Assembly (NCBI GenBank): GCA_963665115.1 | Contig: OY762007.1 | Location: 6,560,001 to 6,624,000 of the forward strand | Direction: 5' to 3' | DNA: 64,000 nt | Source: an uncultured Rivularia sp. | GTDB lineage: Bacteria; Cyanobacteriota; Cyanobacteriia; Cyanobacteriales; Nostocaceae | In this document: piece after piece, positions 1 through 64,000 of the stretch | How positions within the stretch are numbered: position 1 is the stretch's first letter | Layout of the letters: the number at the start of each line of letters is the position of its first letter | Notes under the pieces: model-generated | The model's input: the letters and a program-made list of their open reading frames with translations, nothing else | What the model was told of the DNA's origin: nothing | Database searches by the model: none | Program-made: the position numbers and the translations under genes

Positions 1-2
1 AT

Positions 3-290
3 CAAAAATCTGTGGGAAGCGTCGGTGGTAAAATTGTTGCAATTATCGAACAACAAGCCGATATTTATATTTCACTTTCAGGTAAATCCGCACCCAAAGA
101 TTGGGATATGGCTGCACCAGAATTAATATTAACCGAAGCAGGCGGAAAATACACTCATTTTGACGGAACTCCATTACAATACAACACTGGAGATATTAAT
201 CAATGGGGTGGTTTATTAGCCAGTAATGGTAAATGTCACGAAATGCTTTGTAAACAAGCAGAAACAATTATAGAAGAATTTGAGAAATAG
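3..290 (+). CDS. cysQ: 3' end of inositol monophosphatase family protein (3'(2'),5'-bisphosphate nucleotidase CysQ-like), partial at window edge
   Basis: SVGSVGGK and PKDWDMAAPELILTEAGG match the IMPase C-terminal WDxAA motif; frame is open to the window start. Confidence 0.75.
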   Translation, partial: QKSVGSVGGKIVAIIEQQADIYISLSGKSAPKDWDMAAPELILTEAGGKYTHFDGTPLQYNTGDINQWGGLLASNGKCHEMLCKQAETIIEEFEK

Positions 291-378
291 GGAATTGGGG
301 ATTGGTAATTGGTAATTGGTAATTGGTAATTGGGCATTGGTAATTGGTAATTGGTAATTGGTAATTGGTAATTGGTAA
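291..378 (+). repeat. STRR heptamer tandem repeat (GGTAATT)n
   Basis: About 12 near-perfect ggtaatt/gggcatt units directly after the stop codon. Confidence 0.95.
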
Positions 379-400
379 ATTAGAATTATTTAGAAAGCTA

Positions 401-424
401 TAGGGAGCAAGATGCTCCCACTAC
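401..424. repeat. Short dispersed palindrome, family NNNNGCA-AGA-TGCNNNN-ACTAC (other copies 13690-13713, 58944-58967)
   Basis: gggagcaagatgctcccactac: 7-bp stem, AGA loop, CTAC tail. Confidence 0.8.
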
Positions 425-431
425 AAATAAT

Positions 432-1433
432 TTACTGTTCACTGTTCACTGATTCAATCGCATTTTTCAAAACTTCAGCATGAAATTCCCAAGATAAATT
501 GTCAACTGATAAACTTGGGATTCCTCTAATTCCATCTATTGCTAAACCTTGATTTATCAGTGTTTCTAAAATATGAAACTCTATTTCTGGATTTAATTTA
601 TTAAGAATTACGGCTTTCCAATCGGTACGAAGTAATGAAAGAGCTAGTAATATTCCTGTAGCTCCCCAATTAGATACTCCGCAAACTATTAAATAATCAC
701 ACTTAATTTTGCAGGCTATTTCTTCTCCATGACGAATGCTCGACGCAATAATTTCTCTGGGAATATTTCCCATTCCTAATTCATTACCACCATCACCAAT
801 TCCCACCGAGATGATTTTTTCAGACTCAAATAATAAATGTAATGGTGCCGTATAAGCCGTAACGTCTTGTCCTCTCATGTTACGGATAATATCATCTTTA
901 CTGGGACCGGCTCTTTCAATCGAAATTATATGAGATATTGGTGATGCTAAAGATTTCCAAAATTCTAAAAGCGATGTGACTGAATGTTGGTTTTCTTTAA
1001 CTTCCCCTACAGCGACAATATCTAAAGGTATATCCTTAGAAATTCCTGCTGCAACAACTGCTGTTTTTACGGTTTGATAACACAAAGAATCAGTTACAAT
1101 TCTTACCGATATTCCCAACTCATGCAAAGTCGCGGCTAATAACGCACTGCCTATAGGACCATCGGTTTCGGGGCATGGTGGATTGCCGTTAGGCATGAAA
1201 AAACCTGTAACAATCGCCACATTGGGATGAGGATGTTCCGCAATTGAACGAGCTGCTCCTAACAATCCTCCTTTAGCTACTTTCACCAAAGACTCAATTC
1301 CTCTACCTACATCTTGCGAACAAATACTTTCTAAGCGAGCTATTTTATCTAAAGTTTCGCGCTCATCACGACTGTGGCGATTACCTCCGGTAGAGCTTCG
1401 CTTAACGCATTGCGGTTTTTTTGTCATCAGCAA
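432..1433 (-). CDS. DUF4392 / glutamate cyclase C-terminal-like domain protein
   Basis: Motifs ETDGPIG, SIERAGP, GIGDGGNELGMG, VSNWG; true start probably somewhat downstream of the ORF start. Confidence 0.8.
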   Translation of the reverse strand: MLMTKKPQCVKRSSTGGNRHSRDERETLDKIARLESICSQDVGRGIESLVKVAKGGLLGAARSIAEHPHPNVAIVTGFFMPNGNPPCPETDGPIGSALLAATLHELGISVRIVTDSLCYQTVKTAVVAAGISKDIPLDIVAVGEVKENQHSVTSLLEFWKSLASPISHIISIERAGPSKDDIIRNMRGQDVTAYTAPLHLLFESEKIISVGIGDGGNELGMGNIPREIIASSIRHGEEIACKIKCDYLIVCGVSNWGATGILLALSLLRTDWKAVILNKLNPEIEFHILETLINQGLAIDGIRGIPSLSVDNLSWEFHAEVLKNAIESVNSEQ

Positions 1434-1557
1434 AAAAGTAGGAGAGTTGAAGGATAAATAATTTCACAACCTAACTTGGATTAGATTTTAGATTAAACCG
1501 CAACTCCGATGAGGAAGAATTTGCAAATAATTAATCCATAATCCAAAATCGAATCGA

Positions 1558-2336
1558 TTACCAGGAAAAATGGTCATCTTTAACGTCTGTAACGAACATA
1601 TATCCCGGAGCGTGAGTAATTGCGATTTCTGGCTTTGCTTGAAGAATCGCGATTTGAGTTGTCACTCCACAAGCCCAGAATACAGGAATTTCCCCTTCAG
1701 CAATTGTTACAGCTTCACCAAAATCGGGAGCATCTATGTTTGTAATGCCAATTTCTTCGGGAGAGCCAAAGTGTATCGGCGTACCGTGAGCTTTAGGAAA
1801 ACGACTGGTAATTTGTACCGCACGAACAATGTCTGCTGGAGACAAAGGGGACGCATCGACACTACTAAAGGAGCAGAAAAATCTCCTGCTGTGTTGCAAG
1901 CAATATTAGTTTTGTACATTGGCACATTTTTACCTTCTTGGATATGTCTGACAGGAATTCCTTCATCCATCAACGCTGCTTCAAAGGAAAACGAACAGCC
2001 AACCAAGAAACCCACAAAATCATCTTGCCAAATATCGGAAACATCAGCGACTTCTTCCTGGAATTCTCCATCACGAAATATATGGTATCGCGGTAAATCC
2101 GTTCTCAAATCCGCACCAGCAGCAACGATTTCGGGTTCGGGATTTCCTACTTCCGTAACATCTAGCAAAGGACAAGGTTTGGGGTTGCGAGTGCAAAACA
2201 CTAAAAAATCAAATGCCAACTTTCTTGGTAAAACAACTAAATTTGCTTGTAGATATCCACAGGCAATTCCAGGAGTCGGAAAGTGAAATGCTCCTTGACG
2301 ACATTGAAACCGGACTTCACTGGGAGATAAATCCAT
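1558..2336 (-). CDS. DUF1445 putative hydro-lyase (YcsI / D-glutamate cyclase N-terminal-like), frameshifted at G-run 1847-1850
   Basis: ORF 1734-2336 ([30 protein letters not shown]) continues in ORF 1558-1899 ([28 protein letters not shown]). Confidence 0.85.
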
Positions 2337-2773
2337 AATTCATCAACTTTTTTAGATTTATTTGTCGCAGGTAAATGGTAATTAAATTTTAAATACCACC
2401 TTTACCCTACAATCAATCTATTGCTTATTTCGGTATTAATTGTCTGTGTCTATTGAACCAATATAGTTTGATGCTGAATATATTCTTGACTACACCTAAA
2501 ATCAGGTAGTTCTTTTAATGCTGCTAGTTTTTGACAATCCCAATTTTGAACAAATATTTTATCCTACACCCTCGAAGGGTGCGGCTATACAAACAAAGCC
2601 CACCTGCGTAGACTCTTTATTAATTCGGTATGTACTTATAGTTACGATAAATAACTTTTTACTTCTCTTTTTTTACTTAATCCTTAGTTATAAATAATTC
2701 ATCAAGTTACTTGCAGGTAGGTAATCGTAGTAAAGGCTGACAACGAATAAATCATAAGTAGAAGCATTGATAT

Positions 2774-3736
2774 TTGTTTATATCTTGCAGAAAATATCTC
2801 TCTTTTATTTGTATAGCTCTACCATTTGCATTATTGATATCTACCATAAAAACTTATACAAATCTATCTAATAAAAATAAAATTATTGCTTTCCAAAGTA
2901 TTGGAATTAGTTTGTACCGTTTAATAATTCCTACATTGGCGATCGCCCTTATTTTCATAATACTCATGTTCGTTTTCCAAGAGTTGATTATTCCTCCTGC
3001 AAATTACCAAGCAGCGATGGTTTTAGAAAATCAGTTAGATATAGATAGAACCCAATTAGCCAAGTACAACAAAAAAGAGATTATCTATCAAGAATTTGAA
3101 ACCGATAATAACCAAAAACATTTAAAACTACTATTTTTCGCCGATAACTTTGATGGTGAAAAAATGAGAGATATTACCTTACTCAAATTTAAAAATCGAA
3201 AAATTAGACAATTTATAATTGCTCGCTCTACAAAATGGAATAATCAAACAAAACAATGGGAATTATTTTCTGGTAAATTCAAATTATTAAATAGCAACAA
3301 TACTTATGTTGTCAGTCAAGACTTCGATAAATTATCTTTAAGCTTAACTAGAAAAATATTTGATTATGCCAATCATCATCTTGATAATCGCGAAATGAAT
3401 ACTATCGATTTATATCGTAGACTAACAGTTGTCAAAAATACTGGGAATACAAAACAAATCCGTGAATTACAGATTAGCATCCAAGAAAGGTATGCAACAC
3501 CTGTTTCTTGTTTGATATTTAGCTTTCTTGGTTCAACTTTAGGGATAAGTTCGAGAAAACAAGCCAATCGCAATAGTTTGGGTATTGCAGCAATCGTTAT
3601 TTGCGTTTATTATTCAACTCAATTTTTGAGTACCGCTTTAAGTGTTGCAGAAGTAATTCCAGTATTTTGGGGAGTTTGGTTTCCTAATTTTAATGGTTTA
3701 TTAATTGGTTGGTTTTTATTGAAGTTTAAATGTTGA
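2774..3736 (+). CDS. LptF/LptG (YjgP/YjgQ) family permease, N-terminus apparently short
   Basis: ALPFALLIST...IIAFQSIGISLYRLIIP, periplasmic beta-rich region, C-terminal TM helices ending VWFPN. Confidence 0.75.
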   Translation: MFISCRKYLSFICIALPFALLISTIKTYTNLSNKNKIIAFQSIGISLYRLIIPTLAIALIFIILMFVFQELIIPPANYQAAMVLENQLDIDRTQLAKYNKKEIIYQEFETDNNQKHLKLLFFADNFDGEKMRDITLLKFKNRKIRQFIIARSTKWNNQTKQWELFSGKFKLLNSNNTYVVSQDFDKLSLSLTRKIFDYANHHLDNREMNTIDLYRRLTVVKNTGNTKQIRELQISIQERYATPVSCLIFSFLGSTLGISSRKQANRNSLGIAAIVICVYYSTQFLSTALSVAEVIPVFWGVWFPNFNGLLIGWFLLKFKC

Positions 3737-3823
3737 ATTACTCTGTCTATTTATATATTAAACTTTATTTTTATATATCGATATGATATAATTTTTTGGC
3801 AGATAAAAATAATAGAATTCAAC

Positions 3824-4186
3824 ATGAAAATGAAAAAATCTATTTTATTATTGCCAATTGCTGTTATCGTTATTTTCGCGGTTGTATTCTCATCAGTTTT
3901 TCTGCCTCGCATTAAGGTAGAAATTACAATACAGCCTCAATATCAATCAATTGCTAAAGCTGAGAAGAAAGATAGTATAGATAATTTAGATATAAATAAA
4001 CCGCATTGTATGGTTTTACATGGTGATGGCTATAAAGATGGAAAAATGACTAAAATTATCAATGAACATTATGATAAAGGATATCGCCTTAAGAGCTTTT
4101 CTGCTGTTCCTAGTAACATGACTCTCATCGGCAATAGTGCTTCTATAATGAGCTATACCTATTTTGCTCCAATGTGCAAAGAGTGA
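3824..4186 (+). CDS. Hypothetical protein with N-terminal membrane anchor
   Basis: 120-aa ATG ORF with hydrophobic N-terminus. Confidence 0.6.
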   Translation: MKMKKSILLLPIAVIVIFAVVFSSVFLPRIKVEITIQPQYQSIAKAEKKDSIDNLDINKPHCMVLHGDGYKDGKMTKIINEHYDKGYRLKSFSAVPSNMTLIGNSASIMSYTYFAPMCKE

Positions 4187-4248
4187 TAGCAAAAATCACA
4201 AAATAAGCATTCCTATTTCTAAATTTTAAGTTCGTCAATAAAAACTGG

Positions 4249-4656
4249 CTAATAATTTTTAGACGATAAAATATTATTACTCAAAACACCACCAATTTGA
4301 AGTCCAAGTACGCCACATCCAAAACTAATAGCAATAGTAATATATGATGTTTCAATAGGGCTGACACCATCAAATATTCCAGTTAAAGCACACACTTTAT
4401 AACCGAAACAAAAACCAGCAATTAATCCAAGTGTTGCTCCGATAGTACGAATAACCGAAAATCCATAGTTTCGAGTATCTTTATTCTTAAATAAATAAAT
4501 TATTGCCGTCAATCCACCGTATACCAATAGATAAATTAAAATCGATTGCTTAGTAGCTGGGTTGAGAGGTAAGGAAAGCATATATATTATTAAAGCAATA
4601 CAGCCAGCAAAGAATGCAATGCTTAAAATCAAGGAAACCTTTCTGTTTAAAGACAT
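4249..4656 (-). CDS. Hypothetical 4-TM membrane protein
   Basis: 135-aa ORF with four hydrophobic segments. Confidence 0.6.
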   Translation of the reverse strand: MSLNRKVSLILSIAFFAGCIALIIYMLSLPLNPATKQSILIYLLVYGGLTAIIYLFKNKDTRNYGFSVIRTIGATLGLIAGFCFGYKVCALTGIFDGVSPIETSYITIAISFGCGVLGLQIGGVLSNNILSSKNY

Positions 4657-4730
4657 GGTTTTAAAATTTATGTATCAATCTGATTTTTATAGCTTACATT
4701 CTTATCGTTCCATAATTAAAGGTTTTGCTC

Positions 4731-5069
4731 ATGTATCAATTAACTGAAGTAAATAAATACGTATTACTAGCTATCGGCTCTGGAGCTATAGGGGGATTAA
4801 TTCAAGCGATTATCCAAGATATTGTTAGTCAAATAAAAAATAGTCCAGTAAAAAACTTTGTTCAGAAAATAAAGCTTTATCTATCTTCTTGTATAACTGG
4901 CAGTATTTTAACCGGAATATTCGGTTTTATTCTTTTTGAATTTGATACCAATACACCAATCGAAAATACTAAAAAATATATAATCCCTTATGCAATAATT
5001 CTTCTACCTTTAATAACTTTAAGTACAGAGCTATTAACAAATTTTGTATTTAAAAAACAAGATAATTAA
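4731..5069 (+). CDS. Small 3-TM membrane protein (paralog 1)
   Basis: ATG at 4731; aligns with the downstream paralog; ends NFVFKKQDN. Confidence 0.7.
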   Translation: MYQLTEVNKYVLLAIGSGAIGGLIQAIIQDIVSQIKNSPVKNFVQKIKLYLSSCITGSILTGIFGFILFEFDTNTPIENTKKYIIPYAIILLPLITLSTELLTNFVFKKQDN

Positions 5070-5074
5070 TATTT

Positions 5075-5165
5075 GTAGGGTGTGTTGTCACAGAGTGCAA
5101 CGCACCATTCATTTACCATTAATCAATATTTAGGTGCGTTAGACTGAAGTCATAACGCACCCTAC
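5075..5165. repeat. GTAGGGTGCG-type REP-like palindromes, an inverted pair (related copies ~5646-5678, 19916-19978, 22027-22096, 34348-34362)
   Basis: gtagggtgtgttg...caacgcacc and ggtgcgtta...taacgcaccctac. Confidence 0.75.
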
Positions 5166-5289
5166 GACTATAATTTTTTTTTGTATAAAAGATAGGGTAA
5201 TTTATCGAAGTTAATCAGCCAATATGCTATGATTTAATGATTTATTTGTAAACATTTTTAATCTAATTTTGAGTTGAAAGGTTTTAATT

Positions 5290-5641
5290 ATGCATAAATT
5301 TAGTGAAATAGACAACTATATGCTATTAGCCCTGCTATTAGCTATTGCTTCCGGCGCTTTAATAGGGTTAATTTCGCAATTGATAAAAGATATTTTTAGT
5401 AAAATTAGTAATCAACCAGCACCAAGTAATATTTCAAAGTTAAGGGTCTTATGCTGATGCTAGTTTTATGTTTGCTATACCGATGGGGATGATTGCTTTT
5501 ATTGGCTTAATTTTTAATACAGCTACACCAATAAAAAACGTTAGAGAATTTATCTTTCCCTATATAATAATTGGGATGCCTTCAATGGTTTTAGTAATAC
5601 AGATATTCCAAAATTTTGTATTTAAAAAACAAGATAATTAA
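5290..5641 (+). CDS. Small 3-TM membrane protein (paralog 2), +1 frameshift at GGG 5444-5446; not in ORF track
   Basis: MHKFSEIDNYMLLALLLAIASGALIG...; removing one G gives a 116-aa ORF ending NFVFKKQDN, collinear with 4731-5069. Confidence 0.75.
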
Positions 5642-5701
5642 TATTTGTAGGGTGTGTTGTCACGGAGTGCAACGCACCATCCAAAAGATAATTGCGATTA
5701 A

Positions 5702-6040
5702 TTAACTATCACCAGTAACTTCATCTTGCTTCCTAGAAAACAACTTTGAATATCCAAATACAAGTGAATTTGACAAAATAGTAGAAACTATTAATAAAGA
5801 TGAGTAAATAACAATCATTTGTATAGGTTTCGAGTCAGCATAATTAAAAGCATAAAATATTACACCTAAAAAAAGACCATAAGTGAAACCTGAAAGCAAA
5901 CACTGCTTTGTAATCGTTTTAAAATTTGCGATATATCTCTTTTTTACAACCGTTTCAAATAAGCTATCAATAGCCCTGACGGAAGCAGCAGAAAAAATCC
6001 CAGCAGATACGGCAGTTATGGCAATTTTTGCAGATAACAT
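5702..6040 (-). CDS. Small 3-TM membrane protein
   Basis: 112-aa ORF with hydropathy layout like its neighbours. Confidence 0.55.
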   Translation of the reverse strand: MLSAKIAITAVSAGIFSAASVRAIDSLFETVVKKRYIANFKTITKQCLLSGFTYGLFLGVIFYAFNYADSKPIQMIVIYSSLLIVSTILSNSLVFGYSKLFSRKQDEVTGDS

Positions 6041-6211
6041 AACTCAAATATTTTCACAGAGGGCGTACATAAATATAATCCCACAACAACGCAATTGATG
6101 AAGCGTTTGATTTTTGTAAATATTCATTTTAATTGACGCGAAAAACCCAATCCCAAAAATGTAGAGACGTAATATATTACGTCTCCCTATAATTCCAACC
6201 ACAAACGAGCA

Positions 6212-6655
6212 TCAATCTTGCGATTCACGATACCCATAAAAGTTAACGCTGTAATCAGTTATCTTAACTCCCGTCTTCTCTTCTACATAACGAAGCACTT
6301 CTAATGGTAATTCTAAATGAACGTCTAAAATTTGATTTGTATCCAAACAGTTAACATGACTGTGAGAATCGCTAATATTTCCGTACAAACGCCCATCGCA
6401 GCGTTCGATACATTCAATAATACTTCCAGAAGATAGCGCTTCTAAATTCTGGTAAACGGATGTATGTCCAATTTCTTTACCTTCTAAATTCAACCTATCG
6501 TAAATTTCACGAGCAGAAAGATGTTCGTTTGCTTTCCACAATAACTCTAAAATGTAACGACGCTGACGGCTAACCCGCATCCCCTGAGTTTGACATCTTT
6601 CTAATGCGTCTTCTAAGGAACGAATTGGGTTTGTAGATAATGTTTGTTTTTGCAT
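6212..6655 (-). CDS. furC: Fur-family regulator FurC/PerR
   Basis: IRSLEDALERCQ..GMRVSRQRRYILELLW..HLSAREIYDRL..IGHTSVYQNL..HSHVNC resembles Nostocales FurC; ATG at 6655. Confidence 0.85.
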   Translation of the reverse strand: MQKQTLSTNPIRSLEDALERCQTQGMRVSRQRRYILELLWKANEHLSAREIYDRLNLEGKEIGHTSVYQNLEALSSGSIIECIERCDGRLYGNISDSHSHVNCLDTNQILDVHLELPLEVLRYVEEKTGVKITDYSVNFYGYRESQD

Positions 6656-7379
6656 ATTGGTATTTTTAACTATCAAAGTTTATTTTTTGTTTTATAGATG
6701 CAAAAATGAAAGTAACCCCACACATTATCCTTGACTCACATTTTCCAGCTTTATATCTATAAGGATGCAGTTTGATAGGAGATACTTTGGAAGGCTCGCA
6801 AAAGTCTAGTTTGTCACCAGTCAATCTAAAATAAACTCATTACCACTTTAGCTTAAAGTCACTACAAACGTCTACTTAAGGGCTAGATTTGCTGTTACAC
6901 GGCAATAATTTATTAAGAAAGGGAGTGGGGAGTAGGGAGTAGGAAAGGTACTAAGTATTTTTCGCATCCTGTTATATTTCCTGAAAAAAGCTGCGAGTTT
7001 GACTTTTTCCGCAATCGTACTGAGTCACTATATTTATATTTTCTTTTCAATTAATTTACTAGGTAAGTGTAAATAATTAGATACTTTTAATTTTATCAGT
7101 AATCGCCCCTATTTTTTGCATTCACGAAAAAACAAGAAAGATAAGTATCGCAAGTTAAAACGAAAATAACTGTGGTTTCTACTTAAATCAAAAGCCTGGA
7201 AACTTGTAATTCAGTATATCTACTTATTCTCATATAGTATGGTGTATTTACATAATGTCAGAAAAGAAGCTCGAAAAGTTACGATTTTTCTCTCGAATTA
7301 AGCACATCTACTGAACGGTATTTTCTGAAATTGACAAACCAGTTAATAACCGTAATTCCAATTAACCAGATTTAACAGG

Positions 7380-9639
7380 GTGATAAAAATGCAGAGTAAT
7401 TCAAATGAAACTCCGAGCATGAATAATGGTTTTAATAATTCTCCTCGGAGAATGCCGATCTTAGATATGAACTCGCCATCCGCACCTCGCCAAATGCCCA
7501 GTAGCGATATGGATGCTTCATCATCTTACGGACATATGCAGAAAGTTTTGGTAGAGATGCGCGTACCCAACAATCAAGGTGTATTGGCTGCATCTAGAAC
7601 TGCTGCACAAATCAATGTAGGTAGTTTCAGGTTTGATGCCAGCTACGAACCGATAACCGTTAATCCTAGTGGCGAGCAAGTATCTAGCATACGAGCTCAT
7701 AACGAAGAAACAGTTATCGTGCGGGGATCGATCGAAGAAAGCGATATTCAAGAATTGGAATCACAATCTAATGTAGTCAAAGTTTATAAAGACACCCCCA
7801 TTGCACCTTTCGACATTGCCTTATTAGAAAAAAACAAAGATTTAGTCGCACCGATGGAAGGGGCGCAAGATTGCCCGATCGGTACCTGCGACTGCTCCCC
7901 AACCACAGCCAAGGGAACTATGGCTGATGTCGCCAAGTATTTTGGTGCAGATCAAATTTGGTCGGCTGGATTTAAAGGAGAAGGTATTGTTGTTGGTATT
8001 GTCGATGGTGGAATAACTGCTGAAGGCCGCGATTGTGGTCCTTCAGAAACCATTCGTCGCGTCAAAAATGTTATCGGTGGCCCCCGCATCCGATTGGGGA
8101 ACTACTGCTAAGGAATGGGGCGAACACGGTAATATGTCCGCTACCGATGTATTGGGAATGGCACCCGCAGCTAAACTTTACGATTGTCGGATTGCTGGTG
8201 GTGATGCAGTTTCCAATGCTTTAAAAGTATTCGATTGGGCAATTAAACAGTACCAAACCGACGGTACCCCACAAATTCTCACCAACAGTTGGGGAATTTA
8301 TCAAGAAAGCTGGGATGAATTTTACGCAAATAATCCCGAACATCCCTTTACCCGGAAAGTTGTTGAAGCGATCGAACTAGGCATTTTAGTATTATTTGCA
8401 GCAGGTAACTGCGGAGGAAGTTGTCCGAGCCAAAGATGCGGAACTGATTTTGGTTCTGGTAAGAGCATCTGGGGTGCAAACGGACATCCTTTAGTTATGA
8501 CTGTTGGTGCAGTTAATAAAGAAGAACAGTTTATTGGTTACAGCAGCCAGGGGCCAGCATCTTTAGACGATCAAAAACCAGATTTTTGCTCGGTAAGTCA
8601 TTTTAAAGGTTATTTTGCCAGCGATAACGGTACCTCAGCAGCTTGTCCGATTGCTGCTGGTGTAGTAGCGTTGCTCAAACAGGCTAAATCTGACTTAAAT
8701 CAGCAAGAAGCCAAAGATTTACTCAAAAATACCGCGAAAAATATCGGCGAACCCGGTTTTGATCATCATTCCGGTGCTGGAATTATTCAAGCAAAAGCAG
8801 CATTCGACCAGCTTTTACCTCAACAGCCAAAATGGCACGAATGGGAAAGTTGGGGAGGCAACAGTTTTTATGCACCTGCGGTAGTATCTTCTGGAGAAAA
8901 TCATCTTGATGCCTTTATCGTTGGTGGTGACAGCGCTATCTATCGTAAATCTTGGCATGAAGACAAAAATCCCGGCGAGTGGGAGAAGATAGAAGGTTTT
9001 AGTTTAGGTAGTCCTGCGGTATTAGCCCGTGACTTAAACAACATCGATTTATTCATTATTTCCCAAGACAGAACCTTACAGCGTAAATGCTGGGACGGTA
9101 AAATTTGGGGTGAATGGGAAAATTTAGGTGGTGTATGCAAGCACGGTGTTGCCGCCGCCGCTTGGGGTAGCCGATTAGATTTATTTAGCGTAGCTGCCGA
9201 CAATGCCGTTTGGCACAAATTCTGGGATGGAAGTTGTTGGAGTGAATGGTTATCTTTGGGCGGTATAAGTTTAGGTGCCCCCGCAGCAGTTTCTACCACC
9301 GAGAATTCCGTTGACGTATTTATTAAAGGTTGCGATCGCGCCATATATCGCAAAACTTGGAATGGCACATCGTGGAGCAGTAATTGGGAAAGCTTAGGTG
9401 GAGAATGGGCATACTCCCCCGCAGTCACTTCCGGAAATGGCGATCGCCTCGATGTATTTGCAGTCGGTACCGATAACGCCGTATACCGCAAAGTATGCAA
9501 TGGTTCCGTTTGGGGTGAATGGGAAAACCTCGGTGGAGCATCACTATCCGCACCCGCAGCCGTATCCTCAGCACAAAGCCGCATTGATATATTTGCCGTC
9601 GGTGCCGATAGTGCCTTGTATCACAAGTGGTTGAGTTAA
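7380..9639 (+). CDS. S8 subtilisin-like serine protease with C-terminal Trp-rich repeat (PLL-lectin-like beta-propeller) domain; +1 frameshift at C-run 8081-8085
   Basis: Triad motifs GIVDGG, EHGNMSA, NGTSAACP and oxyanion AAGN; about six W..WE.LGG...PAA repeats. Confidence 0.85.
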
Positions 9640-9757
9640 TTTGGGGATAGGGCATGGGGCATTGGGCATCGGTAATTGGGAAGAAATAAAATTTTTAATT
9701 TCTAACTCCTAACTCCTAACTCCTAATTCTAGAGACGTAGCACTGCTACGTCTCTAC
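9640..9757. repeat. STRR repeats (GGGCATT, CTCCTAA) plus palindrome TAGAGACGTAGCACTGCTACGTCTCTAC (related copies 6161-6185, 22467-22492)
   Basis: Direct inspection of the sequence. Confidence 0.85.
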
Positions 9758-9815
9758 ACTCCCAACTATCAATCCAAAATCGTTTTGGTGCTAGTGTAAA
9801 ATGTCGTAGCTCAAT

Positions 9816-10298
9816 ATGACGGCAATGACTTTCACTATCGCAATTCCTAATAAATCTATTAACAGCTTGGATTTGTCTCCTGCAACAAAGGCAATCGATC
9901 AAATCCTTGCAGAGGATAATATCGCATTGAACGAACAGCAGTTATGTTTGGATATTCAATACGAATTAGAAGCGGGAGATCCACGGGAAATTTCTGAAAT
10001 TCCAGAAGTCCGATTGTGGTTTATTCGTTTGGATGCAAAATACCCGTGGCTTCCATTTTTACTGGATTGGCAATCTGGGGAGTTTGTTCGTTATGCTGCA
10101 ATGTTAGTTCCACATCAGTTTAGTTCTAAAGAAGGTATTCAGTATAATCCCGAAGCTTTAGAAATATTTCTGATGCAAAAAACCTTTCTTCTCAAAGATT
10201 GGTTGGAAAAACACAACATTCCCAGTCAATCTCGAATCAAGTCAATGGCGAAATTGCTGGGTTATGATTTGGATGATGAGCTATTCGCAATGCTGTAA
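9816..10298 (+). CDS. crr6: CRR6 family NDH-1 maturation factor (DUF1817)
   Basis: DPREISEIPEVRLWFIRLDAKYPWLPFLLDW..RYAAMLVPHQF. Confidence 0.85.
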   Translation: MTAMTFTIAIPNKSINSLDLSPATKAIDQILAEDNIALNEQQLCLDIQYELEAGDPREISEIPEVRLWFIRLDAKYPWLPFLLDWQSGEFVRYAAMLVPHQFSSKEGIQYNPEALEIFLMQKTFLLKDWLEKHNIPSQSRIKSMAKLLGYDLDDELFAML

Positions 10299-10323
10299 TT
10301 GAAAAAAAAGGAATAGGGAACAA

Positions 10324-10358
10324 TAAAAAAACCCGGTTTTTTGAAAAAACCGGGTTTC
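10324..10358. terminator. Hairpin between convergent genes (AAACCCGGTTT palindrome family; related arms at 33064-33127)
   Basis: aaacccggttttt-g-aaaaaaccgggttt. Confidence 0.6.
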
Positions 10359-10400
10359 TATGTATCTTTAATTCTTATAATTCGGATTTAAAATACTATA

Positions 10401-11171
10401 TTAATCTTTTTGAATGCGCGAAATCAGACTTAATGCCGTGTTAAAAGCATACTCAACGGCTTTTGATTTGGTTGGTAAAGCTGATTGCCATATACGATAG
10501 TCGTTATATTCAATAATCAACTTAGCCATTTCATCGATACTATTTTTATTTAAAATATGATGTTGGGCTGATTCAAAATCTTCTATATTGCCGCCATTTT
10601 CAATAATTTCTTCACCCGCTTTGATAAATTCATCTAAAATTATTTGTGCGTAACGCTTCCCTGCACCTTCTGCAAATACAGATGTAGCTTTAAATGCTTT
10701 GTATTCCTCAAACAAAACATCTCCTATTTTCTGCCCTACTAATTTATTCCAACTTAACGGCAGTTCAATATCTAAACAATCACTATCGCTATATTTATAT
10801 TGTAAATATTCGTAAATATCTGAAGCCGATGCCTCTATTTTCTTTCCAGCAAACAGTTCTTTTAAAGTTTGAACGCTTGTATTGAATTCGGAGTCAGTAA
10901 ATACATTTTCTGCACCTTCGGGACAATCATATACCATATAAGTCCAAATTCCAGGACTTGCTGTGTCGCTACTTACAGCTTGATAAAATGTAATAGTTCC
11001 CTCTTCTTCACTCTCAAAATATGCGCTTTTTGTATCGCTAAATTGCCATAATGGTATATTCCGAGAGCCGAACATAATCTTTTTATAAATACCTGTGAGA
11101 TGATGAGGTTGAGTCTCCACCTGGATATAACGCTTTTTAGTAATAACTAAGCTATGTAACCGAATCGCCAT
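10401..11171 (-). CDS. Hypothetical protein
   Basis: 256-aa ATG ORF with an AAGG purine tract upstream; no family recognised. Confidence 0.75.
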   Translation of the reverse strand: MAIRLHSLVITKKRYIQVETQPHHLTGIYKKIMFGSRNIPLWQFSDTKSAYFESEEEGTITFYQAVSSDTASPGIWTYMVYDCPEGAENVFTDSEFNTSVQTLKELFAGKKIEASASDIYEYLQYKYSDSDCLDIELPLSWNKLVGQKIGDVLFEEYKAFKATSVFAEGAGKRYAQIILDEFIKAGEEIIENGGNIEDFESAQHHILNKNSIDEMAKLIIEYNDYRIWQSALPTKSKAVEYAFNTALSLISRIQKD

Positions 11172-12098
11172 TATTTCTTTCCTTATATTTAATTAATCAT
11201 TTACAAAGGTGATTTCACCTACTTAACAGCTAGATGGAAGTTCATGCAAAAGAATTTAACGCTTTTATCTCTATTAGTACATCTTTCACAAGGAAGAGTG
11301 TTTGTATCAATTAACCACTTTAAGCTTAAAAATATAAGTTTTTTTGGCATTGATTATTAACGATTAATATTTCACATCAACTTCATTTATTATGTTGACT
11401 AATAAAGTTACAAAACTTCAAACTAGCTGTTAATTTGAAAAGCCTTTTTGTTCTAACTACTGAGTTTAAATATGACAAGTTGAATGCAATAGTTGGGATT
11501 TGTAAACCGCAGCCGGTTTTTCCATTATTGCTAACTTGGATAATCAAATCATTCGTGTTGTAGCGACGATGCACTACTTGTGATGATTTAAATAGAACGG
11601 TGAGATACACAATATTTTTTTAGGCTTCTGATTTATCATTCCCATAAATGATATGAAACTAACATTCTGACTAAAAAAAATGATTATTTTTTCTCAAAGC
11701 CGATGAACTTCGATATTAAGCGGCTTCTAGACGACAAACTAAAAAAAAATCAAAAAAAAATATTTTGTTAGCTATGTGACATATTGCAATTAAATGTATT
11801 TTGTTCAACAATAAGATGTGAAATCTACATAAGTTTTATTCCTGAAAATAAAAAGTGAGTAGCCTTCAAGCAAAATTTGGACTAAGTTTTATAGCTTAAT
11901 AGATACTTATGTTTTTATATTGAGGGGTTCAACCCCCCATTTAATTAAAATGCTCTGTCAACAAGGCTTTATGCGCTTTGTCGAGAATTAAACTTTGATA
12001 CATTTTGGTATTCAAACCCGCTAACTTTGTTTTCTTCAAACTGTGTATAAAAATCTAATCGCTTCAAAACATAAAGTTTTTTTCAAAAAAAATGTAAT

Positions 12099-12114
12099 TG
12101 TATTCGGAAATACA
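12099..12114. promoter_or_regulatory. Candidate NtcA box TGTA-N8-TACA
   Basis: tgtattcggaaataca in a 1.3-kb intergenic region; no canonically spaced -10 box found. Confidence 0.3.
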
Positions 12115-12485
12115 AAAAAGCAGATTTAGGTAATTAATAAAACACGTTGTTATTTCAACCTAGTATAAAGTATTCTATCAACTTTAATTAGAATTTAACC
12201 TTCCGTTTAAAAAAATTAATTATGCTTGGTGTCGAATGATAGTAACTGAAAAGTGTTTTGAAATACTTCCTTAGCAAATAAAAGATTTTTTTCAAAGTCA
12301 AGGTTATTTGTATAGTAAATAACAAAATTAATAGTTTCCCGATAATAATTTTTTCATTCAAATAATTTCTACTTATAAGCAGGAGCCTCTAAAAAGATGG
12401 CACCAGGTATTTTTTTTGATACCCAGTGCTGTAAGTTATATGAAATTTTACTTTCTGTGACTCTCCGACAACCGAAATTTTCTAC

Positions 12486-13427
12486 TTAGCCTTGCCAAAC
12501 TTTTTCTAAAACGGTTGCTGGTGGAATATCTGCCATCAAGCCGGAAGGAGATTTAATGGCAATAAACTTATCACTTTTAGGTAATAATTTAGTTGATTCG
12601 GCCGAACCGAATAAAGCAATAGTGTAGGTTTGCAAGAAGACAGCAAGTTGCATCGGCGCACTATTAGTACACAACATTAAATTAGCCCCGGCAATGATTG
12701 CAGCGAGTTTACCAATATTATCGGGAAAAGTTTCCTTGATATCTGGTATTACTTCAGAGAAAGTACGCATCAAATCTTGATTATCTGGTTGAGAGATAAC
12801 CACTACGGGCATATCTGGCTGCTTTTCTCTAAAATCTTTAATCACAGATAGCCATTTTTTCACGGGATAGGAAGTCTCGGCATCACCGGAGCCACCGTAA
12901 ACCAAAATATAGCCCGTATCATTAACTCCCAAACGTAATTGTTCGGAAGATGCCCAGTCAATATCTGGTTTTGGTACATTGAGTGCTAGCTCGGGATAAG
13001 TAGAATCAATCCCCAGCCCTCTGAGCAAATCATTGTACATATAAGCGGCGTATTGTTCCTCATCCCGAGGTACTACGCGATTGAGAAATACGGAACCATT
13101 TCCCTTGAAACCAACCCGCGTACCGATACCAGTCAGCCACAATAGCAAACGAGTATACCAACTTTGTGACGAGGTAATTGCAATATCATATTCGCGATCG
13201 CGAATCGTACCGATTAAGTTACCCCAATCAGCCATGCTATTGCGATCTTTGAAATCAAAAACCTTCACTTCCGAGACAGACTTACTTACCCGGTAAGCAG
13301 CCTTCGAGGAAGGTTCGCACACCACATCAATCGTAGATGTATTGTACTTCCGCTTGAGATTGTCCAAGGTCGGAAAAAATAGAATTTGCTCTCCTATTCC
13401 ACCAGGGACAAGGGCTACTATTCGCAT
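12486..13427 (-). CDS. Glycosyltransferase family 9 (heptosyltransferase-like)
   Basis: MRIVALVPGGIGEQILFFPTL...SAPMQLAV..TIALFG. Confidence 0.85.
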   Translation of the reverse strand: MRIVALVPGGIGEQILFFPTLDNLKRKYNTSTIDVVCEPSSKAAYRVSKSVSEVKVFDFKDRNSMADWGNLIGTIRDREYDIAITSSQSWYTRLLLWLTGIGTRVGFKGNGSVFLNRVVPRDEEQYAAYMYNDLLRGLGIDSTYPELALNVPKPDIDWASSEQLRLGVNDTGYILVYGGSGDAETSYPVKKWLSVIKDFREKQPDMPVVVISQPDNQDLMRTFSEVIPDIKETFPDNIGKLAAIIAGANLMLCTNSAPMQLAVFLQTYTIALFGSAESTKLLPKSDKFIAIKSPSGLMADIPPATVLEKVWQG

Positions 13428-13475
13428 ATTATTTATTTACGGTAACTGGCTATTTATTTTAGGGGAAGATGAGTG

Positions 13476-13640
13476 ATTGGGAATTGGTAATTGGGAATGG
13501 GTAATTGGTAATGAGTAATTGGGGATTGGGCATTGGGCATGGGGGATTGGGGATTGGGGATTGGGAATAGTTAGGAGTAGCGAGTTATTTTCCCCTTGTC
13601 CCCTTGTCCCCCCATCTCCCCATCCCCCATCCCCCTCCAC
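13476..13640. repeat. STRR heptamer arrays (GGGAATT/GGGGATT, CCCTTGT, CCCCATC)
   Basis: Tandem 7-mers between the GT9 gene and ispD. Confidence 0.9.
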
Positions 13641-13787
13641 GGTGTGATAAAGAAAGATTAAGTTGTTACGCACTTAATTTGTATAGTATTAGCGGGCAAG
13701 ATGCCCGCACTACAATAATTACCAAATTTTGTTTTATACAATTTAGCTGCACATCAGCTTATTAATTTAAATCGAGGATTCACCGAA

Positions 13788-14469
13788 GTGTACTTACTAA
13801 TTCCCGCAGCGGGAAGCGGCAGAAGAATGGGTAGTAATAGAAATAAACTCCTGTTGGATTTGCTGGGACAATCAATTATTAGCTGGGACAATAAGAGCAG
13901 CAGCAACCGCCGAGCGGATCGATTGGATTGGAATAATTTCTCAGCCAGACGATTGGCAAGATTTTGAGAAAATTCTAAGTCAGATGAAGTTAGATAAGCC
14001 AGTCAAATTAATAAATGGTGGTTCTACTCGTCAAGAATCAGTTTACAATGGTCTGCGGGCATTGCCATCTCAAGCAGAGCAAGTACTAATTCACGATGGA
14101 GCAAGATGTCTCGCCACGCCAAATTTATTTAACTCTTGTGCCGAAACTCTTGGTAAAACTAGCGGTTTAATTGCCGCAATACCAGTTAAGGACACAATTA
14201 AAGTTGTAAATGAAAATAACATAATTCAATCGACACCCGACCGACGGCTATTATGGGCAGCACAAACCCCTCAAGGATTTGATGTCAAATTATTAAAACA
14301 ATGCCACCAAGAAGCCGTTAGCAAAGCCTGGGAGGTCACAGATGATGCTGCCTTATTTGAAAAGTGCCAGTTGGAAGTATTAATAGTTCCGGGGGAAGAA
14401 ACTAATTTAAAAATTACCACTCCACAGGATTTGGCGATCGCAGAGTTTATTTTGAAAAGTAGGGAGTAG
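13788..14469 (+). CDS. ispD: 2-C-methyl-D-erythritol 4-phosphate cytidylyltransferase, +1 frameshift at GGG 13885-13887
   Basis: GTG start gives [15 protein letters not shown]; downstream frame has [35 protein letters not shown]. Confidence 0.92.
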
Positions 14470-14662
14470 GGAAGAGGGGAGGAGATGGGGAGACAAGGGG
14501 ACAAGGAGATGGGTTGATAGTTTTTAACTCCTAATTCCTAACTATTCACTCTTAACTATTCCCGTTCCCTACTTTCTACTTGCTACTTGCTACTTGCTAC
14601 TTTCTACTTTCTACTTGCTACTTGCTACTTTCTACTTGCTACTTGCTACTTCCTACTCCCTA
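14462..14662. repeat. STRR arrays including (CTACTTG/T)n
   Basis: About 11 tandem ctacttg/ctacttt units at ~14575-14655 plus purine-rich units. Confidence 0.9.
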
Positions 14663-14669
14663 TTAAACA

Positions 14670-14698
14670 TTGACATCCAATTAATAAAATGGTACTAT
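14670..14698 (+). promoter_or_regulatory. Sigma70-type promoter of scpB
   Basis: TTGACA-N17-TACTAT, about 80 bp upstream of the start. Confidence 0.7.
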
Positions 14699-14780
14699 CC
14701 GTGCCAACTTGCTTGTAGTGTGTTTTCTTGAGTTGTGCTTTGTCCGTTGCGATAAACTCTTGAATGTGGATTGATAACCG

Positions 14781-15323
14781 ATGATTGTAGCGGCATCAAA
14801 GATCGAAGCGATTTTGTATCTGAAGGGCAAACCCATGTCTATTGGGGAAATAGCTGACTGTGCAAAGTGCGATCGCGTCACGGCGGAGGAAGGGATAATT
14901 GAGTTAGTTGATGAATATGCTCATCGAGATAGTGCTTTGGAAGTTGTGGAGACTCCCCAGGGTTACAGTCTGCAATTGCGCTCGGATTTTCATGATTTGG
15001 TACAAACGCTGATCCCGGTAGAGTTGGGTGTAGGAGCTTTGCGGACTTTGGCTGCAATTGCTCTAAATAGTCCGATGCTGCAAAGCGATTTAATCAATTT
15101 AAGAGGTTCGGGAGCGTATCAACACGTTCCTGAGTTGGTAGAACAAGGTTTTGTTCGTAAAAAACGTAGCGGCGATTCTCGCTCTTTTTCTTTGCAAGTT
15201 ACCCCAAAATTTCATCAATATTTTCAAATAGATAAATTACCTCAACCTTTTTCCAATTTTAAGAATCAACAACTCGAACTTGAATTACAGCCGGTAACTA
15301 CCCAAGCGGCAGAAAGCGCTTAG
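14781..15323 (+). CDS. scpB: SMC-Scp complex subunit ScpB
   Basis: KIEAILYLKGKP, ALRTLAAIA, DLINLRGSGAYQHV, TPKFHQYF. Confidence 0.92.
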   Translation: MIVAASKIEAILYLKGKPMSIGEIADCAKCDRVTAEEGIIELVDEYAHRDSALEVVETPQGYSLQLRSDFHDLVQTLIPVELGVGALRTLAAIALNSPMLQSDLINLRGSGAYQHVPELVEQGFVRKKRSGDSRSFSLQVTPKFHQYFQIDKLPQPFSNFKNQQLELELQPVTTQAAESA

Positions 15324-15513
15324 AAGGGTGAAAGTAACTATATAGCAAGTATGAGGGGCGATTGACTTAAATGCAGCAAGTGTAACAGGATGGCGGATAA
15401 CTGCTTCATAGCTGTAAATAAAAATTTCACTTACCGCATTATTTGAGCAGGGTCAAGGTGCCTCATACTCTTAGTATGGTTTACAGTAGAATTAGCAACA
15501 AAAGCGAAAATAA

Positions 15514-15864
15514 TTGCCAATGGTGTTTGATCCAGACTTTTTGAACGACAACTTTGAACAACACCCCAATCAAAATATTTTTGACAACATTGAGGAAGAT
15601 CCCAATCAGTTGCTCAAATATCTTGAACATCAACCTCCCGAGGTTTTAGCACGGGTAGCCCAGTCTGTTAGCCCCGAAATTAAACAAATCATTTCGCAAA
15701 ACGTCCAAGGGCTTGTAGGAATGTTACCCCCAGCAAATTTTAACGTGCAGGTGACAACAGACAGGGATAATCTTGCCGGACTTTTAGCTTCAGCAATGAT
15801 GACGGGGTATTTCCTGCGCCAAATGGAACAACGAATGAATTTAGATGATTTAACTAGTAAATAG
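15514..15864 (+). CDS. DUF760 domain protein
   Basis: NQLLKYL..PEVLARVAQS..NVQGLVGMLP..RDNLAGLLASAMMTGYFLRQME. Confidence 0.85.
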   Translation: MPMVFDPDFLNDNFEQHPNQNIFDNIEEDPNQLLKYLEHQPPEVLARVAQSVSPEIKQIISQNVQGLVGMLPPANFNVQVTTDRDNLAGLLASAMMTGYFLRQMEQRMNLDDLTSK

Positions 15865-16079
15865 CTCAAATTAGTTATGAGTTATGAGCGTTATTAATCG
15901 ATTTACGGCTCCCCGGTTATTACCATACATAGTAATGGCCCGAAACTGACGATTGTTAACTAACTCTTAACTCTTAACTCTTAACTGTTTATCTGAGTTT
16001 CTCTAAATTTATGCGGAGCAGGTGTTGAGGATTTGTTAATATTTTTTCAAATTTTTTCAAATTTTTCTAAAACTCCTTA

Positions 16080-17289
16080 TCACTTGTGGGGATAAGCTCC
16101 AGATTGAACTTTAAAGGTTTGGAGTTTGCCTTCTCGTTTAACTTGAATTTGCAGAATATCTCCTACTGTTGAAGATTCTACAAATTTTTGTACTTGTGCG
16201 GAAGATTTAACGGGTTGCTTGTTAATTTTTTCAATAATGTCCCCAGGGCGCAAACCGGCTTCTTTTGCGGGGGAATCATCTGTAACTCTTCTTACTAGAA
16301 TGCCTGTTTCTTGCTTTAACTCAAAAGATGTTTCTTGAGACAACTGCTTTGTCTTACTAGGAGTCAAATCCACCATTTCGATACCAAGGAAAGGATGCTG
16401 TACTTCTCCTTTAGTAAATAACTCATCGGCGATACGAGCAGCAGTTTCGATAGGTATCGCAAAACCCAAACCTTGAGCATCAGCGCGAATTGCCGTATTT
16501 ACCCCAATCACTTCACCTTGGGAATTTAATAAAGGGGCCACCAGAGTTACCGGGGTTGATAGCAGCGTCAGTTTGGATGAAGCTAACTCGCTTATCTGGA
16601 ACCCCTACCTGAGCGCTGGTACGATCGGTAGCGCTAATAATTCCAATTGTGACAGTATTATCCAAACCCAAAGGATTACCAATGGCGATCGCCCATTGTC
16701 CGGGAATTAGATTGCGAGAGCTTCCCAATCTGACATTAGGTAATTCCGAAGCGGGGATCTTGACTACGGCTACATCGGTGATTTTGTCAACACCAACCAC
16801 TTTACCTTCAAAAGTGCGACCATCCTTAAGAGTTACCTGCACGGTATCAGTATCTGATACTACGTGAGCATTGGTCAACAACTTTCCATCATCACTTAAT
16901 ATAAAACCCGAACCCGTACCCCGCTCAATTCTTTCTTGAGGAAACGGTTGCTCATCTTCTCCAAAAAATCGACGTAGGAGAGGATTTTTTAATGCTTTCG
17001 ATATCGGATTAGCCACTTTACGAGTAGCATTAATTCGTACTACCGCAGATCCAGTTTTTTGTACTGCGCTAGCAATAAAATTCATTTCGCCTCCTCCATT
17101 CCCGGCAGCAGAAGTTCCCACTGGACGGTTAATAACAGTTTCCGGAGGCAAAGCTACTGTGACATTTTTAAACTGATTATAAGAGCGACTTTGCGGCAGG
17201 AAGCGACTTCCTAATAAACCTGCACCACCACCAATTGCCACTAAAGAAAGGGAAACAGCCAATCGCTTTACAGATAACTTCATAACCAT
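16080..17289 (-). CDS. HhoA/HhoB/HtrA (DegP) family serine protease with PDZ domain; +1 frameshift at G-run 16534-16537
   Basis: LTNAHVV, TDVAVV, TDAAINPGNSGGP joined to LLNSQGEVIGVNTAI and a PDZ domain. Confidence 0.92.
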
Positions 17290-17628
17290 ACGCTTAAGGA
17301 CAGCAATGCAGATGCTAATTTATAATTTTAGTCAACAAATAGACTAGTTGAGAGATAAGTTTGATAACAAAGGCATTCAAGTATTTACCTTTGAATAATA
17401 AAATTTATAAGAACTAATCGATTTTAGATTTTGGATTAACTCTACTGAATAAATCCACAGGTGGAGAAGATTTTAGATTAACGGAAAAGGTTTTGCTTTA
17501 AACAGCAATCGAAAACAAGTGCATTCGTGATTAAAATCCAAAATCTAAAATCTAAAATCCAAAAGACAAACGCGCGGTGTTTAATCTTTAAAATAATCTA
17601 TATATAAACTTATCATTTTTTTATATAC

Positions 17629-18522
17629 ATGAGCTTTCGTTATTGTTCAGTCTTGTTTTGTGGTTTAGCCAGTATACTTAGCTTAATATCCACATTTCCT
17701 AATTCTGCTTTAGCGCAGTCTAAACAAAGAAATTGCCCAGAACCGGCTTTGGAGCGTTTCGTGCGCCATCAAGTAGCACCAGAAGAAACTTTAAAAGCCA
17801 TAGCACAAAGCTATAACGTTACTCCTGCAACCATTATCCGCATGAATCCTGCAATACGTAACGGTAAAGTTACTGTAGGTCAAAAATTAATTATTCCTCC
17901 CTACGACGGGATTGTCGTTAAATTACGCAGCGGACAAACTTTAAAGCAAATTGCAGCACAACATAAGATTCGTGCCGATGCGCTTTTTGAAGTCAATGGT
18001 TGTCAAGAGAATCCTGAAGTCGTTTTTGTTCCGCAACTTAAGAAATCGCAAAATTCGACTCAACCTTCATCTACAGAACCAAATGTTCTCGAAACTATTT
18101 CCAATTCCAGTAAATTAAACGGATATCCCTTACCAGAAAATACTGCTGTAGCATTTCCTTATGGATGGCAAATAAATCCAAGTAACGGCGACGTATTCTT
18201 CCATAGCGGTATAGACTTGTCAGCACAACCTGGAACCTCCGTACAAGCAATTGGTGAAGGAGTAGTAGTCTTAGCCCAAGAACAAGGTTCTTACGGCAAC
18301 TTAGTAATTATCAATCACAGTGGCGGAATGCAAAGCCGCTATGCCCACCTTGAGGATATCAAAGTTAGCGCCGGAGAGAAAGTAAATAAAGGCGATTTAG
18401 TGGGAACAGTAGGAAGTACGGGTGAACCAACTTTGAAAAAACCCCACCTCCACTTTGAAATCCGTTCTAATTCTTCTTTGGGTTGGGTAGCGAAAGATCC
18501 CCAAGAGTATTTGAGGAGGTGA
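17629..18522 (+). CDS. LysM + M23 family metallopeptidase
   Basis: Signal peptide, two LysM-like repeats, HSGID, YAHL, HLHFE. Confidence 0.9.
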   Translation: MSFRYCSVLFCGLASILSLISTFPNSALAQSKQRNCPEPALERFVRHQVAPEETLKAIAQSYNVTPATIIRMNPAIRNGKVTVGQKLIIPPYDGIVVKLRSGQTLKQIAAQHKIRADALFEVNGCQENPEVVFVPQLKKSQNSTQPSSTEPNVLETISNSSKLNGYPLPENTAVAFPYGWQINPSNGDVFFHSGIDLSAQPGTSVQAIGEGVVVLAQEQGSYGNLVIINHSGGMQSRYAHLEDIKVSAGEKVNKGDLVGTVGSTGEPTLKKPHLHFEIRSNSSLGWVAKDPQEYLRR

Positions 18523-18674
18523 GGGGGAAGAGGGGGGAGAGGGGGAAGAGGGGGGAGAATATTTCGTAGGTTGGGTTAGGCGCATCCGCGAATCACGGTT
18601 TTGACTATAAATAAGCAGCGCCGTAACCCAACATTTTAAATTCAAGATTCAATTGATTTTTAATTACTAACTCG

Positions 18675-18790
18675 TAGAAACCCTCAGACTGGAAGTCTGG
18701 GGCTACATAAACAAAGCCCCTCCGGGTTCGGCAGTCCCCTCAACGGAGGGAACCTCCGCACAGGGCTGCTCTCACCACCTGCGTGGGCTA
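18675..18790. repeat. Nested short dispersed repeat (hairpin element inserted in a CTACA..AAAGCCCACCTGCGTGGGCT element)
   Basis: Uninterrupted versions at ~2582-2612, 20019-20047 and 39813-39848; the insert resembles 29606-29652. Confidence 0.65.
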
Positions 18791-18844
18791 ATATTAAATT
18801 CAAAATTCAATAATTCCTCACTCCTAACCTTTGACCTTTAACCT

Positions 18845-19849
18845 CTAACCTTTGACCTTAATTAATTTCATTCCCGATAAAGCAAATCTTTTAAATGCAG
18901 CGTCGGCTTGTTCTGAATAATCTACAACTCCAGGTACAACCACGGGTGAGGTGCAATCTTCTAGAAGATGAATTTTTTTGGCAAGATTAATATCTGTTTT
19001 CTTAATATCTGTTAATAAATCGTCGATTGTCCAAGCTACGCAGTGACTTTTTGCTTGTCCCGCAATAATAACTTTATCAAAATCTAGAAGCTGTTTAATT
19101 AAACGGGTATTCTTTTGTGCAATTGGACTATTATCAAAACTTTCTAATACTTCCGGGCTTAATACCGAATAATTTTCAGTTAATGGATTATTTCCCTTGA
19201 TTTCAAATTGTGCTTGCGAGTTGCGAACGATGGAGTGAAAAAAGATTGCTTCCTCTACCGAAGAAACCAAAGCATGACCGATTCCACCTAACATCGAATG
19301 ATAAGACCAAACTGTGAGCGGATATTTTCCGTTGTCGGTGAGTTTCTTGACGTAATGATAAGCGTACTTTTCTAAAAATTCGTAGTCATATCCCAAACTG
19401 AAACTAACTGCCGGATTAACCTTCCAATTACCATTATCGATATCATTTGGAACAATATTAGTAGCCGAAGGAATCGGATGTTCCCCAGCGGAATTCACCC
19501 AGAATATCGGATGAAAAATTTGCATTGCAGTGTGAGTATCCATCGTCGGGATAATTGTAGTAATTTCACCCAAATTGCGATAAATAAATTCACACAGACG
19601 CACGTTATCTTCTATAGCTCCTTTTCCCGACTTGCCACCAACAAATAATTCAAAATCGGGAATACAAAAAGTGTTTTGCACATCGATTAATAATAAACAA
19701 ACGCGACTTTTATCTTCAGAAGCTGGTTTGATGTTGTGTTGCTTTGCCCATGCTTCAGCTTCGATGGAACGTAGTTGATAAGGTACCCGCCAGATTTCGC
19801 TGACTTTTGCAGGGGTGAAATGTGGGGGGATAGGGAGTTGGGGGTTCAT
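18845..19849 (-). CDS. Isochorismatase/nicotinamidase family cysteine hydrolase
   Basis: LLLIDVQNTFC, TMDTH, GQAKSHCV, LEDCTS. Confidence 0.85.
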   Translation of the reverse strand: MNPQLPIPPHFTPAKVSEIWRVPYQLRSIEAEAWAKQHNIKPASEDKSRVCLLLIDVQNTFCIPDFELFVGGKSGKGAIEDNVRLCEFIYRNLGEITTIIPTMDTHTAMQIFHPIFWVNSAGEHPIPSATNIVPNDIDNGNWKVNPAVSFSLGYDYEFLEKYAYHYVKKLTDNGKYPLTVWSYHSMLGGIGHALVSSVEEAIFFHSIVRNSQAQFEIKGNNPLTENYSVLSPEVLESFDNSPIAQKNTRLIKQLLDFDKVIIAGQAKSHCVAWTIDDLLTDIKKTDINLAKKIHLLEDCTSPVVVPGVVDYSEQADAAFKRFALSGMKLIKVKG

Positions 19850-20103
19850 TTTTATGATTTGTTATCGTTGACATTATATTAATGGTATGAATCTTGATTG
19901 ATTGTTGCTAGTTTTGTAGGGTGTGTGACGCGATGAAAAACATTGAACGTAGCAATAAGCGTTGTAGCGTCACGCACCATCAATCATTTATGACAATATC
20001 GTAAGTTCGATAATTGACTACACAGGCAAAACCCATCTGCGTGGGTTAAAAATATAATTGCGACCGCGTTAGTTTTAATAAATATTTATCTCTGTCAAAA
20101 AAA

Positions 20104-21987
20104 ATGAATTGCAAAGAATTAATTGAGCGTTATCAAGCAGGTGAAAGAGATTTTTCTGGTGTTGATTTTAGTGGGATTGATTTTGATGAGATAAATCCAA
20201 GTTTGGATAATATTATCAACTTAAGCGAAGCTAATTTTACAGGAGCGAATTTCAGCAATGCTAATCTTTCTTATATAAGCTTTACAGAAACAAATTTTAG
20301 TAATGCTAATTTTACAGGAGCTAATTTAACTTATGTATTTTTATTAAATGCTATTTTTGAAAACACTAATTTAACAAGGACTATTATTTATAGTGATTTA
20401 TCAGAAGCTGTTTTAATAGGTGCGAATCTCCATGAAGCAACAATAAAATATTGCTTTATAGATTATGAAGAAGGGGTAATGAAGCTTAGTAATCGTGCTT
20501 ATTTTTCTGGGGCTGATTTAGAAAGAGCTAATCTTAGTAATGTAAATTTAAAGTCAGTATCTTTTGAAAGTGCAATTCTTTTACAAGCAAACTTAAGAAA
20601 TGCCAATCTTGATAAAGCTTATTTGAATTATGCTAATTTAATTGGTGCTGATTTAAATGGTGCTAATTTAAAAGATGCAGTTCTCAAAGGAATAACTTAC
20701 AGTCCGGAAACTATTTTCCCAGAAGGTACCGACCTTAGTGAAGCTTACTTGATTGCTCCGGGTGTGGATTTAAGTATTGCTAACTTTGAACATTTAGAAC
20801 GTAGATTTTTAAATTTACGCGGTGCTAATCTTTCTGAAGCAAATTTAAGGGGTGTTCAATCATTCGGTAATTTAGAAAGTGTAAATTTAAGTGGTGCCGA
20901 CCTAAGAGAAGCTAATCTTAAAAAAACTAATTTAAGAAATGCGAATTTAGGCGCTGCTATTTTAAGTGGTTCTTTAAAGCATACAGATTTAAGAGGTGCG
21001 AATTTAACAGATGCAAATCTTCATGAAGCTGATTTGAATCAAGCCTTACATAATCCTGAAACTATTTTTCCTCCCGACACTGACTTAACAAAAGCATATT
21101 GTATTTGTCCGGGCAGTAATCTAAAGAATGCTGATTTAACTGGATTACATCTCTATGATGCTAATTTGAATGATGCTAATTTGAATGATGCTAATTTAGA
21201 AGGTACTACTTTAAAAGCCGCAAATTTAAGTAATGCTAATTTCAGTAATGTAAATTTATCTCACGCTGACATTATTAAATCTAACTTACGAGGAGCTAAT
21301 TTTTATAGAGTTGACTTAGGTCGTTGTTGCATAGAAAAATGTGATTGTACTGGTGCTAACTTCAAAGCAGTACGCGACTTTCAAACATCGCTATATGACA
21401 ATGATTTTACGAACGCTGATTTTAGTCAATCATCATTAGATTCCTCTTACTTTCAAGGCTCAATTCTTGATAATACTAACTGGGAAAAAGCAAATTTAAC
21501 CAACTCATATATTTTTGAATATGATAAATGTCCGAATATTAATATAAAACGAGCAGTTTTAACAGATGATCATTTGACTTACTTCATTAAAATGGGTGTC
21601 AATGTAAGCGGTACTCTTTACGTCAGCGATGAAGAATTTATTAACTCAGAAGGAAATCAACCACCAGGTTTAATTAGATTACATGATGATGCTGATTTAA
21701 GCGGACTAGATTTAAACGGTTGTAATTTTAGTAGACTTAATTTAACGAATGTGGATTTTACCGGAACTAATTTAAGAGGTGCAATTTTTATTTGCACGCA
21801 ATTAAAAAACCCTAATTTCACAAATGCGGATTTACGAGATGCGGATTTAGAAGATGCTGAGTTTGATCATGTTAATTTTACAAATGCGAATTTAAAAGAT
21901 GCTAATATTAAAAATGCTCATCTAGACAAAGCGGTTTTTTGCAATACTATTATGCCGGATGGAAGTATTAGGAATGATAATTGTTAA
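20104..21987 (+). CDS. Pentapeptide repeat protein
   Basis: ELIERYQAGERDF N-terminus, many A(N/D)LXX repeats, TIMPDG C-terminus. Confidence 0.92.
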   Translation: MNCKELIERYQAGERDFSGVDFSGIDFDEINPSLDNIINLSEANFTGANFSNANLSYISFTETNFSNANFTGANLTYVFLLNAIFENTNLTRTIIYSDLSEAVLIGANLHEATIKYCFIDYEEGVMKLSNRAYFSGADLERANLSNVNLKSVSFESAILLQANLRNANLDKAYLNYANLIGADLNGANLKDAVLKGITYSPETIFPEGTDLSEAYLIAPGVDLSIANFEHLERRFLNLRGANLSEANLRGVQSFGNLESVNLSGADLREANLKKTNLRNANLGAAILSGSLKHTDLRGANLTDANLHEADLNQALHNPETIFPPDTDLTKAYCICPGSNLKNADLTGLHLYDANLNDANLNDANLEGTTLKAANLSNANFSNVNLSHADIIKSNLRGANFYRVDLGRCCIEKCDCTGANFKAVRDFQTSLYDNDFTNADFSQSSLDSSYFQGSILDNTNWEKANLTNSYIFEYDKCPNINIKRAVLTDDHLTYFIKMGVNVSGTLYVSDEEFINSEGNQPPGLIRLHDDADLSGLDLNGCNFSRLNLTNVDFTGTNLRGAIFICTQLKNPNFTNADLRDADLEDAEFDHVNFTNANLKDANIKNAHLDKAVFCNTIMPDGSIRNDNC

Positions 21988-22133
21988 TTTATAATTTAAT
22001 TAACGATATTGTCATCATTACTGGTTGGTGCGTGACGGTAATATCAACTTAGCTTGCTAAAATCGATAATTTATCGTAACCGTCACTCACCCTACGAAAT
22101 AATTAAAAAAGTAACGCCCTATTTATTCGATTT

Positions 22134-22352
22134 TCATTCCCAAAATCTTTGCCTTTCTGCAATTCTATCATCAGTATTTAATTGAAGTAATTTCGCAGTT
22201 GTTCGTCCTTCTGCTGTCAATCCTTGAATCTTTAAATCATCTTCTGTTAACAATTCATCCCAAATTTCTAAGCATACTGTAATTACTATTTGCTTGGCTT
22301 CATCAATTTGATGTTGCTTTATTGGTGTAATTTTTATTGCTTTGTTTTCCAT
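22134..22352 (-). pseudogene. Probable chimeric remnant: GNAT-like N-terminus joined to an HNH-endonuclease-like C-terminal tail
   Basis: IQGLTAEGRTTAKLLQLN..RIAERQ resembles tails of cyanobacterial HNH proteins; no catalytic core present. Confidence 0.35.
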
Positions 22353-22724
22353 ATTTAGTTTTTTGATTGGGTGGAATGAAGGGTAAATCAATATAATTTA
22401 AGATTTATTGTTGGGTTGCGCGATCGCCTTAGCTGAGAAACTGGTTCGTTTTTCCGCAACCGTCGGGAGACGTAGCACTGCTACGTCTCTACAACCCGTC
22501 GGAATCAATGGTATTAGTAATTTGAATTATTTTTCCTAAAACGGTTATTGTATAGCTTCTACCTAGATAATTAGCTAAGTGCGTGCAATCATAAAGCTGT
22601 TTTATCCTAATTATTAACTTTAACCAAGAAATTTAACATCTAAACGGCTTGAACTATGGCAATCTAAAAAACAGAATGTTTGAAAATTTGATATCTTCGC
22701 TACAGAATTTTACTGAAACAGGTT

Positions 22725-23954
22725 ATGCAAACCCTGCCAAATCCAACAACTAATAGCGCATCTACGGCTCCTGCCGTTTTTGAAACTACCATTAAGCGGC
22801 GCAAAACTCGTCCTGTAATGGTCGGAGATGTCACTATCGGGGGAGGGTACCCCGTGGTAGTGCAGTCGATGATTAATGAGGATACTCTGGATATTGCCGG
22901 TTCCGTGGCCGGTATTCGTCGCTTGCATGAAATCGGCTGCGAAATTGTCCGAGTCACCGTACCGAGCATGGCTCATGCTAAGGCTTTATCTGAAATTAAA
23001 CAAAAGTTAAAGCAAACTTACCAGGATGTGCCTATTGTTGCCGACGTACATCACAACGGGATGAAAATTGCTTTGGAGGTTGCCAAGCATATTGAAAAGG
23101 TACGGATTAATCCAGGTTTGTACGTTTTTGAAAAACCAGACTCTAATCGAACTGAGTATACTAAAGCTGAATTTGACGAAATTGGCGATAAAATTGCCGA
23201 TACTCTCAAACCTTTGGTAATTTCTCTACGCGATCAAGGGAAAGCGATGCGAATCGGCGTAAATCACGGTTCCCTTGCCGAACGAATGCTGTTTACTTAT
23301 GGGGATACTCCGGAAGGAATGGTGGAGTCGGCGCTGGAATTTATTCGTATTTGTGAATCTTTAGATTTTCATAATATCGTAATTTCACTGAAGGCTTCGC
23401 GAGTGCCGGTAATGTTGGCTGCTTATCGGTTGATGGCCAAGCGCATGGATGATGAAGGTATGGATTATCCCCTGCATCTCGGTGTTACTGAAGCCGGAGA
23501 TGGGGAATACGGACGTATTAAGTCTACGGCAGGAATTGCGACTTTGTTAGCCGATGGCATTGGCGATACAATTCGCGTTTCTTTAACCGAAGCACCGGAA
23601 AAAGAAATTCCAGTTTGCTACAGTATTTTACAGGCTCTGGGATTACGGAAGACGATGGTAGAATACGTCGCTTGTCCTTCCTGCGGTCGCACTTTGTTTA
23701 ATTTAGAGGAAGTGCTGCACCTCGTCCGCGAAGCAACCAGTCACCTCACGGGATTGGATATTGCTGTTATGGGCTGCATTGTCAACGGGCCAGGAGAAAT
23801 GGCTGACGCTGATTATGGCTATGTTGGTAAAACTCCAGGATTTATCTCGCTTTACAGGGGTAGAGAAGAAATTAAAAAGGTACCTGAAGATAAAGGTGTG
23901 GAGGAATTGATAAACTTGATTAAAGCAGATGAACGTTGGATAGAACCAGATTAA
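22725..23954 (+). CDS. ispG: (E)-4-hydroxy-3-methylbut-2-enyl-diphosphate synthase
   Basis: [44 protein letters not shown]. Confidence 0.97.
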
Positions 23955-24126
23955 ACAAACAACAATGTTGGTTAAATATTCTTGCTAGTTTTGCGTTATG
24001 CCGTAAAGCTAGCCGGATTGATGGAAAAATTTACCGAAATAACAAACTATGCTCAGTCTGTACAGTGTTAGGCTGTGTTAGATTGAGCATACTGACTATG
24101 TAAATTCAGTCTGGCACAGCTGTAAT

Positions 24127-25416
24127 ATGGTGATTAGAAGAAGTGGACTTGTTTTAGGTGCTACAGCCGTGACGCTTTCAACGATTGCCGTCGCAGGTCT
24201 TGTAAACCTTCCACAAGGACAAGCCTTATTTAAAGAAAGTCCTAAAGAGATAGTAGATGAAGTTTGGCAGATTATTTACCGCCAATACGTAGATGGTACC
24301 TTTAACCAGGTAGATTGGCAGGCTGTTCGTAAAGAGTATTTGGATAAAAAATACACTGACAAGGAACAAGCCTACAAATCCATCCGGGAAATGCTTAAGA
24401 AGCTGGATGACCCCTACACCCGCTTTATGGACCCCAAAGAGTTCAAGAATATGCAGGTGGATACCTCTGGGGAATTAACTGGTGTTGGTATCACTATTGG
24501 TCTTGATGAGGAAACTAAAAAGTTAACCGTCATTGCACCATTGGAAGATACCCCAGCCTTTAAAGCCGGTATTCTGGCAAAAGATGTCATTACTAAAATT
24601 AATGGCAAAAGCACTGAGGGGATGGATACCAGTGAAGCTGTAACTTTAATCCGAGGAGAACCTGGAAGTAAAGTTAAGTTAACTATTTCTCGTAGCGGTC
24701 AAAAGCCAAGAGATTATTTAATAACCAGAGCAAAAATCGAAATTCATCCGGTTGATTACTCGGTAAAACAAACTCCTGCGGGTAAAACTGGTTATATTCG
24801 TCTCAAGCAGTTCAGCGCAAATGCTTCCAAGGAAATGCGTGAAGCTATTAGAGAATTAGAGAAGAAAAACGTTGATGGGTACGTTCTGGATTTACGTAAT
24901 AACCCAGGCGGTTTATTATTCTCTAGTATCGAAATTGCCCGAATGTGGCTCAAGGAAGGTACAATTGTTTCCACCGTTGACCGTAAGGGAACGGTAGATA
25001 AAGAGGCCGCAACTGGGCGATCGCTCACCGAAAAACCACTAGTAGTTTTGGTAGACAAAGGAAGTGCTAGTGCGAGTGAAATTCTTTCCGGTGCGTTGCA
25101 GGATAATAAGCGTGCTGTTTTAGTTGGTAGCAAGACTTTTGGTAAAGGTTTAGTGCAATCAGTACGTCCCCTTTATGACGGTTCCGGAGTGGCAGTCACG
25201 ATTGCTAAATATCTTACCCCTAGCGGAGCAGATATTAACAAAGCCGGGATTAAGCCAGATATCAAAGTCGAGTTGAGCGACGAACAGCGACAAAATTTAT
25301 GGCTCAAACAACGCGATAAACTAGCTACCTTACAAGATCCTCAATTTGCCAAAGCTATTGAACAATTGAAAAAAGAAATTGCTGCAAAAGGCAATGTTAG
25401 AGCACAGAGAAAGTAA
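24127..25416 (+). CDS. ctpC: S41 carboxyl-terminal processing protease (CtpA family, likely CtpC type)
   Basis: DPYTRF, PDZ domain, DLRNNPGG, SASASEILSGAL, TFGKG; paralog assignment is tentative. Confidence 0.8.
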   Translation: MVIRRSGLVLGATAVTLSTIAVAGLVNLPQGQALFKESPKEIVDEVWQIIYRQYVDGTFNQVDWQAVRKEYLDKKYTDKEQAYKSIREMLKKLDDPYTRFMDPKEFKNMQVDTSGELTGVGITIGLDEETKKLTVIAPLEDTPAFKAGILAKDVITKINGKSTEGMDTSEAVTLIRGEPGSKVKLTISRSGQKPRDYLITRAKIEIHPVDYSVKQTPAGKTGYIRLKQFSANASKEMREAIRELEKKNVDGYVLDLRNNPGGLLFSSIEIARMWLKEGTIVSTVDRKGTVDKEAATGRSLTEKPLVVLVDKGSASASEILSGALQDNKRAVLVGSKTFGKGLVQSVRPLYDGSGVAVTIAKYLTPSGADINKAGIKPDIKVELSDEQRQNLWLKQRDKLATLQDPQFAKAIEQLKKEIAAKGNVRAQRK

Positions 25417-25609
25417 AAGGGAATTAGTTAGGAGTTAATTAGTAGTAAAGGCTTGCAGGGAGGCATTTTTATTATTTATTGTGCCAGAAGGAAATTACAT
25501 CTTCTCTTGAAATGAGCCTAAGAACTGCTAATTACAAATTAATATTTCTCGTTCCCGTGTTGTCTGAGCGTGAATTCATTCAATTCCTAACTCTTAACTC
25601 TTAACTTTT

Positions 25610-25795
25610 TCAAGCTGGCTGACATTTTCCCGTCCTTATTAACCCGATACGGCGGGATATGGCTTCGTCTTTTGAATTAAATGGTCCCCATTTTTCTATA
25701 ATTTCTGTATCGTCTTCAGATGTTAGTTCGCTGGAGACGATTTCGCATTTTTGGGTCGAGCGTTTGATAATATACCAGGATTGTGAAGATTCCAT
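25610..25795 (-). CDS. Small conserved cyanobacterial hypothetical protein
   Basis: MESSQSWYIIK..CEI..WGPF..EAISRRIGLIRTGKCQP. Confidence 0.65.
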   Translation of the reverse strand: MESSQSWYIIKRSTQKCEIVSSELTSEDDTEIIEKWGPFNSKDEAISRRIGLIRTGKCQPA

Positions 25796-25868
25796 AAATA
25801 CGATTTTGGATTTCAGATTATAAAAGTTATTTATTCTCACTCTTCCCTATTCCCCGTTCCCCATTTCC

Positions 25869-27050
25869 TTAACGAGAACGTGGAAGATTTTTTATTTGAG
25901 AGTTTTGTAGTTTAATAGAATCAATTGTCTGTATGGACAAATAGCTGAAAATAATTAAAACTAAACCAGAAACTACACCTATTATCAAGCCGATAAGTAA
26001 AGCAGATTTGTGAGGAAAAATCGAAACAATGGTATCGTTTTCTGATGCTGTCTTCATTTCTTCATCCCATTTTAGGGAGTCTAAATCACTTGTTGCTGGG
26101 GGTAGTAATTTTTGTGATGCTATTGAATCGGTTGCTTTTGAACTGAATTCATTTAATTCTGGTGCTAATTCAACTGCTGCAAAAATCGAGTTATTTTGCC
26201 TTGTAGATGAAGCAACACAATTTAAATTATTTAACTGCATTAATGCAGTGAGTGCAACTGTCGCCGAATTATATCGGTTTTGAGAATGGTAGCACACCAT
26301 TTTATTGATTATTAAAGCTAATTTTTTATTAATATTAACTAAGTGTCGCCAAACAATTTCACCAGTATTTTGGTCTTCTGGTAACTTTATTGGATGAATG
26401 CCCGTAAGTGCTTGGATACCAATCATACCAAGAGCATAGATATCGCTACTAGGTACTGGTTTACCTTGATGTTGTTCGTAAGGCATATAGCCCGGTGTAC
26501 CAATTGCAATGGTTGTATTGTCGGTATTGTGTTGATTTTTAAGCAATTTGTTCCACATTGGCTTCACCGCACCAAAATCAATCAGCACCAATCTATTGTC
26601 TCGTTCCCGTCTCATGATATTACTCGGCTTGACATCACGATGAATCAACCCCTGAGAGTGAACAAAAACTAAAATATTTAAAACTTCTTGCAGTAAGTCA
26701 ATTACTTGAGTTTCAGCCCAACGCTTACCGGGCTGCAATTCAGCGCTCAGTGAATGTCCTTTGATAAATTCTTGTACTAAGTAGAATTCTTGATTTTGTT
26801 CAAAATGATTCAAAAGATGTGGAACATACTCATAATTGTCTAACTTCATCAAAGCTTCAACTTCGCGGGTAAATAGCCTTCTGCGGGTTTTCACCGGCAG
26901 CGCAATTCTATCGCTAGGTAGAAAGTGTTTGACGACACAAGTGGGATAATCAGTAATAGTAATGTCACGGGCAATATACGTCTGACAGAACATTCCTTGA
27001 TTGATAATCTGAATTACCTCATAGCGATCGCATATTAATTTACCTATCAT
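25869..27050 (-). CDS. Membrane-anchored Ser/Thr protein kinase (Pkn2 type)
   Basis: VVK, HRDVKPSN, DFG, GTPGYMP, SDIYALG and a C-terminal TM helix. Confidence 0.92.
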   Translation of the reverse strand: MIGKLICDRYEVIQIINQGMFCQTYIARDITITDYPTCVVKHFLPSDRIALPVKTRRRLFTREVEALMKLDNYEYVPHLLNHFEQNQEFYLVQEFIKGHSLSAELQPGKRWAETQVIDLLQEVLNILVFVHSQGLIHRDVKPSNIMRRERDNRLVLIDFGAVKPMWNKLLKNQHNTDNTTIAIGTPGYMPYEQHQGKPVPSSDIYALGMIGIQALTGIHPIKLPEDQNTGEIVWRHLVNINKKLALIINKMVCYHSQNRYNSATVALTALMQLNNLNCVASSTRQNNSIFAAVELAPELNEFSSKATDSIASQKLLPPATSDLDSLKWDEEMKTASENDTIVSIFPHKSALLIGLIIGVVSGLVLIIFSYLSIQTIDSIKLQNSQIKNLPRSR

Positions 27051-27288
27051 ATTTATTTCTTATGTTACCTATAATGCTTCTGTTCAGTAATTTAATTTAC
27101 GTAAAATCAACCTATATATAATTCATATTTTAGTTAGCAAGGCTTTTTATAAAAGAACCGTCAAATATACTTATATTTTGATGAAAGAGAGAAAAAGTTT
27201 GTCACGAGTAGGGAAATAGACTTAACGAATTACATACCGGAAGGATACGCTCTGAGTTAATTAAATTATAAAAATTATCGGCATAAAG

Positions 27289-28356
27289 ATGAACAATACT
27301 ACCAAAAAATTAATTCCCCTTAGTAGAGATTCCATACAGTTAGTCAAAGGTTTAATTATTGGCAAAGTGCTGACAATCCTTGTCATGGGGGGATTGTGGT
27401 TGTTGGTAAAGCAGTATTTAGAACCGGGAGGCAGCATCAGAGCTAATCGAGAATCGGGAACGGTTTCTGAAACAGCAACTTCAACTTTTAAAACGGTAAG
27501 CAATGTCCCCATCGGTTCGTTTCAATATAGTGGAAGTACCGCTTGGGCACCCATTCGGCAACTTGTAAATTCTTCAATTCAAGGCGATCGCCCGGAATTA
27601 AAGTTGCAATATACCCACCCTCAAGGTGATACTCCTATTTCAAAAGCAGCAATTCGGATGTTGTTGGATGGAGAAATAGACTTTGCTCAGCTTTCGCGTC
27701 CCCTTACGAAGTCGGAATATGCTGCTTCCGAACAAAAAGGTTTCACGCTCAAGCAACGTCAGGTTGCCACTGATGGAGTCGCCGTAGCAGTCAACCCGGC
27801 ACTTGAAGTTTCTGGTTTAACCGTCGAACAGTTACAGCAAATTTATTTAGGCGAGATTACTAACTGGAAGCAATTAGGAGGGGCGGATTTAGCAATTACG
27901 CCTTTTTCTCAAAATTCAGAAGATGTTAAATTAACATTATTTGACGGTAAAGAATTAGACGAGCAAGAATTAGCCTCTAATATCGAATATCTCTATTCTC
28001 CCACAGAAGCTTTGCGTAAAGTCGCTCAAAATAAAGGTGCCGTGTATTTTGGATCGGCGCGGGCTATAGTACCTCAATGTACGGTAAAGTCCTTGCCTTT
28101 AGGTACTACTTCAGATAATTTAGTTGCTCCGTATGTTGGAGAATTAGTAGAACCAAACCAGTGTCCGCAAAAGCGCAATAATGTAAATACAAAAGCGTTT
28201 AAGAACGGTAGTTACCCACTTAAGAGCAAATTATTTGTAGTTACTAAAGAGAATAACGGTAGGGAAGAGCAAGTTGGTAATGCTTATACTAAATTGTTGC
28301 TGACTGCGGAAGGGCAAAAGGCAATTAGTGAAGCTGGTTTTGTTCCCGTGCGGTAG
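27289..28356 (+). CDS. PstS-like substrate-binding protein (PBP domain)
   Basis: SGSTAWAP, QLSRPL, VATDGVAVAVNP, IYLGEITNWKQLGG, YPL..LFVV. Confidence 0.8.
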   Translation: MNNTTKKLIPLSRDSIQLVKGLIIGKVLTILVMGGLWLLVKQYLEPGGSIRANRESGTVSETATSTFKTVSNVPIGSFQYSGSTAWAPIRQLVNSSIQGDRPELKLQYTHPQGDTPISKAAIRMLLDGEIDFAQLSRPLTKSEYAASEQKGFTLKQRQVATDGVAVAVNPALEVSGLTVEQLQQIYLGEITNWKQLGGADLAITPFSQNSEDVKLTLFDGKELDEQELASNIEYLYSPTEALRKVAQNKGAVYFGSARAIVPQCTVKSLPLGTTSDNLVAPYVGELVEPNQCPQKRNNVNTKAFKNGSYPLKSKLFVVTKENNGREEQVGNAYTKLLLTAEGQKAISEAGFVPVR

Positions 28357-28379
28357 TGGGTTGAGACAAGCTGGGATTT

Positions 28380-29378
28380 ATGACCGAAATATCTGACGCA
28401 AGACGAATTCAGGAATCAATTCGTAGTGAATTTCGCAATTCTGCTGAATTAGTAACCGATGCTGATTTCTATACCGAATTGCAATATTGGTATGAAGATT
28501 CAAAAAGAGACTTAAAAATAAACGAAGAAGCATCTGAATCACGTATAAAAGCAACAAGAAATGGTTTATTTGTAATTTCTGTCGGACTTTTTTGCTTCGG
28601 AAGATTGGATGTTGCTGAAGATATTTTAGATAACATTCCCGGTGGAAGGGGAAGTGTAAATCATTTTGCTGGAGTTTTACATAGACTTCTACCATTACCA
28701 CCGGGTTTTAATTGTCTTAAAAATCCTAATGAAATCAAGGAATGGTTAAAATTAAATCGTTCTCAACTCAGATGGGATAAAAGTTTAGAAAGATATATTT
28801 TAGAAAATTTTAAAATTTTGCCAGATATTCCTGCCAATTATAATTTAGAGGAATTTAAAGTTACAGATAAAGAAATATCTCAAACAGGACTAATTGTTGA
28901 AATTATCTCTAATACAGGTAGTAAATGGCTTGGTAATTTTCAATCGGGATGTTCAAAATTTTCTGGAGTTTATCAATATCCGAATAAAAATGATTTAATT
29001 GTGGTTTCTCAAGGACAGGGATATATAGTTAATCCAGAAAGTAAACAGTTACTATCAAGTTTTGCTGGTAATATTATTGATGTAATTGATATTCCGCATC
29101 TTCTTAAAGATACTTACTGTATCTTGTTTATCAACGAATATAAGCTTCTATGCCATGATTCATCTGGTTTTCGATGGCAAAATACAGAAATATCATGGAA
29201 TAAAGTCCGTGAATTACAAGTTAATGACTTTCGATTAACAGGAGAATTTTATTATTTTCAAGAACGTGTTTGGAAACAATTTTGGTTAAATATTATCAAA
29301 AATGAATTTCATTTAGGAGAATTTAAGTGGGAAGATTTATTACCAAAACCGAAACCACCTTGGTGGCAATTTTGGTGA
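28380..29378 (+). CDS. Hypothetical protein ending in a PWWQFW motif
   Basis: 332-aa ATG ORF; no family recognised. Confidence 0.7.
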   Translation: MTEISDARRIQESIRSEFRNSAELVTDADFYTELQYWYEDSKRDLKINEEASESRIKATRNGLFVISVGLFCFGRLDVAEDILDNIPGGRGSVNHFAGVLHRLLPLPPGFNCLKNPNEIKEWLKLNRSQLRWDKSLERYILENFKILPDIPANYNLEEFKVTDKEISQTGLIVEIISNTGSKWLGNFQSGCSKFSGVYQYPNKNDLIVVSQGQGYIVNPESKQLLSSFAGNIIDVIDIPHLLKDTYCILFINEYKLLCHDSSGFRWQNTEISWNKVRELQVNDFRLTGEFYYFQERVWKQFWLNIIKNEFHLGEFKWEDLLPKPKPPWWQFW

Positions 29379-29479
29379 TTTGAAAATAGTCTTTATAATG
29401 CGTTAAGATTACTGCTCACAGCATTCTACAAAAATAATAAAAATTGTTACCAGAAAATAATTCCCGGTAACAACAATAA

Positions 29480-29682
29480 TCCAAAATCTGTCTTTGAAAG
29501 TTTTGGGGACGGAAACCGACACCCCAACGTTCTCTCAACGCGGGGAACCCCTTCGGGTATCTCCCAAGGGGAGACGCTGAGCCGCACGCGGAGCGTGAAC
29601 GCTAACGGCAGTTCGCTCAACGGGGGGAACCCCCGCACGCGACTGCTCTCACTACGCACCTTATGAAGGCTCAACTTTCCAC
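29480..29682. repeat. Multiply nested GC-rich short dispersed hairpin elements
   Basis: Outer arms gaaagtt...aactttc enclose several GGAAAC/GGAAC-loop hairpins. Confidence 0.7.
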
Positions 29683-29701
29683 AAAATCCAAAATTTAAAA
29701 T

Positions 29702-30154
29702 TCATTTACCATTGCGGTTGTTATTATCATCCTTGTAAGCAGCAAGAATCCGGTCGGCGAGTTTGTCGGGTACCTCTTGTAAATGGTCGTATTTCCAATC
29801 GAAAGAACCTACTCCCAGAGTTTGCGATCGCAATTCTATGATGAAGCTTTGCATTTCCGATTGGGGCAGGTATCCGGTGACGTTATCCCAGCTTTGCCAG
29901 TTGGCGATCGCTTCGTAACCTAAAATTTGCCCGCGTCTACTGCTTAATAGTTGCAATACTTTAGAGGTAAATTCGCTGGGGGTTCTAACTTGTATATTCT
30001 CTCGTAGTGTCCTATACACGGTATCTTCCGAAATACCATACAGTTGCGCTACTTCTTGGACTAATACCCGACGTTCTTTACTGCGCGGTGGTAATTGGTC
30101 TAGGCAACGACGTAAATCTACAATTGCTTCTGTTGGTATTTCTTTTTTGGGCAT
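29702..30154 (-). pseudogene. In-frame chimera: transposase N-terminal HTH fused to EF-G domain V
   Basis: MPKKEIP..LYGISEDTVYRTLRE joined near 29997 to IQVRTPSEFTSKVLQLLSSRRGQILGY..PQSEMQSFIIELRSQTLGVGSF. Confidence 0.8.
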
Positions 30155-30781
30155 TCTATGACACAGACCCCCACTTTATGTCTTGAGTGGAGGTGTTTCC
30201 GTTCCAACCAGTCGTACAGGGTGGAAGGGGAACAATCGACGAGTTTGGCAATTGAGCGCTTACTAATTCCTTTATTTAGATAACTGCGGATTTCTGCTTC
30301 CTTGTTATCCAGTTTCAAATGTGCCGATTTTCGTCCTTTGGGTCGCCCTAATGTCTTACCCTCAGCCTTACGTTTGGCTAACGCTTCGGTTGTTCTGAGT
30401 ACAATTAATTCCCGTTCTATTTCTGCTGCCAAACCCAAAACCGTTGCTGTAATTCGGCTTTGCATGGAGCCATCGAGTACCATGCCTTGTTTGGCGATGT
30501 GAACATTGATTTCTCGGCGCACGCAGCACTCCAACATTTCCAGCACTTGTAGCGTAGAGCGTGCCATGCGACTGACTTCTGAGAAAATTACTACGTCTCC
30601 TGGTTGGGCAATTTCTTTTAAAAGACGACCAATACCTCGTTCCGACCATTTCTCCCGTCCAGAAACGGTGTCTTCTACAAACACGATATGTCTCGATCAC
30701 CAAAAGTTGACAAGACCCATAATGTGGTTTCAAAAACGGCTTGTTTGCGGTTTGAAGCGTTTATGTTTGCAGTTCCCTACA
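29997..30781 (-). mobile_element. Remnant of a TGT-ended transposon (resolvase plus transposase start)
   Basis: Begins TGTAGGGAACTGCAAAC exactly where EF-G similarity stops; repeated GCAAACA motifs near the end. Confidence 0.7.
30118..30684 (-). pseudogene. Serine resolvase, N-terminally truncated
   Basis: EDTVSG, SEVSRMARS, AEIERELI..RT, LGRPKG and C-terminal HTH; lacks the N-terminal RVST catalytic motif. Confidence 0.8.
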
Positions 30782-30904
30782 GCTACCTTTGCGAGAAATT
30801 GCCTCGGTAACGAACAACAAGCTCTCTAATAATGTAGTTTTTCCGCTTAAATAAGGACCGACAATCGCAATCGAATGCAAACCCGTTCTAACTTTTAGGG
30901 TCAT
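30782..30904 (-). pseudogene. fusA: First 41 codons of an elongation factor G-like paralog; not in ORF track
   Basis: GGAGG RBS then MTLKVRTGLHSIAIVGPYLSGKTTLLESLLFVTEAISRKGS (P-loop). Confidence 0.85.
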
Positions 30905-31225
30905 AACAACCTCCTTATGCGGCATATCTGGATCGGCACCGCACTGTAATGATTATCCTGCACTTAATTAGATCCACTTAGTCTTGTAAAGCGCGAATAC
31001 AAGAATCGCATTATCTTTTAAAATTTATTTAACGAAATATAAAAAAAAGATAACATTTACATATAAAATTAAATTCTTATAAATCACTCTTGTTGCAGCA
31101 ATTGGAAGCGTCGATGGATTTTAGATTCTAGATTGACCATTTACGCGACAGTTTAATAGTTGAAAAGGTCTTGTTTTAAACCAGAATCTAAAATTTAATA
31201 TTGGTTCGGACAAATAAAAGCGTTA

Positions 31226-32182
31226 TTGAGGAGAAAATCCATGAACGAGTTAGTTTGTAAGTATCGACTGAGTGCGTTCTTTAGTGCAATCTTGCTGAGT
31301 ATGACGATTGCTCCTGTCAAAGCCAATGAAGCTTATGAGTTTAAGTTTGACCCAGTTCCGCAAAAACTGGCACAGTACGCTCGTAACAGCGCTACAACTT
31401 ATTTAAATCAGGGCTTGCAGTTGGTTCAGTCGGGAAGTCCGCAACAGGCGATCGCCGCTTTTAATCAAGCAATTCAGCTAGACCCATCTTTGGCACCAGC
31501 ATATTACAATTTAGGATTGGCGTTAAGACAGGTAGGACAGTTGCAACCGGCTGCGGATGCTTTTTATCGAGCCACTCAAGTCGATCCTAAGTTTGCTTTA
31601 GCTTATGCAAATTTGGGTGGTGCTTTGTTAGAAGGGAATAATTTGACTCAAGCTGAAAATTATTTACAGCGTGCTATAGAATTAGATTCAAAATTGGGAT
31701 TTGCTTACTACAATATTGGTTTATTGTATCAGCAAAAAGAAGACTGTAGGAAAGCGATCAAATCTTTTACAAAAGCGATGAAATATAGCAACAAAGCACC
31801 AGAACCTGCTTATCAAATTGGGTTATGCTATATGCAGGAACGCAAGCTTAAAAGAGCCAAAAATGCTTTTAGAGATGCGGTAAGAATTAATCCCAAATAT
31901 CCCGAAGCCCACTACAATCTTGGTTCGATTTTGTATACTCAAGGTAAGCACGAACAGGCTTTAGAAGCATTTAGAAAAGCCGCCCAAGCTAACCCCGATT
32001 ATCCCAGCGCTTATTACGGTGCTGGATTGGCATTTATACAAATGAAACAATATCCCGATGCCATGCGCGTATTACAATACTCTAGGGATTTATTCTTAGC
32101 ACAAAATAATCAGCTATGGGCTAGTAACGCCGAACAGCTTATGCAGCAAGCACAAAGCTTTACTTATCAAATTCCTCGATAA
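31226..32182 (+). CDS. Exported tetratricopeptide repeat protein
   Basis: Signal peptide and multiple AYYNLG/AHYNLG TPR units. Confidence 0.9.
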   Translation: MRRKSMNELVCKYRLSAFFSAILLSMTIAPVKANEAYEFKFDPVPQKLAQYARNSATTYLNQGLQLVQSGSPQQAIAAFNQAIQLDPSLAPAYYNLGLALRQVGQLQPAADAFYRATQVDPKFALAYANLGGALLEGNNLTQAENYLQRAIELDSKLGFAYYNIGLLYQQKEDCRKAIKSFTKAMKYSNKAPEPAYQIGLCYMQERKLKRAKNAFRDAVRINPKYPEAHYNLGSILYTQGKHEQALEAFRKAAQANPDYPSAYYGAGLAFIQMKQYPDAMRVLQYSRDLFLAQNNQLWASNAEQLMQQAQSFTYQIPR

Positions 32183-32282
32183 AAAGTTATCAATACTGCT
32201 GCTAACTAGCAACAAGGTACGTCACAATATAAAGAATTGCTCGAACAATGGCTGGTGTGGTCTGTAGTTCTCTTGGTAGTTC

Positions 32283-32852
32283 ATGTTTATGTTTGTGAAA
32301 AAACGTCCCAAAAGCCAATTTCTATTATGGAACCGTTGGTTAGATCGGCACAGAATAGTCAGCAATATGGAGACTTTTTGCGACTTAGTTGTTATTTCTC
32401 TATGTTTTTGTTTGTTCTCTGTAATGGTAGTCAAGTTATGGGGGATATTTCACGATATATTGCATTCTGTTAATTACAAAGAAGTAACTGCAAAAATGCT
32501 ATTTATTTTAATTTTAGTCGAGTTATTTCGACTATTAGTGGTGTATCTACAAGAGCATAGCATTGCAGTTGGAGTCGCCGTGGAAGTAACGATTGTATCT
32601 TTGCTACGAGAGGTAATCGTTCATGGTGCGATGGAAATTTCTTGGATTCAAGTAGCTTCTATTTGTGGTTTATTAATAATTTTGGGTGTATTACTACTCG
32701 TGTGCGCTAAAACTCCACATATGGATTGTATTAGCGCTAATACTAAATATTGTCCTTTTATTTATCCTGACGACAACCAAGAATCTTCTGGAGGTTGTGG
32801 GCAAGGAAGAACATCGAATCATTATCAGGAGAATAGGCAAGTTAAAACTTAG
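32283..32852 (+). CDS. Phosphate-starvation-inducible PsiE family membrane protein
   Basis: LFILILVELFRLL..YL..EVTIVSLLREVI. Confidence 0.75.
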   Translation: MFMFVKKRPKSQFLLWNRWLDRHRIVSNMETFCDLVVISLCFCLFSVMVVKLWGIFHDILHSVNYKEVTAKMLFILILVELFRLLVVYLQEHSIAVGVAVEVTIVSLLREVIVHGAMEISWIQVASICGLLIILGVLLLVCAKTPHMDCISANTKYCPFIYPDDNQESSGGCGQGRTSNHYQENRQVKT

Positions 32853-32877
32853 CCTTTATCTATATTTTAATTTGATG

Positions 32878-32902
32878 AAAACCCGTCAATGGCGGGTTTT
32901 TT
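32878..32902 (+). terminator. Intrinsic terminator
   Basis: aaaacccgtcaatggcgggtttttt. Confidence 0.75.
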
Positions 32903-32903
32903 A

Positions 32904-32990
32904 ATTGGGGATTGGGGATTGGGCATGGGGGATTGGGGATTGGGGATTGGGGATTGGGCATGGGGAATTGGGCATGGGGAATTGGGGAAT
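32904..32990. repeat. STRR (GGGGATT/GGGCATG)n
   Basis: About 12 tandem heptamers. Confidence 0.9.
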
Positions 32991-33307
32991 AAATTTTTTA
33001 TATTTCTACCCGTTATAATTTAATGTTAGAAATATTCCGTAATTGGGTTATTTCAGCCTAAATAAACCCGGTTTCTATTCGTGAAGATATGAATATATTG
33101 TTATCTAATCAACAAGAAACCGGGTTTATAACACCCTTGTAAAATGTGAAGTTGGAATACCGCTAAATTAAACCGCTTGCTACAATTTTGACAAAGCTGA
33201 TTGATATAATCTGGGCTTTTTCTCAATATAATTACGGTTTTTATGTTTTAGGGGTAAAAATAGTCTTTAGTAATTGAGCATAATATTTCACTAAGATTAA
33301 TAAAAAT

Positions 33308-33625
33308 ATGAATAAAAAAAATATTACTAAAATTGCTGTTGGTTTCGTAATTGCTTATACCCTTTCTTATGTCGGGATTCGATTAACAAGTAACAGCATT
33401 GTTCATGGTTCCGGAACTTCTGGCTGTACTTATTATTATCATAGTGTGGAACCGGGGGACTCTGGTATCATCGGTTTATTGATTAATGGACAATTGGCAT
33501 TGCTATTTACTCCTTTACGTTGGCTGGAAGTGAGATATTGGTACGCAGTTCAACCAGTTGGTTCCCAACTTTCAGAACAGGATAAAAAGCGTAATAAATT
33601 TGCATCTTGTACCAATGAAACTTGA
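33308..33625 (+). CDS. Hypothetical membrane protein
   Basis: 105-aa ATG ORF with N-terminal TM segment. Confidence 0.6.
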   Translation: MNKKNITKIAVGFVIAYTLSYVGIRLTSNSIVHGSGTSGCTYYYHSVEPGDSGIIGLLINGQLALLFTPLRWLEVRYWYAVQPVGSQLSEQDKKRNKFASCTNET

Positions 33626-33790
33626 TGTTAAAGCTGTTCAAATTATAATATCTCAAAAGAAAAATTTTGACTCTATAGCAAGGATGTATTTAATCCTACC
33701 CTTTTGGACAGATGAATAACTTTTACCCAATCGGTAAAAGTGAAAAAAGCGCGAATTGTGCTTTCAATTATCTGGGCGCGTTGTATGAAC

Positions 33791-34222
33791 CTATTGAGAA
33801 TAATTTTCTCTCTTAAAGGATAAATAACGACTTAAATCTTTGTTAGTAGCCATATAAATTGGAATAATGGCACAGAGAACAACCATAATCAAACTTCCAA
33901 CGACGAGAATGGTAGAGAGCTTTGAACTGAGAGCCAAAACCATTGCGATTAAAAGCACAACCAGCAAACTACAGATACCCATCAACAGATATTTTGCCCA
34001 TTTTCGCCCTTGCAAAACAAAGTACATAACTATGATTGTTAGTAAGATGCGTCCAATTGCCCACTTATCCCGTGCAATCACGACTAACGCTATATCTAGG
34101 ATACAAAGCACCACAAACATAGTTAGTAATGTATTTCGAGCTTTCAAGGCAGATAGATCTGGTTGGAGCATAGCTTTTGGATGATGTTCTAAGGATAAAA
34201 TTAGAAAAAATCTTCGTTTCAA
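33791..34222 (-). CDS. Hypothetical 4-TM membrane protein
   Basis: Four hydrophobic helices with G.KWA motif; start probably at MLQPD. Confidence 0.65.
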   Translation of the reverse strand: MKRRFFLILSLEHHPKAMLQPDLSALKARNTLLTMFVVLCILDIALVVIARDKWAIGRILLTIIVMYFVLQGRKWAKYLLMGICSLLVVLLIAMVLALSSKLSTILVVGSLIMVVLCAIIPIYMATNKDLSRYLSFKRENYSQ

Positions 34223-34387
34223 TCCAATATTAGTGGTTAACTTCTCGTTTACGTGTAAATTTTCCCGCCCACCTACTTACACGCCAAGAAAACGGTTTGT
34301 TAGGCGCGAAACACATACTCCATCACAGTTTAAATTAACTATCGCGCCATAACGCACCCTACATTTCAATTACCAATCACCAATTAC

Positions 34388-35716
34388 CTATTCACTTTCC
34401 AATTGACTCAAATTGATTGATTCATTGTGCAATATTCTGACCAAAATCTTATCAACGCGGTTGCCATCCATATTCATGACTTCAAAACGCATATCTTTCC
34501 ATTCAAAGTGATCTGTAGCGATGGGAATCCGACCTAAATGAGTCATAACTAAGCCACCTAATGTTTGGTAACTGTCGCGGGAGTGGGATTCTATTTCTTC
34601 TTCCATGTCGAAAAGTTCAAAAAACTCATCCATTGTTAACATCCCATCGAGTAACCACGAACCATCGTCTCTTTGTACGGCTTGTGGTTCTTCTTCCTCA
34701 TCGTCATCGTTAGGGACATCACCGACAATTTCAATTAATATGTCGTTCAATGTTACCAATCCTTGAATTACTCCATATTCATCAACCACCAACGCTACAT
34801 GATTAACGGTTTGCTTGAATATCTCTAAAACTTTTAACCCACGGGTGCTTTCGGGTACGAATATCGGCTCTCGCAATCCTACCGTTAAATCCATCTGTTC
34901 TCCAGTAAAACAGCGAGCTAATAAGTTGGTGACTGGAATAATTCCCAATATATTATCTAATCCTTCTTGACACACCGGATACCGCGAATAGCCATTTTCA
35001 ATAATTTTCTCGCGGTTTTGAGTAATATTATCTACCAAATCCAACCAGATCATTTCCGGACGTGGTGTCATGAACGAACTTACCGGGCGATCGCCTAAAC
35101 GAAACACCCGCTCTACCATGTCCTGCTCTACTTCTTCAAAGGTTCCTTCTTCGGTGCCTTGTTCGATTAATACTTTGATTTCTTCTTCTGTAATTTGCGG
35201 TTCGGTGGAAGGTTTAATTCCTAATAATCGTACTATTGTATCTGTACAAACACTTAATATAAATACAACTGGGTAAGCAATTTTTACTAAGTTTTTTATC
35301 GGCAAAGCAACAATAGTCGCAATTAACTCTGGGTGATTTAGCGCCAAACGCTTGGGTACGAGTTCACCGAGAATAATCGCTAAAAATGTAATAATTACTA
35401 CTGATATACCATGAGCTACCTGAAATTGATATAAAGGAATAAAATTTAAAAGTGGATATATTCTTTCATAAATAATTTGTTCTCCGAAGGCACCAGCGAC
35501 GATAGTAACTAAAGTTATCCCGACTTGAACGGTACCTAAAAATTGGGTCGGAGAGGAAGCTAACTCAAAAGCGGCTCTGGCTCTGGTGTTTCCTTGGTTG
35601 GCAAGCTGTTGTAAACGGACTTTACGAGCGGAAACTATCGCTAACTCCGACATGACGAACATGGCATTAGCGAAAATCAGCAGAAAAATAATTAATAACT
35701 CAAAATTAAGGGACAT
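34388..35716 (-). CDS. Hemolysin/TlyC family protein (CNNM + CBS + CorC_HlyC)
   Basis: SELAIVSARK, GELVPKRLA, MTPR, YSRYPV, VVDEYG, TLGG, MDGNRVDK. Confidence 0.92.
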   Translation of the reverse strand: MSLNFELLIIFLLIFANAMFVMSELAIVSARKVRLQQLANQGNTRARAAFELASSPTQFLGTVQVGITLVTIVAGAFGEQIIYERIYPLLNFIPLYQFQVAHGISVVIITFLAIILGELVPKRLALNHPELIATIVALPIKNLVKIAYPVVFILSVCTDTIVRLLGIKPSTEPQITEEEIKVLIEQGTEEGTFEEVEQDMVERVFRLGDRPVSSFMTPRPEMIWLDLVDNITQNREKIIENGYSRYPVCQEGLDNILGIIPVTNLLARCFTGEQMDLTVGLREPIFVPESTRGLKVLEIFKQTVNHVALVVDEYGVIQGLVTLNDILIEIVGDVPNDDDEEEEPQAVQRDDGSWLLDGMLTMDEFFELFDMEEEIESHSRDSYQTLGGLVMTHLGRIPIATDHFEWKDMRFEVMNMDGNRVDKILVRILHNESINLSQLESE

Positions 35717-36178
35717 TCTAAAAAATTGCCGTTCTTTTTCGGCTAGTTATGCACGGTTATAGTCTTTAAGTATTTAGCATCCCAGACGTACTAAGAAAAG
35801 ACTCTAAATACATAAAATTTAAAATTTAATCCGAGAAAGAAACTTCTTGCCGAATACAGAACACACTTACGTATAGTAGGCAGGGGCCAGTGTGGTAATT
35901 TTACTAGTAAAAAACGGTAATGAGCAAAATTGACCGTTGACGCTTCTAAAATAGTTAAGTAGGCATTCATAAAAAAGACTTGTTGCCTGTATTTTAGAAA
36001 AGGGATAATTTCTTTACTTATACCTCGATTTATTGAGGTAAAGGTCTGTTATATCTACAAATCAACCTTTACGATCGGCTAAATCTCCCGTGCCAACTCC
36101 AGCACCATAGTAGGTCGTATTGCGGTTTAGCTAAAGGGATGCGGCTGATTTTAATTACGAATTACGAATTATAAAGTT

Positions 36179-39100
36179 ATGGCTTTTTCTTCCATAGTGC
36201 GTGCTTTGGGGCGTACCCCTCTCACCACCGAACTACTTTCTAAGTTAAAGACTCAAACACAATTACAGTTAAATGGGATTCCACGTTTACCAAAAGGGTT
36301 GGTTGCTTCGGCATTAGCGAATAGTTCGGAGCGGAACTTATTTGTAGTCTGCGCTACTTTGGAAGAAGCCGGACGTTGGACTACACAATTGGAAGCGATG
36401 GGATGGAAGACTATACATTTTTATCCCACTTCTGAAGCTTCCCCCTACGAACCGTTCGATCCCGAAACAGAAATGACTTGGGGGCAAATGCAGGTTCTCG
36501 CCGATTTAATTAAGTTAACTCCCCAATCTGAAAAGTCGGATAATTCTGACTCTGTAGCAGTAATCGCCACTCAAGCAGCTTTACAACCCCATTTACCACC
36601 TCCCGAAGCATTCAAGCCTTTCTGTTTGAATATTGCCAAGGGAATGGAATTTAATCTGGGTACCTTTGCCAAAAAAATGGCTGCTTTGGGATACGAAAGA
36701 GTTCCTTTGGTTGAAATGGAAGGTACTTGGAGCCGTCGGGGAGATATTGTAGATGTGTTTCCCGTATCTTCGGAATTACCTGTACGTTTGGATTGGTTTG
36801 GCGACGAAATCGACCAAATCCGCGAATTCGATCCTTCTACTCAGCGTTCTGCTTTAGATAAAATTAACCAAATAATTCTTACTCCTACTAGTTTTGCTCC
36901 TATCTTAATGTCAGACACACAATTTAGTGCGTCTATAGAAAATTATCTATCACCAGAAGAAAAAGAACAGTTAGAATCGGGACGGTTATTAGAAGGTACC
37001 CGCAGATTCTTGGGTGTAGCTTACGAAAAACCCGCTTCTTTATTAGATTATTTACCAGAAAATACTTTAGTTGCCGTTGATGAAATAGAGCAGTGTTACG
37101 CTCACAGTTTGCTTTGGGTGGAGAATGCCCAGGAGCAATGGCTTGGGGAAGGAGAGGGGGAGAGGGGGGGACAAGGGGATGATGATAATTCTCTTATTAC
37201 CGATGCCCAATCCCCGATGCCCGATGCCCAATCCCCCATGCCCCATATTCAATTACCAAAAATTCACCGTTTTTGGGAAGATTGTCTCAAAGATTTAGAT
37301 AAATTTGAAAGTTTGTATTTGTCGGAGATTGCTGAGGAAGGTGATGATGCTGTTAATTTGGCGGCTCGTTCGATTCCGGTGACTCCTCATGCTTTTGCAA
37401 AGTTGGCGGAGACTTTAAGGGAAGAGCGCGATCGCAATTTTAATATTTGGCTAATTTCGGCTCAACCTTCTCGTTCGGTTTCTCTTTTACAGGAACACGA
37501 TTGTCCGGCTCAGTTTATTCCTAACCCCCGCGATTATCAAGCTATCGATCGCTCGTTGACTAGTCACGTACCTGTAGCTGTGAAATATTCGGGGTTGGCT
37601 GAGTTAGAAGGTTTTATTTTACCTACTTACAGAATTGTTGTTGTCACCGATAAGGAATTCTACGGACAGCATACTTTAGCGACTCCCGGTTATGTCCGCA
37701 AGCGTCGTAAAGCTAGTTCTAAGCAGGTAGATCCTAACAAGTTACGTCCGGGTGATTATGTAATTCATAGAAATCACGGTTTAGGCCAATTTATTAAGTT
37801 GGAAAGTCTGACATTAAATCATGAAACCCGCGATTATTTAGTTGTTAAGTATGCAGATGGATTATTACGAGTAGCAGCCGATCAAGTTGGTGCTTTATCT
37901 CGTTTTCGGACAACTACCAACTCGTCACCGCAATTAAATAAAATGACGGGTAAGGCTTGGGAAAATACAAAGAATAAAGTCCGCAAAACCGTTAAAAAAT
38001 TAGCGGTTGATTTATTAAGACTGTATTCTCAACGCACCCAACAAACTGGTTTTACCTATCCCCAGGATTCCCCTTGGCAGGAAGAGATGGAAGATTCTTT
38101 TCCTTATCAACCTACAATCGATCAGTTAAAAGCAACCCAAGATGTCAAACGGGATATGGAAAGCGAACGTCCGATGGATCGTTTGGTTTGCGGTGATGTG
38201 GGTTTTGGTAAAACTGAGGTGGCAATAAGAGCGATTTTCAAAGCTGTGACTTCTGGTAAACAAGTTGCATTACTCGCACCTACAACAATTCTTACCCAGC
38301 AGCATTATCACACTTTAAAAGAACGATTTGCACCTTACCCGATCGAAGTTGGATTGCTCAACCGTTTTCGTAGTGCTGAAGAAAAACGGAATATTCAAAA
38401 ACGATTGCTGACGGGAGAATTAGATATAGTTGTCGGTACCCATCAACTTTTAGGTAAAAGCGTTCAAATTAAAGATTTAGGATTATTAGTAGTAGATGAA
38501 GAGCAAAGATTTGGGGTTAATCAAAAAGAGAAAATAAAATCCTTGAAAACTCAAGTTGACGTACTTACTTTAAGTGCAACACCAATTCCCCGTACTTTGT
38601 ATATGTCCTTATCGGGAATAAGAGAAATGAGTTTGATTACCACACCACCACCATCAAGAAGACCAATTAAAACTCATCTTTCACCAATGAATCCCGAACC
38701 GATTCGTACCGCCATACGTCAAGAGTTAGACAGAGGCGGACAAGTATTTTACGTAGTTCCGCGAGTCGATGGAATTGAAGACAAATCGGCATTTATCCGA
38801 GAAATGATACCGAATGCAAAGATTGCGATCGCGCACGGCCAAATGGAAGCCAGCGAATTAGAATCGATCATGCTTTCTTTCAGTAGTGGGGAAGCAGATA
38901 TTTTAATTTGTACGACTATTATTGAATCGGGTTTGGACATTCCGCGAGTTAATACAATATTAGTAGAAGATGCTCATAAATTTGGATTGGCGCAACTTTA
39001 TCAGTTGAGGGGAAGAGTTGGGCGGGCTGGAATTCAAGCTCATGCATGGTTATTTTATCCCAGACAAAGATCGTTATCGGAAGCAGCCAGGAAAAGATTG

Positions 39101-39757
39101 CGAGCAATTCAGGAATTTACCCAGCTAGGTTCCGGTTATCAACTAGCAATGCGAGACATGGAAATCAGGGGGGTTGGTAACTTATTGGGAGCAGAGCAAT
39201 CGGGACAAATGAACGTTATCGGCTTCGATTTATATATGGAAATGTTAGAAGAAGCCATTCGGGAAATTCGCGGACAAGAAATTCCGACAGTGGAAGATAC
39301 ACAAATCGATTTGAATTTGACAGCGTTTATTCCAGCAGATTATATTACCGACTTAGATCAGAAAATGAGCGCTTATCGTGCGGTAGCAGTAGCCAATTCC
39401 AAACAAGAATTAACATTAATAGCAGCCGAATGGAACGATAGATACGGTAAAGTACCCACATCAGCTAATGATTTGTTACGGGTTATGGAATTAAAGCAAT
39501 TAGCCAAGAACTTGGGATTTAGCCGGATAAAACCAGATGGGAAACAACATATTGTTTTAGAAACTCCGATGGAAGAACCCGGTTGGAAATTGTTAGCAGA
39601 AAAACTACCGCAGAATATGATGAGTAGGTTTGTATATTCTCCTGGGAAAGTAACAGTTAGAGGATTGGGAGTAATGAAAGCAGATGTGCAATTGCAAACC
39701 TTGATAGATGCATTTATTAAGATGCAGGATGCTGTGCCCGAAGTTGTGATGGTATAG
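36179..39757 (+). CDS. mfd: Transcription-repair coupling factor
   Basis: CarD-like [42 protein letters not shown]-terminus. Confidence 0.97.
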
Positions 39758-40139
39758 GTTAATTTTTGGAATGAATATCTGGCGATTGAAAATACCCGGT
39801 GATTGAAATCGCGTCTACACAGGCAAAACCCAGATGGTGCGTGGGTTTAGGTTTGTAGTTTGCGCTTCAGCGCTTCTTTTATTCGTAGAAAGCCCGACGA
39901 TTCAAATCGCACGTTGCTACAACGGCTGCGTTCCCCCGCAACGCAGTAGCTTGTCTACACAGGCAAAATCCACCTGGGTTTATTTGTAAGGTGCTGTTAT
40001 TAGGAGAGTACAGCACCATTCTTATATTGTTATTAAGCGGGATTTACCGATTACAAAATCAATATATAGTTGTTATTAATTGTGTATTAACTGTTTATTT
40101 AATTTAAATAAAATAAGTAATAATACATAGATATTAACA

Positions 40140-40586
40140 ATGAAAAAATTAATCTCAATTCTTTTAAGTACAATCACATTAACAGCTTGTTCCTCAGATA
40201 CATCTTCAGTTGCGTTACAAAGAGGAAATAATGGTAAAAACTTTGAGAATTGGTGTAAAGAGAAATCAACCTTACCTGAAGAGACACAGATTACGATTGA
40301 AATATTGTTAAAAGAAGCAGGTACTCAAGATTGTAGAAAAGCTAATCTAAAACTTGATAAATTAACTTACCTTTCTTTGACTCAGCTTCTACTTGGGCAA
40401 AATCAAATAAGTGACATCAAACCGCTTTCTAATTTGACTAATTTAACTAGACTTACTTTTCAACACAATAAAATAACTGACATAAAACCACTTTCTAATT
40501 TAACTAATTTGACTTGGCTTCAGCTTGATACAAATAGAATCACTGATATAAAACCGCTTTCTAATTTTTTAATTATAAATAATTAA
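40140..40586 (+). pseudogene. LRR lipoprotein A, truncated (about 3 repeats, no C-cap)
   Basis: LTAC lipobox, WC..KSTLP..GTQDC cap; ends abruptly against the convergent gene. Confidence 0.7.
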
Positions 40587-40948
40587 TATCCCTCTCCAGA
40601 AAACTCCTTTCTCAAAATACTATCTGCATTATCAATACAAGCTTCATACTTATCTTGCTCTGTTTCTTCAGGCAATTGAATGCATTCCCATTGCAAATAA
40701 AATCTTCTAACCTCGCTGTCAATATTGAAATTAATTGAAGCATCATTTTCTAAAGCTGTTTTATAGCAATCTGTAAACTTATCCCTATCCTTAATAAAGT
40801 CAATACAGCTTTCTTGATGATTACTTAACTTGTTCCAAGTCCTCATTTGTGTATTTTGCTCCATTCCAGCGGACGCATCGTATAAACTGCATCCCGTCAA
40901 TAAAATAGCTGCGATATGAATTAAAGAGATATATTTATATTTTTTCAT
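40583..40948 (-). CDS. Small Cys-containing lipoprotein, hypothetical
   Basis: LTGC lipobox and four further Cys residues. Confidence 0.7.
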   Translation of the reverse strand: MKKYKYISLIHIAAILLTGCSLYDASAGMEQNTQMRTWNKLSNHQESCIDFIKDRDKFTDCYKTALENDASINFNIDSEVRRFYLQWECIQLPEETEQDKYEACIDNADSILRKEFSGEGY

Positions 40949-41109
40949 TTGCGTTTTTGAAGGGTGGTTTTATCTATAGACTGCAAACCACAACTCTAGT
41001 TTCTCTAGATATGATTTCCAATTAATTCCGTTAGTGCGTTCAGCTATGCTGCCTCTATCGCGCAGATGTGCAGCTAATGGCATTAAGGTGAAGCTTCGGA
41101 ACTCCTTCT

Positions 41110-41181
41110 CTACATCAAATCTTTAATCAAACCGAGTTGATACCTTACGAAATCAAGATTGTGTGTTATGAAGTATGTATT
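41110..41181 (+). promoter_or_regulatory. Conserved ~72-bp element upstream of LRR genes (copies 53295-53366, 54885-54956, partial ending 52508)
   Basis: ACATCAAATCTTTAATCAAA..ATACCTTACGAAAT..TGTTATGAAGTATGTATT; ends 50 bp before the ATG in two copies. Confidence 0.75.
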
Positions 41182-41230
41182 AGACAACTTTTATAGTCTC
41201 TAATGATACTATATGTTACGTAATAACACT

Positions 41231-42796
41231 ATGAAACAAAATATAATATTCCTTTTCACTCTAATTACTATTACATCCTGTACGAAAAACGAACAAACAG
41301 TCGCAACCCCACAACCGGACATCTCTTACGACAGTTTCATAGAATGGTGCGAACAAAAATCTACACTACCAAAAGAAACGAAACATACAGTAGAAGTGCT
41401 GTTGAAAAAAGCTGCTACTCAAGATTGTCAGCAAGCAGATGAAAAACTTAGCGATTTGACCGAACTCGATGTTATGGGAAGTGGAATAAGTAACATAAAA
41501 CCGCTTTCTGGGTTTACTAAATTGACTAAACTTTACCTTGGTTATAATAACAAAATAAGTGACATAAAACCGCTTGCAAATTTAACTAATTTAACTATTC
41601 TTAGGCTTGAACAAAATCATCTTAACGATATAAAACCGCTTGCTAAGTTAACTAAATTGACCTGGCTTGAGCTTACCAGAAATAAAATAAGTGACGTAAA
41701 ACCGCTCTCTAATTTAACTAATCTGACGACCCTTAGAATTAACGAAAACCAAATAAGTGATGTCAAACCACTTGAAAATTTAACTAATTTGACTGAACTT
41801 GGTCTTGGAGAAAACCAAATAAGTGATGTCAAACCACTTGAAAATTTAACTAATTTGACTCACCTTAATCTTGGAAAAAATCAAATAAGTGACATAAAAC
41901 CGCTTGCGAATTTAACTAAGCTAAATTACCTATTTTTAGGAACAAATCAAATAAGTGACTTAAAACCACTTGAAAATTTAACTAATTTGACTGACCTTTA
42001 CCTTTGGAATAATAAAATAGGTGACGTAAAACCGCTAGCGAATTTAACTAATTTGACTCAACTTACTATTACAAATAATCAAATCAACGATATAAAACCT
42101 TTAGCTTCCTTAACTAAATTGAATTCGTTGGAAGTTGGAACAAATAAAATAACTGACGTAAAACCGATTTCGACCTTAACTAATTTATATACTTTGCAAC
42201 TTAATAATAATAAAATAAGTAACTTGCAGCCGCTTGAAAATTTAAGCAACTTGACTCTACTTCAACTTGAAAATAATCAGATAGAAGATGTAAAACCGCT
42301 TGCTAATTTGAATAAACTGACTGACCTTTCCCTTGGGGAAAATAAAATAAGTGATGTCAAACCGCTGAAAAATTTGACTAAACTAACTAGTATTAGGCTT
42401 CACAGTAATCAAATGAGTGACCTAAAACCACTTTCTTCATTGACCAATTTAACTTCGCTTGGGCTTGGGGGAAATAAAATAAGTGACCTAAACCCACTTG
42501 CAAATTTAATTAATTTGGAGCAACTTGAACTTACAAATAATCAAATTAATGATGTAAAACCGCTCTCTTCACTGATTAAGTTAACTGGACTTCACCTTAA
42601 GCAAAATCAAATTAGCAACGTCAAACCGCTCTCTTCACTGACCAATTTGACTTGGATTAATCTTAAATATAATCAAATAAGTGATGTAAAATCGCTTTCT
42701 TCACTGAATAATTTGAATTTGCTTTTTCTTGAGGAGAATAAATTCTCTTTCTTTAATAAACACTGTCCTAGAAAAGATATTACATGTTCTTTCTGA
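41231..42796 (+). CDS. Internalin-like LRR lipoprotein B
   Basis: ITSC lipobox, Cys N-cap, about 20 22-aa repeats, CP..C C-cap. Confidence 0.92.
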   Translation: MKQNIIFLFTLITITSCTKNEQTVATPQPDISYDSFIEWCEQKSTLPKETKHTVEVLLKKAATQDCQQADEKLSDLTELDVMGSGISNIKPLSGFTKLTKLYLGYNNKISDIKPLANLTNLTILRLEQNHLNDIKPLAKLTKLTWLELTRNKISDVKPLSNLTNLTTLRINENQISDVKPLENLTNLTELGLGENQISDVKPLENLTNLTHLNLGKNQISDIKPLANLTKLNYLFLGTNQISDLKPLENLTNLTDLYLWNNKIGDVKPLANLTNLTQLTITNNQINDIKPLASLTKLNSLEVGTNKITDVKPISTLTNLYTLQLNNNKISNLQPLENLSNLTLLQLENNQIEDVKPLANLNKLTDLSLGENKISDVKPLKNLTKLTSIRLHSNQMSDLKPLSSLTNLTSLGLGGNKISDLNPLANLINLEQLELTNNQINDVKPLSSLIKLTGLHLKQNQISNVKPLSSLTNLTWINLKYNQISDVKSLSSLNNLNLLFLEENKFSFFNKHCPRKDITCSF

Positions 42797-43080
42797 AGAA
42801 TGATTATATATTTCCTTTTTTTTGAATAATCAGATTATTAGCATAAATTAACCATTACTTAATCAATAACGGATTAACTCAGAATAATTACCATAACTTG
42901 TTTGTAAACCCCGAAAACATAACAAATCTATAGCTAAGTGAGTAATGAAGGATTTTTCATAGAAGTGATTTGTTGTTTTTGGGGTTCCCCCGAGTTGTGA
43001 AATAGTTCGTAAGTAATGGAAGAAAACAAGATAATCCTGAATCAAATAAAATTTAAATTTTGAATACAATTAATAAATAT

Positions 43081-45333
43081 ATGATGAAAAAAATAGCCAT
43101 AATCCTTTGTACGGCACTAGCTTTAACATCCTGTGGGTTAAAAAATCAATATTCAACTTTCAAACAAAAAGCTGAAATTGCTGAAAAGATGACAGAATGG
43201 TGTGAGAAAAAATCAACTTTAGCCGAAGAAAGAAGAATTACGGTTGAAGCTTTATTAGAAGAAGCGGGTACAAATGATTGTCAAAAGGCTGGCGAAAGAC
43301 TTAGTAATTTGGAAAAAATTTATCTATCACAAAGTAATATCAGCGATTTAGTACCTGTTGCTGATTTAACTAATTTAACTGGACTTGACCTTGAAGATAA
43401 TAATATCAGCGATTTGACACAGCTTTCTAATTTAACTAATTTAATTGCTCTTAAGCTCGGTGGAAATAATATCAGCAATCTAGCACCAATTTCCAATTTA
43501 ACTAATTTAACTGAGCTTAGTCTCGGAGGAAATCAAATTAGCGATTTAAAACCACTTTCAAAATTAGTTAATTTGGCTCGACTCGAACTTGATAGCAGTC
43601 AAATCGACGATGTAGTTCCACTCAGTTCTTTTAAAGAGTTAAGATATTTGAGTTTAAAGTCTAATAATATCAGCGATATCCAACCGCTAGCTGATTTAAC
43701 TAACTTAGAGAAACTTCGGCTTGATCGCAATAAAATAACCGATATCAAACCACTGACAAAGTTAGCTAATTTGACTGAGCTTACGCTTTGGGGAAATGAA
43801 ATATCTGATATCACACCGCTGACAAAATTAACTAATTTGAAAGAATTTAAAATTCCCCCTCAAAGTTTTTTCTGGTGGTGCGAGCAAAAAGCAATCTTAC
43901 CCAAAAAAACAAAGCATACAGTAGAGGTTTTATTAAAAGAAGCAGGTTCCCAAGATTGTCAAAAGGCTAATCAAAAACTGAGTAGTTTGACTGAAATTAA
44001 TCTTTATGACAAAGGAATTAGCGATTTACAACCGATCGCAAAGTTAACTAATTTGACCTATATTTACCTTTTGGGCAATAACATCAGCGATTTAAAACCG
44101 CTATCTTCTTTAAGCAATTTGACTCATCTTACCCTCAGTTTTAATCCAATTAAAGACTTAAAACCGCTTGCTGATTTAACTAATTTAAGCGAACTTATCC
44201 TTAGTCACAATCAAATTGAGGATCTAAAGACGCTCTCTTCTTTGAATAATCTGATTAGTCTTTCTATTACTAATAATCCAATAAAAAATCTACAACCACT
44301 TTCAAAGTTAACTAATTTAACTGAGCTTTATCTTTATGATAATCAAATTAGTGATCTAAAACCACTTTCAAAATTAACTAATTTAACTAGTCTTTTTCTT
44401 AGTCGTAATAAAATTAAGGATATCAAACCGCTTTCAAAATTAACTAATTTAAATACGCTTTACCTTAGCGATAATCAGATTAAGGATATTAAACCGCTTT
44501 TAAGCTTAACTAATTTGAATAATCTTTATATTGATAGTAATCAAATTCAGGATATTAAACCGCTTTCGACCTTAACCAGTTTAACCTCGATTAAACTTAG
44601 TAGTAATCGAATCAGTGACTTTAAACCGCTTTCAAATTTAACTAGTTTAACTTGGCTTGACGTTAGTCAAAGTCAGATAAGCGATTTAAAACCGCTTTCA
44701 ACATTAAATAATTTAGCTTGGCTTAACCTCAGTAGAAATCCAATCAGCGACTTAAAACCGCTTTCAAAGTTAACTAATTTAGGCAGCCTTTATTTGAATA
44801 AAAACCGAATTAGTGATTTAAAACCGCTCTCAAATTTAACTAGTTTAAAAGCGCTTGAGCTTGATGAAAACCAAATTAACGACTTAAAACCCGTTTCAAC
44901 GTTAACCAATTTAACTAGGCTTTACGCTGGGAAAAATAAAATTAGCGACCTCAAACCACTTTCAAAGTTAACTAATTTATCTAAGCTTGCTCTCTATCAA
45001 AATAAAATTAGTGACTTAAAACCGCTTTCAAAGTTAACTAATTTGACTGAGCTTTACCTTGAAGCAAATAAAATTAGTAATTTAGAACCGCTTTCAACAT
45101 TAACTAATTTAACTCTACTTAAAGTTAGTCAAAATCAAATTAACGACGTAACACCGCTTTCTGATTTAACAAATTTTACCCAGCTTGACCTTAGTCAAAA
45201 CAAAATCAGTGACCAGCAACCGCTTTCAAACTTAACTAAGTTAGATGATAGAGGTCTTAATCTTTTGGAAAATCCGCTCACTAATAAAACCTGTCCTGTA
45301 AAGCGAAAGTCTGCATGCTTTCTTTTAAATTGA
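43081..45333 (+). CDS. Internalin-like LRR lipoprotein C with two cap+LRR modules
   Basis: LTSC lipobox; second internal FFWWCEQK..GSQDC cap. Confidence 0.92.
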   Translation: MMKKIAIILCTALALTSCGLKNQYSTFKQKAEIAEKMTEWCEKKSTLAEERRITVEALLEEAGTNDCQKAGERLSNLEKIYLSQSNISDLVPVADLTNLTGLDLEDNNISDLTQLSNLTNLIALKLGGNNISNLAPISNLTNLTELSLGGNQISDLKPLSKLVNLARLELDSSQIDDVVPLSSFKELRYLSLKSNNISDIQPLADLTNLEKLRLDRNKITDIKPLTKLANLTELTLWGNEISDITPLTKLTNLKEFKIPPQSFFWWCEQKAILPKKTKHTVEVLLKEAGSQDCQKANQKLSSLTEINLYDKGISDLQPIAKLTNLTYIYLLGNNISDLKPLSSLSNLTHLTLSFNPIKDLKPLADLTNLSELILSHNQIEDLKTLSSLNNLISLSITNNPIKNLQPLSKLTNLTELYLYDNQISDLKPLSKLTNLTSLFLSRNKIKDIKPLSKLTNLNTLYLSDNQIKDIKPLLSLTNLNNLYIDSNQIQDIKPLSTLTSLTSIKLSSNRISDFKPLSNLTSLTWLDVSQSQISDLKPLSTLNNLAWLNLSRNPISDLKPLSKLTNLGSLYLNKNRISDLKPLSNLTSLKALELDENQINDLKPVSTLTNLTRLYAGKNKISDLKPLSKLTNLSKLALYQNKISDLKPLSKLTNLTELYLEANKISNLEPLSTLTNLTLLKVSQNQINDVTPLSDLTNFTQLDLSQNKISDQQPLSNLTKLDDRGLNLLENPLTNKTCPVKRKSACFLLN

Positions 45334-45355
45334 TAATAATAAGGAAACTTAAAAA

Positions 45356-46321
45356 ATGAAATTAATTGCATTGTTTTTAACAACACTAACTTTAACAAGC
45401 TGTACTTTAGGAATTTCTCAGCAGAATCAATCTTATAAAACCTTTACTGAATGGTGCGAGAATAAATTAAGTTTATCTTGGGGAGCTAAACATACAGTCG
45501 ATGTTTTATTAAAAGAAGTGGGTACTAAGGATTGTCAGGAAGCAAATCGAAGACTAAGTAATTTAGAAGACCTTTCATTAGGTAGAAAAAGAATTAGTAA
45601 TCTACAACCACTTTCAACTTTAACTAATCTAAATTCTCTTATACTCAATGATAATAATATTAACGATATCAAACCGCTTTCCAAGTTAACAAATTTAGAT
45701 TGGCTTAGCCTTGGTAATAATCAAATCAAAGATATAAAACCGCTGGCAAAATTGACTAAATTGAGAAATCTTCATCTTCAAAGAAATGAAATTGTTAATA
45801 TCAAACCTCTGGAAAATTTAGATAAACTTGAATCTGTCTTTCTTGGAAACAATCAAATTACTGATACTCAGCCTCCTGTAAAGTTAACTAGTCCTAATTT
45901 AAGATTTCTCTCACTTCATAGAAATAAAATTAGCAATTTGAGCTTTGTGTCCGAATTAAAGAATTTAAGTTCCCTTCATCTTGATTCAAATCAAATCAGC
46001 GACCTCAAACCGCTGCAAAACCTAACTAATTTGACTAATCTTGACCTCAAGGATAATAAAATTTTTAATTTAAGACCGCTTTCTGATTTATCTAATTTAA
46101 CCGAACTTAAACTTAGTCAAAATGAAATTAGCGACCTTAAACCGCTTTCTGATTTAAATAACTTGAATAGACTAAGACTTAACCAAAACGAAATTAGCGA
46201 CCTCAAACCGCTTTCTAATTTAAATAATTTGACCTTAATTGAGCTTGGTCAAAATCCTATCGAGGATAAAACTTGTCCGGTAAAGTTAGCTTCTGTATGT
46301 TATTTTCCAAATGAGAATTAA
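45356..46321 (+). CDS. Internalin-like LRR lipoprotein D
   Basis: LTSC lipobox, both caps, about 11 repeats. Confidence 0.92.
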   Translation: MKLIALFLTTLTLTSCTLGISQQNQSYKTFTEWCENKLSLSWGAKHTVDVLLKEVGTKDCQEANRRLSNLEDLSLGRKRISNLQPLSTLTNLNSLILNDNNINDIKPLSKLTNLDWLSLGNNQIKDIKPLAKLTKLRNLHLQRNEIVNIKPLENLDKLESVFLGNNQITDTQPPVKLTSPNLRFLSLHRNKISNLSFVSELKNLSSLHLDSNQISDLKPLQNLTNLTNLDLKDNKIFNLRPLSDLSNLTELKLSQNEISDLKPLSDLNNLNRLRLNQNEISDLKPLSNLNNLTLIELGQNPIEDKTCPVKLASVCYFPNEN

Positions 46322-46414
46322 AATTACGAGTTTGCTTTTTTAGAGATGAAAGGAGTCAGTCAAACATAATTAATAAATCAACTGGCTTTAATAAATTAAA
46401 ATTACATTAATAAA

Positions 46415-47881
46415 ATGAAAAAAATAGCCATAATCCTTTGTACGCTACTAACATTAACAGCCTGTACGCAAAAAAAACAACCTGCAAATTCTCTTAATGA
46501 AAAAGCTGAAATTGTCAAGAAAATAATAGAATGGTGCGAGAAAAAATCTACTTTAGCCGAAGAAACAAGGATTACGGTAGACGCATTATTGGAAAGAGCG
46601 GGTACAGATGATTGTAAAACAGCCGGTTACAGACTTCGTAATATAACTAAGCTTTACCTATCACAGAATAACATCAGCGATTTAGAGCCAATTTCTGATT
46701 TAACACATTTAACCCATCTTTACCTATCAGAAAACAATATCAGCAATCTAGAGCCAATTTCTAACTTAACTAATTTAAGTGAGCTTGATTTATCAGAAAA
46801 TAATATCAGCAATCTAAAAGCACTTTCTAACTTAACTAATTTAAGTGAGCTTGATTTATCAGAAAATAATATCAGCAATCTAAAAGCACTTTCTAACTTA
46901 ACTAATTTAACCGAGCTTAATTTATCGGAAAACAATATTAGCAATTTACAACTGCTTTCAAAGTTAGCTAATTTGGTTCAACTCAAGCTTGACAGAAATC
47001 AAATTGAAGAGATACAACCGCTAGCTGATTTAACTAGCTTAAAACAACTTCAACTCGATGATAATAAAATCACCGATATTAAACCGCTCTCTACCTTAAC
47101 TAATTTGAAAGTAATTACGCTTTATGAAAATAAAATTACCGACACAAAACCGCTTTCAAGCTTAACTAATCTCACCGAACTGGAAATTCCCGCTCAAAAT
47201 TTTATCTGGTGGTGCGAGCAACAAGCAACCTTACCCAAGCGAACAAAGCATACAGTTGAGCTTTTATTAAGAGAAGCAGGTACCCAAGATTGCAAAAAAG
47301 CCAATCAAAAAATAAGTAGTTTGACCAAACTTAGGCTTTATAACAAGAAAATTAGCGATTTACAACCGCTTTCATCATTCAGTAATTTAATTAACCTAGA
47401 CCTTGATAATAATCTAATTAGTAATTTAAAACCTCTTGCTGGTTTAACTAATTTGACTATACTAGACCTTAACAATAATCGAATTAGTGATTTAAAACCT
47501 CTTGCTGGTTTAAATAAACTGACTGAGCTAAATATTGAGATTAATCGAATTAGTAACCTAAAACCTCTTACTAATTTAACTAATTTGACTAAACTTGAAC
47601 TTTGGCGAAATAGAATAAGTAACGTAAAACCACTTGCTAATTTAACAAATTTAACTGACCTAGACCTTTCAGCCAATAGAATAAGCGATGTCAAACCGCT
47701 TGTTAATTTAAAAAATTTAACTGGTCTAGGTCTTTCTTACAATAAAATCAGCGATATAAAACCGCTTTCTTCTTTAACTAATTTAACCAAAAGTTCTTCA
47801 TTTCGCGGACTAAATCTTACTGGAAATCCTATTGAGAACAAAATCTGTCCTGTAAAACCAGATGATATATGCCGGTTTTAA
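46415..47881 (+). CDS. Internalin-like LRR lipoprotein E with two cap+LRR modules
   Basis: LTAC lipobox, internal cap, near-perfect 66-bp tandem duplications. Confidence 0.92.
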   Translation: MKKIAIILCTLLTLTACTQKKQPANSLNEKAEIVKKIIEWCEKKSTLAEETRITVDALLERAGTDDCKTAGYRLRNITKLYLSQNNISDLEPISDLTHLTHLYLSENNISNLEPISNLTNLSELDLSENNISNLKALSNLTNLSELDLSENNISNLKALSNLTNLTELNLSENNISNLQLLSKLANLVQLKLDRNQIEEIQPLADLTSLKQLQLDDNKITDIKPLSTLTNLKVITLYENKITDTKPLSSLTNLTELEIPAQNFIWWCEQQATLPKRTKHTVELLLREAGTQDCKKANQKISSLTKLRLYNKKISDLQPLSSFSNLINLDLDNNLISNLKPLAGLTNLTILDLNNNRISDLKPLAGLNKLTELNIEINRISNLKPLTNLTNLTKLELWRNRISNVKPLANLTNLTDLDLSANRISDVKPLVNLKNLTGLGLSYNKISDIKPLSSLTNLTKSSSFRGLNLTGNPIENKICPVKPDDICRF

Positions 47882-48007
47882 TCAGTAACACCATAGATTG
47901 AATAGCTGCTGCTGAAAACTCAAACGACAAAGCTTTTAAACTATGCTATCAATTTAATATTTGATATTTAAGCTAGCAATTAAAAATAATATTACTTAGA
48001 TAAAATA

Positions 48008-49386
48008 ATGAGAAAATTTTTAATAATTATACTTGCAGCAATAACTTTAACATCCTGTACCCAAAACAAAAAACAAGTTGAAAAATTTACTCAGTTGTGT
48101 CTGGAAAAATCGACTTTACCCGAACAAAGCAAATATACAGTAGAAGCGTTATTAGAAAGAGCAGGTACTCAAGATTGCATAAAAGCCAATCGAAAACTTA
48201 GCAGTCTGACCGAGCTTGACCTTAGAGGACACAATATCAGCAATCTAGAACCACTTTCTGAGTTAATCAATTTAACCGAACTCAACCTTTCAGAAAACAA
48301 CATTAGCAACTTAACACCGATTTCAAAACTAACTAATTTGGTTCAACTTCGACTCGATCAAAATAAAATTAATGATTTAACAATACTGGCTTCTTTAAAC
48401 AAATTAAAATCTTTGAGATTAGCATCTAATAATATCACCGATATCAAACCACTATCTTCACTAATTAATTTAGAATCGCTTAGCCTTGCTGATAACCAAA
48501 TCGAAAACCTACAACCGCTAGCTGATTTAACCAACTTAAAACAACTTCGACTCGATGATAATAAAATCACCGACATCAAACCGCTCTCTAACTTAAATTC
48601 TTTGACAGTAATTGCGCTTTATGGAAATCAAATAAATGACCTAAAACCACTGTTTTGGGAAAATCAAATCGGCGATCTAAAACCACTATCAAAATCAACT
48701 AATTTTACCGAACTTAAAATTCCCACTCAAAGTTTTATCTGGTGGTGCGAGCAAAAACCAACCTTACCCAAACAAACACAGTATACAGTTGAGGTTTTAT
48801 TAGGAGAAGCGGGTACCCAAGATTGCAAAAAAGCTAATCAAAAATTGAGTAGTTTGACTAAACTTATCATTTACGACGATAAAATTAGTGATTTACAACC
48901 GTTTTCTACATTCACTAACTTGACCGATCTTATCCTTACGTCTAATCAAATCAGCGACATCAAACCGCTTTCTGGTTTAACAAATTTAACTAACCTTATA
49001 ATCAAATAAGTAATTTGATACCGCTTGCTAATTTAACTGAGTTAACTCAGCTTCAGCTTCAAGATAATCAAATAAATGATTTAAAACCACTTGCTAATTT
49101 AACTGAGTTAACTCAGCTTGACCTTGGTGATAATCAAATAAGTGACTTGAAACCACTTGCTAATTTAACTGAGTTAACTCGGCTTGAGCTTGAAGATAAT
49201 CAAATAAGTGACATAAAACCGCTTTCTTCTTTGACAGAATTAACATCTCTTTACCTTCATAATAATCAAATAAGTGATATAAAACCGCTTTCTTCTTTGA
49301 CTAACTTACGTAGCACTTTATTATTAGGAAATAAAATATTTAATAAAGTTTGTCCATTAAAACCAGAATCTAAATGCCACTTTTAG
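48008..49386 (+). pseudogene. LRR lipoprotein F, disrupted near 49000 by a short deletion
   Basis: ORF 48008-49009 plus ORF 49015-49386; repeat register implies about 10 bp missing. Confidence 0.75.
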
Positions 49387-49489
49387 GCATTACTTAAAAT
49401 ACTCAAACAGCTAATATGCTGTAAATCTCCGATTTAATATGGACTTATAAAAAATATATTAGCTCTAACTACATAGATAAAAGAATAAA

Positions 49490-50458
49490 ATGAAAAAAAT
49501 AATCATATCACTTTGCACTATACTTGCTTTAACAGCTTGCAAGCACAATCAAAAGCCTGCTAAAAATTTTACTCAATGGTGCCAGGAAAAATCTACATTA
49601 CCACAACAAACGAAATATACAGTTAAACTGTTATTAAAAGAAGCAGGTACTCAAAATTGCGAAGATGCTAACCGAGAACTTAGTGAATCGAATTTCCTTA
49701 ACTTTACTGAAAACGGAATTAGCGACTTAGAGCCGCTTAGCTCTTTAACCCATTTGACTTCCCTTAATATTAACGGAAGCAAAATCAGCAATTTAGAACC
49801 GCTTAGTTCCTTAACTAACTTGACTTCTCTTAGTATTTATGAAAGTAAAATCAGCAATTTAGAACCACTTTCAAAGTTAAGAAACTTAATTTCCCTTGCT
49901 ATTAGTGGAAACAAAATCAGCAATTTGGAACCACTTTCAAATTTAACTAATCTGACTTCCCTTAGTATTAGTGGAAACAAAATCAGTAACTTACAACCAC
50001 TTTTAGAGTTAACAAATTTGACCGAACTTTACCTTAAAGATAATAAAATCAGCGTTCTAAAACCCCTTGCTGGATTAACCAATTTGACTAAACTTTACCT
50101 TGTAAATAATAAAATCAGTAACTTACAACCACTTTCAGAGTTAACAAATTTGACCGAACTTTACCTTGGAGACAACAAAATCACTAATTTACAACCGCTC
50201 TCAAAGTTGACAAACTTGAAGAAACTAGGGCTTGCAAATAATTTTATCAGCGACATAAAACCGCTTGCTAATTTATCCAATTTAACTAACCTAGACCTTT
50301 CTTCTAATAAAATCAGCGATGTCAAACCGCTTTCTTCTTTAACTAATTTAACTAAATCAACAAACTTTAATTCATTTGGACTAAATCTTGATAGAAATCC
50401 TATCGAGAACAAAATCTGTCCTGTAAAGCCAGATGATATATGCAGTTTTAAAAATTAA
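49490..50458 (+). CDS. Internalin-like LRR lipoprotein G
   Basis: LTAC lipobox, both caps, about 11 repeats. Confidence 0.92.
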   Translation: MKKIIISLCTILALTACKHNQKPAKNFTQWCQEKSTLPQQTKYTVKLLLKEAGTQNCEDANRELSESNFLNFTENGISDLEPLSSLTHLTSLNINGSKISNLEPLSSLTNLTSLSIYESKISNLEPLSKLRNLISLAISGNKISNLEPLSNLTNLTSLSISGNKISNLQPLLELTNLTELYLKDNKISVLKPLAGLTNLTKLYLVNNKISNLQPLSELTNLTELYLGDNKITNLQPLSKLTNLKKLGLANNFISDIKPLANLSNLTNLDLSSNKISDVKPLSSLTNLTKSTNFNSFGLNLDRNPIENKICPVKPDDICSFKN

Positions 50459-50623
50459 TACCATAAATAAAATATACGGTTTTAACTTGGGTGCAATTCA
50501 AATCGACTTCACCCTCGTTCCCTTTGCCTTCATATCGGCTATGGTGTACACAACAGTTAAGGTTTTTCCAACATTGATTATTTGCGATCGCGATGGTGGT
50601 GAATTTAAGCTCGATTTTAATCG

Positions 50624-50661
50624 TGTCACCGCATCTTCGACGTTGCGGTGACATTTTTTTT
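50624..50661 (+). terminator. Intrinsic terminator-like hairpin (related stem at 53119-53146, half copy at 55243-55264)
   Basis: tgtcaccgca..tgcggtgaca followed by a T run. Confidence 0.65.
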
Positions 50662-50800
50662 TGCAATAAACCCTTGCCTATATCCACCACCGAATCTGCA
50701 ATCCAATTAAATTTATAATGTAAAAATTCAGTAATTTTAGTCATTTCAATGTATTAAATATTAGCTATAAATGAACTAAATAATTTTTTTTGCTTAAAAT

Positions 50801-52280
50801 ATGAAAATAATTAAAGCTTCTTTTTGTACTGTATTATCCTTCGCAGCATTATTACAAACTACAAAAGCTATTGCAGCACCTCTCAAAACTTTTACAGAAT
50901 ACTGTCAGCAAAAATCAACGTTACCTAAAGAAACCAAACATACCGTTGAAGTGTTGTTAAAAGAAGCCGATATTCAAAATTGTCAGCAAGCGAATCGCAA
51001 ATTAACGAGTTTGACTGAGATAGACCCTTCTAGATAATAAAATCAGCGATTTAAAACCGCTTGCTAGTTTAACTAATTTGACCAAGCTTAACCTTGTAAG
51101 AAATCAGATAAGAGACTTAAAACCGCTTTCAACCTTAACTAATTTAAATCAGCTTTACCTTTCTAATAATCAAATCAGCGACATCAAACCTCTCTCAACC
51201 TTAACCAATTTAGAGCGACTTTTTCTTTCTGGTAATCAAATCAGCGACATCAAACCTCTCTCAACCTTAACCAATTTAGAGGGACTTGTTCTTAATGAAA
51301 ACAAAATCAGCCACATCAAACCACTCTCAAACTTAACTAATTTAGAATATATTTTACTTCATCAAAATAAAATAAGTGACATCAAACCGCTTTCAAACTT
51401 AACTAATTTGACCGAACTTTACCTTGACGGAATTCAAATAAGTGATATCAAACCACTCTCAAACTTAACTAATTTGACTAGTCTTGCCCTTGGCGAAACT
51501 CAAATAAGTGACATCAAACCCCTCGTAAAGTTAACTAAATTAAATAATCTTTCTCTTGCAATTAATCAAATCAGCGACTTAAAACCGATTTCAAGCTTAA
51601 TTAATTTGGAATCGATTAAACTCTCCGGAAATCAAATCAGTGACTTAAAACCGATTTCAACTTTAACTAATTTAAAATTTATTCATGTGAATGGAACTTC
51701 AGTTAGTGACTTAAAACCACTATCAAATTTAGCTAATTTAGAATATATTTCACTTAATCAAAATAAAATAAGTGACATCAAGCCACTTTCAAAATTAACT
51801 AATTTAGAAGGAATTCAACTTAATAAAAACCAGATTAGTAACATCAAACCGCTGTCAAATTTAACTAATTTGGCTCGTCTTTCACTAAGCCAAAATAAAA
51901 TTAGTGATTTAAAACCGCTCTCAACTTTAACCAATCTATATATTATTCAACTCAGCCAAAACCAGATTAGTAACTTAAAACCGCTTTCCAGCTTAAAAAA
52001 CTCAACCAGAATTTTCCTTACTGGTAATAAAATTAGCGACCTAAAGCCACTTTCAAAATTAAATAGCTTGACTATTCTTAGTCTTGATAGCAATCAAATA
52101 AGCGACGTTAAACCGCTATCTTCTTTAAGAAATTTAGCATATCTTAATTTGGATAAAAATAAAATTAGCGACATCAAACCACTGTCTAACTTAACTAATT
52201 TGACCGATCTTAATCTTAAGGATAATCACATTGAGGATAAAACTTGTCCCATACAGCAAAAATCTGTTTGCAAATTTTAG
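50801..52280 (+). CDS. Secreted LRR protein H, +1 frameshift at CCC 51025-51027 (probably a sequencing error)
   Basis: AIA signal peptide; removing one C restores EIDLLDNKISDLKPL and joins the two ORFs. Confidence 0.8.
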
Positions 52281-52500
52281 TTATTTATCCTTAAGCTTTC
52301 TTATCGCGATATCTAATAAAATATTTGCTCGATTGCAGATATATTTTTTATTCGGTTTTTACGTGATTTTGTTTATTAACTGCAAATCGCGAGTCTAGTT
52401 TGTTGTAGATGCGTTCAGCTATGCTGCCAAGCTTGCCCTATGTTTTGATGCTGTGCCTTAAGCGATCGCCGTATTATGGTACTTCCTTAACTATCCCCAC

Positions 52501-53075
52501 ATCAAATCAGCGATTTAAAGCCGCTTGCTAATTTAACTAATTTGACTTCTCTTAGTCTTTCAGAAAACCAAATAAGCAATGTCAGAGCGCTTGCTAATTT
52601 AACTAATTTGACTTCTCTTAGTCTTTCAGGAAATCGAATAAGTGACGTAAAATTGCTTTCTAGTTTAACCAATTTAAATTTTCTCAACCTTCCCTATAAT
52701 CGAATAGTTGATGTTAAACCGCTTGCTAATTTAACTAATTTGACTAGGCTTAACCTGATTGAAAATAAAATCAGCGACATAAAATCGCTTTCTTCAATGA
52801 CCAACTTGACTTGGCTTAACCTTAGCGAAAATAAAATAACCGATATCAAACCACTTTCTAATTTAACCAATTTGAGTCAGCTTTACCTGAAAAAAAATAA
52901 AATAAGTGACGTAAATTCCCTGAAAAACCTAACTAAGCTAAGTTTCCTTTCTCTTGATTTCGATGAAGTCAACGATTTAAAACCACTTTTTCATTTGAAA
53001 TTAGTGGATCTTTCAAGTAAGCAAGCCAAGTTTTTCACTTGTAACTTATTTGCTCCTGCTAATTGCGGATTTTAG
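52501..53075 (+). pseudogene. LRR gene I lacking its 5' end (no signal peptide or N-cap)
   Basis: Upstream element is fused directly to a repeat at ATCAAATC 52501-52508. Confidence 0.8.
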
Positions 53076-53415
53076 TTACTACGATGTAGAAATAATAAGC
53101 ATTAAGACGACAGATAGTGTCACCGCAATATCAATATTACGGTGACTAATTATTTCTAGGTTTGGAATTGGTTACAATATGCTTTATTTATGTGGTGTTC
53201 AGCTATGCTACCTAAGCTCGCCTTCGATCAACTGCTGTAATTAAATCAACAATTGTAAGGCGATCGCCCTATTATCATACTTCCTTAACTATCCCTACAT
53301 CAAATCTTTAATCAAATCTTGTTAATACCTTACGAAATTAACTTCATGTGTTATGAAGTATGTATTCGGCTGGTCATACAGCATTAAATATCACTATTTG
53401 ATAAGTAGTAATACT

Positions 53416-54645
53416 ATGAAAAAGATAATCGCATCCCTTTGCACTATACTTGCTCTGAATCATGCCAAAGCTATCGCAACACCATTACATAAACAAGATA
53501 GTGTAAAAAGTTTTACAGAATACTGTCAACAAAAATCTACGCTACCAAAAGCAACGAAGCATACCGTTGAAGTGCTGTTAAAAGAAGCTGCTACTCAAGA
53601 TTGTCAGCAAGCGAACCGGAAACTTAGGAGTTTGACAGAACTGAATTTAAAAGAGAAGCAAATAAGTGACCTAAAACCGCTTTCAACCTTAACTAATCTG
53701 ATTAAACTTAACCTTATTAGTAATCAAATAAGTGACATCACACCGCTTTCTTCTTTAACTAATTTGACCAAGCTTAACCTGGGGGGAAATCAAATCAGTG
53801 ACCTAACATCGCTCTCAAAATTAACTAAATTGAATCTGCTTTACCTTTGGGCAAATAGAATCAGTGATATCACACCGCTTTCTTATCTAACTAATTTAAC
53901 TCTACTTAGCCTTGGGGGAAATCAAATAAACGACATCACACCGCTTTCTTCTCTAACTAATTTAACTCTACTTAGCCTTCGGGATAATCAAATCAGTGAA
54001 TTAAAACCGCTCTCTTCGTTAATTAATTTAAAGCAGCTTGAACTTTTAGGAAACCAGATAGAGGAATTAAAACCGCTCTCTTCGTTAACTAATTTAAACT
54101 GGCTTCATCTCAGTTTCAATAGAATCAGCGAATTAAAGCCACTCTCTTCGTTAACTTCTTTAAAGCGACTTAGCCTTAGACAAAACAAGATTAGTAATAT
54201 CAAACCGCTCTCAACACTAACTAATTTAACTAATCTAGAGCTTACCCGAAACCCAATTAGTGACTTAAAACCGCTCTCTTCGTTAACTAATTTGACCCAT
54301 CTTTTCCTTGTTAATAATCAAATCAGCGAGGTTAAACAGTTATCTTCTTTAACTAATTTAAAATTCCTTGCTTTGAATAAAAATCAAATTAGCAACGTAC
54401 AACCACTTTCTAACTTAACTAAATTATCAATACTCCATATTAATGAAAATAAGATAAGTGATGTCAAACCACTTTCTGTGCTTAATAACTTAACTGGGCT
54501 TTCCATTAGGAAAAATCAGATCGACAACCTACAACAGTTTTCTGATTTCACTAATTTAAACTGGCTTTACTTACAGGATAATCCTATCCGCAATAAAACT
54601 TGTCCCATACACTTAAAATCTGTATGTTACTTAGATCCGTACTAA
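53416..54645 (+). CDS. Secreted internalin-like LRR protein J
   Basis: AKAIA signal peptide without lipobox, both caps, about 15 repeats. Confidence 0.9.
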   Translation: MKKIIASLCTILALNHAKAIATPLHKQDSVKSFTEYCQQKSTLPKATKHTVEVLLKEAATQDCQQANRKLRSLTELNLKEKQISDLKPLSTLTNLIKLNLISNQISDITPLSSLTNLTKLNLGGNQISDLTSLSKLTKLNLLYLWANRISDITPLSYLTNLTLLSLGGNQINDITPLSSLTNLTLLSLRDNQISELKPLSSLINLKQLELLGNQIEELKPLSSLTNLNWLHLSFNRISELKPLSSLTSLKRLSLRQNKISNIKPLSTLTNLTNLELTRNPISDLKPLSSLTNLTHLFLVNNQISEVKQLSSLTNLKFLALNKNQISNVQPLSNLTKLSILHINENKISDVKPLSVLNNLTGLSIRKNQIDNLQQFSDFTNLNWLYLQDNPIRNKTCPIHLKSVCYLDPY

Positions 54646-54992
54646 AATCTCTTAGCAAGATTTTTAGATTGCTCTACCGGAGGCGATCGCCCACTTTAAA
54701 ACACATGAATCAAGTTTACCGATAAGCTTTTCATGGTGAACGACTATATCTAATCGCAACAAAGCTATTTAATTTCCTTCATAGTATTTTGATAGAAAAG
54801 CTAATTTTAACTAAGTTTTGCGCCATTGAAAATATAGTTGCAGTGCTTGCCTATTGCTCTATGATTTATTTTTCCTTAATATCCCCACATCAAATCTTTA
54901 ATCAAACCCAGTTGATACCTTACGAAATCAATATTGTATGTTATGAAGTATGTATTAGATTAAAAAAAAACTGTCACCTTTATAACTTTAAT

Positions 54993-55277
54993 ATGCGTAT
55001 AAACACTAAATTACGAAGAATCCTATTTATTAGCGCTTTATTTGTCCTGAATTATGGAAAAGCAATAGCAAATCCAATAGCTCAGCAAAATGACATTAAA
55101 ACTTTTACAGAATATTGTCAACAAAAATCGACACTCCCAAAAGAAACTAAACATACTGTTGAAGTGCTGTTAAAAAAAGCTGGTACTAAAGATTGTCAGC
55201 AAGCGAATCGGAAATTAACGAGTTTGACCGAGCTTGATATCAGCATCTTCGAGGTTGCGGTGACTTTATTTTTTTAG
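54993..55277 (+). pseudogene. LRR gene K remnant: signal peptide and N-cap only
   Basis: KAIANP..FTEYCQQKSTLP..DCQQANRKL, then runs into a duplicated intergenic block at ~55243. Confidence 0.8.
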
Positions 55278-55490
55278 CAATAAACCCTTGGCTATATCCC
55301 AGCATCGAATCTGCAATCCAATTGAATTTATAATGCGAAACTTCAGTAATTTTCGTCATTTCAATGTATTAAATATTAGCTATAAATAAACTAAATAATC
55401 TTTTTTCTTAAAATATGAATATAATTAGAGCCTCTTTTTGTACTGTATTATCCTTAAGTGCATTATTACAAACTACGAAAGCGATCGCAG
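55243..55490 (+). repeat. Duplicated block (copy of ~50631-50878): upstream region plus signal peptide of genes H and L
   Basis: gcatcttcga.gttgcggtgac..gcaataaacccttg..gtcatttcaatgtattaaatattagctataaat..aaaatATG in both copies. Confidence 0.85.
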
Positions 55491-56641
55491 CACCTTTCCA
55501 ACCGAGGATTAAAACTTTTACAGAATATTGTCAGCAGAAATCTACACTACCAAAAGCAACAAAACATACTGTTGAAGTACTGTTGGAAAAAGCTGCTACT
55601 CAAGATTGTCAGCAAGCGAATCAAAGACTTAGCAATTTGAATTCCCTTAGTCTTGGATTCAAAAAAATTGTCAACTTACAACCGCTGTCTTCTTTCAGTA
55701 ATCTGACTTTCCTAAATCTGGGAGGGAATGAAATTGAGGATATACAACCGCTCTCAAACTTGACTAATTTAAACAAACTCTGGCTTAACAACAATAAAAT
55801 CGGCGATATTAAGCCACTTTCAAATTTGACTGGTTTAACCGATCTTATTCTTAGAGAAAATCAGATAGACAATTTAAAGCCGCTTTCTAATTTGACTAAC
55901 TTGGCTTATCTTAGTCTGGTAAAAAATAAAATCAACAATGTTGAAGGACTTTCTTCTTTAACCAGATTGACTCGACTCTATGTTCAAAGTAATAAAATTA
56001 GCGACATCAAACCGCTTTCCTCTTTAACAAATTTGACTCAACTCAATCTCAGCAATAATAAAATCAAGAATGCTGAAGGACTTTCTTCCTTAACTAATTT
56101 GACTGAGCTTAGCCTTAGTGTGAATAAAAATATTGATATAAAACCGCTTCGAGGATTAACTAACTTGACCAAGCTAGATATTGCATTTAGTAGAATTAAT
56201 AGTATAGAATCGCTCTCAAGGTTAACTAACTTGACTAAGCTAGAACTTGGGTTTAATAAAATTACCAATATAGAACCACTTTCTTCTTTGACTAGTTTGA
56301 CTGAGCTTGTCCTTTATGGCAATAAGATCAGCGATCTAAAGCCGCTTGCAAACTTAACTAATTTGAATTCTCTTAACCTATTGCACAATAAAATCAATGA
56401 TATAAAGCCGCTTTCAAACTTAACTAATCTGAATTCTCTTTGGCTCGCAGGTAATGAAATTAGCGATGTAAAGCCGCTTTCTAATTTAACTAATTTAGAT
56501 TTCCTTTGGCTCTCAAACAATAAAATCAATGATATAAAATCGTTAGGTGGTTTAAATCAGTTAACTGCTCTCTTAGTTAATAATAATCCTATTCAAGACA
56601 AAACTTGCCCCATACAGCAAAAGTCTGTATGTCTTTTTTAA
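55415..56641 (+). CDS. Secreted internalin-like LRR protein L
   Basis: TKAIA signal peptide, both caps, about 15 repeats. Confidence 0.92.
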   Translation: MNIIRASFCTVLSLSALLQTTKAIAAPFQPRIKTFTEYCQQKSTLPKATKHTVEVLLEKAATQDCQQANQRLSNLNSLSLGFKKIVNLQPLSSFSNLTFLNLGGNEIEDIQPLSNLTNLNKLWLNNNKIGDIKPLSNLTGLTDLILRENQIDNLKPLSNLTNLAYLSLVKNKINNVEGLSSLTRLTRLYVQSNKISDIKPLSSLTNLTQLNLSNNKIKNAEGLSSLTNLTELSLSVNKNIDIKPLRGLTNLTKLDIAFSRINSIESLSRLTNLTKLELGFNKITNIEPLSSLTSLTELVLYGNKISDLKPLANLTNLNSLNLLHNKINDIKPLSNLTNLNSLWLAGNEISDVKPLSNLTNLDFLWLSNNKINDIKSLGGLNQLTALLVNNNPIQDKTCPIQQKSVCLF

Positions 56642-56996
56642 CTATTAGCTGGCGGAGAAAGCGATTAGATATACATCATTTTATTTTTATTCATGTCCTA
56701 GCAAGTAGTTTAACTTTGATCTAGGACATTTTATTGCTTGTAGATAAACGAGCTTCCCAAGTAGATTATCTATTTAAAAGTAAAGATTAAAGGTTTAGAA
56801 AATCATATAACTTTGTAGATAAAAAAATTAGGGAATTGAAATTAAAACTCTTAATCTCAAATCGGTTGGTATCGAAACTAAATCTTAATCCGTATTATAA
56901 ATAAACTTCTCATCATCAGATAGATGAATTAATTCTATTTTTGACTCCCGAGATAAAATCCACTTCCACCTTTAGTATAATTTACGAATCTACCTA

Positions 56997-57025
56997 TTGA
57001 CTTTCTTGTAACATATGTGTAGCAT
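56997..57025 (+). promoter_or_regulatory. Sigma70-type promoter of the ABC transporter gene
   Basis: TTGACT-N17-TAGCAT. Confidence 0.55.
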
Positions 57026-57068
57026 AAGGCTTTGAAAGCGATATTGCACAGATTTTTCAGCGTGCGTC

Positions 57069-58886
57069 ATGGCAAACTTAAGAGATATCGTTAGTTATTT
57101 TCGTCCCTACTGGAAGCTGAGCGTATTTAGCATCGCCGCATCCAGCCTTTACGAAATTTTAGATTTACTAGTACCTTATGCGATTGGACAGATACTAAAC
57201 CTGCTTTCCGGGCAACCGTTAGACGGGTTTTTGAAGAGTGCGATCGCCACTATTTCTGATATCACAAATTATCCGGCGAACAAGAATTTATCGTTAGGTA
57301 TTTTACTGGGTTTAATTTTCCTTGTAACAGTTGTGAGAGCGCCGACACAGCCGTGGTTGAGCGGTTGGTTTCATTGGGTAATTGCATTAAAAGCACGTCG
57401 AGATCAAAGTCAAAAAGCAGTAGAAAAAATTCTCACATTACCTTTAGAATTTTATGATGAAAACAATCCTGGAAGAATAGCATCGAGAGTAGCAAAAGGA
57501 ATTTCAAATCATACCTGGACATATCCAGAAGTCACGGGACAATTGTTTCCCAAACTGTTTAGAGTCTTGGGAATTTTTATATTTATTTGCTTCGTTGATT
57601 GGCGGATTGCGGCTTTATTTTTGACTTCTTTTGTAATCATTCTTAGCTTTACTTTAAAGCATTTACAAAAGCTAATTGAATATGAAAGTCGTTTAGATAA
57701 ATATTCCGAGAATACAGAAAGTCGAGCATCAGAAATTATCAGTAATATAAAAACTGTTAAAGCATTTGCCACCGAAGCCAAGGAATTAAAACGTCAGCAG
57801 CAACGTTACGAACGCGAATTAGATGTAGTGGTATATCGTATTCACAAAGGTTACGTCAAATTAAACACCTGGCAAAAAAGCGTAATTCAGTTTTGCGTTT
57901 TCATGGTGCTTGGTTTAACTTTAGCCGCAACCATCGAAGGTAGAATTACCTTGGGTAACTTTATCACGACTTTGACCTTATCAAGCATGGCATATGCCGA
58001 GCTAGAACCAATTAGCATCCTTGCAGAGATGTTCGCTCGTCGTTATAGTTCCATGTTGCGGTTCCACGAATTTCTTCAAGAGCCATCTGGAGTTGATTCC
58101 GAGGGACTTTTAGAAACGCGTAAACCAGAAAAATCCTACAATTTTACCGGAAAAGTTGAATTATCCCACCTTAGCTTTGGTTACGAACCCAAACGCCTAA
58201 TTTTACACGATATTAATCTGCTAATCGAACCATACCAAACAGTAGCATTAGTAGGACGTAGCGGCTCCGGTAAATCGACATTAGTAAAACTGCTATTTCG
58301 TTACTTTGAACCCCAGGGAGGGAAAATACTTATCGATGGTGAAGACATCCGCGATTTAGACGTAGGAGAATATAGACGCAGATTAGCAATAGTTCACCAA
58401 GAAGTAGATATTTTTAACGGTACGGTTTTGGATAACCTTACCTATGGAAACGAAAGCGCAACTTTTGCCGAAGTTGAAGAAGCCTGTAGAATCGCCAAAC
58501 TCGATGAAGTAATTAGTCTCTTACCTGAAGGTTACTATACCGTAGTGGGCGAACGCGGAGTCAGATTATCCGGGGGACAAAGACAGCGAGTTGGCATAGC
58601 CAGAGCATTGTTAGTTAATCCCGACGTACTCGTATTTGACGAAGCAACATCTAGCTTAGACTACGAATCCGAGCGATCAATCCAGCTAGCCATGAGTTCC
58701 ATCCAAGGAACTCGCACCACTATAGTCATCGCTCACCGACTGAGTACTGTGAGAGAAGCCGATAAGATTGTGGTTTTAGATAACGGCAGAATCGTAGAAA
58801 TAGGCAGCCACGACGAGCTATTACAAGAAAAAGGGATTTACAAGAGATTGCATTCATTGCAAGAGACTGGTGAACTTTTGAGTTAG
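57069..58886 (+). CDS. ABC exporter, fused permease/ATPase (MsbA/MdlB-like)
   Basis: TM domain, GRSGSGKS, LSGGQRQR, VFDEATSSLD, IAHRLST. Confidence 0.95.
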   Translation: MANLRDIVSYFRPYWKLSVFSIAASSLYEILDLLVPYAIGQILNLLSGQPLDGFLKSAIATISDITNYPANKNLSLGILLGLIFLVTVVRAPTQPWLSGWFHWVIALKARRDQSQKAVEKILTLPLEFYDENNPGRIASRVAKGISNHTWTYPEVTGQLFPKLFRVLGIFIFICFVDWRIAALFLTSFVIILSFTLKHLQKLIEYESRLDKYSENTESRASEIISNIKTVKAFATEAKELKRQQQRYERELDVVVYRIHKGYVKLNTWQKSVIQFCVFMVLGLTLAATIEGRITLGNFITTLTLSSMAYAELEPISILAEMFARRYSSMLRFHEFLQEPSGVDSEGLLETRKPEKSYNFTGKVELSHLSFGYEPKRLILHDINLLIEPYQTVALVGRSGSGKSTLVKLLFRYFEPQGGKILIDGEDIRDLDVGEYRRRLAIVHQEVDIFNGTVLDNLTYGNESATFAEVEEACRIAKLDEVISLLPEGYYTVVGERGVRLSGGQRQRVGIARALLVNPDVLVFDEATSSLDYESERSIQLAMSSIQGTRTTIVIAHRLSTVREADKIVVLDNGRIVEIGSHDELLQEKGIYKRLHSLQETGELLS

Positions 58887-59090
58887 GTAATGGGTAATTG
58901 GGGATGGGGCATTGGGCATGGGGCATTGGATATGAGGAATAGCTAGCGAGCAAGATGCTCGCACTACAAATAGTTGGCGTTGCTGAATCGAAAATCGTTT
59001 CATTGTTTCCAATTCCTTATTTATTTTCCCCTTGCCCTATGCCCAATCCCCAATCCCCGTGAGCATTTCAAGACTTTTTCAAAAAAAACG

Positions 59091-59119
59091 TTGGTATTTT
59101 CCAGACCTTGTGATACTAT
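59091..59119 (+). promoter_or_regulatory. Promoter of the tRNA pair
   Basis: TTGGTA-N17-TACTAT with TG extension, 20 bp before tRNA-Tyr. Confidence 0.6.
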
Positions 59120-59139
59120 TAGTAATCGTGAGACGACAT

Positions 59140-59221
59140 GGGTCGGTGTCCGAGTGGTTAATGGAGGCGGACTGTAAATCCGCTGGCTTAGCCTACGCTG
59201 GTTCGAATCCAGCTCGGCCCA
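59140..59221 (+). tRNA. tRNA-Tyr(GTA)
   Basis: GGGTCGG/TCGGCCC acceptor, GCGGA-CTGTAAA-TCCGC anticodon arm, long variable arm, GTTCGAATC. Confidence 0.97.
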
Positions 59222-59285
59222 TTTTCACTTCTGGGTTTTGGATTTAGCTTTAGAAAAATTCAAGACCTAGATTTAAATTTTCTTC

Positions 59286-59357
59286 GCCGATGTAGCTCAG
59301 TGGTAGAGCACACCCTTGGTAAGGGTGAGGTCACGAGTTCGACTCTCGTCATCGGCT
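59286..59357 (+). tRNA. tRNA-Thr(GGT)
   Basis: GCCGATG/CATCGGC acceptor, CACCC-TTGGTAA-GGGTG anticodon arm, GTTCGACTC. Confidence 0.97.
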
Positions 59358-59441
59358 TTTTAGATTTTTAATAACATCAATAATTCTTACTGTTGTTGTT
59401 CATGTAGTTTGACGGTGTTAGAAGATTACTCTTGCTGCCCT

Positions 59442-59672
59442 TTAGTCAAACTTCACACCAAAATCAACACCTAGTACTTCTTCTATTCTTTGTAAGGTTT
59501 CAATAGGTAAGGCTTTAGTTTCTTCAGCTTCAATTCTATACCAGTTCATTGTCGTCATTGGTATTTGGCGACAAACTTCAGCCAGCGAGCGACTATCAGC
59601 TTCTCGTGCTTGACGAATACGCGAACCTAATTTTGGAATCTCTATTTCTAGTATTTTTTTGACTTTCATCAA
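59442..59672 (-). CDS. XRE-family helix-turn-helix regulator
   Basis: LGSRIRQARE..SLAEVC..NWYRIE..TLQRIEEVLG; AAGGA RBS. Confidence 0.8.
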   Translation of the reverse strand: MMKVKKILEIEIPKLGSRIRQAREADSRSLAEVCRQIPMTTMNWYRIEAEETKALPIETLQRIEEVLGVDFGVKFD

Positions 59673-59787
59673 TATTTCCTTACTGTCATATCCTCCTTTG
59701 TTCTAAATCATTATGTTACATCTGATAAATAGTAAAGCATAAAGTGTAACTTTATGGTTGAATAATCATGGTGCAGAATGAGAAACT

Positions 59788-59985
59788 ATGAAACAATCAA
59801 CTGCAAGCGCTTTACTGAAAGCGTACAATTCATTACAGGAAATAGTTGTGGAGCTTTACAACTAATTTCAAAAAGCAGTGGAAAATAGAGATGATGCAGA
59901 TGCAAGTTTGCTTGAGTCAAGAGCAGAAATTTTGTTTGAACAAGCGGAAGCGATTATAGCTGTTTTGGAGGAGCAAAATGGATAG
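59788..59985 (+). pseudogene. Small helical protein gene with an in-frame stop; not in ORF track
   Basis: MKQSTASALLKAYNSLQEIVVELYN*FQKAVENRDDADASLLESRAE...EEQNG*; overlaps the next start. Confidence 0.55.
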
Positions 59986-60187
59986 AGAAGAAGCGCAAAA
60001 TTTAGCGAATGATGCTAAAAACTTAAGTCAGCAGGGATTAGAGTTGATTCAGCAAGGAAAATATCGCGAGGGACATAATTTAATACGTCAAGCTGTAGAA
60101 GCTGGTAGAAAATGCCGAAAGTTTTTGGAACAGCCAAAAATAGAAAGAGGTTTGGGAATACTTGAACAAATGCATGAACAAGGTTAA
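59978..60187 (+). CDS. Small TPR-like helical hypothetical protein
   Basis: GGAGGAG RBS; LSQQGLELIQQGKYREG. Confidence 0.65.
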   Translation: MDREEAQNLANDAKNLSQQGLELIQQGKYREGHNLIRQAVEAGRKCRKFLEQPKIERGLGILEQMHEQG

Positions 60188-60206
60188 GAATGCTAAAGAT
60201 AATTTT

Positions 60207-60234
60207 AGCCTCCGGTGACGGAGGTTATTTTTTT
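60207..60234 (+). terminator. Intrinsic terminator
   Basis: agcctccg-gtga-cggaggtt followed by a T run. Confidence 0.75.
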
Positions 60235-60255
60235 GCTTGATCGCAAATATCCAAG

Positions 60256-60546
60256 GTGATGTATGATTTGTTGTTGGACAATCCAAAATCCAAACCCAAA
60301 TCGCTAGATGAATACACCACACACAACTTTATTTGGAATATTGCTGATGATGTATTAAAAGACGTTTATGTTCGTGGAAAATACCGACATATAGTTCTAC
60401 CAATGACGATGTTAAGACCTTTGGATTGTTTGTTGGAACCCACTAAGGATAAAATGCTTGAGCGGTATCAGCAATTGGAAGAAGGTAAGTTCGGAAAAAA
60501 GGCGATCGCCCAGAAAAAGATAGATGATAAAAATATTACAGGGTAA
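60256..60546 (+). pseudogene. hsdM: N-terminal remnant of a type I R-M methyltransferase subunit
   Basis: NFIWNIADDVLKDVYVRGKYRHIVLPMTMLRPLDCLLEPTK matches the HsdM N-terminal domain; the rest is absent. Confidence 0.85.
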
Positions 60547-60596
60547 GAGTTTAGTGTACTTTTATTAGCTAATAAGACAACTAATAACAAACGACT

Positions 60597-61751
60597 ATGA
60601 ATGATAATCGAAATGATAGTTATGCTAATCTTCCTGATGAACTTTTAGAAGATATTTTGGAGGATGCACCAAAAATAGCAGATAAAATCAAACCGTTATT
60701 TGAAGAATTACAACAACAAAGAAAAACAATACACCAAACATTAGAAGATAATGATTTAATTTGTAGAGTTGGTGATTTAGACAATCCTGCCAGTCCTTCT
60801 GTTGCTGCTATTGATGGTGGACAAGCGATTGAAAAATCTATTGGAGCTGATACTGTAATCGCTGTAGGTGTTGGTGTTGAAGGATTAGTAAGAGAAGATA
60901 AGCGTAAATGGGGTTCAGTTCAATATAAAAACTGGCAAGATGTTCTTCCTCATAGTTCTGAGAGTAATCCTAAAGTTACTAGAGGGGCGATGACTGCTTT
61001 AGAATTATTAGTCATTAGTCAAACTCCCCACGATGTTGTAATTGCTGATGGTTCTCATCAAACACCAGTAATAGGAATTAATAGTTTAACAAGTATGTCA
61101 ACATTAGATGAGCCTCATTTACAACAGGTTGCATGGGACATTCTGAATCAATTTAATGTGATAGATTCTCTTAATAAAGCTATGACAAATCCCAACGTTG
61201 TTTATATGGTTAAATATGATTCTTCACAAGAAATTGGCTTAAAATTTCTTAGTGATTTTAATTCTAAGCTTGATGATAAAACAATTATGACATTAATTTT
61301 AAAATCAGATGAGTATACAAAACCTTTACCCGTAGGTCAAACTCCTAAAACAAAAAAAGTTTGGGGTGATTTATATATTTCAGTTTCAAATAAATTCGAT
61401 TTTCATGGGAAACGAGACAGTATTAAAGAGGGATTAAACAAAGCAATCATCTTACCCAAAAATCATAAAATATATTTTACTTACTATAAACCTTATCAGT
61501 GGTCGCCTGCCTATAGAATAGAAATGAAAGAGAATTGTGCAAAAACAGATATTGAATTTGCAAAAGTTTTAAAAGCAGTTAAAGAACAAGTTGTTTCTAC
61601 TGAAATTAAAGAACCTTACCCTCAGTATTTAGCTGATATGATGGCTAAAAGCATTAGTGGCGGTTTAGAAGCATTAAGAGCCGTTATACAGTACCAATTC
61701 AGTGATAATCAAGATTTTCTTCAACTACTAACTCAATCATACAGAACCTAA
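60597..61751 (+). CDS. nurA: NurA-domain nuclease
   Basis: VAAIDGG, ALE, VIADGS, MVK, EPYPQYLADMMAK follow the NurA motif order; adjacent to HerA. Confidence 0.8.
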   Translation: MNDNRNDSYANLPDELLEDILEDAPKIADKIKPLFEELQQQRKTIHQTLEDNDLICRVGDLDNPASPSVAAIDGGQAIEKSIGADTVIAVGVGVEGLVREDKRKWGSVQYKNWQDVLPHSSESNPKVTRGAMTALELLVISQTPHDVVIADGSHQTPVIGINSLTSMSTLDEPHLQQVAWDILNQFNVIDSLNKAMTNPNVVYMVKYDSSQEIGLKFLSDFNSKLDDKTIMTLILKSDEYTKPLPVGQTPKTKKVWGDLYISVSNKFDFHGKRDSIKEGLNKAIILPKNHKIYFTYYKPYQWSPAYRIEMKENCAKTDIEFAKVLKAVKEQVVSTEIKEPYPQYLADMMAKSISGGLEALRAVIQYQFSDNQDFLQLLTQSYRT

Positions 61752-61775
61752 TTAATATTTTCACGAGGGAAAGAG

Positions 61776-63578
61776 ATGGATTTACTAGATTTATTAAAAG
61801 ACCACTCAAATCAATTTAATATCGGTAGTGTTGGTTCACCAAGTAATACAACAGAAATTATTATTGACATTAATCAAAAAAGCGAACAAAAAAGAAATTT
61901 AGGTCAATTAGTATGTCTTATTCAACCACAAGAACAAGAACAACTAGTCGTTATTGGACAAATTAGCGAAATAGAAACTAAAAATCGTTGGCACGAAGAT
62001 TTGACTTTTAGAGGAATAATTAAACGTAGAGGTTCACTTCCTCATCTGAGTGGAAAAGCAGACGTAAGAACAGCTAAATTAAATGTACAAGCTTGTTTTA
62101 GTATTGCATTAGATGGAAAAATTAGTGAAGGAACATTAGGTACTTCTCCAGCAACAGGTACGCCTATTTTTTCAGTGAGAGATGAAATTTTAGATAAACT
62201 TTTAGAACAGTATAAAAATCAAATTATTTATTTAGGTAATGCCTATGCCACCGATGTAAAAATGCCGCTTTGGTTAAAGCATTTTGATAGAGGAGAAGGA
62301 GGTGCAGGAGAAGCTTATCATATCGGAGTTTTTGGTAAAAGTGGTTCAGGAAAATCTGGTTTAGCTGCTTATACTTTGTTAGGATATGGCAAGCATAAAA
62401 ATATGGGAATTATTTTTATCGATCCTCAGAATCAATTTGCTAGCGATACTGATTTACCTTTTAAATTACATGATTCTCTAAGGAGTTTGGGTAGAACAGT
62501 TAATATTTATCGTTTAACAAATCAAATTAGATTAGGAACTAAAAAAAATGCCGTGAAGTTGTTTGTTAATCTTTTACTTAAAGCAGATTTTTATAGAAAT
62601 ATTGGAGTTAGAAATAAAGAGAATCAAGAATATGCTTCTGAGGAAGTAGATCGAATCATAAGAAATATTTTATCAGGCTTTCAGCCAAGACTTGAATTAA
62701 AAAATTCTCCTGATGATTTATTGCGTAGAGTATTAACTGAACTAAGAGACGATGATAATGCCTTACAAAGAATATATGCTACTACACAACCAAGACAAAG
62801 ACTAGAACAAGCTCTTGGTAATCTTCTTATTGAAAGAATAGAACTTCAAAGAGTTAAAGAGCAAATTTGGCAACCTGTATTAGATTTATTTCTGGAAAAT
62901 GATAGCGCAGGTAATCATAGGACTTCTTTATGGCATATTGTTCAAAAAGCTGCTACAGATGAGCAAAAACCTATTGTATTTTTAGATATTAAAGGAGAAG
63001 GTACAACATTTGCCGATAATGAGGAAATTAAAGCTCTTATTCTGAAAGAAATTAGTATCACTCTAAAAGTCGCTGGAGAAGAAGCATTTAAGCATGATAC
63101 AAAATTAAACTGTTTGATTTGTCTCGATGAAGCCCATCGATTTGTTAAATCTTCTTTTGGCAGTGGTGATAATAGTGAAATGTCTAATTTAACACGAGCT
63201 TTTGTTGATGGAGTAAGAACAACTAGAAAATATGGTCTTGGTTATATGTTTATTACTCAAACTATTGCATCTTTACATAAAGAGATTATTCAACAATTAA
63301 GACTTTATGCTTTTGGATATGGTCTTACTTCAGGTAGTGAATATAGACAAATTGAAGAATTAGTAAGTGATAGACAAGCCTTAAGTTTATATAAATCATT
63401 TGTAGATCCTCAAAGTAGCAGACAATATCCTTTTATGTTTCTAGGTCCAATTTCTCCTTTATCTTTTATAGGTTCGCCTCTATTTATTCAAATGTTTACA
63501 GAATTTAGTAAGTTTAAAGAGGCTAATAAATTAGTAAAACAATCTCAAGGTAATTTATTTAATAATGATATATTGTAA
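61776..63578 (+). CDS. herA: HerA/FtsK-family ATPase with N-terminal HAS-barrel-like region
   Basis: HIGVFGKSGSGKS, FIDPQNQF, CLDEAHRF, TTRKYGLG.MFITQ. Confidence 0.88.
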   Translation: MDLLDLLKDHSNQFNIGSVGSPSNTTEIIIDINQKSEQKRNLGQLVCLIQPQEQEQLVVIGQISEIETKNRWHEDLTFRGIIKRRGSLPHLSGKADVRTAKLNVQACFSIALDGKISEGTLGTSPATGTPIFSVRDEILDKLLEQYKNQIIYLGNAYATDVKMPLWLKHFDRGEGGAGEAYHIGVFGKSGSGKSGLAAYTLLGYGKHKNMGIIFIDPQNQFASDTDLPFKLHDSLRSLGRTVNIYRLTNQIRLGTKKNAVKLFVNLLLKADFYRNIGVRNKENQEYASEEVDRIIRNILSGFQPRLELKNSPDDLLRRVLTELRDDDNALQRIYATTQPRQRLEQALGNLLIERIELQRVKEQIWQPVLDLFLENDSAGNHRTSLWHIVQKAATDEQKPIVFLDIKGEGTTFADNEEIKALILKEISITLKVAGEEAFKHDTKLNCLICLDEAHRFVKSSFGSGDNSEMSNLTRAFVDGVRTTRKYGLGYMFITQTIASLHKEIIQQLRLYAFGYGLTSGSEYRQIEELVSDRQALSLYKSFVDPQSSRQYPFMFLGPISPLSFIGSPLFIQMFTEFSKFKEANKLVKQSQGNLFNNDIL

Positions 63579-63580
63579 AC

Positions 63581-64000
63581 ATGACAATTGATGAATTATA
63601 TGAATTAAAACAAGAATTATTAACTAAATTAGCAAATTATGGAGTTGAATGGGATTTTGATTCAGAAAAGCTAATTGTGGATGATTTAAAACATATGCAA
63701 AAACAATTAGCTGAACATACTAATTTACGAGGTTTAAAATATGAAAGTAAATTCAAAAACTATTTAGCTAAACCTCAAGAAATAGATATTCTTAAAATTA
63801 ATCCTTATTTAAAAGTTGTCAAAACTCAAGCAGAAAGAGAGCTTTGGGCTTATGCCACCTCTTTTTGGTCAATTCCAGTTACAAATGGCTATGGGAGAAG
63901 AATTCGTTTTTTAGTATTTGACGAACAAAATAATAAATTAATCGGTATTTTAGGATTAAGTGACCCTATTATTGGTTTAGGAATAAGAGATAAATATATT
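63581..64000 (+). CDS. druA: DUF4338 / Druantia DruA-like protein, partial (runs off window); not in ORF track
   Basis: 140 open codons starting 2 bp after the herA stop, with FWSIPVTNGYGRRIRFLVFDEQNNKLIGILGLSDP....IRDKYI. Confidence 0.75.
   Translation, partial: MTIDELYELKQELLTKLANYGVEWDFDSEKLIVDDLKHMQKQLAEHTNLRGLKYESKFKNYLAKPQEIDILKINPYLKVVKTQAERELWAYATSFWSIPVTNGYGRRIRFLVFDEQNNKLIGILGLSDPIIGLGIRDKYI

Follow-up and report, generated by a model that had tools for sequence, protein, structure and literature searches.

Three genes of an uncultured Rivularia sp., encoding a NurA-family nuclease, a HerA/FtsK-family ATPase and the DUF4338 protein DruA, form a compact cassette that recurs across many microbial phyla and that is very probably a defense system spread by horizontal transfer. 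The trio is likely an immune system that has yet to be named. The first-pass annotation of this DNA did not recognize the combination, and the papers searched likewise contain no description of nurA-herA-druA. We favor the hypothesis of a restriction-modification (R-M)-type anti-phage system in which DruA would mark self DNA and NurA-HerA would degrade invader DNA, a reading that we see as evenly balanced between right and wrong.

The cassette and its insertion site

The window, that is, the whole 64,000-nucleotide stretch that was analyzed, holds the following features around the cassette:

59139..59357, + strand: tRNA-Tyr(GTA) and tRNA-Thr(GGT), the left anchor of a variable defense/toxin-antitoxin hotspot (context, outside the cassette)
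60206..60227, + strand: intrinsic-terminator-like hairpin, immediately left of the insertion's left junction
60256..60546, + strand: HsdM N-terminal remnant, 96 aa, a type I R-M relic (profile match)
60597..61751, + strand: NurA-family nuclease, 384 aa (Pfam PF09376, motifs, fold match)
61776..63578, + strand: HerA/FtsK-family ATPase, 600 aa (Pfam DUF87, motifs)
63581..64000, onward to 64645 past the window, + strand: DruA (DUF4338), GNAT fold, 354 aa (Pfam PF14236, PADLOC, structure model)

The three ORFs share one orientation and are separated by 24 bp (nurA/herA) and 2 bp (herA/druA), exactly as the first-pass annotation had placed them, and the third, which it had described as running off the edge of the window, is a 354-aa ORF that stops at 64645. 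The proposed identities of the products also stood up to profile searches: NurA scored 25.3 bits against PF09376 (cut-off 21), HerA 39.1 bits against DUF87/HerA (cut-off 23.2), and the third protein 225 bits against PF14236 (cut-off 27) and 289 bits against the PADLOC DruA model.

The trio block is a recent insertion at the tRNA-Thr hotspot. The inserted DNA begins at ~60239 with GATCGC and spans 4.4 kb, and the end of druA (contig position 6624645) is the point at which synteny with relatives starts again; the GC content of the insert is 0.311 versus 0.379, and the insert contains the hsdM remnant, nurA, herA and druA only. In relatives the same slot is occupied by a DRT-type RT with a NERD helicase, by a Z1 helicase-like gene or by toxin-antitoxin genes, and convergent toxin-antitoxin genes lie downstream of druA here. 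The trio had been noted directly behind an hsdM remnant in an island next to tRNA-Thr, and these positions hold, but the remnant falls outside the conserved cassette. It has no second copy in the genome (tblastn), and contigs of a relative meet at the start of nurA with different DNA upstream; the remnant sits in the inserted DNA, but, absent as it is upstream of the relative's nurA, we rejected it as a component of the system. Judged by dN/dS values of 0.09-0.25 across nurA, herA and druA, all three genes are under purifying selection. A promoter scan gave hits at chance level (19 found vs. 22.9 expected), and RNA-library contigs from a mat relative were rejected as proof of transcription, since they cover the flanks equally with the trio.

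The NurA model (pLDDT 90) has the RNase H-like fold and the catalytic acidic residues of the family, and its top fold match is S. solfataricus NurA (2ygk; Z 21.6, rmsd 4.2, 291 aligned). The invariant residues are D73, E136, D151, H154 and D347, and D73, E136, D151 and D347 are unchanged in all 40 sequences aligned. HerA carries Walker A (G187-K193), Walker B (D451, E452), R481/R484/K485 and Q495, kept in 44 of 44 sequences and representing the Walker motifs, arginine finger and Q sensor of a HerA/FtsK ATPase (see also PMC10853773). A scan of viral contigs with NurA gave no match.

The pair resembles the archaeal and bacterial HerA-NurA end-resection complex in its fold, its catalytic acidic residues and its ATPase motifs. 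That complex threads double-stranded DNA ends into NurA in an ATP-driven manner so that both strands are cut, and nurA and herA are known to be paired with mre11/rad50, whereas the window pair is accessory, mobile, patchy, linked to DruA and beside no mre11/rad50. Furthermore, the genome encodes a separate, ordinary (housekeeping) NurA. Patchiness, low GC, the hotspot slot and this second NurA together argue that the trio is not housekeeping, and a vertically inherited repair role for its NurA-HerA does not fit these observations.

Recurrence and exchange of partners

The search of other genomes that the first-pass annotation had called for shows that the linkage recurs across phyla. Among genome loci retrieved with DruA as bait, 48 of 54 have nurA and/or herA adjoining (remnants counted), and metagenome loci retrieved with NurA contain DruA or a remnant in 63 of 78 cases, DruA being clearly absent in 2 and the locus truncated in 13. 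Of 400 cyanobacterial genomes drawn evenly, seven have a Pfam DruA, six of them with a HerA neighbor, and this DruA is present in one of 24 genomes of the same genus.

Linkage to DruA is tight over four NurA/HerA clades. The window DruA shares 57-67% identity with DruAs from loci in which BLAST finds no match between the NurA and the window NurA, and a tree that unites the DruAs accompanying this NurA/HerA clade as a monophyletic group is rejected (p-AU 0.00033). As DruA stays close while its NurA-HerA partners are barely alike, the partners have been swapped, and such swapping fits coupling via DNA better than a co-evolved protein interface. Intact nurA-herA also occurs with DruA broken or missing (L062, L096, L098, L065 and L066), and intact DruA occurs without nurA-herA (L039 and L038). 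At L065 and L066, nurA and herA are split by unrelated genes; a glycosyltransferase upstream of nurA at these loci was rejected as an alternative "writer" because the role is unproven and nurA and herA are not adjacent. Trio loci often abut type I, IIG, ISP or III R-M genes.

In three cyanobacterial loci a gene for an N6/N4 methyltransferase lies directly upstream of nurA, with gaps of 5, 8 and 201 bp. The NurA-HerA proteins of these loci are distant relatives of the window pair, and DruA is absent within 16 kb. These methyltransferase cassettes stem from just two independent lineages, one of the enzymes appears truncated, and methyltransferases are common defense-island neighbors in any case. 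The hotspot position of the trio and the methyltransferase beside nurA in these sister cassettes support a defensive, restriction-like reading.

The fold of DruA and its relation to Mom

The DruA model (pLDDT 87) has a GNAT fold, the top VIA-align matches being GNAT-type acyltransferases (best Z 9.9), which agrees with PMC10853773. Mom of phage Mu, a tRNA-dependent adenine aminoacyl-transferase (PMC13219725) with Gly-tRNA as glycine donor and adenine N6 in dsDNA as acceptor, shares this fold and is the joint-best structural match (8bv8; Z 9.9, rmsd 4.1, 173 aligned), tied with many unrelated GNATs; it is the first named match among the viral ones. Mom differs in having ~240 aa as against the 354 aa of the cellular DruA, and the profile match between them is not significant, direct hhalign comparisons of DruA with Mom (PF25680) giving E 0.33-0.58 in three set-ups and being equaled by ordinary GNAT controls. 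A bridging DUF4338 subfamily, which adjoins this NurA-HerA clade at L081 and L085, aligns with Mom over 116 columns at E 0.008, a value that the best among 29 GNAT controls nearly equaled (E 0.0095), and retains five of the seven Mom active-site residues (H58, Y59, R111, S124, D149, R151 and Y159). Through the bridge alignment, Mom H58, Y59, R111 and S124 correspond to W96, S97, T156 and S172 of the window DruA, which thus has no equivalents of H58, Y59 and R111 and does not preserve the Mom active site.

DruA is basic (pI 9.4) with invariant Arg/Lys residues, and homologs are present in Pelagibacter phages and giant viruses. Elsewhere it accompanies DruE and SspFGH/DndFGH-like effectors. Searching PDB sequences with the DruA profile gave no match at E 10, Foldseek against the PDB found nothing at E 0.001 or better, and an ESM Atlas search leaving out PF14236 gave a single sub-threshold lead, a phage GNAT-like protein (PF22559, 0.83). 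In 28 longer or odd DruA relatives, the fused domains were IS-type or DUF488 pieces and otherwise offered no functional clue. DruA is listed in defense catalogs, with no activity assigned to it in the literature searched, and Rakesh et al. interpreted DUF4338 fused to DndF as a suicidal co-effector directed at proteins (PMC10853773).

Known systems, marking and the alternatives

This is not a canonical Druantia locus: druBCDE is absent downstream and DruE from the genome, in which the best DruE-profile match is a short helicase motif (31.9 bits). Type I Druantia has a DruA of the same family: the window protein is 36% identical to two plasmid Druantia DruAs, and of 29 conserved positions chosen for comparison, 26 agree between it and canonical Druantia DruA. 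In contrast, DruB, C, D and E are not nearby here, and NurA-HerA takes the effector role that a YprA-type helicase has there. For type I Druantia, an adenine mark (CAGCTGNC signal) on host DNA has been reported, termed m6A without being attributed to DruA (bioRxiv 2024.04.14.589459), and another preprint reports methyltransferase accessory modules. The anti-phage systems Sir2-HerA and DUF4297-HerA resemble the trio in joining a HerA motor to an effector in a defense cassette, whereas here NurA is the effector and an enzyme-like third gene is present. Neither Sir2 nor DUF4297 was found beside the window herA by Pfam or PADLOC, and the NCBIfam anti-phage HerA models gave 12-13 bits against the window HerA (cut-off 800-850). 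TdpABC (An et al. 2025), as described in papers that cite it, is a phosphorothioate R-M system that, like the trio, has a single modification gene with HerA-like and NurA-like proteins, and it thus provides a precedent for such an arrangement. TdpB and TdpA turn up as fold or sequence matches of the window proteins, TdpB matching NurA at Z 11.5 (archaeal repair NurA is nearer at Z 21.6) and TdpA matching HerA weakly (E 0.33). The third gene differs, being TdpC, the phosphorothioate enzyme, in that system and the GNAT-fold DruA here; TdpC is absent from the insertion.

Under the R-M-type hypothesis, DruA would be catalytic and act on DNA, adding an acyl-type mark to self DNA, most plausibly at adenine N6, to judge by the parallels of Mom and of the type I Druantia adenine signal. 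By way of the HerA motor, invader DNA that lacks the mark, probably that of phages or plasmids, would be fed into the NurA nuclease, and the DruA mark would block this motor-nuclease. That DruA marks DNA at all could go either way. Canonical HerA-NurA requires DNA ends and leaves circular dsDNA uncut (PMC12977600), so that self DNA might need no mark, which counts against marking. Furthermore, loci with intact nurA-herA and no working DruA argue against strict R-M addiction, and the cassette has no recognizable sequence-specificity subunit.

The cassette could also serve defense with a DruA that does not mark DNA, which we consider rather unlikely: DruA would be a back-up toxin or regulator acylating protein, tRNA or NurA-HerA, and NurA-HerA would degrade linear phage ends or finish the cuts of neighboring restriction enzymes. 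The many trio loci beside type I, IIG, ISP and III R-M genes would suit such finishing, and the published co-effector role of DUF4338 (PMC10853773), the pairing of DruA with DruE and SspFGH/DndFGH-like effectors, its dispensability at some loci and a GNAT fold without a significant Mom profile match all agree with a non-marking DruA. Intact DruA without nurA-herA (L039, L038) would, however, be unexpected of an unguarded toxin, the free exchange of partners argues against a specific protein partner, and the equivalent position in the sister cassettes is held by a methyltransferase.

Partner exchange also bears on the idea of DruA as a reader that, on recognizing either modified DNA of an invader or a replication structure, loads NurA-HerA in the manner of type IV restriction, since loading would demand an interface with motors from unrelated clades. 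A basic protein with invariant Arg/Lys residues and with the Mom catalytic residues replaced would suit a reader, but the homologs in Pelagibacter phages and giant viruses are more in keeping with a modifying enzyme than with a loader, and we judge this reading improbable. We think it about as improbable that the trio is a mobile repair or recombination accessory for end resection, with no defense role and with DruA as a regulator or passenger. Although NurA is nearer in fold to the archaeal repair enzyme than to TdpB, and although nurA and herA at L065 and L066 lie amid housekeeping-type genes without DruA, the patchy distribution, low GC, hotspot slot, frequent breakage and separate housekeeping NurA speak against such a role, as does the tight linkage of DruA over four NurA/HerA clades.

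If, as the R-M-type hypothesis has it, DruA marks DNA, the mark would be a new epigenetic base chemistry for bacterial chromosomes and would explain self/non-self discrimination in type I Druantia, and a classic DNA-repair machine would have been repeatedly recruited for restriction with interchangeable marking enzymes. More speculatively, and with real doubt, NurA-HerA may be the restriction arm of an unrecognized R-M family with an exchangeable writer (DruA here, an amino-methyltransferase in the sisters, TdpC in thermophiles), DruA writing a new acyl/aminoacyl adenine mark on the bacterial chromosome that is the same as the type I Druantia adenine signal and that would be the first function for DruA. 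With three genes in 4 kb, the cassette is a much simpler test bed than the five-gene Druantia. Tools that label every PF14236 hit "Druantia" mislabel the trio loci, and six of the seven DruA genes in the cyanobacterial draw belong to this cassette.

A cassette inserted at a tRNA-Thr hotspot

The nurA-herA-druA trio is a genuine and intact gene set, both mobile and widespread, and it is uncatalogued in the literature sources searched. In the window's own genome, its genes are as follows.

Genes of the cassette
G000:C1:6560001-6624000, the window
60597-61751, + strand, nurA, ORF of 384 aa
61776-63578, + strand, herA, ORF of 600 aa
63581 to window-equivalent 64645, + strand, druA, 354 aa, read past the window edge

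These coordinates bear out the three co-oriented reading frames of the first-pass annotation, with gaps of 24 bp (nurA/herA) and 2 bp (herA/druA), and its assignment of the third to DUF4338/DruA holds (225 bits in Pfam, 289 bits in PADLOC); the Pfam scores for NurA (25.3 bits) and DUF87 (39.1 bits) are likewise above cut-off. That annotation had left room for a canonical druBCDE set downstream, where we find instead convergent toxin-antitoxin genes, and a search of the genome for DruE returned short helicase motifs only. Three such pairs are stacked just past the window (L001:6649-9665), namely PIN/DUF433, MazF-like/Panacea and HigB/HigA, and the second of these forms the hotspot's conserved right anchor. 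The genome holds a single DruA copy and, elsewhere, an ordinary second NurA. Comparison with seven cyanobacterial copies gives dN/dS values of 0.09-0.13 for nurA, 0.12-0.20 for herA and 0.16-0.25 for druA.

The trio is a recent insertion. Both flanks are kept in 7 of 15 relative loci fetched, none of the 7 carries the trio, and in three of them similarity ends at window 60191-60238 and restarts at the druA stop codon. The 4.4-kb insert has a GC content of 0.311 against 0.379 for the genome, within the lowest 0.1% of windows. In relatives the slot is occupied by an RT_UG34 reverse transcriptase and its NERD-helicase partner (as in genome G007, L180:12823-16145), by a Z1 helicase-like gene, or by STAS/PIN or XisHI genes. 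Window-type DruA occurs in 1 of 24 same-genus genomes; Pfam DruA occurs in 7 of 400 cyanobacterial genomes, with HerA adjoining in six.

The left junction, at 60239, starts with GATCGC directly after a terminator-like hairpin. This hexamer forms the core of HIP1, a cyanobacterial repeat with a full copy at 60502; its presence at the junction may be chance. Some cyanobacterial copies have a MerR-type HTH gene, possibly a regulator, overlapping the nurA start (L008:1459-1887, L061:6555-7004), which is absent here. Further upstream, window 49490-56641 holds a tandem array of at least five genes or gene fragments whose products have signal-like N-termini and internalin-like leucine-rich repeats; some seem to be split (50801-51037/51078-52280; 54789-55277).

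Recurrence and exchange of partners

The proposal that nurA-herA-DUF4338 neighbourhoods might be sought in other genomes proved fruitful, as the linkage recurs. With DruA as bait, GTDB genomes gave 54 loci, the closest named one (95% identical) in an uncultured Rivularia. Profiles detect nurA and/or herA in 45 of the 54, the profiles for clades B-D (partner types other than the window's clade A) having been seeded from these same loci, where Pfam beforehand recognized HerA in all 11 seeds and NurA in 8 of them. Remnants occur in three more, two contigs are too short, and four loci lack nurA-herA, with DruA facing a DruE-type helicase in two of the four; 28 loci have the whole trio intact. An Aquificota DruA of the window's clade, without nurA-herA, is convergent with such a helicase (L052, L053:9821-15725). 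NurA as bait on metagenomes gave at least 78 loci; among the 78 in the matches listed, which are not independent because several contigs are near-duplicates, DruA or a remnant is present in 63, contig ends are too close in 13, DruA is lacking despite long flanks in 2, and 41 are fully intact.

Hosts of the trio include Cyanobacteriota, Chloroflexota, Bacteroidota, Bacillota, Calditrichota, a patescibacterium and an aenigmarchaeon. There are two gene orders, nurA-herA-druA and druA-nurA-herA, with both gaps at most 60 bp in 33/40 and 42/48 cases, respectively, and a convergent arrangement at three loci. Neighbors, judged from 61 proteins hand-picked by adjacency and size and thus non-random, include type I, IIG, ISP and III restriction-modification (R-M) systems, OLD, Schlafen, SIR2 and AbiEii. 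Between druA and nurA, six loci (L080, L086, L096-L099) carry HigB-like and HTH/IrrE-type peptidase genes.

The NurA/HerA partners of DruA sort into four clades, and NurA of clades A and B have no significant profile similarity (E 0.77). Window DruA shares 57-67% identity with the DruAs of clade B and C cassettes but only 33-38% with those that have a clade A motor in other phyla. The nearest non-cyanobacterial relatives of the window NurA and HerA among those compared (46% and 55%, locus L081) are paired with a very different DUF4338 subfamily. In a quick tree of 96 rows, the 13 clade-A DruAs from cyanobacteria fall among the B/C/D DruAs, and monophyly of all clade-A DruAs is rejected (p-AU 0.00033; LG+G4, 28 rows picked after viewing the tree). 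DruA also occurs with DruBCDE, with SspFGH/DndFGH-like genes on plasmids, and in Pelagibacter myophages. Our inference is that DruA, as a portable enzyme, is linked to ATP-driven DNA motors via something generic, most simply DNA itself. The myophage homologs (L198:5608-6906, L199:5863-7005) lie close to genes for recombination endonuclease and 2OG-Fe(II) oxygenase, and giant viruses also hold structural relatives of DruA.

Protein anatomy and the chemistry of DruA

The predicted NurA structure (pLDDT 90) is closest to Sulfolobus solfataricus NurA (Z 21.6, rmsd 4.2, 291 aligned), and D73, E136, D151, H154 and D347 are unchanged in 40/40 aligned relatives (40 of 120 matches listed). HerA retains both Walker motifs (A and B), the RKYG arginine region and Q495 in 44/44. 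According to PMC12977600, HerA-NurA cuts both strands from DNA ends and NurA by itself leaves circular dsDNA uncut. TdpABC, a phosphorothioate R-M system (PMC12914056, PMC13223576), was considered as nearest relative and for this clade proved an analogy instead (NurA versus TdpB, Z 11.5); the trio would work likewise, yet it is not a member, nor does it belong to Druantia.

DruA is predicted to be a GNAT (pLDDT 87). Its best Z, 9.9, is common to a putative acetyltransferase and the DNA-adenine-modifying Mom of phage Mu (rmsd 4.1, 173 aligned for Mom), with many other GNATs within 1 Z unit; Mom is also the first named match in a viral library (E 0.002). Direct profile comparisons of window DruA with Mom gave no significant match. 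A divergent subfamily, whose gene immediately precedes clade-A nurA-herA in two loci, matches window-type DruA at E 1.5e-11 and Mom weakly (E 0.008, 116 columns; best of 29 controls, E 0.0095), retaining five of Mom's seven active-site residues as given in PMC13219725 (with an inferred numbering offset of 10).

Members of the divergent DUF4338 subfamily
L081:876-1787
L085:1343-2257
L196:7822-8562

In window DruA, Mom H58, Y59 and R111 are replaced, and a separate set of residues is invariant (R106, D114, R136, D137, K173, S220, Y223, R225, H242 and R297); of 29 chosen conserved positions, 26 are also found in canonical Druantia DruA. Because of these replacements and this set, a chemistry related to but different from Mom's seems likelier than Mom's own. 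Mom domains occur fused to nucleases (PMC7824862).

A modification slot and its alternatives

In the 400-genome draw, outside the window's genome, the NurA profile matched three loci strongly, all of them DruA trios, and three weakly. At each of the three weak matches the gene directly upstream of nurA-herA (gaps of 5, 8 and 201 bp) encodes an N6/N4 methyltransferase containing a DPPY motif, and DruA was not found within 16 kb.

Methyltransferase-NurA-HerA cassettes without DruA
L212:4063-7994, genome and contig G037:C58
L214:6188-10123, genome and contig G221:C177
L213:5813-10007, genome G289

Two of these cassettes belong together (69-75% identity), whereas the third stands apart (23-26%) and has a methyltransferase that ends just past its SAM-binding motif. 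These two lineages provide the best support, indirect as it is, for the idea that the third gene would be a modification slot.

A defense role for the trio is likely, and an R-M-like mechanism with DruA as the writer is the best single reading, to which we give an even chance. Type I Druantia is reported to leave PacBio-called m6A at CAGCTGNC in a paper that names no writer (bioRxiv 2024.04.14.589459), and DUF4338, described as a GNAT that in some proteins is joined to DndF, has been read as a co-effector (PMC10853773). That DruA is a toxin or regulator is rather unlikely. DruA as a reader is decidedly improbable, and slightly less probable again is the trio as a repair accessory.

Full-text literature searches returned no description of a NurA-HerA-DruA trio, nothing joining NurA with Druantia or Mom/acetyltransferase with HerA and NurA, and nothing on methyltransferase R-M neighborhoods of NurA and HerA; in the NurA-HerA anti-phage defense literature, the trio was not found among the matches listed (titles and abstract starts). 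Beside the DruA-writer reading, the methyltransferase-NurA-HerA cassettes are possibly a separate, unnamed R-M-like system.
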